Positions 1 through 64,000 of a stretch of 64,000 bases of DNA are shown piece after piece. Source of the DNA: Escherichia coli. GTDB taxonomy: Bacteria; Pseudomonadota; Gammaproteobacteria; Enterobacterales; Enterobacteriaceae. The stretch's first letter is position 1, and every line of letters starts with the position of its first letter. The translations under genes were made by a program, and so were the position numbers. The stretch is from the NCBI RefSeq assembly GCF_024700885.2, contig NZ_CP117016.1. One strand, 5' to 3'. The notes below the pieces were generated by a model. It made no database searches. It had not been told where the DNA came from and worked only from the letters and a program-made list of their open reading frames with translations.

Positions 1-1281
1 CTCCGTCAACTGTGCGGCAAGGTACTGGCGGTGAAACTGATCGCGGGGATCGCCTTCGGGTAGCATGTCCAGATATCGCAGCGCCGCCTCCAGACCCTGC
101 CCAGCAAAACAGGCTCTGGCTGCCTGCGATTCCTCACCGATTTGCGCAACCGGTGCAACTTTGCCGTCGGGCGAAGCTGCCAGCCATTGTTTCGTCTGCT
201 CACTGAGAAACGGTGTGCGGTCATTAAACAGCAGCCCGGTAAGCTGGGGCAGACGCTCAAGGAAGCGGATGACCTCATCGCGGATGGTGTCTGCCACCTG
301 TTTGTAACCCAGACGCAGTGCCGTCTGTGCAGAAAGACAGTGACCGTCCAGCCAGTAAGGAGCCAGCAATACGCTTTTCTCAACCTGCTGCCACAGCGCC
401 ATATCCGCGCTGGCAAGCCGGGACTGGTAATCCGCCACCATATCGGCAGAGACCGCAGCCAATGGGGTACGTCCATCGCTTTCCGCCTGGGGTGTACTGG
501 TGATGGATTGCCACAGGGCATGGCGGCGCAGGCGATAGCCCTGCGGCGAGTCCGGCTGGCGTTCACATAAAATAGCCGCCACTTTTAACAGCGTGTCGCG
601 CCAGGCTTTGTCGTCGTGACTGTCGATGGCGATTTGGGGAGCCGGAGCACTGGGTTGCGTCACGCCGCTTTCAGACGTGGCGGTGGTCTGTCGTGAACTA
701 TCGGAGGCCGCCGGAGTGGGGGCAGGAGCCGGTGCCGCACGATTAAACGCACGCTGGTACAGGGCAAAAAGATCATCGGTAGCCAGTGCCAGTTCCGGGG
801 CGTTATGTGACTGCCAGCACTGCGCCAGTTTCGCCAGTTCCCCTGACAGCGCGTCGCGCTGCGCTGTGGCGGCGTTCTGTGAAAAGCCTTCAATACCTGT
901 TTCGAAGCGTTTAATGACCTGGCTGGCAAAGCGTTTTTTATGTGCCATATTCTGCGGCGCAGCCACCGACCAGTAATGCTCCACATACAGCGCCAGCAGG
1001 CGCAATGCGAGATGAGGATCACCGGCGTGTTGCAGGGTTCTCAGCAGATGCGCCAGCAGACGAAAGTCCTTACTCTCCGAAGCCAGAATGACCAGCCCCC
1101 GGCGCTGGAGTTCCGGGATATCCAGTTGACTGTGGGCCAGAGATCCCAGTTTGACGATTTCGCCGTCGATATACTCCCAGTCCGGGTTGTCATCTTTCAG
1201 CGCCGATGCCAGTTTTTCTTCCGGCAGGTTTTCCAGCAGGTGCGTTATCCAGACATTCGGATCGCGTAAGTCCATTGCCAT
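1..1281 (-). CDS. tssA: T6SS TssA-like protein (ImpA N-terminal family); gene continues beyond window start
   Basis: Minus-strand ATG at 1281-1279; hand translation MAMDLRDPNVWITHLLENLPEEK... stays open to position 1 and contains SKDFRLLAHLL, resembling the ImpA_N signature. Absent from the ORF track because it runs off the edge. Lies directly upstream of the next T6SS gene. Confidence 0.5.
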   Translation of the reverse strand, partial: MAMDLRDPNVWITHLLENLPEEKLASALKDDNPDWEYIDGEIVKLGSLAHSQLDIPELQRRGLVILASESKDFRLLAHLLRTLQHAGDPHLALRLLALYVEHYWSVAAPQNMAHKKRFASQVIKRFETGIEGFSQNAATAQRDALSGELAKLAQCWQSHNAPELALATDDLFALYQRAFNRAAPAPAPTPAASDSSRQTTATSESGVTQPSAPAPQIAIDSHDDKAWRDTLLKVAAILCERQPDSPQGYRLRRHALWQSITSTPQAESDGRTPLAAVSADMVADYQSRLASADMALWQQVEKSVLLAPYWLDGHCLSAQTALRLGYKQVADTIRDEVIRFLERLPQLTGLLFNDRTPFLSEQTKQWLAASPDGKVAPVAQIGEESQAARACFAGQGLEAALRYLDMLPEGDPRDQFHRQYLAAQLTE

Positions 1282-1285
1282 ATTT

Positions 1286-2029
1286 TTATTCTCCCGCCCA
1301 GTGGCAGGCAACGCGCAGGGGGGCAATCGCCCTTGCCAGCCCGTCAATGTTAAAGGTCAGCTTTCCTGCGGCGTTATCTGCGCCGGTATCCACTGTCAGC
1401 GTTTTTGCGCCGAACAGTTGCTTAATTTCATCAATCCCGGACAGCCCCCGGCTGGACTCCAGCAGGGTGCCGTTCTCGCGCACAAACCAGTGGCTACGCA
1501 ATGCCCGGCTGTCGGCATTCAGAGTGACGGCGATATCATGGACATCCAGAGGGTGCATCAGCGCCACCTGCATCCGGGTGATATTGTCCACGCAACTGAA
1601 CATCAGCACCGGGCGCGGCGGAACATGGCCGATAGCCGGGGTGGTTATCACCACCGTCGGGCGCTCCCCCGGCACCTGCGTCACCAGCAGTTCTGTGGTG
1701 TTGCCCTCGCGGCGTTTTTCCTGCTCTGTGGCGCGGGTCCAGGCCTCGCCCACAAAACCGGCTTTGACCAGCGCCCCGTCAAACCCTGACGGGGACAGCG
1801 GTGCCAGCAGGCGGTCATAGCAGTCAAGCCGCTCCAGCGCCGCGGACTCCCGCCGACAGGACTGCATGGCCTGTGACGTGGCTGTCGCATCCGGCGGGGG
1901 CGTGGTGGCGACGGCGACCGCCACACCGGCCATTGACGATGTTTCTGCGGGCGCGGCAGTGGCGGGTAAGCCCGTCATCAGGCCCGCGATAAACCATCCT
2001 GTCTGCCGGAAAACGCGCAACCTGCTCAT
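1286..2029 (-). CDS. T6SS-associated exported protein, possibly VasI/TagO-like; function unknown
   Basis: 247-aa ORF with hydrophobic N-terminus (WFIAGLMTGLPATAAPA), placed between tssA-like and clpV with 3-5 bp spacing. Confidence 0.4.
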   Translation of the reverse strand: MSRLRVFRQTGWFIAGLMTGLPATAAPAETSSMAGVAVAVATTPPPDATATSQAMQSCRRESAALERLDCYDRLLAPLSPSGFDGALVKAGFVGEAWTRATEQEKRREGNTTELLVTQVPGERPTVVITTPAIGHVPPRPVLMFSCVDNITRMQVALMHPLDVHDIAVTLNADSRALRSHWFVRENGTLLESSRGLSGIDEIKQLFGAKTLTVDTGADNAAGKLTFNIDGLARAIAPLRVACHWAGE

Positions 2030-4791
2030 AAAACCGTTTCATCCTTTGTGACGGACTCGTCGTTCTGAGCATCTTCCACGTCTGCCGTAAATGCGTCGTC
2101 CACCGCCGACAACCGAATCCGGGCAATCGCCGTGTTAGCCGCCATTTTCTGCAACAGCAGCAGCGAGAGCGGCGGTAGCATGTCGCCATCGATGACCGAT
2201 TCCAGCATCCTCGCGCCGTTTTCCGCGCGGGTGACGCGGCTCATGATTTCGTCCGTCACTTCCGGTTCAATGACCACTTCTGCACCAAAGCGACTGCGCA
2301 GCACGTTATCCAGACGGGCCAGTTTTCCGGCGATAATGGTGGCGAGCGTCTCTTTCGACAGCGGCAGATACGGCACCACTTCCATACGCGCCAGCAGGGC
2401 AGGTTTGAAGAAGTCGGCCAGCACCGGATACAGTTCTTCCTGCATGGTTTCCGGGTCATCGGCGTGCTCGACTATTACCTGGTAGCCGAGGTTGGACGTC
2501 AGGAAGAAGACGATATTTTTGCAGTCAATCAGGCGGCCTTCACCGTCTGCCATTTCGCCCTTATCGAACGACTGGTAGAACAGGTTGAGCACATCCGGGG
2601 GCGCTTTTTCCACTTCATCGAGCAGTACTACCGAGTAGGGTTTCTGGCGAATCGCTTCGGTCAGTACGCCGCCTTCACCGTAGCCAACGTAGCCCGGAGG
2701 CGAACCAATCAGCCGCGAGACGGTGTGTTTCTCCTGGAATTCGGACATATTGATGGTGGTCAGGTACTGGCGACCGCCGTAGAGCAGCTCTGCCAGTTGC
2801 AGGACGGTTTCGGTTTTACCCACACCGCTGGGGCCAGCCAGCAGGAACGCACCGAGCGGGCGTCCCGGAAGACGCAGGTCGGCGCGTGCGGTCAGTAGAT
2901 GCTTATGCAGGCTGGCAATCGCCAGGTCTTGGCCTTTGATGGTGTCGCCCAGCCATTTCGGCAGGTCGGTGATGACCGACATTTCATTCTGCGACAGGCG
3001 GTTGAGCGGCACGCCGGTCCATTCGGCAATCACCGCCGCAATCTGTTTTTTATCGACGTGCGGGGAGACCAGCAACCGGTCGTTATGCAGGGCGTCCAGT
3101 TCGGCAGTGAGCTGGGCCAGCCGCTGTACCGGGGAAACTGTTTCAGCGGTCTCTTCCGGCTGTTCTCTGTCGGCCTCATCAGCCGGTACGGCACCGGTAT
3201 TATCCTGTTCTGACTCTGACTCTGGCGGCGTATCCTCCGCGGCATCTGCGTCCGGCAACGACGCCGCATCGTCTTCTGCCACGCCCAGCAACTGCTGGCG
3301 CAGCGCGATAATCTCCCGGACCAGCGCCTGCTGCTGATGCCAGGCCGCTTCCAGTTCATCCAGCGCCGTCAGCGTTTCATCGTACTGCACCAGCACCTCG
3401 GTCATCCGTGAGGTGTTGGTACGCAGCCCGATGCGAAGCTCGCGCTCAAGCTGGCGAATTTCCGCCTCCTGCTGGTGGCTCAGAGTGGTCAGCGCCGAGA
3501 TTTGCTTCGGCGGCGAGGAAAGGTTAATGGCGACGCGGGCGCAGGCGGTATCCAGCACATCAATGGCTTTGTCCGGCAACTGACGCCCGGAGAGATAACG
3601 TTCGCTCAGCGTTGCTGCGGCCTGCAAGGCGTCATCATCAATCAGCACGCCGTGAGACTGTTCATAGACCGCCGACAGACCACGCAGAATAATGGTGGCT
3701 TCGGCGGCGTTGGGTTCGCTGACCTTCACCAGCTGGAAGCGGCGCGACAGGGCGGCATCTTTCTCGAAGTATTTTTTGTATTCGCTCCAGGTGGTGGCGG
3801 CGATGGTTTTCAGTTCGCCGCGCGCCAGCGCCGGTTTGAGCAGGTTGGAGATATCCAGCCCGCCCTGCTGGTTGCCCGCGCCAATCAGGGTATGTGCTTC
3901 GTCAATAAACAGAATGACCGGCACCGGAGAGGAAATGACCTCCGCCATCAGCCCCTTGAAGCGTTTTTCGAATTCGCCCTTCACCGACGCCCCGGCCTGC
4001 AATGCGCCTAGGTCAAGGGTCATGATATCGGTGTTTTTCAGTTTGTCCGGCACCTGGCCTGCCACGATGCGCAGCGCCAGCCCTTCGATTAAGGCACTTT
4101 TACCCACGCCTGCTTCGCCCACCACCACCGGGTTGTTCTTGCGGCGGCGGCAGAGAATGTCGATCATCAGGTCGATTTCGTGGTCGCGGCACAGTACCGG
4201 GTCAAGCCTGCCGTTACGGGCGTCTGCGGTCATGTTTTTGGCGTAGCGGGCAAGCAGGGTGTCAGCAGCGTCCGTCAGTGTGCCTGCGACTTTACCGTCT
4301 GCATCCGGCACGACTGATTCCGCCGACTCCTGTGTCCACTGTACAAAGTCCTGTTGCAGACGGTCACGGTTAATGCCGGTCAACAACCGGGCGGCAGCAG
4401 GCGGTATATAACGCAGCGGCGAATGCAGCAGGGCCAGCAGCAACACGCCGCCACGCAATTCGCTGTGCTGCATCTCAGCCGACGCCAGCAGCCAGCCCTC
4501 TTTCAGCCACTCAACCAGCATCGGGGAAAATGCCGGGTAGCTGTCCGCAGAACGGGCAGTTGTGTAGTTCTCCACCGTCAGCGCCTGGCGCAACTCTTCC
4601 ATGCCAATATCGCCCTGGCGGGTAATAACCCGCAGGTCGCTGCGTGGCATGGCGAGCATCTGAATAAGCACATGGCTGACGGTAATTTCCGCTGCCTGCT
4701 GGCTCATACATTCAGAGGCGGCCATCTCCAGCGCCTGGCGGGAGAACAGGTTAAGCCGTTTTACCAGCGTGGGAAGATCAATCTGGATCAT
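2026..4791 (-). CDS. clpV: T6SS AAA+ ATPase ClpV/TssH
   Basis: ClpB-like protein with two AAA+ modules (VVGEAGVGKSALIEGLALRI; LLAGPSGVGKTETVLQLAELLYGG). ORF track gives 2026..4905; the likely start is the internal Met (MIQIDLPTLVKRLN) at 4791, 8 nt downstream of the tssL stop. Confidence 0.9.
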   Translation of the reverse strand: MIQIDLPTLVKRLNLFSRQALEMAASECMSQQAAEITVSHVLIQMLAMPRSDLRVITRQGDIGMEELRQALTVENYTTARSADSYPAFSPMLVEWLKEGWLLASAEMQHSELRGGVLLLALLHSPLRYIPPAAARLLTGINRDRLQQDFVQWTQESAESVVPDADGKVAGTLTDAADTLLARYAKNMTADARNGRLDPVLCRDHEIDLMIDILCRRRKNNPVVVGEAGVGKSALIEGLALRIVAGQVPDKLKNTDIMTLDLGALQAGASVKGEFEKRFKGLMAEVISSPVPVILFIDEAHTLIGAGNQQGGLDISNLLKPALARGELKTIAATTWSEYKKYFEKDAALSRRFQLVKVSEPNAAEATIILRGLSAVYEQSHGVLIDDDALQAAATLSERYLSGRQLPDKAIDVLDTACARVAINLSSPPKQISALTTLSHQQEAEIRQLERELRIGLRTNTSRMTEVLVQYDETLTALDELEAAWHQQQALVREIIALRQQLLGVAEDDAASLPDADAAEDTPPESESEQDNTGAVPADEADREQPEETAETVSPVQRLAQLTAELDALHNDRLLVSPHVDKKQIAAVIAEWTGVPLNRLSQNEMSVITDLPKWLGDTIKGQDLAIASLHKHLLTARADLRLPGRPLGAFLLAGPSGVGKTETVLQLAELLYGGRQYLTTINMSEFQEKHTVSRLIGSPPGYVGYGEGGVLTEAIRQKPYSVVLLDEVEKAPPDVLNLFYQSFDKGEMADGEGRLIDCKNIVFFLTSNLGYQVIVEHADDPETMQEELYPVLADFFKPALLARMEVVPYLPLSKETLATIIAGKLARLDNVLRSRFGAEVVIEPEVTDEIMSRVTRAENGARMLESVIDGDMLPPLSLLLLQKMAANTAIARIRLSAVDDAFTADVEDAQNDESVTKDETVL

Positions 4792-4799
4792 AAACGTCC

Positions 4800-5561
4800 T
4801 TATCGAAGTAATTTGTTTAGCTGGTGCAGGATGTCCTGCGTCTGGCTGTCCAACCGCAACAGATAGAACAGGTAAAACAACGCCAGCACGACAACGCCAC
4901 CACAAAAAATATGTTTAATGGTCAGGCGACTGATGAGCTGATAACGCCCGCCCTGGGTTTTTTTGTCCTGGTGTAACAGCGGGAAAGGGGCATCGCCGCG
5001 TAGTTTATGCAGGACGTGGTACAGGCGGCGGTAGATCTGCTCAAATTCCCCCTGATCCTGTGCTGCCACTTTGTAGCGCCCGCGAAATCCCAGAGAAAAA
5101 CAGAGCCAGAGAAATTCCAGCAGATCCTGGTAACGTTTGGGTTCACGGATCAGGCGCTCCAGCAGGATGAAAACTTTCTCTCCACCCCAGGCTTCGTTGT
5201 GGAAATGGACCAGCAATGACTGCTTGATCCACTCGTTCTTGTTCGACCAGCCGTTACCGAGCGCCGCTTCATCAATAAACGTGCAGAGGATGTAGCGAAA
5301 CGAGATAATCACGCCCGGTTCGTAGCCCTGCTCCTGAAGCAGTTGCTCCACGGCCTGAACATCCGTCACCACCTGAGCAAAAAGATGCTCCGGCATCGTC
5401 TGACTGTTCATGGTTGAAAGGCGCATCACCATACCGAGGAGCGGCGTGGCTGCGTCGATCATCGGATTCAGGCTGTTGCCACGAAGCGCGAGATGATAGT
5501 CGCGCTGGCTTTTTTCGTGGTGTCCGGTAAATGGTGGCAGAGACAGTGACCCCTCATCCAT
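4800..5561 (-). CDS. tssL: T6SS membrane-complex protein TssL (DotU family)
   Basis: 253 aa, cytoplasmic DotU-like domain with a single C-terminal hydrophobic helix (GGVVVLALFYLFYLL); operon context. Confidence 0.8.
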   Translation of the reverse strand: MDEGSLSLPPFTGHHEKSQRDYHLALRGNSLNPMIDAATPLLGMVMRLSTMNSQTMPEHLFAQVVTDVQAVEQLLQEQGYEPGVIISFRYILCTFIDEAALGNGWSNKNEWIKQSLLVHFHNEAWGGEKVFILLERLIREPKRYQDLLEFLWLCFSLGFRGRYKVAAQDQGEFEQIYRRLYHVLHKLRGDAPFPLLHQDKKTQGGRYQLISRLTIKHIFCGGVVVLALFYLFYLLRLDSQTQDILHQLNKLLR

Positions 5562-5565
5562 CGTC

Positions 5566-6897
5566 TTACCCTCTTATCGCCCACAGTTGCATGTTCAGAT
5601 CCGGGAAACTGCCGGATACATGCAGTGCAACGGCCCCGGCGGCAGCCATTTCTGTCCAGGCCTGGCCGCTCTTGTCGAGTTCGAAATAGCTGAACCCGGA
5701 ATGGTAAGGAAGCTGGCGGGGAGCCACCATCAGGGCACGCAATGGAATGCCGGGTATCTGCACACTGACCATATTGCGGATTTTTTCCGGCGAGGAAATT
5801 TTCGACTGCTGGATAAACTGGCGCTGGATCTGATCGACCGGCATGTTTGCCGCCACGGCCAGCACAAAGGTGGCAGATTGCAGCAGTTCTGTGTCATGGA
5901 TATCGGCCTGCCAGATACCGTCACGCAGATGCAGCGGCAGATTAACGGCTCTTGGCGACAGTACGGTATGCAGCGCCCGTTTGACTTCCGGTAACAGCGT
6001 TTTAAATGTTTTGGTCAGGTCATGATGATCATACACATCAAGCGGGCAGGGCAGGCGCGACGGCTCGGTAAAGGTCATCAGTTCACCCAGCAACCCGGCA
6101 AGATCAAGGTAGAAATCTTCCGGGTGGAGCTGGGATCGACGAGCGCGATGGGTAAACCGGGTCTGGTTACGGTTAAGTAACTGCAACATCATAAATTCCG
6201 CCACATCCGCGATGCCGCTCTGCGCCGGAGAGCCAATGCGGTTTGCCAGATCGCTTGCCCGTCCGCCAATGGCCCCCTGTACCTCTTTGAGATAAACACG
6301 CAGTTTCTTACTGACCTGAATATTCTGGCAGGAGGGGATAAAATCGTCATCCAGCGTCAGGGAGCCGTCGGCATGGCGATCGCTGATACGGCAAAGCGGG
6401 AGCGTAATATAGGCGCTCATATCTTCTGCACCGCTCATAATGCGCGGCGTCAGTTGACCCAGCGTCAGTGTTCGCGCGTCACCTTCTTCTGAATGCAGAT
6501 CCCGGACATCGGCATAATTCAGCCGGTAACGCCCGATTCGCCGCCCGTCGCTGATTTCATTTCTCACATCACTGGCGACCGGCAGAGCGAGGTAAATATT
6601 GCGGCTTCTTTCGTCCGGAAAATGTTGCGGGTGCAGCGGATCGGGCAGTGCGTCCTGGTCGGGGATAGAAAAGACGGTGCCGTCGGGCAGTGTGCCTGAC
6701 GCGCTGTCAATCATGATCTTACCCTGCGCCAGCAGTTCATTGTTGAGGGTGAGTTCGGTAAATCCCCAGGATAAATCATTCATGGCCCGGAAACGCTGGT
6801 TATCCAGGTAGTCGTTGTAACGCTGCTGTTGCTGGAAGTGGTGTGGGCGCATCAGCATCCCTTCCTGCCACATCACCTTGTTGCGGGTGGTTGCCAT
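5566..6897 (-). CDS. tssK: T6SS baseplate protein TssK
   Basis: 443 aa; N-terminus MATTRNKVMWQEGMLMRPHHFQQQQRY typical of TssK; operon context. Confidence 0.85.
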   Translation of the reverse strand: MATTRNKVMWQEGMLMRPHHFQQQQRYNDYLDNQRFRAMNDLSWGFTELTLNNELLAQGKIMIDSASGTLPDGTVFSIPDQDALPDPLHPQHFPDERSRNIYLALPVASDVRNEISDGRRIGRYRLNYADVRDLHSEEGDARTLTLGQLTPRIMSGAEDMSAYITLPLCRISDRHADGSLTLDDDFIPSCQNIQVSKKLRVYLKEVQGAIGGRASDLANRIGSPAQSGIADVAEFMMLQLLNRNQTRFTHRARRSQLHPEDFYLDLAGLLGELMTFTEPSRLPCPLDVYDHHDLTKTFKTLLPEVKRALHTVLSPRAVNLPLHLRDGIWQADIHDTELLQSATFVLAVAANMPVDQIQRQFIQQSKISSPEKIRNMVSVQIPGIPLRALMVAPRQLPYHSGFSYFELDKSGQAWTEMAAAGAVALHVSGSFPDLNMQLWAIRG

Positions 6898-6899
6898 AA

Positions 6900-7424
6900 T
6901 TATTCATCCTCTTTTTTCATTTCGATGCTGCTTTGACGTACATGCACCAGCAGGCGGTAATGGTGGCCGGTTCCTTCCACCGTCTCGATTTGTTTCCATT
7001 CAGTGGCCTGGTCATCGGAGAAATAGGCCACGACACCAATAAACTGCGTTTTCTCATCCAGCTTTACCGGCGGCAGGGTTTTGATGGTGTCCGGCAACAG
7101 GTTGAAATCCTGGTGGTCGATATAGTTTTTACCCAGCACATCCGGTAGCGGCGTACTGGCTATCTGGTCATAGTCGGCTGCCAGCAATTTTGAGTCGTCA
7201 GTCAGGTACACCAGTTGCACATCCACGGCGGCTGATTCACCCTCCGCATTGGTATTGGTGTCCGGTTCGGTCAGCAGGGTGACGGTTATTTCCGAAGGTT
7301 GCTCCTTCAGGCTCCCGACCTGGATATCCGGGTTTTTGATCACCTCGCTGATTTTTTTCGCCGTTTCGCAGCCGGTTAATATGACGCACATCAGCACGCA
7401 GGCCAGAAACGCCTTCCTGTTCAT
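6900..7424 (-). CDS. tssJ: T6SS outer-membrane lipoprotein TssJ
   Basis: 174 aa; signal peptide with lipobox (CVILTGCETAKK); small size and position match TssJ. Confidence 0.75.
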   Translation of the reverse strand: MNRKAFLACVLMCVILTGCETAKKISEVIKNPDIQVGSLKEQPSEITVTLLTEPDTNTNAEGESAAVDVQLVYLTDDSKLLAADYDQIASTPLPDVLGKNYIDHQDFNLLPDTIKTLPPVKLDEKTQFIGVVAYFSDDQATEWKQIETVEGTGHHYRLLVHVRQSSIEMKKEDE

Positions 7425-8722
7425 GCTTCCGGCTCCCGCTGTTTTTCACGAAGCACCCGGTCATAGACCTGGGCGTAGACCTCGTTAAACAGCATCTCAA
7501 ACCCCTGCTGGCGATCGGAGGCCAGTTCTTCGTAATAATGGCTGTACATTTGCCATGCTCCGGCATCATCCAGCGGCTGGCGCAGTTCATGGCTGCGGCG
7601 GTACTGCACAAAGCGGCGCAGCAGATTTTGTGGTGAGAAAGCATCCAGCAGGACACGAAGCGACTCCACAATCGCTGCCCGGTTAGCTTCTTCGTGGTGG
7701 CGGACATTGCGCAGGCTTTCACTGACAGCGGCGGGAGCCGCCAGATGTACCGGACTTTTACCTTCGGCAAACATCACGTCGAGCGCGGTGGCGTAATCCA
7801 TGTTCAGGCGCAGCGGGTTATCTTCCAGCGGGCGCAAATGTTTGTCTGAGAGGCTGTTACGCTGTTGCTGCAAATCGAGCAGACCTTTTATTGCGGCCTG
7901 TAACGTGCGTCCGGCCTCTTCCAGAAAATCATCCGCATCGTCGGAATTGCTCACGGTAAGCGAACCGCCGAGACCGCGCAGTAAGGGGGTGACCGCAAGG
8001 TGGCGTTGCGCCATTTCTGCCACAGAGACGTCATCATTACGATCGCCGGGGCTGGCATAAATGGGCGGCAGATTCATAAACGGCGTATTGATCCCCCCAT
8101 TACTTGCCGGATCGGACAGCGGTGCCGATGGCCGGACAGCCGCAATGCCTGAAAGCGGATCGCCCGTGGTAATCAGGCTTTCGGACTGAAGTGCCTGGAG
8201 TGGATCGGCAGAAAAACCGTTTACCACGGTGTCTGCAAGCTGATGCCGGTGAGTCATTCCCGGATAGTGTGGCGCACCCTCCGTTGACAGCAGGGTATCC
8301 GTGAGCATATCGCGATTGGTGACGATGGTTTCGGGAGTGGCCATTTCCTCATCGTAATGGGGGATATCTCCCCGGTTCAGATGAACCCTCACCATCAGAC
8401 GCCCTATCTGGATCTCATCGCCCTGGCGCAGCTGTATCAGGTCTGATGTTGCTGTGACTTTTGCCTGGTTCAGCCACAGTTGTGCCGTCTGCGGGCGCAG
8501 ACAAAATGTGCCATCGTGCAGGATAACGGTAAAAGCCTGAGCCGGAATGCTCTGCTGACGATCCTGTACCGACCAGTGGCATTCGGGGCCATGGCCGACA
8601 TTTCCCTGCTGTGTGAACAGACAGCGCGCCGCCCGCCCGCTTTCCAGCTCACTGCCGTTAATGACCTGCAATGAAAGCGTCTGTAGTTTCTCTTCCGGCA
8701 TATTCTGCTCCGTGATTATCAT
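7421..8722 (-). CDS. tagH: FHA-domain T6SS accessory protein TagH (Fha)
   Basis: 433 aa; N-terminal FHA-like region (IQLRQGDEIQIGRLMVRVHLN); sits between tssG and tssJ. Confidence 0.7.
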   Translation of the reverse strand: MIITEQNMPEEKLQTLSLQVINGSELESGRAARCLFTQQGNVGHGPECHWSVQDRQQSIPAQAFTVILHDGTFCLRPQTAQLWLNQAKVTATSDLIQLRQGDEIQIGRLMVRVHLNRGDIPHYDEEMATPETIVTNRDMLTDTLLSTEGAPHYPGMTHRHQLADTVVNGFSADPLQALQSESLITTGDPLSGIAAVRPSAPLSDPASNGGINTPFMNLPPIYASPGDRNDDVSVAEMAQRHLAVTPLLRGLGGSLTVSNSDDADDFLEEAGRTLQAAIKGLLDLQQQRNSLSDKHLRPLEDNPLRLNMDYATALDVMFAEGKSPVHLAAPAAVSESLRNVRHHEEANRAAIVESLRVLLDAFSPQNLLRRFVQYRRSHELRQPLDDAGAWQMYSHYYEELASDRQQGFEMLFNEVYAQVYDRVLREKQREPEA

Positions 8723-8725
8723 AAT

Positions 8726-9814
8726 TTACGACCGTACCCTGATGGTGACTGAGGGTCGTTCTTCCGGTGTGCCGAGGAAGCTGGTCCAGCCCAGCAGCGC
8801 ACTTTTGTTATCGCCCAGGCGCATTGCGCCCACCTGCTCCGGCGCCAGCCCCAGATGTAAGTCCCAGGCAAGCTGATCGCGCAGGATGAAGGACACAAAC
8901 ATCGTCAGTGGCAGGAAGTTTTCGCCGGACGGCAGAAAAGAGAGGAACTGTTTTCGGGTCAGGCTGGTAATACTGAGCTGGAATTTTCCGCTGAGATCGG
9001 GCACCCGTGTACCCAGAACAAAGTTGGCCAGTACCGATCTTCCTGCCAGTTTTTCGCCATTTTTAAGTGAATAGCTCCCCAGGCTATTTTGCTGATCCGG
9101 TTCAATATCCACCTTGCGACGTTGCCAGTTTTGCAGCATCACGTCTGACAAATCAAAGCAGTGGGACACCAGACCGCAGATGATTTCCGGGGATCGTCCC
9201 GGATTTGCCAGGATCCCGGAATACGCCAGCATTTTGCTGTGATTAATCGCCAGCTTATCGCGAAGGTGGCGGTGGCCCAGCCCGACAAGGGAGTACATGC
9301 GCTGCGAGAACGCATCCACACCGCCGTTACGAAAACTGATGTGATAGCGGTACTTACGCCAGATATGCCAGACAAACTGGGTCAGGCGGTGGCTGAACAT
9401 ATCCAGAAAATCACCTACCGGACTTTGTTCATGTACCGCTTTCCAGGCCAGGTGATCGAGGTAATAACCGGGGAGAGGCGACTGGCTCCCCTGTAACCCC
9501 ATAAAGGTGGTGGTCATCCTGAATGACCCTGACGTATCCCGTTTCAGCGCACTGATATCACTCAGGGGAAACGCAAGGCTGGCATCGGCGCTGAAACGCA
9601 GGGTTTCCTGTGCCGGATCGTCGCGCAGGGATAATTCCAGCGTCCCCTTTTCACCCTGTGCCAGGCGGTGCAACAGCTCCGCCATGGCAAAAAAATTGTA
9701 AGAGCAGGCGTTATGAAAAACCTGTGCCAGCGGATCATTCTGCTCTTTATCTGCCGGGGGATTTCCCGGACTCAGATAAGAGGATGCTGCCCGGTTCTTT
9801 CCGTCCATTTCCAT
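8726..9814 (-). CDS. tssG: T6SS baseplate protein TssG
   Basis: 362-aa ORF immediately after tssF; its 5' end overlaps the tssF 3' end, so the true start may be an internal Met. Confidence 0.75.
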   Translation of the reverse strand: MEMDGKNRAASSYLSPGNPPADKEQNDPLAQVFHNACSYNFFAMAELLHRLAQGEKGTLELSLRDDPAQETLRFSADASLAFPLSDISALKRDTSGSFRMTTTFMGLQGSQSPLPGYYLDHLAWKAVHEQSPVGDFLDMFSHRLTQFVWHIWRKYRYHISFRNGGVDAFSQRMYSLVGLGHRHLRDKLAINHSKMLAYSGILANPGRSPEIICGLVSHCFDLSDVMLQNWQRRKVDIEPDQQNSLGSYSLKNGEKLAGRSVLANFVLGTRVPDLSGKFQLSITSLTRKQFLSFLPSGENFLPLTMFVSFILRDQLAWDLHLGLAPEQVGAMRLGDNKSALLGWTSFLGTPEERPSVTIRVRS

Positions 9815-11622
9815 GTCTCCTGGCTTTCTGTGTTCACAACGGTCAGCATGTGGAATGAGTTAACGCTGGCGTACAGCGACAGAAAATGCGAAAGCACCGT
9901 ACCAAGCAGATACATTTCCCCTTCACAGACAAACGGCTCCGGGTGCAGATACAGCGTGGAGGCCAGCCCCCGGACGGGAATGCCCGTAAACAGGCGATCG
10001 ACAGGGCGGGTCTCCAGACGCTCAATGGCATCCAGCTTTTGTTGTGACAGCCGCGCCGTCTGCGGATGATGGATTGCGTGGCGATCAAAGTTGGCGATGA
10101 CCTGCTTCAGCGCGTCCGTATCCAGTAATGACAGATAATTCAGGTTCATGGCGGAGAGCAGGGACCAGTGCAGGCTGCCATCAATGACCGGCCAGAGCGG
10201 TTGCGTCGGGCGGGTAATGTTGCGAAATGAAGCAACAGCCGCATTTTTACCGGTTGTGCCGGTGATATCGCCGGAACGAATTTGTGACGGAAGCTCACGG
10301 TTGGTACAGGTCAGCGATACCGAAACCACTTCATTACTGAGCAGCGATTCGTCTGACGGATAACTGCCATCAGCATGTATAAAAGCAAGGGTATGATCAA
10401 AGCCGCGATGGAACAGGGATGTTTTGGTCCGGTGATGCCAGTACACCACTTCCCGCTTCCGGCTGTATTCCATCTGATGGCTGAAACTTTCAAAGGCAGG
10501 CCACTGGCGCGCGGCCTGCGTCGAAACAGGACGCCCCAGATCTTTTTTCCTGAACATATCCTGCACCTGGCTCACCACGCCGTTAACGGAAAAGACATCG
10601 TAATGTTCCGGATAGTGGCGGCTGGGAACCAGCGGATAGTCTGCCCGCCGGTTGTCCAGCGTGATGGCTTCTGCATGGTGGATAAATAAATTAATGGCAG
10701 GTGCGCAATACAGGCGCAGAGAATCGCGGCGCAGCCGGATGTCCACGGGCAATGGGCGCGAAAAACGCAGTTGCAGGGTAAAGGATTCAGCCTGCAATCC
10801 GTCAGGCAACGCCGGGCAACCACAAAGATCAAAAAAGAGAAACGCATCCGGGTAACAGAAATACTCCTGAAGGATCCGGTAGCCGCTGTGGAGGTTTTTC
10901 GGCCAGGGCAGCATGGCATCCTGCGGCTCAAAACCGACAGCTTTCAGCATAAACTCAGGCAGGCGAATATGCTGTTCACCCACAGTCAGGTCGGCACCCT
11001 GCAAGTATTCACAGAACCATAAATAAAGCTGGTCACGGGTATAGTTGTCGTCATTGCCGAGCCAGAAGCGAAGTTTGTTCAGATCCAGCGTGCGGAAGTC
11101 CGTTCCCGGTGCGACCGAAAAGGTGATGTTGATAACACCATTACGGGTCGTACTGCGGTTTTCAATCTGCTCCAGGCGAACGGGCAGCAGCCAGATATCC
11201 CGGCAGAGGGTGAAGGTACAGGGAGGCGGCTCCTCCTTTTTAGCATCGGAGGGCAGCACTTCATCGACTCTGATTTCCCCGGCTTTGGTTGTAAACTGCT
11301 CATTACGGGGGATTAACACCGGCACAGAAGACTTATCCATATCCGGCGTATATTCAATAAGGGTCATTGCCGGAACCGGACGCAGGTAATTAGGCCAGAG
11401 CATCTTAATAAGCCCGTGCGTCAGTTCTGGGAATTCATCCTCAATTTTCTGGCGGAGATTGCCGGTAAGAAAAGCCACGCCTTCCAGCAGGCGTTCAATA
11501 TCCGGATCCGCATCTTTTTCGGCCAGGAAGCGGGCAAGATGGGGTTTTTCCGTTGCCAGCAGCTTGCTGAGCTGGCGCAGGTAATCGAGTTCTTCCCGGA
11601 AATAGCGTTCTTCAAATTCCAT
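9772..11622 (-). CDS. tssF: T6SS baseplate protein TssF
   Basis: 616 aa; N-terminus MEFEERYFREELDYLRQL...LLEGVAFLTGNLRQKIEDEFPEL typical of TssF/ImpG. Confidence 0.85.
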   Translation of the reverse strand: MEFEERYFREELDYLRQLSKLLATEKPHLARFLAEKDADPDIERLLEGVAFLTGNLRQKIEDEFPELTHGLIKMLWPNYLRPVPAMTLIEYTPDMDKSSVPVLIPRNEQFTTKAGEIRVDEVLPSDAKKEEPPPCTFTLCRDIWLLPVRLEQIENRSTTRNGVINITFSVAPGTDFRTLDLNKLRFWLGNDDNYTRDQLYLWFCEYLQGADLTVGEQHIRLPEFMLKAVGFEPQDAMLPWPKNLHSGYRILQEYFCYPDAFLFFDLCGCPALPDGLQAESFTLQLRFSRPLPVDIRLRRDSLRLYCAPAINLFIHHAEAITLDNRRADYPLVPSRHYPEHYDVFSVNGVVSQVQDMFRKKDLGRPVSTQAARQWPAFESFSHQMEYSRKREVVYWHHRTKTSLFHRGFDHTLAFIHADGSYPSDESLLSNEVVSVSLTCTNRELPSQIRSGDITGTTGKNAAVASFRNITRPTQPLWPVIDGSLHWSLLSAMNLNYLSLLDTDALKQVIANFDRHAIHHPQTARLSQQKLDAIERLETRPVDRLFTGIPVRGLASTLYLHPEPFVCEGEMYLLGTVLSHFLSLYASVNSFHMLTVVNTESQETWKWTERTGQHPLI

Positions 11623-11625
11623 CTG

Positions 11626-12039
11626 TCAGTCCACCCGATAATGCTGGCTGCCATTCGGTGCCATATCAAATTCAAGCACTTCATGCGTTTCGTTAAATGT
11701 CACCCTGGCTGTAATATGAAACGTCATATCCAGCGGGCTGGCGGCGGATGAAACCACAGCCTGCACTTCAGCGTGTGAGATCCGGGGTTCATAGCGTTCT
11801 ATACATTGCGCGATGGCCAGACTCATTGATTCGCGGAAGTTTTCAGCCCCTGCAGGTTCATCAATGCCCAGTTCAGGCGCACCCCGGCAACTACCGGACC
11901 GGGTATTAAGAATGTTTCGCAGGTTCTGGCGAATGGACTGCCTGAGCGCATGAATACTGCTTCCTTGCCAGTTTCTGGCCGGTGAGGCTTCCATACGCTC
12001 AAAAAGAGAACCTGTGGTTCTTTCCCGATCCGGTATCAT
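11626..12039 (-). CDS. tssE: T6SS baseplate protein TssE (gp25-like)
   Basis: 137 aa; gp25/lysozyme-like pattern (ALRQSIRQNLRNILNTRSGS); between tssC and tssF. Confidence 0.8.
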   Translation of the reverse strand: MIPDRERTTGSLFERMEASPARNWQGSSIHALRQSIRQNLRNILNTRSGSCRGAPELGIDEPAGAENFRESMSLAIAQCIERYEPRISHAEVQAVVSSAASPLDMTFHITARVTFNETHEVLEFDMAPNGSQHYRVD

Positions 12040-12045
12040 GGCGTG

Positions 12046-13521
12046 TTACTCCCTGTCTAACCGGCCAACCAGGGATAGCTCAAAGTTTGCCCCCATAAAT
12101 TTAAAATGGGGCCGCACGCTCAGCGCGACCTGGTACCAGCCGGGTTCGCCTTCCACATCCATAACCTCAACTCTGGCAGCACGCAGAGGCTTGCGGCTGC
12201 GCACGTCCGCAGGCGGGTTTTCCTGGTCGGCAACATACTGACGGATCCAGGTATTAAGCTCCCTCTCTAAGTCGCTCCTTTCTTTCCATGACCCCAGTTG
12301 TTCACGCTGCAACACCTTGATGTAGTGCGCTAACCGATTGATGATGAAGAGATAAGGAAGCTGCGTACCCAACTTATAGTTGGTTTCTGCGTCTTTGCCC
12401 GGAAAGTGCTTCGGTTTTTGTACCGAGTTTGCAGAGAAAAAGGCTGCATTATCAGAGTCTTTACGCATGGTAAGGGTGATAAAACCCTCTTCAGCCAGTT
12501 CAAATTCGCGGCGATCGGTGACCAGCACCTCGGTTGGGATTTTGGCCTGAATCTGACCCATCGTTTCGAACAGATGCACCGGCAGATCTTTCACTGCGCC
12601 GCCGCTTTGCGGACCGATGATATTTGGACACCAGCGGTATTTGGCAAAACTGTCTGCGACATTGCACGCCAGCATCCAGGCCGTATTACCCCACAGATAA
12701 TCTTCGTGGTTCCGGCTGACATCTTCGTGATAGTTAAAGTTCTTAACAGGGTTATCTGTTGGTGAATAAGGCTGGCGAAGCAGGAAGCGGGGTGCCGTAA
12801 GCCCTAAATAGCGCGAATCTTCCGAGTCACGCAGGGCGCGCCATTTGGTGTAGGCCGGACCTTCAAAGATGGCATAAAGATCTTTGATATTAGGCAGTTC
12901 GGTCCACGAGTTCAGCCCCATAAACTCCGGGGAAACGGAGGAGAGGAACGGTGCGTGCGCCATTGCGCCCACAGCACTGACGTATTGCAGCAGTTTCATG
13001 TCAGGAGCGGTATTTTTGAACTCATAAGCGCCCAGCACGGCAGCGATGGGTTCACCACCAAACTGTCCGAATCCGGACGAATAAACGTGTTTATAAAATC
13101 CGGACTGAATAATTTCTGGGGCAAATTCAAAGTCTTCCAGAAGTTCCTGCTTCGTGACATGAAGCACGTTGACCTTGATGTTTTCACGGAAATCAACGCG
13201 ATCCACCATGGTTTTCAGTGAGCGCCAGAACGACTCGACCTGCTGAAAGGCAGGCGCATGGATGATGACATCCATCTGGCGGCTGATGCGTTCATCTATA
13301 TCTGCAATCATGCTGTCCACGGCCAGTTTATTGACCGGTTCGGCAGATGCAGTGGATTGCAGGATGCTGGCAATAAAGGCTGTCACACCCTGGCGGGCAA
13401 CGTCATAACCTTCCGAACCGGGCTGAATACGGGTCTGTGCCATGATTTGATCAAGCAGCGACGACGCCTGATCAGTCTGCCCGGCATGACTGGAAACGAG
13501 TTCCTCTTCCTGTAAAGACAT
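12046..13521 (-). CDS. tssC: T6SS contractile sheath large subunit TssC (VipB)
   Basis: 491 aa; size and sequence match the TssC family; follows tssB. Confidence 0.9.
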   Translation of the reverse strand: MSLQEEELVSSHAGQTDQASSLLDQIMAQTRIQPGSEGYDVARQGVTAFIASILQSTASAEPVNKLAVDSMIADIDERISRQMDVIIHAPAFQQVESFWRSLKTMVDRVDFRENIKVNVLHVTKQELLEDFEFAPEIIQSGFYKHVYSSGFGQFGGEPIAAVLGAYEFKNTAPDMKLLQYVSAVGAMAHAPFLSSVSPEFMGLNSWTELPNIKDLYAIFEGPAYTKWRALRDSEDSRYLGLTAPRFLLRQPYSPTDNPVKNFNYHEDVSRNHEDYLWGNTAWMLACNVADSFAKYRWCPNIIGPQSGGAVKDLPVHLFETMGQIQAKIPTEVLVTDRREFELAEEGFITLTMRKDSDNAAFFSANSVQKPKHFPGKDAETNYKLGTQLPYLFIINRLAHYIKVLQREQLGSWKERSDLERELNTWIRQYVADQENPPADVRSRKPLRAARVEVMDVEGEPGWYQVALSVRPHFKFMGANFELSLVGRLDRE

Positions 13522-13589
13522 ACTGAAAATCCTTCTGTTTTAGCTGTGTTTCTGAAACCGGGTTTTCGCCGTCAGTGAAGTACGCGCCG

Positions 13590-13841
13590 TCAGTACGGCG
13601 CGCTCTGCTGAAACTCACAAAGATGGATAATCTCATCCAATAGATCACTGATACGGCGATCCAGTGTTGTAATCAGCGCATCCACGCCATCCCGGTTGAT
13701 TTCACCGGACGGGCTGAAACATACCCGGTAAACCGCCTGCAAAATGTCTTCGTCAGAGAGGGGGTGTTTCCCGGAGATATTTTTGTGTGCCGCCATGTCT
13801 GGATAACCCTGTTTAATGAAATAGTGGTGGTTATTTCCCAC
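13590..13841 (-). pseudogene. Remnant resembling the 5' end of a divergent tssC allele
   Basis: 83-aa ORF in the unusual ~300 bp tssB-tssC gap. Its C-terminal half (GEINRDGVDALITTLDRRISDLLDEIIHLCEFQQ) aligns with intact TssC residues ~60-95 (PVNKLAVDSMIADIDERISRQMDVIIHAPAFQQ), about 15 of 33 identical by eye. Confidence 0.4.
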
Positions 13842-14331
13842 TCACCTGGCCGATTTCTTTAAGCAACTGCTCGCGGGACTCCTCATTTTCCAGCAATGCC
13901 TGGAGCTGGGTACGGAATGCCGGAAGGTTGCCCATCGGCCCCTTCAGCGCAGTCAGTGCTTCACGCAGTTCCAGCAATTTATTCACTTCCGGAACCTGCC
14001 GGGCCACGCTGTCCGGTGAAAAATCATCCAGTGACTTGATATTCAGCGCCACATTCAGTTCATCGTCCGTTGTGCTTCCCTTCAGCGTGGCGGGGACGGT
14101 AAAATTGAGGCCAATGGCTGCTTCAGCCATTACTGCACCGAAATTGTGCTTGTTAACGGAAACTGCCTGACGTTCATCCAGTGGGGATGTCTCCTGCGTA
14201 TTTCCGGTATCGCCGACAACGAGCATGTTAAGCGGAAGCTCTACTTCAGCCGTCTGGCCGTCCGTCTTCGGGACATAGGATATATTTATACGCTCGCGAG
14301 GCGCGACGCTGCCTTCAAATTTTTTGCTCAT
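13831..14331 (-). CDS. tssB: T6SS contractile sheath small subunit TssB (VipA)
   Basis: 166 aa; N-terminus MSKKFEGSVAPRERINISYVPKTDGQ...LNMLVVGD typical of TssB. Confidence 0.9.
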   Translation of the reverse strand: MSKKFEGSVAPRERINISYVPKTDGQTAEVELPLNMLVVGDTGNTQETSPLDERQAVSVNKHNFGAVMAEAAIGLNFTVPATLKGSTTDDELNVALNIKSLDDFSPDSVARQVPEVNKLLELREALTALKGPMGNLPAFRTQLQALLENEESREQLLKEIGQVSGK

Positions 14332-15027
14332 AAAAGTGATCCGTCATGTTATCTCGTACAGGCCATGAACACGGCATATTTGTACCGCAAAAAAATATCG
14401 GCAATGCCGCCATAATGGCGGTGAAAATAAAATCACCACTCCTTCATCACCCCGCATTCTACGCTTCAAAATAAATAAGAAAAGGACTTTTTATCGATCG
14501 TAAAGAGGGGTATTCTGCAAGCGTTAAATAGATTGTGTGAACCTGTGCAATTCGCGTCAGGTGTATTATGGCAATAATTTAAATATATAGCTTTTATGTA
14601 ACTTATTGAATTATACAATAATTTCATTAAACATAAGCTAATCTGATGATTGCTTGTTTATATATTTGTTTTGTGATTGATTAAGTGGGTATTTTTAAGG
14701 AATATCTCAAAAATTATCAAAATGATAATTCAGAAAGGATAAATACAATATTTATTCATGATTCAGCTTTGGCCATTTTATGGAGGCAATACGGACTTTG
14801 AATAGTTGGGTATGGTTATCCAGATATATATTATTAACTTATTGCTGAATAAGAGATTTAATGATTTTAAAAATAGTTTTTACGACAACCGTAAATTCTA
14901 GCTCGGTTTGTATGTAAAAAATACTGAAAAATGATGCGGTTCCGTGAAGTGAGCTGCATCTGCCTGTCTGGGATTAACGGCAGGTCATTGTAAGTAGTAA
15001 TTAACCACGTTAACAAGGAGTTTACAA
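14332..15027. promoter_or_regulatory. AT-rich divergent control region between the tssB operon and hcp
   Basis: ~700 bp with no convincing ORF, visibly AT-rich, flanked by divergent tssB (minus) and hcp (plus) starts; RBS aaggag precedes the hcp ATG. Confidence 0.45.
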
Positions 15028-15546
15028 ATGCCAACACCGTGTTATATCTCCATCACAGGTCAGACCCAGGGAAATATTACTGCAGGTGCATTTACCGCTG
15101 ATTCTGTCGGCAACATCTATGTGCAGGGGCACGAAGACGAGATGCTGGTGCAGGAATTCCTGCATAACGTTACTGTCCCGACCGATCCTCAGTCCGGCCA
15201 GCCTGCGGGTCAGCGTGCTCACAAGCCGTTCATTTTTACCGTGGCGCTGAACAAAGCTGTTCCGCTGATGTACAACGCACTGGCCTCCGGCGAAATGCTG
15301 CCAACCACTGAACTTCACTGGTGGCGTACCTCTGTGGAAGGCAAACAGGAGCATTATTTCACCACCCGCCTGACCGATTCGACGATTGTCGATATGAAAC
15401 TGCATATGCCGCATTGCCAGGATCCGGCGAAACGCGAGTTCACCCAGTTGCTCGAAGTTTCACTGGCCTACCGCAAAATAGAGTGGGAACACGTCAAGTC
15501 TGGCACCTCCGGTGCCGACGACTGGCGCGCACCGCTGGAAGCATAA
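15028..15546 (+). CDS. hcp: T6SS inner tube protein Hcp (TssD)
   Basis: 172 aa; MPTPCYISITGQTQGNITAGAF... typical of Hcp. Confidence 0.9.
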   Translation: MPTPCYISITGQTQGNITAGAFTADSVGNIYVQGHEDEMLVQEFLHNVTVPTDPQSGQPAGQRAHKPFIFTVALNKAVPLMYNALASGEMLPTTELHWWRTSVEGKQEHYFTTRLTDSTIVDMKLHMPHCQDPAKREFTQLLEVSLAYRKIEWEHVKSGTSGADDWRAPLEA

Positions 15547-15556
15547 GTTAAGCCAA

Positions 15557-15590
15557 CAGCATCCGGCTATTAGGCCGGATGCTGTTTTTG
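15557..15590 (+). terminator. Rho-independent terminator after hcp
   Basis: Inverted repeat cagcatccggc / gccggatgctg followed by tttttg. Confidence 0.6.
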
Positions 15591-15755
15591 TATTACGCCG
15601 TAAAAAGAAAGGTTGTCAGTAAGGGGTTACGTTCACGGGAGATGGCGGATGCCGGAAACTTCGGCGGTAGCGTGCCTGAACGCAAGCGTAACACTGTACT
15701 GTTACAGCCGCTTTAACAGCGAACTGTCTGTTTTTCCTTAAACCCGGAGGTTGCT

Positions 15756-17864
15756 ATGTCAACCGGATTACGTTTCACGCTGGAAGTGGACGGCCTGCCA
15801 CCGGACGCGTTTGCGGTGGTCTCCTTTCATCTGAACCAGTCACTCTCTTCGCTCTTTTCCCTCGATCTCTCTCTGGTCAGCCAGCAGTTTCTCTCCCTTG
15901 AATTTGCGCAGGTGCTGGACAAAATGGCCTACCTGACGGTATGGCAGGGCGATGACGTACAGCGCCGGGTGAAAGGTGTGGTGACCTGGTTTGAACTGGG
16001 GGAGAACGACAAAAACCAGATGCTGTACAGCATGAAGGTGTGCCCACCGCTGTGGCGCACAGGGCTGCGCCAGAACTTCCGTATCTTCCAGAATGAGGAC
16101 ATCGAAAGCATACTCGCGACGATCCTGAAAGAAAACGGGGTGACCGAGTGGAGTCCGCTGTTCAGCGAGCCGCATCCTTCCCGTGAGTTTTGTGTCCAGT
16201 ACGGCGAAACCGATTACGATTTCCTGTGCCGGATGGCGGCGGAGGAAGGCATCTTCTTTTATGAGGAGCACGCGCAAAAAAGTACCGACCAGAGCCTGGT
16301 CCTGTGCGACACCGTGCGTTATCTGCCGGAGTCCTTTGAGATCCCCTGGAATCCGAACACCCGTACCGAGGTGAGCACCCTATGCATCAGCCAGTTCCTC
16401 TACAGCGCACAAATCCGCCCATCTTCCGTGGTGACCAAAGACTACACCTTTAAACGACCCGGCTGGGCAGGGCGTTTTGATCAGGAAGGCCAGCACCAGG
16501 ATTACCAGCGCACACAGTATGAAGTGTATGACTACCCCGGACGTTTCAAGGGTGCCCACGGGCAGAACTTTGCCTGCTGGCAGATGGATGGCTGGCGAAA
16601 CAACGCAGAAGTGGCGCGCGGAACAAGCCGTTCGCCGGAGATATGGCCGGGACGGCGAATTGCGCTGACGGGGCATCCGCAGGCGAACCTGAACCGGGAA
16701 TGGCAGGTGGTGGCAAGTGAACTGCACGGCGAGCAGCCGCAGGCGGTGCCGGGACGCAGGGGTTCAGGTACCACGCTGAATAACCACTTTGCGGTAATAC
16801 CGGCAGACAGAACATGGCGGCCACAGCCGTTGCTGAAACCGCTGGTGGACGGCCCGCAGAGCGCCGTCGTGACGGGACCGGCAGGAGAAGAAATCTTCTG
16901 TGATGAACATGGCCGCGTGCGGGTGAAATTTAACTGGGACCGCTATAACCCGTCAAACCAGGACAGTTCATGCTGGATCCGTGTGGCACAGGCGTGGGCA
17001 GGCACCGGCTTTGGCAACCTGGCGATACCGCGTGTGGGTCAGGAAGTCATTGTGGACTTCCTCAACGGCGATCCGGACCAGCCGATTATTATGGGGCGTA
17101 CCTACCACCAGGAAAACCGCACCCCCGGCAGCCTGCCGGGAACAAAGACGCAGATGACCATTCGTTCGAAAACCTATAAGGGCAGCGGGTTTAATGAACT
17201 GAAGTTTGACGATGCGACAGGGAAAGAACAGGTCTACATCCACGCGCAGAAGAACATGAACACCGAGGTGCTGAATAACCGCACCACGGATGTGATAAAC
17301 AACCATGCTGAGACCATTGGCAACAATCAGATGATTGCGGTTACCAACAATCAGATACAGACGGTGGGTGTTAACCAGATAGAGACGGTGGGCAGTAACC
17401 AGATCATTAAAGTGGGCTCTGTTCAGGTGGAAACGATTGGACTTGTTCGTGCGCTGACTGTGGGCGTGGCGTATCAGACGACGGTAGGTGGCATTATGAA
17501 CACCTCGGTGGCCCTGATGCAGTCCTCGCAGATCGGTTTGCATAAATCGTTGATGGTCGGGCTGGGTTATGACGTCAAAGTCGGAAATAACGTTACCTTC
17601 ACCGTTGGTAAAACGAAAAAGGATGATACCGGGCAGACCGCGATTTACTCCGCCGGTGAGCATCTGGAACTCTGCTGTGGTAAGGCAAGGCTGGTGCTGA
17701 CTAAGGACGGACAAATTTTTCTCAACGGCACAAAAATTCATTTGCAGGGTAAGGAGCAGGTTAATGGTGACTCACTGTTGATTAACTGGAACTGTGCAGC
17801 CTCGAAATCCCCACCGAAGACCCCTGATGAAAAGCAGGATACGCCGGATATGAGAGAGTACTGA
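15756..17864 (+). CDS. vgrG: T6SS spike protein VgrG (TssI)
   Basis: 702 aa; gp27/gp5-like VgrG with the repetitive beta-helix region (VINNHAETIGNNQMIAVTNNQIQTVGVNQIETVGSNQII). Confidence 0.9.
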   Translation: MSTGLRFTLEVDGLPPDAFAVVSFHLNQSLSSLFSLDLSLVSQQFLSLEFAQVLDKMAYLTVWQGDDVQRRVKGVVTWFELGENDKNQMLYSMKVCPPLWRTGLRQNFRIFQNEDIESILATILKENGVTEWSPLFSEPHPSREFCVQYGETDYDFLCRMAAEEGIFFYEEHAQKSTDQSLVLCDTVRYLPESFEIPWNPNTRTEVSTLCISQFLYSAQIRPSSVVTKDYTFKRPGWAGRFDQEGQHQDYQRTQYEVYDYPGRFKGAHGQNFACWQMDGWRNNAEVARGTSRSPEIWPGRRIALTGHPQANLNREWQVVASELHGEQPQAVPGRRGSGTTLNNHFAVIPADRTWRPQPLLKPLVDGPQSAVVTGPAGEEIFCDEHGRVRVKFNWDRYNPSNQDSSCWIRVAQAWAGTGFGNLAIPRVGQEVIVDFLNGDPDQPIIMGRTYHQENRTPGSLPGTKTQMTIRSKTYKGSGFNELKFDDATGKEQVYIHAQKNMNTEVLNNRTTDVINNHAETIGNNQMIAVTNNQIQTVGVNQIETVGSNQIIKVGSVQVETIGLVRALTVGVAYQTTVGGIMNTSVALMQSSQIGLHKSLMVGLGYDVKVGNNVTFTVGKTKKDDTGQTAIYSAGEHLELCCGKARLVLTKDGQIFLNGTKIHLQGKEQVNGDSLLINWNCAASKSPPKTPDEKQDTPDMREY

Positions 17865-17930
17865 TCCCGTACCTGTTCGGTATTCAGTAACAAACAAGCA
17901 TTAAAAATAAACAGAAGAAGGAATTGAATC

Positions 17931-20900
17931 ATGAGCGGAAAACCAGCGGCGCGTCAGGGAGATATGACTCAGTATGGCGGTCCCATTGTCCAGGGTTCGG
18001 CAGGTGTAAGAATTGGCGCGCCCACCGGCGTGACGGACGGTGCCGGGCGGGAGTTCCGTCTGGTGCTGACCACGCAGGCGCAGCGGGCGGAAGAGGCCCG
18101 TAAACAGCACACCGCTTCCTTATTTTCCCCTGACACCCCCCGCCCTCTTTCAGCCTCAGCGTTCCCCGACACACTGCCCGGTACCGAATACGGCCCCGAC
18201 AGGGGCATCCGTCTTTCGGCGGTGTGGCTGATGCACGACCCGGCATACCCGGAGAGCCTGCCCGGTGCGCCACTGGTGCGGTACACGTATACGGAAGCCG
18301 GTGAACTGCTGGCGGTATATGACCGCAGCAATACGCAGGTGCGCGCTTTCACGTATGACGCGCAGCACCCGGGCCGGATGGTGGCGCACCGTTACGCGGG
18401 AAGGCCGGAGATGCGCTACCGCTACGACGATGCGGGGCGGGTGGTGGAGCAGCTGAACCCGGCAGGCCTGAGTTACCGCTACCAGTATGAGCAGGACCGC
18501 ATCACCGTCACGGACAGCCTGAACCGGCGTGAGGTGCTGCATACAGAAGGCGGGGCCGGGCTGAAGCGGGTGGTGAAAAAAGAACTGGCGGACGGCAGCG
18601 TCACGCGCAGCGGGTATGACCCGGTGGGGCGGCTTACGGCGCAGACGGACGCGGCGGGACGGCGGACAGAGTACGGTCTGAATGTGGTGTCAGGCGACAT
18701 CACGGACATCACCACGCCGGACGGGCGGGAGACGAAATTTTACTATAACGACGGGAACCTGGTGACGGCGGTGGTGTACCCGGACGGGCTGGAGAGCCGC
18801 CGGGCGTATGATGAGCGGGACAGGCTGGTATCGGAGACATCGCGCAGTGGGGACGTCATCCGGTATGCTTATGATAATCCGCACAGTGAATTACCGGCCA
18901 CGACAACAGATGCGACGGGCAGCACCCGGCAGATGACCTGGAGCCGCTACGGTCAGTTGCTGGCGTTCACCGACTGCTCGGGCTACCAGACCCGCTATGA
19001 GTATGACCGCTTCGGCCAGATGACGGCGGTCCACCGCGAGGAAGGCATCAGCCTTTACCGCCACTATGACAACCGTGGCCGGTTAACCTCGGTGAAAGAC
19101 GCACAGGGCCGTGAAACGCAGTATGAGTACAACGCCGCAGGCGACCTGACTGCCGTTATCACCCCGGGCGGCAACCGGAGCGAGACACAGTACGATGCGT
19201 GGGGAAAAGCGGTCAGCACCACGCAGGGCGGGCTGACGCGCAGTATGGAGTATGACGCGGCAGGACGTGTCGCCACGCTGACCAACGAGAACGGCAGTGA
19301 CAGCGCCTTCCGTTACGACGCACTGGACCGGCTGGTACAGCAGGGCGGCTTTGACGGGCGGACGCAACGTTATCATTATGACCTGACCGGAAAACTCACG
19401 CAGAGTGAAGATGAGGGGCTTGTCACCCTCTGGCACTACGACGAATCGGACCGCCTCACTCACCGCACGGTGAACGGCGAACCGGCAGAGCAGTGGCAGT
19501 ATGATGGCCACGGCTGGCTGAGAGAAATCAGCCACCTGAGCGAAGGCCACCGTGTGGCGGTCCACTACGGCTATGACGATAAAGGCCGTCTGACCAGTGA
19601 GCGCCAGACGGTGAAGAACCCGGAGACGGGGGAACTGCTGTGGCAGCATGAGACGAAACAGGCATACAACGAACAGGGGCTGGCAAACCGCGTCACGCCG
19701 GACAGCCTGCCGCCGGTGGAGTGGCTGACCTATGGCAGCGGTTACCTGGCGGGCATGAAGCTGGGCGGGACGCCGCGGGTCGAGTATACGCGGGACAGGC
19801 TGCACCGGGAGACGGTGCGCAGCTTCGGCAGCATGGCAGGCAGTAATTCCGCATATGAACTGACCAGCACATACACCCCCGCAGGTCAGTTACAGAGTCA
19901 GCACCTGAACAGCCTGGTGTATGACCGTGACTACGGGTGGAATGACAACGGCGACCTGGTGCGCATCAGCGGCCCGCGACAGACGCGGGAATACGGCTAC
20001 AGCGCCACGGGCAGGCTGGAGAGCGTGCGCACCCTCGCACCGGACCTGGACATCCGCATCCCGTATGCCACGGACCCGGCGGGCAACCGGCTGCCGGACC
20101 CGGAGCTGCACCCGGACAGTACACTCACAGTGTGGCCGGATAACCGCATCGCGGAGGATGCGCACTATGTCTACCGCCACGATGAATACGGCAGGCTGAC
20201 GGAGAAGACGGACCGCATCCCGGCGGGTGTGATACGGACGGACGACGAGCGGACCCACCACTACGACAGCCAGCACCGCCTGGTGTTCTACACGCGGATA
20301 CAGCATGGCGAGCCGCAGGTGGAGAGCCGCTACCTCTACGACCCGCTGGGCCGCCGGACGGGTAAACGGGTGTGGCGGCGGGTACGTGACCTGACGGGGT
20401 GGATGTCGCTGTCGCGTAAACCGGAGGTAACGTGGTACGGCTGGGACGGTGACAGGCTGACGACGATACAGACACAACAGAGCCGGATCCAGACGGTATA
20501 CGAGCCGGGAAGCTTCACACCACTCATCCGCATCGAAACAGACAACGGCGAGCGGGAGAAAACGCAGCGGCGGAGCCTGGCGGAGAAGTTGCAGCAGGAA
20601 GGAAGCGAGGACGGCCACGGTGTGGTGTTCCCGGCAGAACTTGTGAGGATGCTGGACAGGCTGGAGGGGGAAATCCGGGCAGACCGCGTGAGCAGTGAAA
20701 GCCGCCAGTGGCTGGCACAGTGCGGGCTGACGGTGGAGCGGCTGGCGGCACAGATAGAGCCGGTTTATTTACCTGAGCGAAAAATTCATCTTTATCACTG
20801 TGACCACCGGGGGCTGCCGCTGGCGCTCATCAGTACCGAAGGAGCAACGGAATGGCGTGGGGAATATGATGAATGGGGCAACCTGCTGAATGAGGAGAAC

Positions 20901-29778: not shown

Positions 29779-32223
29779 TTACGCGGCTTCAACTTTCCGC
29801 ACTTTCTCCGGCAACTTTACCGGCTTCGTCGCCAGCTCTTCCGGATCAAAGTCATCAACGTTAATACTGCGCAGACGGCTTTCTTCAGCTTTCACCAGAA
29901 TAGCGGCTTCATCTTTATCAATCAGCCCCTTCGCCAGCGCGTTGTGCGCCAGTTCATCCAGACGGGTAAATGGCAGATTTTTACCCAGCTCTTTACAGAT
30001 CCGCTGATGAATCGGGTCGGCGGCAATCACATCCACTAGCGCCTCTTCCAGTAAACCAACCGGGTTATGCTCGCTTGGCGTCAGGTACTGACCGCGACCA
30101 ATACGTGAACGAGTGGCGTTCGGCACTTGTAAAATCTTCGCCACTTTATGATCCAGCTTGTCAGACGGTGCCAGATAATGACGTCCGGTCGGGAAGATCA
30201 CCACATTCAGCAGCCCGGCAACCACGCGGTTCGGGAAGTTTTGCAGTAAATCATCCATCGCCTGTTCAGCCTGATACAGCGCATCCTGTACGCCCCAGTG
30301 CACCAGCGGCAGGTCGGCTTCATTACGGCCTTCGTCGTCATAACGCTTCAGAACGGCAGAGGCGAGGTAAAGCTGGCTTAAAATATCCCCCAGACGTGCC
30401 GAGATACGCTCGCGACGTTTCAGGCTGCCGCCCAGCACCGCCATCGAGACATCAGAAAGCAGGGCGAGGTTGGCGCTCAGGCGGTTCAGATGCTGATAGT
30501 AGCGTTTAGTGGCATCGCCGGTTGGCGTGCTGCTGGTTAAACCGCGCGTCAGGCCCAGCCAGAAGCTGCGAACTTTGTTGCTACCGACGTGACCGATATG
30601 TTTAAACAGCAGTTTATCGAACGCGTTGACGTCATTGTTCTTCGCCGCTTCCATCTCTTCCAGCACGTACGGATGGCAACGAATCGCTCCTTGTCCGAAG
30701 ATCATCATGCTGCGGGTCAGAATGTTAGCCCCTTCAACGGTGATGGCAATCGGCGCGCCCTGGTAAGCACGCGCCAGGAAGTTGCTCTGCCCGAGCATAA
30801 TGCCTTTGCCACCAGTGATATCCATCGCATCAATAATCGACTGCTGCCCACGGTGGGTACAGTGATACTTAACGATAGCCGACAGCACGGCAGGTTTTTC
30901 GCCGAGCATAATGCCGTAGGTAATCAGCGACGCCGCAGCATCCATCACATAGGCATTACCGGCAATACGCGCCAGCGGCTCTTCAATCCCTTCCATCTTA
31001 CCAATAGAGATTTTGAACTGACGGCGAATGTGCGCATACGCGCCCGTTGCCAGCGCTACCGATTTCACACCGCCGGTTGAGTTGGAAGGCAGGGTGATGC
31101 CGCGGCCTACCGAGAGGCACTCCACCAGCATCCGCCAGCCTTGTCCGGCCATTTTCGGCCCGCCGATGATGTAATCGATCGGTACGAAGACATCTTTACC
31201 GCGCGTCGGTCCGTTCTGGAACGGTACGTTCAGCGGGAAGTGGCGACGACCAATTTCCACGCCCGGCGTGGTAGTCGGGATCAGCGCACAGGTAATACCT
31301 AAATCTTCTGCACCGCCGAGTAATTTCTCCGGGTCGGAGAGTTTAAACGCCAGCCCAAGCACGGTCGCAATCGGTGCGAGCGTAATGTAGCGTTTGTTCC
31401 AGGTCAGACGCATCCCCAGCACCTGCTGGCCCTGCCATTCACCCATGCAGACAATCCCGGTATCCGGAATCGCGCCCGCATCGGAACCCGCTTCGGGGCT
31501 GGTCAGTGCAAAGCAAGGGATCTCCTGACCACGCGCCAGACGCGGCAGATAGTGATTTTTCTGCTCGTCAGTGCCGTAATGTTGCAGCAGCTCGCCCGGG
31601 CCTAATGAGTTCGGCACGCCGACGGTAATTGCCAGGATCCCGCTCACGCCGGAGAGTTTTTGCAGCACACGAGATTGGGCATAAGCCGAGAACTCCAGCC
31701 CGCCGTACTCTTTTTTGATGATCATCGCGAAGAAACGATGCTCTTTAAGGTACGCCCACAACTCCGGCGGCAGATCCGCCAGCTCATGAGTAATCTGGAA
31801 ATCATTCGCCATCCGGCAGGCTTCTTCTACCGGGCCGTCGAGAAACGCTTGCTCTTCTGCGGTCAGGCGCGGCTGCGGATAGTTATGCAGCTTTTTCCAG
31901 TCCGGCTTGCCCTGGAACAAGTCGCCCTCCCACCAGGTGGTGCCCGCATCAATCGCTTCTTTCTCAGTGCGCGACATCGGCGGCATTACCTTACGGAAAC
32001 CGCGAAATACCGGCGCGGAAATCATCGACTTACGCATAGGCGCAAAGTTAAATGGCACGAGGATAATGGCCAGAGGCACCAGTACCCACGCCGACCACAG
32101 ACCAGCAACGCCGAGGGCGGCTGTCCAGGCGAGCAAAATCAGACTGCTGATAAATAAGCTCACGCGGTGATAGAACAACGCGCCGAGCAGGACAACCGTA
32201 GCGAGAATACTCAAAATCATCAT
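29779..32223 (-). CDS. fadE: Acyl-CoA dehydrogenase FadE
   Basis: Track ORF is 840 aa; the likely start is the internal [19 protein letters not shown] at 32223, giving 814 aa. Confidence 0.9.
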
Positions 32224-32462
32224 AACGAAAAGCCCCTTACTTGTAGGAGGTCTGACCACTTGTGATGATATGGTTGTAGTGGATGTAAAAACATTTAGCA
32301 ATGTGTTTACAATATAATTACAACAAAGCTCACATTGTTGCTGTTTTTATCCGCACTTCAGGTCAAAAAGTCCTGGTCATAGCACCTGCCCGTACTTCTC
32401 GCTTTTGGCGGTATCCGGTACACTGCATTTTGTCTATTACATTTATGCTGAAGGATATCCTC

Positions 32463-33041
32463 ATGTACCAGGATCTTATTCGTAACGAACTGAACGAAGC
32501 GGCGGAAACGCTGGCTAACTTTTTAAAAGATGACGCCAATATTCACGCCATTCAGCGCGCGGCGGTCCTGTTAGCAGACAGCTTTAAAGCCGGTGGCAAA
32601 GTGCTTTCCTGCGGCAACGGCGGCTCCCATTGCGACGCTATGCACTTTGCCGAAGAGTTGACCGGTCGCTACCGTGAAAACCGTCCGGGCTACCCGGCGA
32701 TTGCCATTTCTGACGTTAGTCATATTTCCTGCGTCGGTAACGATTTTGGTTTCAATGATATTTTCTCCCGTTACGTTGAAGCGGTAGGTCGCGAAGGCGA
32801 TGTACTGCTGGGGATCTCCACCTCCGGTAACTCTGCAAACGTGATCAAAGCGATCGCGGCGGCGCGTGAGAAGGGGATGAAAGTGATCACCCTGACCGGT
32901 AAAGACGGCGGTAAAATGGCTGGCACAGCGGATATCGAAATTCGTGTTCCGCACTTTGGTTATGCCGACCGCATTCAGGAGATCCACATTAAAGTGATCC
33001 ATATCCTGATCCAGTTAATTGAAAAAGAGATGGTTAAGTAA
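32463..33041 (+). CDS. gmhA: Phosphoheptose isomerase GmhA
   Basis: 192 aa from [23 protein letters not shown] domain ([20 protein letters not shown]). Confidence 0.9.
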
Positions 33042-33045
33042 GGTC

Positions 33046-33090
33046 TTTTCTCCCTCTCCCTTTCAGGGAGAGGGCCGGGGTGAGGGTAAC
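33046..33090. repeat. GC-rich imperfect palindromic intergenic element after gmhA
   Basis: ctccctctccc tttcag ggagaggg ccggggtgaggg; shares the ggagaggg...gggtgaggg motif with 42888-42930. Confidence 0.35.
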
Positions 33091-33162
33091 AGCCTGAACC
33101 TTTGTACTTTTTAATCAATCTTCGCCGGGGGCCATGTGCTCCCGCTGTTGTGGAGGTTACCC

Positions 33163-33930
33163 ATGTGCGAATTGCTCGGGATGAGCGCCAACGTCCCTAC
33201 CGATATCTGCTTTAGTTTCACCGGGCTTGTACAGCGTGGTGGTGGAACCGGGCCACATAAAGATGGCTGGGGCATCACCTTTTACGAAGGTAAAGGCTGT
33301 CGCACATTTAAAGATCCACAACCCAGCTTTAATTCCCCCATCGCCAAACTTGTCCAGGACTACCCGATAAAATCCTGTTCGGTGGTGGCTCATATTCGCC
33401 AGGCGAATCGGGGCGAGGTGGCGCTGGAAAATACTCACCCGTTTACCCGCGAGTTATGGGGGCGTAACTGGACTTATGCCCATAATGGGCAACTGACGGG
33501 CTATAAATCACTGGAAACCGGCAACTTCCGCCCGGTCGGTGAAACCGACAGCGAAAAAGCCTTCTGCTGGCTCCTGCATAAATTAACGCAGCGTTACCCG
33601 CGCACACCGGGCAACATGGCGGCAGTGTTTAAATATATCGCCTCACTGGCGGATGAACTGCGGCAGAAGGGCGTTTTCAACATGCTGCTTTCTGACGGGC
33701 GCTATGTAATGGCGTATTGCTCGACTAATTTACACTGGATCACCCGCCGCGCGCCGTTTGGCGTGGCAACGTTGCTGGATCAGGATGTGGAAATCGACTT
33801 CAGCTCGCAGACCACACCGAATGATGTGGTCACGGTGATTGCGACACAGCCGCTGACGGGCAATGAAACCTGGCAAAAGATTATGCCAGGCGAATGGCGC
33901 TTATTTTGCCTCGGGGAGCGTGTAGTTTGA
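33163..33930 (+). CDS. yafJ: Class II glutamine amidotransferase-like protein YafJ
   Basis: Starts [19 protein letters not shown] (N-terminal Cys nucleophile). Confidence 0.85.
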
Positions 33931-34641
33931 TGCCAGCTGTGGCTGCACAACTTCGTGGCTTAACGGCTTGCTGACCACGTAACGACCATTGACCACAGAA
34001 ACGGTCGGTGGCTTACGGGTTTGCTCAAAGTAGTCGTAACCCGGCTTCAGCTGCTCCCAGAAGTCCTTAAAGTTGGAATATTTATGGCGCTTCATATTGG
34101 CGTCGGTCATGCGGAACGGGTAAATACTCACTTGCACGCTCGGCTGACCAAAAACCAGCGCACCAGTAACGAACTGGAAGATCTCATCAATACCCTGATT
34201 GGTCATCGCGTAGCAGCCGATGGAAACACAATCGCCGTGGATCATCAGATATTTCCCTTCATAACCATGCGCACGGTCATAGGCATTGGGGAATCCAATA
34301 TTAATCGCCTTGTAGTAACGGCTGTCTGGTTTTAACTGATTACGCTGGACGCTATAAAACCCTTCCGGGCTTTTGAAATCGCCCTGACGCTGTTTTGGCC
34401 CCAAGCCGCCGGAATATTTACAGATTTTATAGCTGTCGAGCAGTTGATATTGCTCGCCCATTTTGACGTAGAGATCGAGCGTACGTTCTTCCTTGAAGAT
34501 CTGGATGTAGACAGGGGATCCCATCAACTGCTGCTTATACTCTTTGCTCACTGGCGTGGTCGAGCTACTGCTGCCCAGCAAACCGGCAAACGAAACGCAC
34601 GGGATCAACAACATCGCAAGAATTAATGCGATTTTACGCAT
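33901..34641 (-). CDS. yafK: L,D-transpeptidase-family periplasmic protein YafK
   Basis: 246 aa with signal peptide [20 protein letters not shown]; YkuD-like region with [13 protein letters not shown]. Confidence 0.8.
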
Positions 34642-34932
34642 ACTGCTTATTCCTTGATAAAACGGTTACACACGCCAGGACGGCAAAATAGATCCCAAAT
34701 CGGAATAGTCTGGATTTGGAAGGCTCACATTATCACCAAAAGAGTTTTACGCAAGCCTGTCGGCGCAGGGTTTACAAATTTAGCACAGGGGCAGTTTTCA
34801 ATAGTCCGAAAAGCGCATGTATCATTTATTTCCTAAGATTATGAAACCTCAATAGTAATATGCAAATAAGCAATTAATAATCCCGTTTACTCCTCCGGTC
34901 TTTTAAAATTCTCACCTTCATTCAGCCGGTTT

Positions 34933-35691
34933 ATGTCCTTCATGTCTTCGTTCTTGCTCGGCAGATTTCTGCATCCAGGCGTGTTTTCGTTATGCGTTTT
35001 GCTCCCTTTACTCGCCAGCGCCACCACATCACATATCTCATTCAGCTACGCCGCCCGCCAGCGGATGCAAAACCGTGCGCGTTTATTAAAACAGTACCAA
35101 ACCCATCTGAAAAAACAGGCCAGCTATATTGTGGAAGGCAATGCCGAAAGCAGAAAGGCGCTGCGCCAGCACAACCGCGAACAGATAAAACAGCATCCAG
35201 AATGGTTTCCTGCGCCGCTCAAGGCAAGTGACAGACGCTGGCAGGCGCTGGCGGAGAACAACCATTTCTTAAGCAGCGACCATCTACACAACATCACCGA
35301 AGTGGCGATTCACCGCCTGGAGCAGCAGCTTGGCAAGCCTTACGTCTGGGGCGGCACGCGGCCCGATCAAGGCTTCGACTGTAGCGGGTTGGTTTTTTAT
35401 GCCTACAACAAGATCCTCGAGGCGAAGCTCCCGCGCACGGCCAATGAGATGTATCACTACCATCGGGCAACGATTGTGGCGAACAACGACCTGCGCCGGG
35501 GAGATTTGCTGTTTTTCCATATTCACAGCCGTGAAATTGCCGACCATATGGGCGTGTATCTGGGAGACGGTCAGTTTATCGAGTCGCCGCGCACGGGGGA
35601 AACCATTCGGGTAAGTCGGTTAGCTGAACCTTTCTGGCAGGATCATTTTTTAGGCGCGCGGCGGATTTTGACGGAGGAGACGATTTTGTAA
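34933..35691 (+). CDS. yafL: NlpC/P60-family peptidase YafL
   Basis: 252 aa; signal sequence; NlpC/P60 catalytic region (GFDCSGLVFYAY...H). Confidence 0.75.
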   Translation: MSFMSSFLLGRFLHPGVFSLCVLLPLLASATTSHISFSYAARQRMQNRARLLKQYQTHLKKQASYIVEGNAESRKALRQHNREQIKQHPEWFPAPLKASDRRWQALAENNHFLSSDHLHNITEVAIHRLEQQLGKPYVWGGTRPDQGFDCSGLVFYAYNKILEAKLPRTANEMYHYHRATIVANNDLRRGDLLFFHIHSREIADHMGVYLGDGQFIESPRTGETIRVSRLAEPFWQDHFLGARRILTEETIL

Positions 35692-35747
35692 ATGGGTAAT
35701 ATTGACGAACTGGCAAAAGGTCGGATGCCACGCGGCATCCGACCTGT

Positions 35748-36104
35748 TTACATCTGGGCTGAAAACTCACGTTCTAAGACATCAACAATGAGCTGGTTTT
35801 TTGAAATGGAATGTTGTCTGGCGACGATGGTCAGCCGCGAATCAATGTGATGAGGAACACGAAGCGTCAGGCGTTTTTGCTCTTCTTCTTCACGAAAAGG
35901 GGCAATACCGTCCTCTTCACAATCCGCCATCCACTCATCCAGCGCGCTTTCGCCTTCACGATATAATGCCTCAATACTTGTGGCTACAAAGTCACAATAA
36001 CCGTTTACATTGAGGAACTTGCCGCGAAATGCGTTGATATCGGCTTCAAATGTCACTGCGGCTGGTTGACCTTTAATTGTGATAATGTTCGATGCTTTAT
36101 TCAT
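35748..36104 (-). CDS. HicB-like antitoxin with C-terminal ribbon-helix-helix
   Basis: 118 aa; HicB-like core (YCDFVATSIEALYREGESALDEWMADCEEDGIAPF) and an RHH-like tail (KRLTLRVPHHIDSRLTIVARQHSISKNQLIVDVLE); overlaps the upstream ORF by 8 nt. Confidence 0.5.
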   Translation of the reverse strand: MNKASNIITIKGQPAAVTFEADINAFRGKFLNVNGYCDFVATSIEALYREGESALDEWMADCEEDGIAPFREEEEQKRLTLRVPHHIDSRLTIVARQHSISKNQLIVDVLEREFSAQM

Positions 36105-36396
36105 AATCTACCCCTACACAGTTAACAAACCACTCCTTAAGACCTGCTACTGCGCCTTTATCCATCACATTCTTTGGATGTGGCTCATGTGTGCTGAATT
36201 TGGTCGTTCCAATCTGAAATTTTCGTCTGGAGCCGTTGTTATTTTTTATTGTTCCACCCACAGCTTTAATGAGTGCAACAACATCATCCCATTTAATTCC
36301 AGATTTTGGCGGCTCCGTCATTACATCGTCGAATGTTTTTCTATGACGAGAGCCTAGCGCGCTGACCTTAATCATACTATCAATCCATGACGTCAT
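36097..36396 (-). CDS. HicA-like toxin (YcfA family) with N-terminal extension
   Basis: 99 aa; HicA-like pattern GSRRKF...THEPHPKNVMDKGAVAGLKEW; first gene of the two-gene pair. Confidence 0.5.
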   Translation of the reverse strand: MTSWIDSMIKVSALGSRHRKTFDDVMTEPPKSGIKWDDVVALIKAVGGTIKNNNGSRRKFQIGTTKFSTHEPHPKNVMDKGAVAGLKEWFVNCVGVDYE

Positions 36397-36479
36397 TGTA
36401 TGGTGTCATCGTAGTCTCTTTGCAGTGTGACGTCAATTAATGGTGTCAGGTGCTGCAAAGCATGGAAAAGATTCCTCAA

Positions 36480-38573
36480 TCAACTCAACGCCCCCATAAT
36501 CTTCAACTCCAGCTCATCCGGCACTTCGTTATACGACAGCACATGCAGCCCCGGCGCAAACAATCTCGCATAGCGCGCCAGCAAAGGACGCAACTGCGGC
36601 GGCACCAGCAGCACCGGGTCTTTCCCCGCCGCTTTCATCTGCTCCTTCACCTGCGGCATCGTGATCTGAAACTGGTTGAGCATATTCGGGTCAACCGGTA
36701 CGCTGTCGAGCATCACTTTCCCGCCCTGTTGCGCCTGATTCACCACGTTGGTCAGCAGATTTTCCAGCTCATTATTCAGCGTATACACCGTCAGCTCCTG
36801 CTTGCGAACGAGCGGATGGGTAATGCTGCGCCGTAGCGCCAGGCGCACATCAGCTGCCAGCAGAATATGATCTTTGGTCACTGTGCTACTGGCGACCAGC
36901 ACGGTGGCGATGGTGACGATATCGCGCAGGGAAACGCCTTCAGTCAGTAGCGCCCGGTACACTTTCAGCAACTGGCTGTAATTGAGCGCCGCGCTCAAAT
37001 CTTCCGCCAGTCGCGGTGCCATCGACGACAAACGGTTATGCAGCTGAGTAATATCGTCATAGTTAAACAAATCAGGAATATAGCTGCGGACAATCTTGTT
37101 CACATGGGTGGCAATCACGCTGGCGCTGTCGATCACCTGATACCCCATATTCAGCGCCTTCGCTTTCTGCGCAGGCTGAATCCAGGTGACCGGCATCCCG
37201 TACGCCGGGTCGTTCCCCAATACGCCGTCTATCTCGCCGTAGGTTTCGCTGGAGGGCAGGGCCATCAGTTTATCCGCCGGAATATCCGCTTCATCAGCCT
37301 TAATGCCGTTGATGAAAATGGCGTACTGGCTGGGCTTGAGGCGGAAATTTTCCCGAATGCGGATCTCCGGCAGCAGCACGCCGTTGCCGTCGGAAATCAC
37401 CTGCCGCACGCCGCGAATCCGCTGGGTGAGCGGGTTACCTTGGGCTTTATCGACCAGCGCCACCAGCTTGTAGCCGAGGCTTAAGCTGATGGGCTCGATC
37501 AGCGGAATGGTTTCCCAACTGACCTGTTGCTCGCTGGTTTCAGTGATAGTGCGGGTCAGCGTTTCGAGACTTTTCTCTTCTGCCTCCGCCGCCTGCGGGC
37601 GTTTGCTCATCCGCCAGCCGGTAAAGCCAAGCAGGGCGCTGAACAGCAAAAACGGCAGATGCGGCATTCCCGGCACCACCGCCAGTACGAACATGATCCC
37701 GGTGGCGGTGTAGAGCACCGACGGGCTTGCCAGCAGCTGGTGGCGCACGTCATGGGCGATATCGCCGTTGTCGCTGACGCGGGTGACGATAATCGCCGCC
37801 GCGGTGGAAAGCAGCAGGGAAGGGATCTGCGCCACCAGGCCGTCGCCGATGGTCATCAGCACATATTGCTGGAAGGCGGCGTCGGCGCTCAGGTTGTATT
37901 TGAAGATCCCGATACAGACGCCGCCGATCAGGTTGATCGCCAGAATCATCATCCCGGCTATGGCATCCCCACGCACAAACTTCGATGCCCCGTCCATCGC
38001 GCCGTAGAAATCGGCCTCGCTGGCAACATCTTTACGCCGTGTTTGCGCCTGCGCCTGGTTGATCAACCCGGCGTTAAGATCGGCGTCAATCGCCATCTGT
38101 TTGCCGGGCATCGCGTCCAGGGTAAAGCGGGCGGAAACCTCGGAAATACGCTCGGCCCCTTTGGTGACGACGATAAAGTTGATGATCATCAGGATGATAA
38201 ACACCACGAAACCGACGACAAAGTTGCCGCCAATCACCACCTGACCAAATGACTCAATCACCTTACCTGCTGCGCCCGCGCCGAGATGCCCGTGCAGTAG
38301 CACCACGCGCGTAGAAGCAACGTTCAGCGTCAGGCGCATTAAGGTGGTGATCAGCAAAATGGTCGGGAACAGGCTGAATTCCAGCGGCCTTTTCGCCGAC
38401 ACCGCCACCAGCAGCACCATCACCGCCAGCACAATGTTGAAGGTGAACAGAATATCCAGCAGCGCAGGCGGCAGCGGCAAAATAACCATCGCCAGAATAC
38501 ACAGGATCACCAGCGGCACGCCGGGATTACCGCCGCGCAGTAGCGCGAGGAACGATTTAGTTGTTTTCGCCAT
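36480..38573 (-). CDS. lfhA: Flag-2 (lateral flagellar) export gate protein, FlhA homologue
   Basis: 697 aa, apparently full length; N-terminal TM region and FlhA signature (FTLDAMPGKQMAIDADLNAGLI). Confidence 0.85.
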   Translation of the reverse strand: MAKTTKSFLALLRGGNPGVPLVILCILAMVILPLPPALLDILFTFNIVLAVMVLLVAVSAKRPLEFSLFPTILLITTLMRLTLNVASTRVVLLHGHLGAGAAGKVIESFGQVVIGGNFVVGFVVFIILMIINFIVVTKGAERISEVSARFTLDAMPGKQMAIDADLNAGLINQAQAQTRRKDVASEADFYGAMDGASKFVRGDAIAGMMILAINLIGGVCIGIFKYNLSADAAFQQYVLMTIGDGLVAQIPSLLLSTAAAIIVTRVSDNGDIAHDVRHQLLASPSVLYTATGIMFVLAVVPGMPHLPFLLFSALLGFTGWRMSKRPQAAEAEEKSLETLTRTITETSEQQVSWETIPLIEPISLSLGYKLVALVDKAQGNPLTQRIRGVRQVISDGNGVLLPEIRIRENFRLKPSQYAIFINGIKADEADIPADKLMALPSSETYGEIDGVLGNDPAYGMPVTWIQPAQKAKALNMGYQVIDSASVIATHVNKIVRSYIPDLFNYDDITQLHNRLSSMAPRLAEDLSAALNYSQLLKVYRALLTEGVSLRDIVTIATVLVASSTVTKDHILLAADVRLALRRSITHPLVRKQELTVYTLNNELENLLTNVVNQAQQGGKVMLDSVPVDPNMLNQFQITMPQVKEQMKAAGKDPVLLVPPQLRPLLARYARLFAPGLHVLSYNEVPDELELKIMGALS

Positions 38574-39696
38574 CCAGTTTAAGCACCTCTTTGGGAATGG
38601 AAATATGTCTGTTCAGGGCCGGGCGCGGCTGTGCGCCGTCGCGCCAGTGTTTCATTTGCAGGACGTAGGTCAGAACGTGGGCGATGGCCCGGTAAAGCTG
38701 AAACGGAATTTGCTGGTTCACCTGGGTGGTGTAGTAAACCGAGCGCGCCAGCCGCGGGAACTCGACCACTTCCACCTGATTCTCAGCAGCGACCTGACGA
38801 ATATAGAGGGCGATTTCATCGGTGCCTTTCGCCACCACAAACGGCGCGGCGGCGCGCGACTGGTCGTACTGCAACGCTACGGCGTAGTGGGTCGGGTTGG
38901 TGATCACCACGTTGGCTTTTGGCACCACTTTGCGGATTTGCCCCATCGCCAGCTGCCGTTGCAGCCGCCGCACGCGTGCCTTCACTTCCGGCTTGCCTTC
39001 CTGATTTTTGTACTCTTCTTTCAGCTCCTGCTTGGTCATCTTCAGTCCTTTGGTGAACAGGGCTTTCGCCAGCGGCACGTCGATTAACGCAAAGAAGATA
39101 AACAGGATGACAAAGTTGCGCATCACGCTGGCGTAGAGCGATAAACCGTCATTCATCGCCAGTTTGAACGGTAGTGCCTGCAGGCCGAGAAAGGCGGCAA
39201 AGTTATTGCGCAGGCTTACCCACAGCATCACCAGCACCACCACCGACTTCACCGTCATCTTTCCCGTTTCCGCCAGATGTTCGCTGGAAAACAGTCGCCC
39301 AATGCCTTTTAACGGGCTGATTTTGCTGAAATCCGGGAGGATTTTTTTCGGCAGAAACAGCCAGCCGCCGGGCACCAGCGAAGAGAGCAGCGCGGCGGCG
39401 GGCATCGGTAGCAAGGTAAGAATAAACTTGCCGAGAATTAACAGGTGATGGCGCAGAAACTGGCCGAGCACCTGCGGGTTATTAATCTCCTGCGCATACT
39501 GATGCACGCTGATAAAACTCTCGCGTACAAAATCGGCGTACCACGGAAAACTGCTGGAGATCACCACAAACGCCGCAAACAGGCTCGCCGCTAGCCCCAT
39601 ATCCTTCGAGCGCGGCAGTTGCCCCTCTTCACGCGCTTTACGCAGCTTTTGCGCCGAGGGTTTCTCTGTTTTTTCTTCGCTGCTGCTATCCGCCAT
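38557..39696 (-). CDS. lfhB: Flag-2 export protein, FlhB homologue
   Basis: 379 aa; NPTH autocleavage motif (VVITNPTHYAVAL). Confidence 0.85.
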   Translation of the reverse strand: MADSSSEEKTEKPSAQKLRKAREEGQLPRSKDMGLAASLFAAFVVISSSFPWYADFVRESFISVHQYAQEINNPQVLGQFLRHHLLILGKFILTLLPMPAAALLSSLVPGGWLFLPKKILPDFSKISPLKGIGRLFSSEHLAETGKMTVKSVVVLVMLWVSLRNNFAAFLGLQALPFKLAMNDGLSLYASVMRNFVILFIFFALIDVPLAKALFTKGLKMTKQELKEEYKNQEGKPEVKARVRRLQRQLAMGQIRKVVPKANVVITNPTHYAVALQYDQSRAAAPFVVAKGTDEIALYIRQVAAENQVEVVEFPRLARSVYYTTQVNQQIPFQLYRAIAHVLTYVLQMKHWRDGAQPRPALNRHISIPKEVLKLDGENN

Positions 39697-40519
39697 AGTG
39701 ACCTTTCAGCGCGTCGAGTTGCTGCAACACAAAATTCGCCAGATGCAGATAGTGATCCGGCAGGTTGTAGAGCAGGGTGGCGAAGCAGACCAGCCCCGCC
39801 AGCATGTTGATGGGAAAGCCGAGCGAAAAGAGGTTCAGCGGCGGCGCGATGCGGTTGAGCAGGCCAAAGCAGCCCTGCACAATCAGCATGATAAAGGTGG
39901 TCGGCAGCGCCAGCAGCGATGCGGACGCCAGCACCCAGCTAAAGGCCAGTGCGATGGTGCGCAGGGGTTGCGGATGCAGCGCGTTGCCAATCGGCCAGTA
40001 GGTGAAGCCCTTATACAAAACACTCACCAGCAACAGATGCCCGTCCATGGCAAAAAACAGCAGGATTGCGTAGACGTTGATTAACTCCGCCAGCACGGTG
40101 GTCGATGCGCCGCTGCTCGGGTCGTTCATCACCGCCATGCTCATCCCCATATTGAACGAGAGAATTTGCCCGGCCAGTTGCAGCGCCAGAAACAGAAACT
40201 GAAACATCAGCCCGAACAACATGCCCCATAATATTTGCTCCACCGTCAGGATCAGGCTGTTGAGCGATAGCAGGTCGTGGGGAATGGGATGGGGGATCAA
40301 CGGCGTGATGATGATTGCCAGCGCCAGCGACAAAATGATCCGCACACGCACGGTCAGGGCGCTGTTATCCAGCACCGGCACATAGCGCAGAAACGCCATA
40401 ATGCGCACGAAGGGAAACCACAGCCCCATCGCCAGATCCATCAGTTGCGTAACGTCGCTTGTACGCATCTTAATGCACCAGCAACGCGGCCTGGGTAAAC
40501 AGATGAATACACAGATCAT
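39686..40519 (-). CDS. lfiR: Flag-2 export protein, FliR homologue
   Basis: 277-aa polytopic membrane protein between the FlhB and FliQ homologues. Confidence 0.75.
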   Translation of the reverse strand: MICVFICLPRPRCWCIKMRTSDVTQLMDLAMGLWFPFVRIMAFLRYVPVLDNSALTVRVRIILSLALAIIITPLIPHPIPHDLLSLNSLILTVEQILWGMLFGLMFQFLFLALQLAGQILSFNMGMSMAVMNDPSSGASTTVLAELINVYAILLFFAMDGHLLLVSVLYKGFTYWPIGNALHPQPLRTIALAFSWVLASASLLALPTTFIMLIVQGCFGLLNRIAPPLNLFSLGFPINMLAGLVCFATLLYNLPDHYLHLANFVLQQLDALKGHYGG

Positions 40520-40742
40520 GCAACTGGATAATCATCCATTTGCCGCACACGCCCAGCACCACCAGCGTGACAATCAGCCTCGGCAAAAAACTCAGGGTCT
40601 GTTCGTTAATCTGCGTCACCGCCTGGAACACGCTCACCAGCAGGCCAACCAGCAGGCTCGGCACTACCAGCACGGAAACCAGCAAAATCACCACTTTTAT
40701 GCCGCTCGCGACAATGTCGGCGGCTACGTCTACGGTCAACAT
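40470..40742 (-). CDS. lfiQ: Flag-2 export protein, FliQ homologue
   Basis: 90 aa, two hydrophobic helices; position between the FliP and FliR homologues. Confidence 0.75.
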   Translation of the reverse strand: MLTVDVAADIVASGIKVVILLVSVLVVPSLLVGLLVSVFQAVTQINEQTLSFLPRLIVTLVVLGVCGKWMIIQLHDLCIHLFTQAALLVH

Positions 40743-40744
40743 AA

Positions 40745-41497
40745 TCAGCCCAGCCCCAGCCCGCGAATGCTGGTGGTGAGCGTACCGATTGTCAGCGACC
40801 AGCCGTCGATCAGCACAAACAGCATCAGTTTAAAGGGCAGCGAAACAATCAGCGGCGACAGCATCATCATCCCCATCGCCATCAATACGCTGGCGACAAT
40901 CAGGTCGATAACCAGAAACGGGATGTAAATCATAAAGCCAATCTGGAAGGCGGTTTTCAGCTCGCTCAACACATAGGCAGGCACCACGATGGAGAGATCC
41001 TGATCGGCGGCATTGCCCTTCGCGCCGCCGATGGTCATGATTTGCGCCATCGCTTTTTTGTCGGTCTGCGCCAGCATAAAGCGTTTGAGCGGCGTCGCGG
41101 CGGTGCTTAATGCATCGGTCAGGGTAATCTGATCGTTTTCGAACGGCACTACCGCGTGGTCGTAAATATTGAGCCAGATAGGGCGCATCACCAGCATAGT
41201 GAGTGAGAGCGCAATACCAATCAAAATGCGGTTTGGCGGCGTTTGTTGCAGCCCCAGCGCCTGGCGCAGCAGCGACAGCACGATAATAAAGCGCGTAAAG
41301 CAGGTCATCATCAGCACCATCGTCGGCAGCAAACCGACGAGGGTCATCAGAATCAGTACCTGAATTTTGACGCTGTACTCCTGAGTGTTGCCGTGGGTGA
41401 CCACGTTAAGCAGCGCAATATCGCCACCCTGGGCTAACGCCAGCGGCGCAAGCGCCAGCAGCCCAAGGCCCAGCGTCAGTTGAGTGCGGCGTTTCAT
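40745..41497 (-). CDS. lfiP: Flag-2 export protein, FliP homologue
   Basis: 250 aa; signal peptide and FliP-like membrane core. Confidence 0.8.
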   Translation of the reverse strand: MKRRTQLTLGLGLLALAPLALAQGGDIALLNVVTHGNTQEYSVKIQVLILMTLVGLLPTMVLMMTCFTRFIIVLSLLRQALGLQQTPPNRILIGIALSLTMLVMRPIWLNIYDHAVVPFENDQITLTDALSTAATPLKRFMLAQTDKKAMAQIMTIGGAKGNAADQDLSIVVPAYVLSELKTAFQIGFMIYIPFLVIDLIVASVLMAMGMMMLSPLIVSLPFKLMLFVLIDGWSLTIGTLTTSIRGLGLG

Positions 41498-41925
41498 GGT
41501 GCCAGGTCGTTGATATCGCGGGTGTTAAACTCCAGCACGCGCAGGCCGTACTTCTCGTTGACCACCACCACTTCTGCTTTGCCCAACAGGATATTGTTTA
41601 CTTTAATATCCAGCGGCTCCCCGGCGAGCTTATCCAGCTCAATCACCGTGTCGTCGTCGATGTTAAGGAGGTCGGCTAACATGATCTCTACTGATGACAC
41701 TTCCAGCGTTAAGGTCACCGGAATGCGTTTTAGCAGCGTCATCGAGTCGGAAAAACGGTCTTCCAGGCGGGTGACCAGCGTTTCAGCGTCGGCAGATTTC
41801 GCGACAGGCGCAACTTCATCGGTGAGGCCAAAATCCCCGGCTAAAATATCTTCTTGCTTACTCATGGCTATTCTCATTTTTGCCCGCCAGCTCCGACAAA
41901 AACAGTTTGTCTTTGTCTTCCACAA
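41494..41925 (-). CDS. lfiN: Flag-2 C-ring protein, FliN homologue
   Basis: 143 aa; SpoA-like C-terminus (IDDDTVIELDKLAGEPLDIKVNNILLGKAEVVVVNEKYGLRV). Confidence 0.7.
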   Translation of the reverse strand: MWKTKTNCFCRSWRAKMRIAMSKQEDILAGDFGLTDEVAPVAKSADAETLVTRLEDRFSDSMTLLKRIPVTLTLEVSSVEIMLADLLNIDDDTVIELDKLAGEPLDIKVNNILLGKAEVVVVNEKYGLRVLEFNTRDINDLAP

Positions 41926-42709
41926 TCAGGGCGCTAAATAATTCAGATTGCCCAATCGCCACCGGGAACGTTTCTCCCAGCGAGATGGGTAAAATATCCC
42001 CGGCTTTTATCTGCGTGAGATCCGCGACATTCAGCGACAGCTCGGCGATTTTGACGTTCAGGGTCAGCGGCAGAGAGCGGATAATCTCTTTAATCAGGGC
42101 CGGTTTATTAACGGATTTCGCCACCTGCTGCGGTTTACTGTGCTCGCTGTGGCGGATCAGATTCAAAATAAAATCGGTGTGGGCGTCGTCGAGCAAAATA
42201 CGAAAACTGCTCTCTTCATCGCCCGCAAGGGTAAAGGTTAATTGATACGCCCAGTGGGTAATCACCGTGCTGCTATCCAGCTTTAATTTCAGCGCAATAC
42301 CGGAGGTTTGCAGATTAAATATCAGCGTGCAGATATCCAGCGCGAGTCGGTTTTTTAAACGAGTTTCGGTTTTGGTCGGCAGCCCGTTATGCGCTTTCGC
42401 CTCTTCAAGAGAGGACTCCAGACCATAAAAATTGCCCAGCAGCATTAACAATAAGGAGCGATCAATATCAAACGCCAGATGCCCGACCTGGGAAACCATC
42501 AGTTCGGCGTTTTTATTAATAATATCCATTTCGCAGCCAATCTTTTTTAAGGTGATATTGCTGCGATGCTTTTTGAGAAAGTAGCTGCCCAGATGCGAAT
42601 CAATCACGTCAAAATTCCCCGTAAACAGGGTCGGCAGGCGATGGTAGGGGCGTCCGAGCCGATTACCTTCTAATTTAAAGATGCCTGGCGTTTTACTGTA
42701 CTTCAGCAT
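41858..42709 (-). CDS. lfiM: Flag-2 C-ring protein, FliM homologue
   Basis: 283 aa; position upstream of the FliN homologue; C-terminal FliN-like segment. Confidence 0.65.
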   Translation of the reverse strand: MLKYSKTPGIFKLEGNRLGRPYHRLPTLFTGNFDVIDSHLGSYFLKKHRSNITLKKIGCEMDIINKNAELMVSQVGHLAFDIDRSLLLMLLGNFYGLESSLEEAKAHNGLPTKTETRLKNRLALDICTLIFNLQTSGIALKLKLDSSTVITHWAYQLTFTLAGDEESSFRILLDDAHTDFILNLIRHSEHSKPQQVAKSVNKPALIKEIIRSLPLTLNVKIAELSLNVADLTQIKAGDILPISLGETFPVAIGQSELFSALIVEDKDKLFLSELAGKNENSHE

Positions 42710-42887
42710 GGCTTACTTTCTCTGCTGTAATGGTATGGGTGTTTCTGTGCACGCAAATCCGGCTGTGACACAAGGTGAGGTATTAAATAGAGGGGGAGTG
42801 AAAGGGGCAAATTATTAATAGGATGAAAAAATAATTAATCGATTAATTGCTTAATGGGAGTGATTTTCGCCAATCAGTCTGCGGTCT

Positions 42888-42930
42888 GTCCCCTCGCCCC
42901 ATCCGGGGAGAGGGTTAGGGTGAGGGGGCA
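42888..42930. repeat. GC-rich palindromic intergenic element in the lfiM-lafK gap
   Basis: gtcccctcgcccc atcc ggggagagggttagggtgaggggg; same motif family as 33046-33090. Confidence 0.35.
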
Positions 42931-43081
42931 TCACAGATGTCCAAATTAACAGTATTAATATCTAACTAATTGTTTACCATCAAATAATATTTTTATTATC
43001 GTTTAATTCGAACTTGTTAATCCCGCCGGTGATACGCTTCAGAACATCCTGTTTTCTGTCGCTACTTATATCGTTCACCCT

Positions 43082-43349
43082 ATGTCTGAACTTATTGCAA
43101 CTGCCGCTTCCAGCATTAACGCTTTTACTCTGGCAAAGCGTGTCGCCGCATTTAACGTGCCGGTGCTCATTCAGGGCGAAACCGGCGCGGGCAAAGAATG
43201 CGTGGCAAAATATATTCACACCGTCGCCTTTGGTGAAAATGATAACGCGCCCTATATCGGCGTGAACTGCGCGGCGATCCCGGAAAACATGCTGGAAGCT
43301 ACATTATTTGGCTACGACAAAGGCGCATTTACCGGCGCAATTGCCAGCG
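43082..43349 (+). pseudogene. lafK: 5' fragment of a sigma-54-dependent activator (LafK-like) truncated by IS1
   Basis: AAA+ sigma-54 activator motifs (VLIQGETGAGKECVAKYIH...NCAAIPENMLEATLFGYDKGAFTGA); the reading frame runs into the IS1 inverted repeat and terminates. Confidence 0.7.
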
Positions 43350-44117
43350 GGTGATGCTGCCAACTTACTGATTTAGTGTATGATGGTGTTTTTGAGGTGC
43401 TCCAGTGGCTTCTGTTTCTATCAGCTGTCCCTCCTGTTCAGCTACTGACGGGGTGGTGCGTAACGGCAAAAGCACCGCCGGACATCAGCGCTATCTCTGC
43501 TCTCACTGCCGTAAAACATGGCAACTGCAGTTCACTTACACCGCTTCTCAACCCGGTACGCACCAGAAAATCATTGATATGGCCATGAATGGCGTTGGAT
43601 GCCGGGCAACCGCCCGCATTATGGGCGTTGGCCTCAACACGATTTTCCGCCATTTAAAAAACTCAGGCCGCAGTCGGTAACCTCGCGCATACAGCCGGGC
43701 AGTGACGTCATCGTCTGCGCGGAAATGGACGAACAGTGGGGATACGTCGGGGCTAAATCGCGCCAGCGCTGGCTGTTTTACGCGTATGACAGGCTCCGGA
43801 AGACGGTTGTTGCGCACGTATTCGGTGAACGCACTATGGCGACGCTGGGGCGTCTTATGAGCCTGCTGTCACCCTTTGACGTGGTGATATGGATGACGGA
43901 TGGCTGGCCGCTGTATGAATCCCGCCTGAAGGGAAAGCTGCACGTAATCAGCAAGCGATATACGCAGCGAATTGAGCGGCATAACCTGAATCTGAGGCAG
44001 CACCTGGCACGGCTGGGACGGAAGTCGCTGTCGTTCTCAAAATCGGTGGAGCTGCATGACAAAGTCATCGGGCATTATCTGAACATAAAACACTATCAAT
44101 AAGTTGGAGTCATTACC
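43350..44117 (+). mobile_element. insAB: IS1 insertion sequence (768 bp) encoding InsA and InsB
   Basis: Terminal inverted repeats ggtgatgctgccaacttactgat (left) and atcaataagttggagtcattacc (right); InsA ORF 43405..43680, InsB ORF 43599..44102. Flanking 9-mers differ (ttgccagcg vs ggaatgcct). Confidence 0.9.
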
Positions 44118-44118
44118 G

Positions 44119-44274
44119 GAATGCCTGACGGAAATGAAATTTGAAGATTTGCGCGGCATGAAAATATCCGCCATCCGCAAACTGATTTCTGATGCGCTAA
44201 AGAAAGATCTTCAGCGTCGCAAAATGAGCGCACCGTATAAGGATTTGCTGGTGAAAAAAGTGGTCTTCCAGTAA
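44119..44274 (+). pseudogene. 3' remnant of a Flag-2 gene, possibly the FliL-like lafF
   Basis: Open frame from the IS1 boundary encoding ...ISAIRKLISDALKKDLQRRKMSAPYKDLLVKKVVFQ stop; no start codon; sits directly upstream of lafS. Confidence 0.4.
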
Positions 44275-44293
44275 TCACCAGGCGGATATAAAC

Positions 44294-45010
44294 ATGCTAC
44301 AGGACGTATTCGAGTCAGAAGAATTTGCTGCCGCGCCGGTATTAACCCCGCAGCAGGAGAGCCACTACTTGCAGGCCTATTTACCGTTGGTGCGTAAAGT
44401 GGTGCGGCAACTTGCCCCGCAGTGTAATTGCATTATTGATCGTCAGGATATGGAACAAATGGCGTTAATGGGGCTGCTTAATGCCATTCGTCGCTACGGG
44501 CTGCCGGACGAAGGTTTTGCGGGCTATGCCGTGCACCGTATTCGCGGCGCGATCCTGGATGAGCTGCGCGCTCTCGACTGGCGACCGCGCCAGCTGCGAC
44601 AGAAATATCATCAGATGAAAGATCTGATACGCGAAACGCGTAAAAAACTGGGGCACGAACCGGAGTGGTCAGAACTGGCCGTGGAAGGGATTTCGCATGA
44701 AGATTATATCGAATATCAGCAACTGGAAGGGGCGGAAACGCTCGCCAGCCTTGACGAACTGCTGAACGGCGAAGGGCCAGGCATTCCACTTGTTGGCAGG
44801 GAACTGGAAGATCAGTTTGTCACCCAGCAAATGCTGCAATACGCGCTTTCACTATTAAGCGAAAAAGAGCAACTGATCCTCTCCATGTATTACCAGCATG
44901 AGATGAATCTCAAAGAGATTGCGCTGGTATTAGGGCTAACCGAGGCCCGAATTTGTCAACTGAATAAACAGATCGCGCAGAAAATTCGTGATTTTGTCTA
45001 TCCGAATTAA
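44294..45010 (+). CDS. lafS: Flag-2 sigma-28-type sigma factor (FliA homologue)
   Basis: 238 aa; sigma-70 family regions 2 and 4 (HRIRGAILDELRALDW; NLKEIALVLGLTEARICQL). Confidence 0.8.
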   Translation: MLQDVFESEEFAAAPVLTPQQESHYLQAYLPLVRKVVRQLAPQCNCIIDRQDMEQMALMGLLNAIRRYGLPDEGFAGYAVHRIRGAILDELRALDWRPRQLRQKYHQMKDLIRETRKKLGHEPEWSELAVEGISHEDYIEYQQLEGAETLASLDELLNGEGPGIPLVGRELEDQFVTQQMLQYALSLLSEKEQLILSMYYQHEMNLKEIALVLGLTEARICQLNKQIAQKIRDFVYPN

Positions 45011-45022
45011 AGTGAAGAAATC

Positions 45023-45886
45023 ATGCAAAAAATATTAGGTTTACTGGTGGTGCTCGGCTGCGTATTTGGCGGTTATTTTGAAGCGGGCGGGCAACTAGTG
45101 GCTATCTGGCAACCGGCGGAGATGATCATTATTTTGGGTGCCGGTTTCGGGGCGATGATTATTGGTAATCCGAAACATGTGCTGAAAGAGATTGCTCATC
45201 AAATTAAAGGCGTGATCAGTAAAAAACAGCTCGGGCCGGAGTTTCAGCGTCAGCTATTAATGTGCCTGTATGAGTTGCTCGAAATGGTACAAAACGGCGG
45301 CCTGCGCATGTTGGATCAGCATATTGAGCAGCCGGAAGAGAGCACCGTTTTCCAGAAATACCCGCTGGTGTTAACCCAGAAGCGGCTGGTGACCTTTATT
45401 GCCGATAACTTTCGCCTGATGGCGATGGGCAAAATCGACGCCCACGAACTGGAAGGCATTCTCGATCAGGAGCTGGATACCGCCGAAGAGTCGCTGCTCA
45501 CGCCGTCGCGCTCGCTGCAACGTACCGCCGAAGCGATGCCGGGATTTGGTATTTGCGCGGCGGTGCTGGGCATCATCATCACCATGCAGTCGATTGATGG
45601 ATCTATCGCCCTGATTGGCCTGAAAGTGGCGGCGGCTCTGGTGGGGACGTTTTTAGGCGTCTTTATCTGCTACTGCCTGATGGACCCGCTTGCCAACGCC
45701 ATGGAACAACAGGCGCGGGCGGAACATTCTTTGCTGGAATGTGTGCGTACCGTGCTGGTGGCGCAGGCGGGCGGTAAACCGACGCTGCTGGCGGTAGACG
45801 CCGGGCGTAAGCTGCTGCATCTAGCGTCCAAACCGACCTTCGCCAACCTCGACGCGTGGGTGAATGCGATGCTGGAGCAAGAATAA
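45023..45886 (+). CDS. lafT: Flag-2 stator protein, MotA homologue
   Basis: 287 aa; four-TM MotA-like architecture. Confidence 0.85.
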   Translation: MQKILGLLVVLGCVFGGYFEAGGQLVAIWQPAEMIIILGAGFGAMIIGNPKHVLKEIAHQIKGVISKKQLGPEFQRQLLMCLYELLEMVQNGGLRMLDQHIEQPEESTVFQKYPLVLTQKRLVTFIADNFRLMAMGKIDAHELEGILDQELDTAEESLLTPSRSLQRTAEAMPGFGICAAVLGIIITMQSIDGSIALIGLKVAAALVGTFLGVFICYCLMDPLANAMEQQARAEHSLLECVRTVLVAQAGGKPTLLAVDAGRKLLHLASKPTFANLDAWVNAMLEQE

Positions 45887-45888
45887 GC

Positions 45889-46812
45889 ATGAGAAAGACG
45901 GGCAACCGCCGCGAGCGTGGGGCAAAAACCACCATCGTCCGGCGGCAGATCAAAAAGAATCATGCCGGGCATCACGGCGGGGCGTGGAAGGTGGCGTTCG
46001 CCGACTTTACTTTGGCAATGATGGCGCTATTTATGACGCTGTGGATTGTCAACAGCGTCAGTAAATCCGAGCGTGAAAGCATTATCGCCGCGCTGCACGG
46101 GCAGTCGATTTTCAATGGCGGCGGGTTGTCGCCGTTAAATAAAATCAGCCCGTCTCATCCGCCAAAACCTGCCACCGTGGCGGTGCCGGAAGAGACGGAG
46201 AAAAAAGCGCGTGACGTCAATGAGAAAACGGCGCTGCTGAAGAAGAAATCAGCCACTGAGCTTGGCGAGCTGGCGACCAGTATCAACACCATTGCCCGTG
46301 ATGCACATATGGAAGCGAATCTGGAGATGGAGATTGTTCCCCAGGGACTGCGCGTGCTGATTAAAGATGACCAGAACCGCAATATGTTTGAACGCGGCAG
46401 CGCACAGATTATGCCGTTCTTTAAAACTTTGCTGGTGGAGCTCGCGCCAGTGTTCGACTCGCTCGATAACAAAATTATTATTACCGGGCATACCGATGCG
46501 ATGGCCTACAAAAACAATATCTACAACAACTGGAACCTTTCGGGCGATCGCGCGCTTTCGGCTCGTCGGGTGCTGGAAGAGGCCGGAATGCCGGAAGATA
46601 AAGTGATGCAGGTGAGCGCGATGGCGGACCAGATGCTGCTGGACGCGAAAAATCCGCAAAGCGCGGGCAACCGACGCATTGAGATTATGGTGCTGACCAA
46701 AAGTGCGTCCGATACGCTGTATCAATACTTTGGTCAGCATGGGGATAAAGTGGTGCAGCCGCTGGTGCAAAAGCTGGATAAGCAGCAGGTGCATTCGCAG
46801 CGAACGCGCTAG
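45889..46812 (+). CDS. lafU: Flag-2 stator protein, MotB homologue
   Basis: Likely start at MRKTGNRRERG (45889; track ORF begins 45856); single TM helix and OmpA-like C-terminal domain (NWNLSGDRALSARRVLEEAG). Confidence 0.85.
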   Translation: MRKTGNRRERGAKTTIVRRQIKKNHAGHHGGAWKVAFADFTLAMMALFMTLWIVNSVSKSERESIIAALHGQSIFNGGGLSPLNKISPSHPPKPATVAVPEETEKKARDVNEKTALLKKKSATELGELATSINTIARDAHMEANLEMEIVPQGLRVLIKDDQNRNMFERGSAQIMPFFKTLLVELAPVFDSLDNKIIITGHTDAMAYKNNIYNNWNLSGDRALSARRVLEEAGMPEDKVMQVSAMADQMLLDAKNPQSAGNRRIEIMVLTKSASDTLYQYFGQHGDKVVQPLVQKLDKQQVHSQRTR

Positions 46813-46850
46813 ATGCTGAATCTTTACGCATTTCTCAAACCCTGAAATCA

Positions 46851-46866
46851 CTGTATACTTTACCAG
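46851..46866 (+). promoter_or_regulatory. LexA (SOS) box upstream of dinB
   Basis: CTGTATACTTTACCAG matches the CTGT-N8-ACAG consensus, 17 nt upstream of the dinB start. Confidence 0.7.
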
Positions 46867-46882
46867 TGTTGAGAGGTGAGCA

Positions 46883-47938
46883 ATGCGTAAAATCATTCAT
46901 GTGGATATGGACTGCTTTTTCGCAGCGGTGGAGATGCGCGACAATCCCGCCCTGCGCGATATCCCTATTGCTATTGGCGGCAGCCGCGAACGTCGGGGGG
47001 TGATCAGCACCGCCAATTATCCCGCGCGTAAATTTGGCGTACGTAGCGCTATGCCGACAGGGATGGCGCTCAAATTATGCCCACATCTCACCTTGCTTCC
47101 GGGGCGCTTTGACGCCTACAAAGAAGCCTCAAATCATATCCGTGAAATCTTCTCGCGCTACACCTCGCGTATTGAACCGTTGTCACTGGATGAAGCCTAT
47201 CTCGATGTCACTGATAGCGTCCATTGCCACGGTTCTGCGACCCTCATCGCCCAGGAAATCCGCCAGACGATTTTCAGCGAGCTGCAACTGACGGCGTCTG
47301 CGGGCGTGGCACCAGTAAAGTTTCTCGCCAAAATCGCCTCCGACATGAATAAACCCAACGGCCAGTTTGTGATTACGCCGGCAGAAGTTCCGGCATTTTT
47401 ACAAACCTTACCACTGGCAAAAATCCCCGGCGTCGGCAAAGTCTCGGCGGCAAAACTGGAAGCGATGGGGCTGCGGACCTGCGGTGATGTACAAAAGTGT
47501 GATCTGGTGATGCTGCTTAAACGCTTTGGCAAATTTGGCCGCATTTTGTGGGAGCGTAGTCAGGGGATTGACGAACGCGATGTTAACAGCGAACGGTTGC
47601 GAAAATCCGTCGGCGTGGAACGCACGATGGCGGAAGATATTCATCACTGGTCTGAATGTGAAGCGATTATCGAGCGGCTGTATCCGGAACTTGAACGCCG
47701 TCTGGCAAAGGTGAAACCTGATTTACTGATTGCTCGCCAGGGGGTGAAATTAAAGTTTGATGATTTTCAGCAAACCACTCAGGAGCACGTCTGGCCGCGG
47801 CTGAATAAAGCTGATCTAATCGCCACCGCGCGTAAAACCTGGGATGAACGCCGCGGCGGGCGCGGTGTGCGACTGGTGGGGCTGCATGTGACGTTGCTTG
47901 ACCCTCAAATGGAAAGACAACTGGTGCTGGGATTATGA
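46883..47938 (+). CDS. dinB: DNA polymerase IV (Y-family)
   Basis: 351 aa; [33 protein letters not shown]. Confidence 0.95.
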
Positions 47939-47989
47939 TGTATACTATTATGTCTATTCTGGTGTGCATTATTATGAGGGGATCACTGT

Positions 47990-48283
47990 ATGCATCGAAT
48001 TCTCGCTGAAAAATCGGTCAATATCACTGAGTTACGTAAAAACCCAGCTAAATACTTTATTGATCAACCGGTTGCGGTTCTTTCTAATAATCGCCCCGCA
48101 GGATATCTCTTAAGTGCCAGCGCATTCGAAGCGTTAATGGACATGCTTGCTGAACAAGAGGAGAAAAAACTGGTTAAGGCGCGCTTCCGTCCGAGTGCCG
48201 CAAGATTAGAGGAAATTACACGCCGCGCTGAACAATATCTTAATGATATGACGGATGATGATTTCAATGACTTTAAGGAATAA
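47990..48283 (+). CDS. yafN: Antitoxin YafN (Phd/YefM family)
   Basis: 97 aa; position and sequence match yafN in the dinB operon. Confidence 0.85.
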   Translation: MHRILAEKSVNITELRKNPAKYFIDQPVAVLSNNRPAGYLLSASAFEALMDMLAEQEEKKLVKARFRPSAARLEEITRRAEQYLNDMTDDDFNDFKE

Positions 48284-48285
48284 GG

Positions 48286-48684
48286 ATGCGGGTATTCAAA
48301 ACAAAACTTATTTGCCTGCAACTTACAGCAGAGGAACTTGATGCGTTAACGGCGGATTTTATTTCCTATAAGCGTGACGGTGTTTTGCCAGATATATTTG
48401 GTCGCGATGCACTCTACGACGACTCGTTTACCTGGCCATTAATCAAATTTGAGCGAGTTGCTCATATTCATCTGGCAAATGTGAATAATCCATTTCCGCC
48501 ACAGTTGCGCCAATTCAGCAGAACGAATGACGAAGCGCATTTGGTATATTGTCAGGGTGCGTTTGATGAGCAAGCATGGTTGCTCATTGCCATTCTGAAA
48601 CCTGAACCTCATAAACTGGCTCGAGATAACAACCAAATGCATAAAATTGGGAAAATGGCAGAAGCGTTTCGCATGCGTTTTTGA
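48286..48684 (+). CDS. yafO: Ribosome-dependent mRNA interferase toxin YafO
   Basis: 132 aa, 2 nt after the yafN stop. Confidence 0.85.
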   Translation: MRVFKTKLICLQLTAEELDALTADFISYKRDGVLPDIFGRDALYDDSFTWPLIKFERVAHIHLANVNNPFPPQLRQFSRTNDEAHLVYCQGAFDEQAWLLIAILKPEPHKLARDNNQMHKIGKMAEAFRMRF

Positions 48685-48693
48685 ATTTATATT

Positions 48694-49146
48694 ATGAATA
48701 ACATACAAATAAGAAACTATCAGCCTGGCGATTTTCAGCAACTATGCGCTATTTTCCTTAGAGCGGTTACGATGACCGCCAGTCAGCATTATTCACCACA
48801 ACAAATTGCCGCCTGGGCGCAGATTGACGAATCTCGCTGGAAGGAGAAACTCGCGAAATCACAAGTATGGGTTGCGATCATTAATGCACAACCGGTTGGT
48901 TTTATTTCCCGCATTGAACACTATATCGATATGTTATTTGTTGACCCTGAATACACCCGCCGTGGGGTTGCCAGCGCTTTGTTAAAACCTTTGATTAAGT
49001 CTGAATCCGAACTTACGGTGGACGCAAGCATAACCGCAAAACCCTTTTTTGAACGTTATGGTTTTCAGACAGTTAAGCAGCAGCGCGTTGAATGCAGGGG
49101 AGCGTGGTTTACTAATTTTTCTATGCGATATAAACCGCAACATTAA
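48694..49146 (+). CDS. yafP: GNAT-family acetyltransferase YafP
   Basis: 150 aa; GNAT motif (RRGVASALLK). Confidence 0.8.
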   Translation: MNNIQIRNYQPGDFQQLCAIFLRAVTMTASQHYSPQQIAAWAQIDESRWKEKLAKSQVWVAIINAQPVGFISRIEHYIDMLFVDPEYTRRGVASALLKPLIKSESELTVDASITAKPFFERYGFQTVKQQRVECRGAWFTNFSMRYKPQH

Positions 49147-49378
49147 ATTCAGCTTGCAATGAAAATAACACCCGCCTGGTATGTGCGCGTTTTCTTATTC
49201 CACAAACTGCAAGGAGGTAAATCATGACAAATCCTTTATCAATGACTCTTTGCAGACCTTTCCAGGATTAATTCTTTTTTCTTGCCCTGGATTCGTCTGC
49301 CATTTCCTGATTTTTATATTTATATACTCTAAATAATTCGAGTCGCAGTACATGCAACTTGAAGTATGACGAGTATAA

Positions 49379-49945
49379 ATGGGATGGTACATGGGCAAAT
49401 CTATTCGTCCCTTATCCGATGCGGTATTTACCATCGCATCTGATGGCCTGTGGATCGAGAGTTTAGCGATCCAACAATTACACACCACGGCAAATTTACC
49501 CAACATGCAGCGCGTAGTAGGGATGCCAGATTTACACCCCGGACGCGGCTACCCGATTGGCGCAGCGTTCTTCTCCGCAGGCCGTTTTTACCCGGCAAGA
49601 CGTCGCGGTAACGGTGCTGGAAACAGAAACGGGCCGCTACTCTGACACGCTGCGTTCGGCGCTGATTTCTCTGGATGGCGATAACGCATGGGCATTAAGC
49701 GAAAGTTGGTGCGGCACTATTCAGTGGATTTGTCCGAGTCCGTATCGGCCTCATCATGGGCGCAAAAACTGGTTTCTGGGCATGCTAACAAGCGGCTGGC
49801 GCGATTGCTGATTGCCTGGAAGCTGGAACAACAGCAACAGGAAAATAGCGCGGCGCTGAAATCGCAGTGGCGAATGTTCCATCATCAAATTGAACGTGGC
49901 AACCCGCGACGGACATTTACAGGGATGGCTTTTATCGAAGGATAA
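49379..49945 (+). pseudogene. Remnants of an RtcB-like gene (ykfJ) and a release-factor homologue (prfH)
   Basis: Short ORFs 49379..49645 ([17 protein letters not shown], RtcB-like) and 49688..49945 (release-factor-like C-terminus) in different frames; neither full length. Confidence 0.55.
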
Positions 49946-50001
49946 TGAAGGATGAAACTGCCGGAAGGCGATTAAACGCCATCCGGCAGCAAATCAAATA
50001 A

Positions 50002-51459
50002 TTACTTCGCCGGAATTTCTTTCAGCAGTTCAGTCAGCAGTGTCCAGTAATGACCAACGCTTTCGATATGAACCTGCTCATCCGGAGAGTGCGGACCGGT
50101 GATGGTTGGCCCGATAGAAACCATGTCCATTTCCGGATACGGTTTTTTAAACAGACCACATTCCAGGCCCGCGTGGATAATCTGGATGTTCGGCGTCTTG
50201 TTGAACAGACGCTGATAGGTTTCACGCACCAGGTGCATCACCGGAGAATTAGCGTCCGGCTGCCAGCCTGGATACGCGCCTTTCGCTTCGGTTTTCGCGC
50301 CAGCCAGTTTACCCAGCGAATCCAGCATGCTCACCACGTAGTCTTTACCGCTGTCGATCAGAGAACGGATCAGGCAGTGAATTTCTACGTTATTGTCAGT
50401 CATGGTCACCACACCGACGTTCAGGGAGGTTTCGACCACACCTTTTGCCACGTCGGAGTTGCGGATCACACCGTTCGGGGTAGCGTTCAGCAGACGAATA
50501 AAGGTATCGCGAGATTTCGCAATCAGGGCAGCTTTATCGTTCGCAACAGAGTCCAGCAGCAATGCCAGATTTTTCTCTTTCTCTGCCAGCTCGTTTTTCA
50601 GGATCTCCTGATAGGTATTCACCAGAGATTTCAGTGCGTCGACTTTATCAGCTGCGACAGCAATCGTCGCAAAGGCTTCACGCGGGATGGCGTTACGCAG
50701 TGTGCCACCGTTGAAATCGATAAGGCGCAGGTCCAGCTCTTCCGCATGACCCGCCAGGAAGCGCACCAGCAGTTTGTTGGCATTACCCAGGCCAACGTGG
50801 ATTTCACCGCCGGAGTGACCGCCTTTCAGGCCTTTTAAGGTTAACTTGAAGGTTTCAAAGCCAGCTGGAACCGCTTCACGATCTAAATGCAGGTTGGAGG
50901 TAAAGTCGATACCCCCCGCGCAACCCATGTAGATTTCACCTTCCTCTTCGGAGTCGGTGTTAATCAGAATATCAGCCTGCAACCAGTTGCTCTGTAAGCC
51001 AAAAGCACCATCCATACCGGCTTCTTCGGTCATGGTCAGCAGCACTTCCAGCGGGCCGTGAACCACGTTTTCGTCAGCCAGAACCGCCAGCGCAGACGCC
51101 ATACCAATGCCGTTATCCGCACCCAGCGTGGTGCCGCGCGCTTTAACCCATTCGCCATCAATATAAGGCTGGATAGGATCTTTAGTGAAGTCATGCACAG
51201 TGTCGTTATTTTTCTGCGGCACCATATCGAGGTGGGCCTGCAAGACGACCGGTTTACGATTTTCCATACCTGCGGTAGCAGGTTTACGAATCAGGATATT
51301 ACCTACCTGATCGCGTTCGACATGGAAACCTTTCTCTTTTGCCCAACCAACAATGTATTCAGCGAGTTGCTCTTCATGATAGGACGGGTGAGGAATAGAA
51401 CAGATTTTGGCAAAAATATCCCACAGCGGCTGTGGAGATAATTGAGACAGTTCAGACAC
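50002..51459 (-). CDS. pepD: Aminoacyl-histidine dipeptidase PepD
   Basis: 485 aa, M20-family dipeptidase; MSELSQLSPQPLWDIFAKICSIPHPSYHEE. Confidence 0.95.
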   Translation of the reverse strand: MSELSQLSPQPLWDIFAKICSIPHPSYHEEQLAEYIVGWAKEKGFHVERDQVGNILIRKPATAGMENRKPVVLQAHLDMVPQKNNDTVHDFTKDPIQPYIDGEWVKARGTTLGADNGIGMASALAVLADENVVHGPLEVLLTMTEEAGMDGAFGLQSNWLQADILINTDSEEEGEIYMGCAGGIDFTSNLHLDREAVPAGFETFKLTLKGLKGGHSGGEIHVGLGNANKLLVRFLAGHAEELDLRLIDFNGGTLRNAIPREAFATIAVAADKVDALKSLVNTYQEILKNELAEKEKNLALLLDSVANDKAALIAKSRDTFIRLLNATPNGVIRNSDVAKGVVETSLNVGVVTMTDNNVEIHCLIRSLIDSGKDYVVSMLDSLGKLAGAKTEAKGAYPGWQPDANSPVMHLVRETYQRLFNKTPNIQIIHAGLECGLFKKPYPEMDMVSIGPTITGPHSPDEQVHIESVGHYWTLLTELLKEIPAK

Positions 51460-51719
51460 GTTAAGTCTCCTTGTCGATCACCCGCAAAACAGTATTGCAG
51501 GTCACAGGGTTAGCAGAAAATGTTGTCAACACAAGACAGGCTTGCGAGATATGTTTGAGAATACCACTTTATCCCGCGTCAGGGAGAGGCAGTGCGTAAA
51601 AAGACGCGGACTCATGTGAAATACTGGTTTTTAGTGCGCCAGATCTCTATAATCTCGCGCAACCTATTTTCCCCTCGAACACTTTTTAAGCCGTAGATAA
51701 ACAGGCTGGGACACTTCAC

Positions 51720-52178
51720 ATGAGCGAAAAATACATCGTCACCTGGGACATGTTGCAGATCCATGCACGTAAACTCGCAAGCCGACTGATGCCTTCTGAA
51801 CAATGGAAAGGCATTATTGCCGTAAGCCGTGGCGGTCTGGTACCGGGTGCGTTACTGGCGCGTGAACTGGGTATTCGTCATGTCGATACCGTTTGTATTT
51901 CCAGCTACGATCACGACAACCAGCGCGAGCTTAAAGTGCTGAAACGTGCAGAAGGCGATGGCGAAGGCTTCATCGTTATTGATGACCTGGTGGATACCGG
52001 TGGTACTGCGGTTGCGATTCGTGAAATGTATCCAAAAGCGCACTTTGTCACCATCTTCGCAAAACCGGCCGGTCGCCCGCTGGTTGATGATTATGTTGTT
52101 GATATCCCGCAAGATACCTGGATCGAACAGCCGTGGGATATGGGCGTCGTATTCGTCCCGCCAATCTCCGGTCGCTAA
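51720..52178 (+). CDS. gpt: Xanthine-guanine phosphoribosyltransferase
   Basis: 152 aa; PRPP-binding motif [14 protein letters not shown]. Confidence 0.95.
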
Positions 52179-52269
52179 TCTTTTCAACGCCTGGCACTGC
52201 CGGGCGTTGTTCTTTTTAACTTCAGGCAGGTTACAATAGTTTCCAGTAAGTATTCTGGAGGCTGCATCC

Positions 52270-53514
52270 ATGACACAGGCAAACCTGAGCGAAACCCTGT
52301 TCAAACCCCGCTTTAAACATCCTGAAACCTCGACGCTAGTTCGCCGCTTTAATCACGGCGCACAACCGCCTGTGCAGTCGGCCCTTGATGGTAAAACCAT
52401 CCCTCACTGGTATCGCATGATTAACCGTCTGATGTGGATCTGGCGCGGCATTGACCCACGTGAAATCCTCGACGTCCAGGCACGTATTGTGATGAGCGAT
52501 GCCGAACGTACCGACGATGATTTATACGATACGGTGATTGGCTACCGCGGCGGCAACTGGATTTATGAGTGGGCTACCCAGGCGATGGTGTGGCAACAAA
52601 AAGCCTGTGCGGAAGAAGATCCGCAACTCAGTGGTCGTCACTGGCTGCATGCGGCTACGTTGTACAACATTGCCGCCTATCCTCATCTGAAAGGAGATGA
52701 CCTGGCCGAGCAAGCGCAGGCTTTGTCAAACCGCGCCTATGAAGAGGCCGCCCAGCGTCTGCCGGGCACCATGCGGCAGATGGAGTTTACCGTACCCGGC
52801 GGTGCGCCCATCACCGGCTTTTTGCATATGCCGAAAGGGGATGGCCCGTTCCCGACAGTATTAATGTGTGGTGGTCTGGATGCGATGCAGACGGACTATT
52901 ACAGCCTGTATGAACGTTATTTTGCGCCGCGCGGCATTGCGATGCTGACTATTGATATGCCGTCGGTGGGCTTTTCTTCAAAATGGAAGCTCACCCAGGA
53001 CTCCAGCCTGTTGCATCAGCACGTCTTAAAGGCGCTGCCTAACGTACCGTGGGTAGATCACACTCGCGTCGCGGCCTTTGGTTTCCGTTTCGGCGCTAAC
53101 GTTGCCGTACGTCTGGCATACCTTGAATCGCCGCGTCTGAAAGCGGTTGCCTGTCTTGGTCCGGTAGTTCATACCCTGTTGAGTGATTTTAAGTGCCAGC
53201 AACAGGTGCCGGAAATGTATCTTGACGTTCTGGCGAGTCGTTTGGGGATGCATGATGCTTCCGACGAAGCGTTGCGCGTGGAGCTGAATCGCTATTCATT
53301 AAAAGTGCAAGGATTGCTGGGACGTCGCTGCCCAACGCCAATGTTATCAGGCTACTGGAAGAACGATCCGTTCAGCCCGGAAGAGGACTCACGCTTAATC
53401 ACCTCATCATCTGCTGACGGTAAATTATTAGAGATCCCATTTAACCCAGTGTATCGGAATTTTGACAAAGGTCTTCAGGAAATCACCGACTGGATCGAAA
53501 AACGATTGTGTTAA
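52270..53514 (+). CDS. frsA: Esterase FrsA (fermentation/respiration switch protein)
   Basis: 414 aa; alpha/beta-hydrolase fold. Confidence 0.9.
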
Positions 53515-53973
<459 letters not shown>

Positions 53974-53980
53974 GTGAAAT

Positions 53981-54005
53981 GTGCCGGATGCATCACATCC
54001 GGCAA
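53981..54005. terminator. Bidirectional hairpin between convergent crl and phoE
   Basis: Inverted repeat gccggatg ... catccggc between the two convergent stops. Confidence 0.5.
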
Positions 54006-54011
54006 TATCCA

Positions 54012-55073
54012 TTAAAACTGATAGGTCATGCCAACCGCGACAATATCATCATTATTGATGTTCAGCTTATTATCGCTATCCAGTTGGTTTATTTTATAAT
54101 CAACAAATGCCGACATATTTTTGTTGAAATAATACGTAGCACCAACATCGATATAATTGACCAGATCTTCATCACCGATGCCTTCAATATCTTTCCCTTT
54201 CGATAAGACATAACCCAGCGACGGACGTAGACCAAAGTCAAACTGGTATTGGGCGACCGCTTCAAAGTTCTGTGTCTTATTGGCAAAGCCGCCAGTTATT
54301 GGCGTCATTTTGCGTGTTTCAGAATAGAAAGTTGCCAGATAAATATTATTGGCATCGTATTTCAGACCTGTTGCCCATGCTTCTGCACGCTTGCCTGTGC
54401 CACGGCTTTGCAGGTTCTGCTCGTTGGTGCGATCAGAGTTGGTATAGGCTCCACTGATGGCGAAATCGCTGCCACCAAAGTCATATGTCAATGACGTGCC
54501 GAAGCCATCGCCGTTTTGCTTTTTAACGTCGCGGTTTTCGTTTTTCCCTTGATATTGCAGGGTTAAGTTCAGACCATCGATAACGCCGAAGAAGTCGGTG
54601 TTCCTATACGTCGCCAGACCGCTGGCACGTTTGGTCATAAAGTTGTCGGTCTGTGCGGAGGAGTCGCCACCAAATTCCGGGAACATATCGGTCCAGGCTT
54701 CCACGTCATACAGCGCGCCCAGGTTACGACCATAATCGAAAGAACCCAAATCTTTATATTTCAACCCGGCAAAAGCGAGACGTGTTTTTTGCTGTGCAGT
54801 ATCACTCTCTGCTTTATTACCGGCAAACTCTGCTTCCCAGCGACCATAACCGGTCAATTGATCGTTAATTTGTGTTTCGCCTTTAAAACCAAAACGGATA
54901 TAACTCTGGTCGCCATCTTTACTGTCATTATCACTCATATAATGCATGGCTTTAACTTTGCCATAGACATCCAGTTTATTACCGTCTTTGTTATATATTT
55001 CTGCGGCCTGTACGGATGCAGATGCCACAATGCCCATCACCACTAATGCCAGAGTGCTCTTTTTCATTTTCAT
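54012..55073 (-). CDS. phoE: Phosphate-starvation outer-membrane porin PhoE
   Basis: 353-aa ORF; signal peptide [20 protein letters not shown]; beta-barrel ending in F. Confidence 0.9.
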
Positions 55074-55140
55074 TCCTGATTTTAATTAACGCGCGAATAT
55101 TCAGCGGGAGAGTCCCGTTGAAAACAGGAAAGTTTTTAAC

Positions 55141-55166
55141 CTGAGATTGTTAAAGATATATTACAG
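55141..55166 (-). promoter_or_regulatory. Candidate PhoB binding site (Pho box) upstream of phoE
   Basis: Minus-strand sequence ctgtaatatatctttaacaatctcag contains CTGTAAT-like repeats, ~70-95 nt upstream of the phoE start. Confidence 0.45.
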
Positions 55167-55354
55167 ATTAATAATATTCTTAAAATGTGGTAATTTATTA
55201 AATCTGTAATAAAAGCGTAAACAACTGCCGCTACGCTTGCTGATCCCGCGCAACAAAACGCCATGCTTTGCTCGCAGATGGTTGGCAACCGACGACAGTC
55301 CTGCTAAAACGTTCGTTTGATATCATTTTTCCTAAAATTGAATGGCAGAGAATC

Positions 55355-56458
55355 ATGAGTGACAGCCAGACGCTGGTGGTAAAACTCGGCACCAGTGTGC
55401 TAACAGGCGGATCGCGCCGTCTGAACCGTGCCCATATCGTTGAACTTGTTCGCCAGTGCGCGCAGTTACATGCCGCCGGGCATCGGATTGTTATTGTGAC
55501 GTCGGGCGCGATCGCCGCCGGACGTGAGCACCTGGGTTACCCGGAACTGCCAGCGACTATCGCCTCGAAACAACTGCTGGCGGCGGTAGGGCAGAGTCGA
55601 CTGATTCAACTGTGGGAACAGCTGTTTTCTATTTATGGCATTCACGTCGGGCAAATGCTGCTGACCCGTGCTGATATGGAAGACCGTGAACGCTTCCTGA
55701 ACGCCCGCGACACCCTGCGTGCGTTGCTCGATAACAATATCGTTCCGGTAATCAATGAGAACGATGCTGTCGCTACTGCAGAGATTAAGGTCGGCGATAA
55801 CGACAATCTTTCTGCGCTGGCGGCGATTCTGGCGGGTGCCGATAAACTGTTGCTGCTGACCGATCAAAAAGGTTTGTATACCGCTGACCCGCGCAGCAAT
55901 CCGCAGGCAGAACTGATTAAAGATGTTTACGGCATTGATGACGCACTGCGCGCGATTGCTGGCGACAGCGTTTCAGGCCTCGGAACTGGCGGCATGAGTA
56001 CCAAATTGCAGGCCGCAGACGTGGCTTGCCGTGCGGGTATCGACACCATTATTGCCGCGGGCAGCAAGCCGGGCGTTATTGGTGATGTGATGGAAGGCAT
56101 TTCCGTCGGTACGCTGTTCCATGCCCAGGCGACTCCGCTTGAAAACCGTAAACGCTGGATTTTCGGTGCACCACCTGCGGGTGAAATCACGGTAGATGAA
56201 GGGGCAACCGCCGCCATTCTTGAACGCGGCAGCTCCCTGTTGCCGAAAGGCATTAAGAGCGTAACTGGCAATTTCTCGCGTGGTGAAGTCATCCGCATTT
56301 GCAACCTCGAAGGTCGCGATATCGCCCACGGCGTCAGTCGTTACAACAGCGATGCATTACGCCGCATTGCCGGACACCACTCGCAAGAAATTGATGCAAT
56401 ACTGGGATATGAATATGGCCCGGTTGCCGTTCACCGTGATGACATGATTACCCGTTAA
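55355..56458 (+). CDS. proB: Glutamate 5-kinase
   Basis: 367 aa from [19 protein letters not shown] (track ORF begins upstream at 55268). Confidence 0.95.
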
Positions 56459-56469
56459 GGAGCAGGCTG

Positions 56470-57723
56470 ATGCTGGAACAAATGGGCATTGCCGCGAAGC
56501 AAGCCTCGTATAAATTAGCGCAACTCTCCAGCCGCGAAAAAAATCGCGTGCTGGAAAAAATCGCCGATGAACTGGAAGCACAGAGCGAAATCATCCTCAA
56601 CGCTAACGCCCAGGATGTTGCTGACGCGCGTGCCAATGGCCTTAGCGAAGCGATGATTGACCGTCTGGCACTGACGCCCGCACGGCTGAAAGGCATTGCC
56701 GATGATGTGCGCCAGGTGTGCAACCTCGCCGATCCGGTGGGGCAGGTAATCGATGGTGGCGTGCTGGACAGTGGCCTGCGTCTGGAGCGCCGTCGCGTGC
56801 CGCTGGGTGTGATTGGCGTGATTTATGAAGCGCGGCCGAACGTGACGGTTGATGTCGCTTCGCTGTGCCTGAAAACCGGTAACGCAGTGATCCTGCGTGG
56901 TGGCAAAGAAACCTGTCGCACTAACGCTGCAACGGTGGCGGTGATTCAGGACGCCCTGAAATCCTGCGATTTACCGGCAGGCGCAGTACAAGCGATTGAT
57001 AATCCTGACCGCGCGCTGGTCAGTGAAATGCTGCGTATGGATAAATACATCGACATGCTGATCCCGCGTGGTGGCGCTGGCCTGCATAAACTGTGCCGCG
57101 AACAGTCGACGATCCCGGTGATCACAGGTGGTATAGGCGTATGCCATATTTATGTTGATGAAAGTGCAGAGATCGCTGAAGCCCTGAAAGTAATCGTCAA
57201 CGCGAAAACCCAGCGTCCGAGCACATGTAATACGGTTGAAACGTTGCTGGTGAATAAAAACATCGCCGATAGCTTCCTGCCTGTGTTAAGCAAACAGATG
57301 GCTGAAAGCGGTGTGACGTTACACGCCGATGCTACCGCACTGACGCAATTGCAGGCAGGTCCCGCGAAGGTGGTTGCTGTTAAAGCTGAAGAGTATGACG
57401 ATGAGTTTCTGTCATTAGATTTGAACGTCAAAATCGTCAGCGATCTTGACGATGCCATCGCCCATATTCGTGAACACGGCACACAACACTCCGATGCGAT
57501 CCTGACCCGCGATATGCGCAACGCCCAGCGTTTTGTTAATGAAGTAGATTCATCCGCTGTTTACGTTAACGCCTCTACGCGTTTTACCGACGGCGGCCAG
57601 TTTGGACTGGGCGCGGAAGTGGCGGTAAGCACACAAAAACTCCACGCGCGTGGCCCAATGGGGCTGGAAGCGCTGACCACTTACAAGTGGATCGGCATTG
57701 GTGATTACACCATTCGTGCGTAA
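56470..57723 (+). CDS. proA: Gamma-glutamyl phosphate reductase
   Basis: 417 aa; follows proB by 11 nt. Confidence 0.95.
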
Positions 57724-57837
57724 ATAAAACCGGGTGATGCAAAAGTAGCCATTTGATTCACAAGGCCATTGACGCATCGCCCGGTTAGTTTTAACCTTGT
57801 CCACCGTGATTCACGTTCGTGAACATGTCCTTTCAGG

Positions 57838-57913
57838 GCCGATATAGCTCAGTTGGTAGAGCAGCGCATTCGTAATGCGAAGGTCGTAGGTTCGACTCCT
57901 ATTATCGGCACCA
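57838..57913 (+). tRNA. thrW: tRNA-Thr (anticodon CGU)
   Basis: 76-nt sequence gccgatatagctcagttggtagagcagcgcattcgtaatgcg...ggttcgactcctattatcggcacca with cloverleaf features and CGT in the anticodon loop. Confidence 0.9.
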
Positions 57914-58008
57914 TCACCTAGTTTTCCCAAGTCAACCCACATCAACAAAATCATTTAAAAACATATATATTACGTTGTTTTCATACGTTTGAGGTCAACC
58001 CTTGTCTC

Positions 58009-59268
58009 TTGAAATCAACACGCGGTTGGGGGCACAATCAGGGGCATGTTCTGTTCGGTCTAGGAAATGTGCCCCCAATGATGCTGAATGCCCGCAAGGT
58101 TGAAGCTGCGAAAGGAAAAGAGAAGAGCTACAAGCTGTTTGATGGAGGTGGCCTATATCTTCAGGTCGAACCTAATGGCTCGCGTTACTGGCGTATGAAA
58201 TACCGTTTTGCTGGTAAAGAGAAACGATTGTCCTTTGGTGTTTATCCAACAGTCACACTTGCTGATGCCAGACAAAAACGAGAAGACGCGAAGAAACTAC
58301 TCGCAGCAGGTGAAGATCCCGGCGAAGTCAAAAAAGCCAAAAAGCAGGCTTTAAATGCAGCGATTGAGACACTTAACCCATTCAGAGAAGTGGCGTTAGA
58401 GTGGCACAAAATGAAATCACCCAAATGGTCTGAGGGCTATGCTTCCGACATCATTGAGGCATTCGAGAAAGACATTTTCCCGCATATTGGGCACAGACCT
58501 ATAGCTGATATTCAGCCCCTTGAACTGCTTGAAGTTCTGAGATTGATAGAAGCTCGAGGCGCTATGGAGAAAGCGAAGAAAGTCCGTCAGCGATGCGGTG
58601 AAGTTTTTCGCTATGCCATCGTAACGGGTAGGGCAATCTACAATCCGGCACCGGATCTTGCCAGTGCGATGCAAGGACATGAAGCAGTCCACTATCCATT
58701 CCTCAAAGCCAACGAACTACCGGAGTTCTTTAATGCCCTTAATTCTTATTCAGGAAGTCCAATTGTATTGTTGGGGGCGCATTTACTTATCCTGACAGGT
58801 CTACGAACTGGAGAACTACGAGCAGGTGAGTGGCGAGAGGTGGATTTTGATAATGCGGTGTGGGAGATCCCAAAAGAACGTATGAAAATGCGTAGGAGCC
58901 ATATTGTCCCGTTGTCAAAACAAGCATTATCCCATCTCAAAAGTTTGAAAGAACTAACTGGGAACTACCCGCTGATGTTCCCTGGACGCAACGATCCTAG
59001 CAAATTTATGAGTGAAGCAAGCATTAATCAGGTGTTTAAACGTATTGGATATGCAGGGCGTGTTACGGGGCATGGTTTCAGGCATACGATGAGTACAATC
59101 CTACATGAGAAAGGATTTAACAGCGCTTGGATTGAAACCCAGCTTGCTCATTCGGACAAAAACTCTATTCGTGGAATTTATAACCATGCCCAATATCTCG
59201 AAGGGAGAAGAGAAATGATGCAATGGTATGCTAATTATTTATCTGAGCTAATTGGTACTCATAAATGA
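58009..59268 (+). CDS. int: P4-type tyrosine integrase
   Basis: 419 aa; N-terminal arm-binding region (LFDGGGLYLQVEPNGSRYWRMKYRFAGKEKRLSFGVYP), C-terminal catalytic region (HGFRHT...YNHAQY); starts 95 nt after the tRNA. Confidence 0.9.
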   Translation: MKSTRGWGHNQGHVLFGLGNVPPMMLNARKVEAAKGKEKSYKLFDGGGLYLQVEPNGSRYWRMKYRFAGKEKRLSFGVYPTVTLADARQKREDAKKLLAAGEDPGEVKKAKKQALNAAIETLNPFREVALEWHKMKSPKWSEGYASDIIEAFEKDIFPHIGHRPIADIQPLELLEVLRLIEARGAMEKAKKVRQRCGEVFRYAIVTGRAIYNPAPDLASAMQGHEAVHYPFLKANELPEFFNALNSYSGSPIVLLGAHLLILTGLRTGELRAGEWREVDFDNAVWEIPKERMKMRRSHIVPLSKQALSHLKSLKELTGNYPLMFPGRNDPSKFMSEASINQVFKRIGYAGRVTGHGFRHTMSTILHEKGFNSAWIETQLAHSDKNSIRGIYNHAQYLEGRREMMQWYANYLSELIGTHK

Positions 59269-60089
59269 ATATTTTAAAAATTAATAATACTGATTCTCTG
59301 CTCAGAGATTACTACCAGTTGGATGAAGCTTCAGAAAAAATTGGTTGTAGTGAAAAGGATATACTCTGGTTTGCCAGAGAACGAGATGTAGAGCTATGCA
59401 TGGAATTCCATGATGATGAGTATGATGTTTCATGTGGTTTGAAGATTGATGGTCAAATGGATGAGTTCTTATCTAATCTGAAATATTTACCACGAGATAG
59501 AAATGGCAATATTATGTTGTCAGACTTAAGTTCTATAAGAATCCCTGATGAAGATAATTTAATTGATAAAAATGGTTTTATTCGATGTTTCATATCCGGT
59601 TTATGGGCTGTTGATTATGAATATAAAGATCTGTTAGTTAAGCATGAGGGGCAACCGGATTCCTGGCCTATTCATTTTCTACTGGCGGGTACGCCTAATA
59701 TAAATTGTAAGGTAATTCTTTATGTAAATTATGATGAAAAAGAAAATTATTATCTTTTTGAGGTTTTGTGGATTACAAAGGTACAGATTCAAAAATTCAT
59801 TGATATAGTCTTATGCGAACAAAAGCGGATAAAAAACGCCAATAAATATAAATCACAATCTGAGGCGCAAAAACAAAAACATGCTGTTCCTCGAGCTGAA
59901 ATACTCATGGCTATTATTTCGCTCTATCATCGTGATATGAGGCTAAGAAGAGAGAGTCCAGCAGCGATAGCTGATTATCTTTTTCAACATGCCAGTGAGT
60001 TCTGGCCTAAGACCGGAGAACCGCCTTTGAGCTATGATACTGTTGTTAGTTTGCTACGTAGTTGCATGAAAAACACTAAGTTTAACTAA
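59265..60089 (+). CDS. Hypothetical island cargo protein, AT-rich
   Basis: 274-aa ORF whose ATG overlaps the integrase stop (ATGA); N-terminal segment DYYQLDEASEKIGCSEKDILWFARE may be an excisionase-like HTH; the rest shows no motif I recognise. Confidence 0.55.
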   Translation: MNILKINNTDSLLRDYYQLDEASEKIGCSEKDILWFARERDVELCMEFHDDEYDVSCGLKIDGQMDEFLSNLKYLPRDRNGNIMLSDLSSIRIPDEDNLIDKNGFIRCFISGLWAVDYEYKDLLVKHEGQPDSWPIHFLLAGTPNINCKVILYVNYDEKENYYLFEVLWITKVQIQKFIDIVLCEQKRIKNANKYKSQSEAQKQKHAVPRAEILMAIISLYHRDMRLRRESPAAIADYLFQHASEFWPKTGEPPLSYDTVVSLLRSCMKNTKFN

Positions 60090-60214
60090 ATATTAACAAT
60101 TATTGTGGCTAATGATTTTGGATTTTTTTCATTAGTCACATTTTTCTCATTTATAACCTATGTTTTAATTTTCCGTGTTGAAGCCAATAGACTTAGATAA
60201 ACGGAGAATGATGA

Positions 60215-60421
60215 ATGTTATCTAAACATGATAATACTACTTTGCAACGACCTTCAATGGATTCTCTGATCGATATGAAGTTTATTACTTCCGATTGTTT
60301 ATTAAGTGATAAATGGATTTATCGATTGATTTCTCTGAATCGCTTTCCAAAACCTATAAAAATAGGTCGGATGTCACGATGGCGCGCTGCTGATTATTAT
60401 AAGTGGCGAGATGGGTTTTAA
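60215..60421 (+). CDS. alpA: AlpA-family phage transcriptional regulator
   Basis: 68 aa; HTH pattern (YRLISLNRFPKPIKIGRMSRWRAADYYKW). Confidence 0.6.
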   Translation: MLSKHDNTTLQRPSMDSLIDMKFITSDCLLSDKWIYRLISLNRFPKPIKIGRMSRWRAADYYKWRDGF

Positions 60422-60537
60422 GAAAACTCAGGTCAACATTTTGAGGGAATGAGAAATAAGGCAAGAGCAATTAATAAAGGGAATAGATTATCACCTACTC
60501 CCTAAGCCTTAATTGATAGTTAGTAATATTTAACTGA

Positions 60538-60711
60538 TTAGCCTTTAGGGTCAATCCCGCGTGATTGGAGTTCTTTGCGTAAAATTCTTTTAATCCAAGT
60601 TGCCAACGCGCTATCTCCATCTTTGCGCATTTCGTTTTCGAGTTGCAACCTAAAATCGTCGGTAAGACGCATTTGGAATGGTGGAGAACGTTTCTCTTGT
60701 GGTGTTGACAT
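60538..60711 (-). CDS. Small basic protein, possible ribbon-helix-helix regulator
   Basis: 57-aa minus-strand ORF (MSTPQEKRSPPFQMRLTDDFRLQLENEMRKDGDSALATWIKRILRKELQSRGIDPKG); below the track's length cutoff. Confidence 0.3.
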   Translation of the reverse strand: MSTPQEKRSPPFQMRLTDDFRLQLENEMRKDGDSALATWIKRILRKELQSRGIDPKG

Positions 60712-61011
60712 GGTAATTACCCTAGAATATGATGACTACATGGTAATTACCATTGTAAGTATAGTTCGCTTGTAAAAGCAATGCCCGATTGTGCGGGAAC
60801 ACAAATCGGGCATTTAACCAACCGTTATAAGAGGTAACGAAGATGGCTAAACAGAAGTGTACTTGGTTATTTGCGGCGATCAACCGCAGTCAACGCAATG
60901 CCCGTCCTGTGATGTTAAGGATCACCGCAGATAACGAGCGGTCAGCGCGGCGCAGACTTGCCCCGGACTATGTACTGAGCTTTGCCGGGCGCATTCCCTG
61001 CGGAGGTGAAC

Positions 61012-61371
61012 ATGCGTAATTATCCGCACCCCGGCGAACGCTGGCAGCATGAACGTGGCTGGACGGTCACGATTATCCGATTAATAGAAGCATCGCCCTC
61101 TGTGGCACTGGTTAATCCTGAATTCAGCTGTGAAGTGCTGATACGTCATGACAGCGACAACCAGCTTTCTTCCTGCCCTCTGGCATGGTTTGAACAGCGG
61201 TATACGCGCCTGTTTGATGTACCGCTCTTTAAGCCTGCACCAGCTCCTGCAGGCGGTAGTGGTTCCGGCCCGCTGACACTGCATCCGTCTGTGCTATTTA
61301 TCCGCTGGCGGGAGCGTAGCATATGGCGTTCTGCTGAGCCTGACGACGGTCACTATTCAAAGTTTCTCTGA
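61012..61371 (+). CDS. Hypothetical protein, island
   Basis: Track ORF 60982..61371; likely start MRNYPHPGERWQ preceded by RBS ggaggtg. Confidence 0.4.
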   Translation: MRNYPHPGERWQHERGWTVTIIRLIEASPSVALVNPEFSCEVLIRHDSDNQLSSCPLAWFEQRYTRLFDVPLFKPAPAPAGGSGSGPLTLHPSVLFIRWRERSIWRSAEPDDGHYSKFL

Positions 61372-61402
61372 CAAAATACCGCTGAAAACGGAGTAATCCA
61401 CG

Positions 61403-61687
61403 ATGAATATTTCAAACGGGCACAACGGTGCTCAGGGCCACACTTTGCCTGAAAAACACAATACCGGTGCTTTTGCCTATGGGTTGTCAGAGGACAGTTT
61501 CGGAAAGCTGACCCGCGCAAGAAATGCCTGCGACATGCTCCAGCTTCTCTTTTCTGAATACCCGTCTCAGGCCGGAGCACTGGACGCTGGCTGTGCGCAT
61601 GGTGTCGCCGCGCTGATGGAGTACCTGCTGGCAGATTTGACGGATATTGCACACAGCTGCGCACTGATTGAAGGAGGTGCCAGATGA
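61403..61687 (+). CDS. Hypothetical protein, island
   Basis: 94-aa ORF; its stop overlaps the next ORF's start. Confidence 0.4.
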   Translation: MNISNGHNGAQGHTLPEKHNTGAFAYGLSEDSFGKLTRARNACDMLQLLFSEYPSQAGALDAGCAHGVAALMEYLLADLTDIAHSCALIEGGAR

Positions 61688-62067
61688 ACCAGCCGCAGGT
61701 TTCCATTTTCCCGGCAGAAATGACCACCGCGCTTTACCGGCGGGCTATTGCTTCAGCATGGCGGCAGAAAATGCTGAACGAAACTGGCAGTGATCAGTAT
61801 GGTCCGCACAGCCTGACGGTGGAGCGTATTGAAATGGCCATTGCGCTGCATATCGAGTGCGTACTGATTAACGAGTACGGCGAAGTGCAGGGCGCCGCTG
61901 CCGCGCTGGCACTGCTGACTGACATGCTGGAGCCGTCACTGCTGACCGCGCCGCCGGTACTGACCGCGCGCGGCTGTGAAGTGATGGCGGAGATGTACCG
62001 CACGCTTCCGGCGGCCTTTGATGACTTCTGCAGTACCGGTGTGACGTTGTATGAGGGGGAAGTATGA
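61684..62067 (+). CDS. Hypothetical protein, island
   Basis: 127-aa ORF; its stop overlaps the primase start (ATGA). Confidence 0.4.
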   Translation: MNQPQVSIFPAEMTTALYRRAIASAWRQKMLNETGSDQYGPHSLTVERIEMAIALHIECVLINEYGEVQGAAAALALLTDMLEPSLLTAPPVLTARGCEVMAEMYRTLPAAFDDFCSTGVTLYEGEV

Positions 62068-64000
62068 CAATACAGACGGTTACGCAGATTTCAGCCGCCG
62101 CACGGGGGAAATGGCCCGTTATTCTGCAGATGCTGCGTATTGATGTACCTGAAAACGGCAGGCACGGTCCCTGCCCGAAATGTGGGGGCAAGGATCGTTT
62201 TCGCCTTGATGACCTTGACGGGCGCGGGACGTGGATCTGCAGCCAGTGTGGCAATGGTGACGGTCTGGATCTGGTTAAGCTCGTAACCGGTTACAGCGTC
62301 AGAAAGGCTGCGCAGGAGGTGGCGCAGGTGCTTAATGTGCCGAATATGCAGGAACTGCCTGTTAAGCCTGCCAGACAAAAAGCCCCTAAACGCGACATGG
62401 GTCTTACCGTGGCGGCGCTGATGAAAGAGAGCCACACGGGAGAAAGCGCCTATCTGACAGGAAAAGGGTTCGCCGGATACCCGGCCTCTCTGACCGGAAG
62501 CGTGCAGCATATCAGCGGTAAGGATTTCCCTGCCGGTTCCCTGCTGTTACCACTCACGACCAACACCGGAGCCGTGACCGGTGCACAGCTTATCGCCCCG
62601 ACGGGTGAAAAAAGCATACTGCCCGGCAGCACGATGAAAGGCGCGTTTGTGTCGCTCAGCCCGTTACCGTCTGAACCACCGGTACAGGTGGTGATTACCG
62701 AAGGTTACGCTACGGCGCTGACGGTAAGTCAGCTCACTGCCGGATGCGTAGTGGCTGCCATATCTGCGGGCAACCTGCCCAATGTGGCGCAGTCGCTGCG
62801 GGCACGCTGGCCTGAGGTAAAAATTATCATCGCCGGTGATAACGATTTTCAGGACGGAGATGAGAATCCCGGCAGAGCCTTTGCTGAACGGGCGGCAAAA
62901 GCTGTTGGCGGCTGGATGACGCTGCCACCAGGAGAGATTAAGGCTGACTGGAATGACTTTCATCGGGAGCACGGTATTACCCGTGCCCGTGAAGCCTTTC
63001 GCAACGGTCTGGTACTGTGCGGGGAAGGCCGCACGCAACTGCCGCACGGGTTCCGTCTTACCCAGGAATATCTCTGGTATGAAAAGCAGGTACAGCGCAA
63101 CGGTGAGACGGAGATCCAGAACGTCAAAATATGCAGCCCGCTGCGCGTGACGGCAATCACCTGCGATGCCGATGGCGGTAACTTCGGACGACTGCTGGAA
63201 TGGGAAGATACGTGGGGTGAGTGTCGCCGCTGGGCGATGCCGATGGAAATGCTGAGCGGCAGTGGTGAGGAACTGCGCCGGGTACTGCTGGTTAACGGGC
63301 TGTCTTATATCAGCACCACCGGTGAGGCACGCGCACGCCTGATGGAATATATCTCACTGTGTAAACCGGAACGCCGCGTGACCTGCGTCAGTCGTACTGG
63401 CTGGCATGGTCAGGTTTACGTCCTGCAGGATGAGGTCAGCGGTGAAGGTGCAGAGGGTGTCATTCTCCAGACCACTTCCGTGCAGGGGCGTGATTTCCGC
63501 GTGTCGGGCACAACAGAGGAATGGCGGGAGCATGTATCCCGCTACTGTACCGGCAACTCCCGCGTGGCATTTGCTGTCAGCCTGGCCTTTGCTGCACCAC
63601 TGTTACGGCTGGTTGGTATGGACGGCGGCGGCTACCACCTCAAAGGGGAATCGACAGACGGTAAGACCACCACCATGAAAGCGGCAACCTCCGTCTGCGG
63701 CGGGCCTGACTACTGGCAGACATGGCGGGCCACCGGCAACGCGCTGGAGGGATGCGCCAGCCGCCGCAACGATGCCGCCATGATGCTTGATGAGATCCGG
63801 GAAGTTGACGGACGCGAGGCAGGCAATATCGCCTACATGCTGGCAAACGGTCAGGGCAAGGGCCGTGCCGGTACGGACGGTGAGCTGCGTACCCGTAAGC
63901 AGTGGCGCCTGTTGTTCTTTTCAACTGGCGAGTTGTCTCTGACCGAACATGCGGCAAAGGCCGGTGAGCGTACTTTTGCCGGGATGGAAGTCAGGATGAT
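62064..64000 (+). CDS. P4 alpha-like primase/helicase; 3' end beyond window
   Basis: Open frame from ATG 62064 to the window end (not in the ORF track): zinc-binding motif CPKCGGKDRF...CSQCG, TOPRIM-like VITEGYATA / IIAGDND, Walker A GESTDGKTT. Confidence 0.85.
   Translation, partial: MTIQTVTQISAAARGKWPVILQMLRIDVPENGRHGPCPKCGGKDRFRLDDLDGRGTWICSQCGNGDGLDLVKLVTGYSVRKAAQEVAQVLNVPNMQELPVKPARQKAPKRDMGLTVAALMKESHTGESAYLTGKGFAGYPASLTGSVQHISGKDFPAGSLLLPLTTNTGAVTGAQLIAPTGEKSILPGSTMKGAFVSLSPLPSEPPVQVVITEGYATALTVSQLTAGCVVAAISAGNLPNVAQSLRARWPEVKIIIAGDNDFQDGDENPGRAFAERAAKAVGGWMTLPPGEIKADWNDFHREHGITRAREAFRNGLVLCGEGRTQLPHGFRLTQEYLWYEKQVQRNGETEIQNVKICSPLRVTAITCDADGGNFGRLLEWEDTWGECRRWAMPMEMLSGSGEELRRVLLVNGLSYISTTGEARARLMEYISLCKPERRVTCVSRTGWHGQVYVLQDEVSGEGAEGVILQTTSVQGRDFRVSGTTEEWREHVSRYCTGNSRVAFAVSLAFAAPLLRLVGMDGGGYHLKGESTDGKTTTMKAATSVCGGPDYWQTWRATGNALEGCASRRNDAAMMLDEIREVDGREAGNIAYMLANGQGKGRAGTDGELRTRKQWRLLFFSTGELSLTEHAAKAGERTFAGMEVRM

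What the first reader, a model, noticed from the sequence alone, without database searches (positions are those of the whole stretch)
59265..60089. AT-rich 274-aa cargo gene fused to the integrase stop in a thrW-integrated island
The island at thrW has the order tRNA, integrase, 274-aa ORF, alpA, small ORFs, primase, resembling P4/CP4-type satellites. Such islands are known to carry anti-phage cargo. The 274-aa gene is visibly more AT-rich than its neighbours, overlaps the integrase stop (ATGA), and apart from a possible excisionase-like HTH (DYYQLDEASEKIGCSEKDILWFARE) has no motif I recognise. It may be a regulator, an excisionase-like factor, or an accessory defence or interference gene.
Basis: inference. 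Interest (0 to 1): 0.6.

Follow-up and report, generated by a model that had tools for sequence, protein, structure and literature searches.

The report
Integrase-coupled satellite gene, not defence cargo
The 274-aa gene is real, but it is a fixed, fast-evolving and uncharacterised part of the integrase–AlpA control module of phage satellites, most likely a DNA-binding helper of excision or induction, and not swappable anti-phage cargo.

Summary
A 274-aa ORF (59265-60089, +) overlaps the integrase stop by ATGA. It is 34.5% GC and lies in a 12.25-kb P4-like satellite at thrW.

The cargo/defence reading is not supported.
- The variable cargo is at the other end of the island, outside the window: a retron St85 system plus RipA.
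- Relatives of the gene (called X here) keep the order int→X→alpA in every complete locus examined. These loci are P4-like satellites, fis-integrated PICIs, and primase or DnaB islands from E. coli to Aeromonas and Rheinheimera.
- X is kept while the cargo after delta differs.

X has no Pfam, NCBIfam, PADLOC or PDB match. It is under purifying selection (dN/dS 0.11). It has lower GC than int in all 12 loci checked, and lower than alpA in 11, so AT-richness is a family trait.

The predicted structure has a conserved N-terminal winged-helix-like domain, a variable middle and a helical C-terminus. Dyad repeats follow the X stop codon, upstream of alpA, and change with X type rather than AlpA type.

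The closest precedent is the "integrase-overlapping gene" (iolg) of Vibrio PICMI satellites, reported as necessary for excision. Homology to it could not be tested.

Best reading: an accessory DNA-binding factor of the Int/AlpA switch.

The parts
57838..57913 (+). thrW, tRNA-Thr(CGT), the integration target
   Evidence: ARAGORN; Rfam tRNA, 71.8 bits
57897..57906 (+). attL core TCCTATTATC. The second copy (attR) lies 12.25 kb downstream, outside the window.
   Evidence: Exact 10-mer found twice in the identical island L001, at 14098 and 26339. It is the same core reported for the thrW satellite EcCIMP1 (PMC11773190).
58078..59268 (+). P4/CP4-57-type tyrosine integrase. RefSeq start is 58078; the longest ORF starts at 58009.
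   Evidence: phrog_1 1.9e-74, NF007246 1e-87; RefSeq annotation of the identical island
59265..60089 (+). X, the 274-aa integrase-overlapping gene (the finding)
   Evidence: ORF; ATGA overlap; dN/dS 0.11; no Pfam, PHROG, NCBIfam, PADLOC or PDB match; conserved int→X→alpA position
59310..59408 (+). Codons 16-48 of X: conserved N-terminal winged-helix-like unit.
59430..59780 (+). Codons about 56-172 of X: central alpha/beta domain, variable in sequence and length across the family
   Evidence: AF2 model. Family alignments put the large insertions and deletions here, with only the GxW and LWI motifs shared. 14 of the 20 differences from the L025 copy, and 10 of the 18 from the L018 copy, lie between residues 67 and 192.
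59847..60074 (+). Codons 195-270 of X: conserved helical C-terminal domain (QSEAQKQKHAVPRxEILMA...LRRESPAA...FWP..GEPPLSYDT)
   Evidence: Densest run of invariant columns in the close family. The ERHAxxRExVLxAAI...W...PPL motif is shared by many distant members. The fis-element subtypes have a different C-terminus.
60104..60140 (+). Inverted repeat TGTGGCTAATGA-N13-TCATTAGTCACA, 15 nt after the X stop. Candidate terminator of the int-X transcript, or operator in front of alpA.
   Evidence: Script. RNA fold -15 kcal/mol, z -4.3. Arms are conserved and the loop is not across E. coli, Citrobacter, Pantoea and Erwinia. Perfect copies of the half-site occur nowhere else in the island.
60161..60206 (+). 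Conserved non-coding block in front of alpA. It holds an extended -10-like TGnTTTAAT (60161-60169), TTTTCCGTGTTGAAGCCAATAGAC, and GGAG (60203-60206).
   Evidence: Read from the cross-genus DNA alignment. Its role as a promoter is my inference; the promoter scan did not call it.
60215..60421 (+). alpA/vis-like gene, cut to 68 aa by a TAA where 96-99-aa orthologues have GAA (codon 69)
   Evidence: phrog_66 1.3e-05; translations of the window and two orthologues
60538..60711 (-). 57-aa Arc-like small ORF, the only gene of the module on the opposite strand
   Evidence: phrog_228 Arc-like repressor, E 0.0037, weak. Conserved at 86-91% in Pantoea and Erwinia.
60705..60751 (+). Strong promoter-like site TTGACA-17-TATGAT with two copies of the palindrome ACATGGTAATTACC. 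It marks the start of the replication/early operon and lies inside the module breakpoint zone.
   Evidence: Promoter scan, 11 of 12; repeats D6 and I13. The replication module joins other int modules from window positions about 60569-60817 onward.

Best explanation
X is a core accessory protein of the satellite's integrase–AlpA switch. It is the enterobacterial counterpart, by position and organisation, of the 'integrase-overlapping gene' (iolg) of PICMI satellites. It is not cargo.

Proposed mechanism, with each step marked:
1. X is made together with the integrase from one transcript, by translational coupling through ATGA. The overlap is shown; co-expression is inferred.
2. The conserved N-terminal winged-helix-like domain binds DNA. 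The most likely target is the dyad or tandem palindromes that lie between the X stop codon and the alpA promoter in nearly every locus. This is inferred from position and from the way the repeats change with X type.
3. Through this binding, or through contacts of its C-terminal domain with Int or AlpA, X sets whether alpA is expressed and excision can occur when a helper phage arrives. This is inferred. The precedent is that deleting iolg abolishes helper-induced excision of PICMI115.
4. The fast-evolving central domain is the part free to adapt to a variable partner, either a helper protein or the cognate Int/AlpA. This is speculative.

I favour a positive role (cofactor or activator) over a repressor role.
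For: Position:
- int→X→alpA on one strand in every complete locus found with an X relative. These are four enterobacterial genera with P4-like satellites, other E. coli integration modules at argW, and DUF927-primase islands including Aeromonas at ssrA.
- The same order holds in DnaB/HTH_36 islands of Arsukibacterium and Rheinheimera and in fis-integrated PICIs. In the fis elements, 13 of 20 int-downstream genes are X family, and 18 of 20 overlap int by 4 or 1 nt.

Not cargo:
- The cargo after delta differs between satellites that keep X: a retron, an SMC/AAA protein, AAA_15/21 proteins, or a P4-cII-like gene.
- In E. coli, X occurs in 65 of 5426 genomes, once per genome. A feature annotated as integrase lies under the match in all 40 listed hits. 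About 69 genomes carry this integrase at 90% identity or more.
- The same replication module, at 98-99% identity, is joined to other int+X+alpA modules in most of about 334 genomes.

Real and constrained: dN/dS 0.11.

DNA-binding candidate: strand-helix-helix-strand N-terminus with pLDDT about 90, part of the family consensus.

Repeats:
- Dyads or tandem short palindromes start within about 0-20 nt of the X stop in most loci.
- Many have 4-5-bp arms with 1-2-nt spacers, such as GGAAATTCC or GTGATATCAC. By my reading these are too short to form RNA hairpins.
- In fis elements with nearly identical AlpA, the repeat type follows the X type: GGAAnTTCC with 'LPALEYC' X, TATCAC/GTGATA with 'LPERLYYP' X.

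Precedent: PICMI iolg overlaps int by ATGA, lies between int and alpA, and is reported as necessary for excision, packaging and transduction. The authors propose an Int–IOLG–AlpA excision complex (PMC10803314).

Against a repressor role: two independent IS1 insertions in X leave the island integrated with int and alpA intact.
Against: - No experiment exists on this family.
- Homology of X to the tested PICMI115 IOLG was not established, because no Vibrio sequence could be retrieved. iolg is a positional class of 13 sequence families.
- In PICMI, the iolg deletion was complemented only with int plus iolg together, so polar effects are not excluded.
- The repeats sit next to the 3' end of X, so their variation with X type may be plain linkage.
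- A crude 6-mer test showed the repeats do not follow AlpA, but it did not show that they follow the X N-terminus at 55-60% identity.
- The window's own repeat has long arms and a T-rich tail, and could simply be a terminator.
- The slot after int can hold unrelated proteins: phrog_30524, a phrog_23422-like family, and P4 cII. This leaves room for a variable accessory slot.
Confidence: 0.5

Rival explanations
1. Stl-like master repressor. X is made constitutively with int, binds the dyads in front of alpA and keeps the satellite silent. A helper-phage protein binds the variable middle domain and releases X, which switches on alpA, excision and replication.
For: - N-terminal helix-turn-helix-like domain with a hypervariable remainder, next to int, fast-evolving. 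From my own knowledge, SaPI Stl repressors share these traits.
- In fis elements the repeats lie close upstream of alpA. That they overlap the likely -35 region is my reading.
- How helper phages induce alpA is stated as an open question (PMC10803314).
Against: - X is co-directional with alpA, not divergent from it. Divergent transcription of stl and its target operon is from my own knowledge.
- The iolg deletion in PICMI abolishes excision and does not make it constitutive, although homology is untested.
- Two E. coli islands with IS1-disrupted X and intact int and alpA remain integrated.
- No similarity to known repressor HTH families.
Confidence: 0.17
2. Pure recombination cofactor. X joins Int and AlpA on att DNA as an architectural or directionality factor and has no role in transcription.
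For: - Translational coupling to int in most loci.
- int, X and alpA are exchanged together as one module.
- The PICMI authors propose a three-protein excision complex.
Against: - The only perfect copies of the window's repeat half-site are the two arms in front of alpA. There are none near attL or attR.
- X stays directly upstream of alpA even where two small ORFs separate it from int.
- int and X do not diverge in step. int is 83% identical but X only 58% in Pantoea agglomerans. int dS is about 1.0 against 0.27 for X in close E. coli and Citrobacter copies.
Confidence: 0.13
3. Anti-phage or interference cargo. The slot after int is a small variable accessory position, and X is one of several unrelated defence or interference genes that can fill it.
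For: - The slot holds at least four or five sequence-unrelated families of 210-330 aa: X, phrog_30524, a phrog_23422-like family, the L079 type and P4 cII.
- In canonical P4 the gene after int, cII, is counted within the gop-beta-cII anti-phage locus (PMC9122126).
- X has GC as low as the retron cargo.
- X evolves faster than its neighbours.
Against: - No PADLOC hit.
- Retained across genera while the true hotspot cargo changes.
- Same position in satellites with different helpers and different replication modules.
- Low GC is a constant of the family in hosts from 43 to 64% GC.
- No predicted enzymatic or membrane domain.
Confidence: 0.1

Closest known systems
iolg (integrase-overlapping gene) of PICMI satellites of Vibrionaceae (Nat Commun 2024, PMC10803314)
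   Same: - A gene of unknown function, co-oriented with int, overlapping its stop (ATGA is the commonest overlap), between int and alpA in a phage satellite.
- Sequence is very diverse between elements.
- Reported as expressed with int while alpA is helper-induced.
   Different: - The host element here is a 12-kb P4-like satellite at thrW in E. coli, not a roughly 6-kb fis-integrated Vibrio PICMI.
- Sequence or fold homology to PICMI115 IOLG was not tested.
- iolg is a positional class of 13 families, not a protein family.
- The requirement for excision has not been shown for X.
AlpA / Vis / Xis excisionase-regulators (Pfam Phage_AlpA, HTH_17)
   Same: - Possible small winged-helix DNA-binding unit at the N-terminus.
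- Belongs to the integration module.
- The module's own alpA lies right next to it.
   Different: - X is 274 aa with two further domains.
- No Pfam match and no profile similarity to AlpA.
- A separate alpA is always present as well.
SaPI Stl master repressors
   Same: HTH-like N-terminus plus a divergent remainder, encoded beside int, a candidate for sensing helper proteins. The description of Stl is from my own knowledge, not tested here.
   Different: - Co-directional with the genes it would control.
- No sequence similarity.
- The PICMI deletion phenotype is opposite to that expected of a repressor.
P4 cII (264 aa; Pfam PF26915, 'sce7726 family'), the gene immediately after int in P4 itself
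   Same: Same slot, same orientation and similar size, directly downstream of int.
   Different: - No detectable homology (hhalign probability 0.1%).
- A PF26915 gene and an X homologue occur together in one Pantoea satellite.
- P4 has a different gene order, with the late genes between cII and vis.

Membership tests
Integrase-overlapping gene (iolg) class of AlpA-type satellites | ORF co-oriented with int and overlapping its 3' end by 1, 4 or 13 nt | tested here: met
   4-nt ATGA overlap at 59265-59268
Integrase-overlapping gene (iolg) class of AlpA-type satellites | Located between int and alpA in a phage satellite | tested here: met
   alpA-like gene at 60215 (phrog_66). The satellite has a primase, sid-like gene, psu and delta.
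Integrase-overlapping gene (iolg) class of AlpA-type satellites | Required for helper-induced excision | not testable with these tools
   Needs genetics. It is known only for PICMI115.
Integrase-overlapping gene (iolg) class of AlpA-type satellites | Sequence or fold relationship to PICMI115 IOLG | not tested
   No PICMI sequence could be obtained. The fis-att scan returned only elements with the E. coli-type (enterobacterial) Fis sequence. Protein searches gave no Vibrio member. One AFDB hit is from Vibrio diazotrophicus (E 9.6e-8), but its genomic context is unknown.
PICMI satellite | Small element integrated at fis in Vibrionaceae | tested here: not met
   12.25-kb element at thrW in E. coli, with psu and delta
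P4-like satellite hotspot cargo / anti-phage system | Content of the position varies between otherwise closely related satellites | tested here: not met
   X is kept in E. coli, Citrobacter, Pantoea and Erwinia satellites whose cargo after delta differs. X changes only when the whole int+X+alpA module is exchanged.
P4-like satellite hotspot cargo / anti-phage system | Match to a known defence protein model | tested here: not met
   PADLOC: 0 families at E up to 1
P4-like satellite hotspot cargo / anti-phage system | Confers phage resistance | not testable with these tools
   Needs plaque assays
Excisionase / AlpA (HTH_17, Phage_AlpA) | Profile match to the family | tested here: not met
   No Pfam hit for X or for any of 30 relatives. 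hhalign against 13 AlpA/Vis sequences gave probability 0.1%.
Excisionase / AlpA (HTH_17, Phage_AlpA) | Winged-helix fold, strand-helix-helix-strand(s) | tested here: inconclusive
P4 cII (PF26915) | Sequence homology | tested here: not met
   No Pfam hit; hhalign probability 0.1%
CP4-57 YfjH (gene between intA and alpA in K-12) | Sequence homology and same strand as int | tested here: not met
   yfjH is on the opposite strand; hhalign probability 0.1%

The most novel reading that the evidence does not exclude
X is the missing helper-phage sensor of AlpA-type satellites (P4-like, Gram-negative PICIs and perhaps PICMIs). It would be made constitutively with the integrase and sit on the dyad operators in front of alpA. 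Its hypervariable middle domain would bind a helper-phage protein, and that event would switch alpA on, and with it excision and replication. The rapid divergence of X and the exchange of int+X+alpA modules would then set which helpers can induce which satellite.
Probability: 0.15. Interest if true: 0.8.

Novelty: new member of a known kind. Interest (0 to 1): 0.42.

Why it matters
Satellites of the AlpA type are found in a large share of Enterobacterales genomes and carry much of their anti-phage arsenal. How a helper phage turns on alpA, the master switch, is stated as unknown in the papers read here.

This work shows that a single unannotated protein superfamily sits between int and alpA in very different satellites. 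It has a conserved DNA-binding-like head, a variable body and its own set of nearby repeats.

This generalises the 'iolg' observation, so far made only in small Vibrio satellites, to P4-like elements and fis PICIs. It also gives a concrete candidate to test for the excision/induction step.

For annotation, it warns against reading every AT-rich unknown gene next to an integrase as defence cargo.

Tried and rejected
Led nowhere:
- PADLOC, PHROGs, NCBIfam and Pfam on X. Pfam was also run on 30 relatives. Only weak phrog_7144 (unknown function) hits appeared for three distant members.
- PDB sequence searches with two profiles gave only chance hits: Fab heavy chains and one tRNA transglycosylase.
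- Rfam on 57700-64000 found only the tRNA and two sub-threshold hits.

Considered and rejected:
- Homology to K-12 YfjH, to P4 cII, to AlpA/Vis, and to the other int-overlapping families.
- EcCIMP1_002, the gene between int and alpA of another thrW satellite. It is described as only about 10% of the size of UvrB, so I judge it a different protein.

Technical failures:
With the close family it found one locus among the species-representative genomes.
- Attempts to obtain a Vibrio PICMI failed. The fis-att scan gave only elements with the E. coli-type (enterobacterial) Fis sequence. Cluster look-ups and the last protein search gave no Vibrio member.

Inconclusive:
- A pairwise 6-mer test showed that the repeats do not follow AlpA. 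It could not show that they follow the X N-terminus at intermediate identity.
Full report
**What is there**

The window end carries phoE, proB, proA and thrW (tRNA-Thr CGT, 57838-57913). These are followed on the + strand by:
- a P4/CP4-57-type tyrosine integrase (58078-59268; phrog_1 1.9e-74, NF007246 1e-87);
- the 274-aa ORF at 59265-60089, called X here;
- an alpA/vis-like gene (60215-60421; phrog_66 1.3e-05);
- a 57-aa Arc-like ORF on the minus strand (60538-60711);
- an icd-like gene, two small ORFs, a DUF5375 gene and a TOPRIM/DUF927 primase that runs off the window.

The integrase ends ...CAT AAA TGA and X starts at the ATG inside AAATGA. The 4-nt overlap is real.

The same 6.2 kb occurs at 99.5-100% identity in the 20 best-matching complete E. 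coli genomes listed. In one of them the island continues with a sid-like gene, psu, delta, a retron St85 effector and reverse transcriptase, and RipA. It ends at a second copy of the core TCCTATTATC, 12.25 kb from the copy inside thrW. This is a P4-sized, P4-like satellite. Its variable defence cargo, the retron, lies at the far end after delta.

**Is X a gene?**

- With the local base composition, 274 open codons have a chance probability of about 1e-10. All other frames are full of stops.
- Against two copies at 93% nucleotide identity (one E. coli, one Citrobacter), dN/dS is 0.11. The integrase gives 0.04-0.05 and the primase 0.04.
- X is therefore a constrained protein-coding gene that evolves two to three times faster than its neighbours.

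**Composition**

X is 34.5% GC (GC3 28%). The integrase is 45%, alpA 34.8%, the replication genes 54-59% and the retron cargo 30-31%.

X has lower GC than int in all 12 loci measured, by 8 to 18 points. It is lower than alpA in 11 of them (alpA was measured in those 11), by 3 to 15 points. The hosts' flanks range from 43 to 64% GC. The unrelated 212-aa protein that fills the slot in a twelfth locus shows the same dip.

AT-richness is thus a standing trait of this position. It is not a sign that this copy arrived recently.

**What X resembles**

- No hit came from PADLOC, PHROGs, NCBIfam or Pfam, nor from Pfam on 30 relatives.
- PDB sequence searches gave nothing.
- A word-indexed search of 5.8 billion proteins gave 18 clusters, all hypothetical. 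They are 55-61% identical apart from the close cluster, which has 1562 member sequences.
- An exhaustive profile search of 1.84 billion cluster representatives gave only 43 hits, mostly 230-330 aa.
- An AlphaFold model (mean pLDDT 79) shows a strand-helix-helix-strand unit at residues 16-48, an alpha/beta domain at about 56-171, a long helix, a disordered linker at 191-206 and a helical bundle at 200-269.
- AFDB50 gives 188 matches at E up to 0.001. The 50 listed come mainly from Enterobacterales, Aeromonas and Vibrio, and 48 of them are unnamed.

Across the family the shared features are:
- the N-terminal motif YYxLxxAAxLLGCxxxDL;
- a GxW motif and an LWI motif;
- in many members, a C-terminal ERHAxxRExVLxAAI...W...PPL motif.

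The middle is variable in sequence and length.

**Genomic context, the decisive evidence**

*Close family.* In Pantoea cypripedii, P. agglomerans, Erwinia and Citrobacter the homologue abuts the integrase stop in a syntenic satellite: int, X, alpA, reverse small ORF, icd-like and so on (one P. agglomerans copy lacks the DUF5375-primase segment). The genes after delta differ: an SMC_N/AAA protein, an AAA_15/21 pair, or a P4-cII-like gene with others.

| Gene | Identity to the window, Pantoea cypripedii / Erwinia |
|---|---|
| int | 64% |
| X | 56-59% |
| alpA | 82-93% |
| Arc-like | 88-91% |
| primase | 85-91% |

*E. coli.* X occurs in 65 of 5426 complete genomes, once each. A feature annotated as integrase lies under the match in all 40 listed hits. 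About 69 genomes have this integrase at 90% identity or more.

The replication module from about 60570-60817 onward is found in 334 genomes at 90% identity or more. Most of these are joined to other integration modules at leuX or argW. In those modules int is only 39-41% identical and alpA is different.

| Module | Gene after int | Relation to X |
|---|---|---|
| argW (L011) | 293 aa | Distant X relative; aligns with the family motifs |
| argW (L012) | 324 aa | Distant X relative; aligns with the family motifs |
| leuX (L010) | 212 aa | Unrelated, phrog_30524 |

*Distant family.* A 22%-identical relative lies int→X→AlpA→...DUF5375→DUF927 in a metagenome contig. Others lie in:
- a DUF927 island with AntA and SSB;
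- an Aeromonas schubertii island at ssrA;
- DnaB/HTH_36 islands of Arsukibacterium and Rheinheimera at ssrA. There two small ORFs separate int from X, but X still directly precedes alpA.

*fis elements.* Scanning IMG/VR for the fis-end att core brought 89 stretches. Every Fis that could be read has the E. coli-type (enterobacterial) sequence. Among 20 integrases with a downstream same-strand ORF:
- 18 overlap it by 4 or 1 nt;
- 13 of those ORFs are X family (E 1e-11 to 1e-55), each followed by alpA where the sequence continues;
- the other seven are unrelated types: a phrog_23422-like family of 284-290 aa (five or six of them, one a partial ORF) and a 242-aa type.

X is therefore a regular component of the int–alpA module of several satellite classes. 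It is not cargo of this island.

**Literature**

- No paper mentions the protein accession.
- Surveys of P4-like satellites place the defence hotspot between int and psu-delta-sid. In the passages retrieved they do not describe a conserved gene after int.
- The PICMI paper is the close precedent. [quoted passage not shown] It was named iolg, and its deletion abolishes helper-induced excision, packaging and transduction.
- 21 of 35 PICMI subfamilies have an overlapping gene and 4 have a contiguous one. These fall into 13 sequence families.
- The authors propose that Int, IOLG and phage-induced AlpA form the excision complex. They leave open how the helper turns on alpA.
- The complementation used int plus iolg together, so the requirement for iolg itself is not fully isolated.
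- I could not obtain a PICMI sequence to test homology with X.

**DNA signals around X**

Fifteen bases after the X stop lies TGTGGCTAATGA-N13-TCATTAGTCACA (60104-60140).
- As RNA it folds at -15 kcal/mol (z -4.3) and is followed by a T-rich stretch.
- Its arms are conserved in sequence from E. coli to Erwinia, while the loop is not.
- Perfect copies of the half-site occur nowhere else in the island.
- Downstream is a block conserved better than the X coding sequence. It holds an extended -10-like TGnTTTAAT and the alpA ribosome-binding site (the promoter reading is mine).

Other loci show dyads or two tandem short palindromes in the same place:

| Loci | Repeat after the X stop |
|---|---|
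| 'LPALEYC' X in fis elements | CGGAAATTCCG and CTGGAnnnTTCCAG |
| 'LPERLYYP' X in fis elements | TATCAC...GTGATATCAC |
| Two 'LPLEYC' loci | Two copies of CCGGTAA...TACCGG |

Many of these have arms too short, and spacers too small, to be RNA hairpins. That points to protein binding.

In the fis elements AlpA is 90-97% identical across the two X types, yet the repeats differ completely and follow the X type. In 9 discordant pairs, 0-2 shared 6-mers were found, except in one pair where both X are of the same type. The repeats are physically linked to X. A crude 6-mer test at intermediate identity was uninformative. This is suggestive only.

**Other relevant facts**

- int and X do not diverge in step. 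int is 83% identical and X 58% in P. agglomerans. int dS is about 1.0 against 0.27 for X in close copies. A recombination joint therefore lies near their junction.
- Two independent IS1 insertions interrupt X in E. coli 50EVAW and NCTC9966. In both, int and alpA are intact and the island is still in place. This is mild evidence against X being the repressor that keeps the element silent.
- In the window itself alpA carries a TAA where orthologues have GAA, which cuts 96-99 aa to 68 aa. This copy of the switch may be impaired. Frequent alpA decay in P4-like elements is reported.

**Interpretation**

The evidence best fits an accessory DNA-binding factor of the Int/AlpA switch. X would be made with the integrase and act at the repeats in front of alpA, or in the excision complex. 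It would be needed for, or would gate, helper-induced excision. I put this at about 0.5, with a positive role preferred.

| Rival reading | Confidence |
|---|---|
| Stl-like repressor that senses the helper | 0.17 |
| Pure att-level recombination cofactor | 0.13 |

The cargo reading keeps some weight. The slot can hold unrelated proteins, and P4's own gene in this slot, cII, is counted within an anti-phage locus.

**Verdict**

- The cargo/defence interpretation is not supported. The regulator or excision-factor alternative is favoured.
- The gene is a new member of the positional class 'integrase-overlapping gene'. It belongs to a widespread protein superfamily that Pfam, NCBIfam and PADLOC do not cover.
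- Interest is moderate. It offers a concrete, testable candidate for an open step in satellite induction, but nothing here is shown experimentally.

Noticed in passing
window 60419-60421 (alpA codon 69): The alpA-like gene has an in-frame TAA where orthologues in other E. coli and Citrobacter copies have GAA. This cuts a 96-99-aa protein to 68 aa, and the downstream reading frame is still recognisable. The satellite's master regulator may be impaired in this strain.
   Followed up: yes
window 60705-60751: Near-consensus promoter TTGACA-17-TATGAT overlapped by two copies, 30 bp apart, of the palindrome ACATGGTAATTACC. It lies between the start of the reverse Arc-like ORF and the icd-like gene. 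It looks like the operator and promoter of the early/replication operon, possibly bound by the Arc-like protein.
   Followed up: partly
window about 60569-60817: Mosaic joint. The replication module downstream is 98-99% identical in about 260 E. coli genomes that carry different int+X+alpA modules at leuX or argW. The GC content jumps from about 36% to about 53% at the same place.
   Followed up: partly
window 60777-60848 (-): Sub-threshold Rfam match to SymR antitoxin RNA (31.6 bits against a gathering score of 61; E 0.005), just upstream of the icd-like gene. This is where P4-type elements would encode an immunity RNA. It may be chance.
   Followed up: no
L001 23731-26095 (outside the window; same island in E. 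coli S1-SRL-01-C): The island's true variable cargo is a retron St85-family effector plus reverse transcriptase and a convergent RipA-family membrane protein (30-31% GC). It lies between delta and attR.
   Followed up: partly
window 58078-59268 against 59265-60089: Synonymous divergence from two related copies is about 1.0 for int but only 0.27 for X and 0.25-0.26 for the primase. The integrase therefore has a separate history, and a recombination joint lies near the int/X overlap.
   Followed up: partly
L115 3090-3787 and L116 3619-4316 (E. coli 50EVAW and NCTC9966): Two independent IS1 insertions interrupt X at different places, near the 5' end and near codon 195. int and alpA are intact and the island is still integrated.
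   Followed up: yes
L028 8966-9820, L064 2395-3267, L096 1537-2382, L079 2227-2955 (fis-integrated elements in IMG/VR): Other genes overlap the integrase stop by 4 or 1 nt but show no detectable relation to X. One is a 284-290-aa family with weak phrog_23422 matches; the other is a 242-aa type. Together with phrog_30524 (L010) and P4 cII, the slot after int holds several unrelated proteins of similar size.
   Followed up: partly
L008 10517-14472 (another thrW island, E. coli WP7-S17-ESBL-04): A different thrW island has a 69%-identical integrase gene followed by an HsdM-family methyltransferase, an ORC/CDC6-family AAA ATPase and a hypothetical protein. It looks like a defence-type island that uses the same tRNA site.
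   Followed up: no
Island gene order, window 57897-64000 plus L001: The gene order is int, X, alpA, ..., primase, sid-like, psu, delta, cargo. The canonical P4 order is int, cargo, psu-delta-sid, alpA, ..., primase. Here the late genes and the cargo lie after the primase, in the same orientation.
   Followed up: partly
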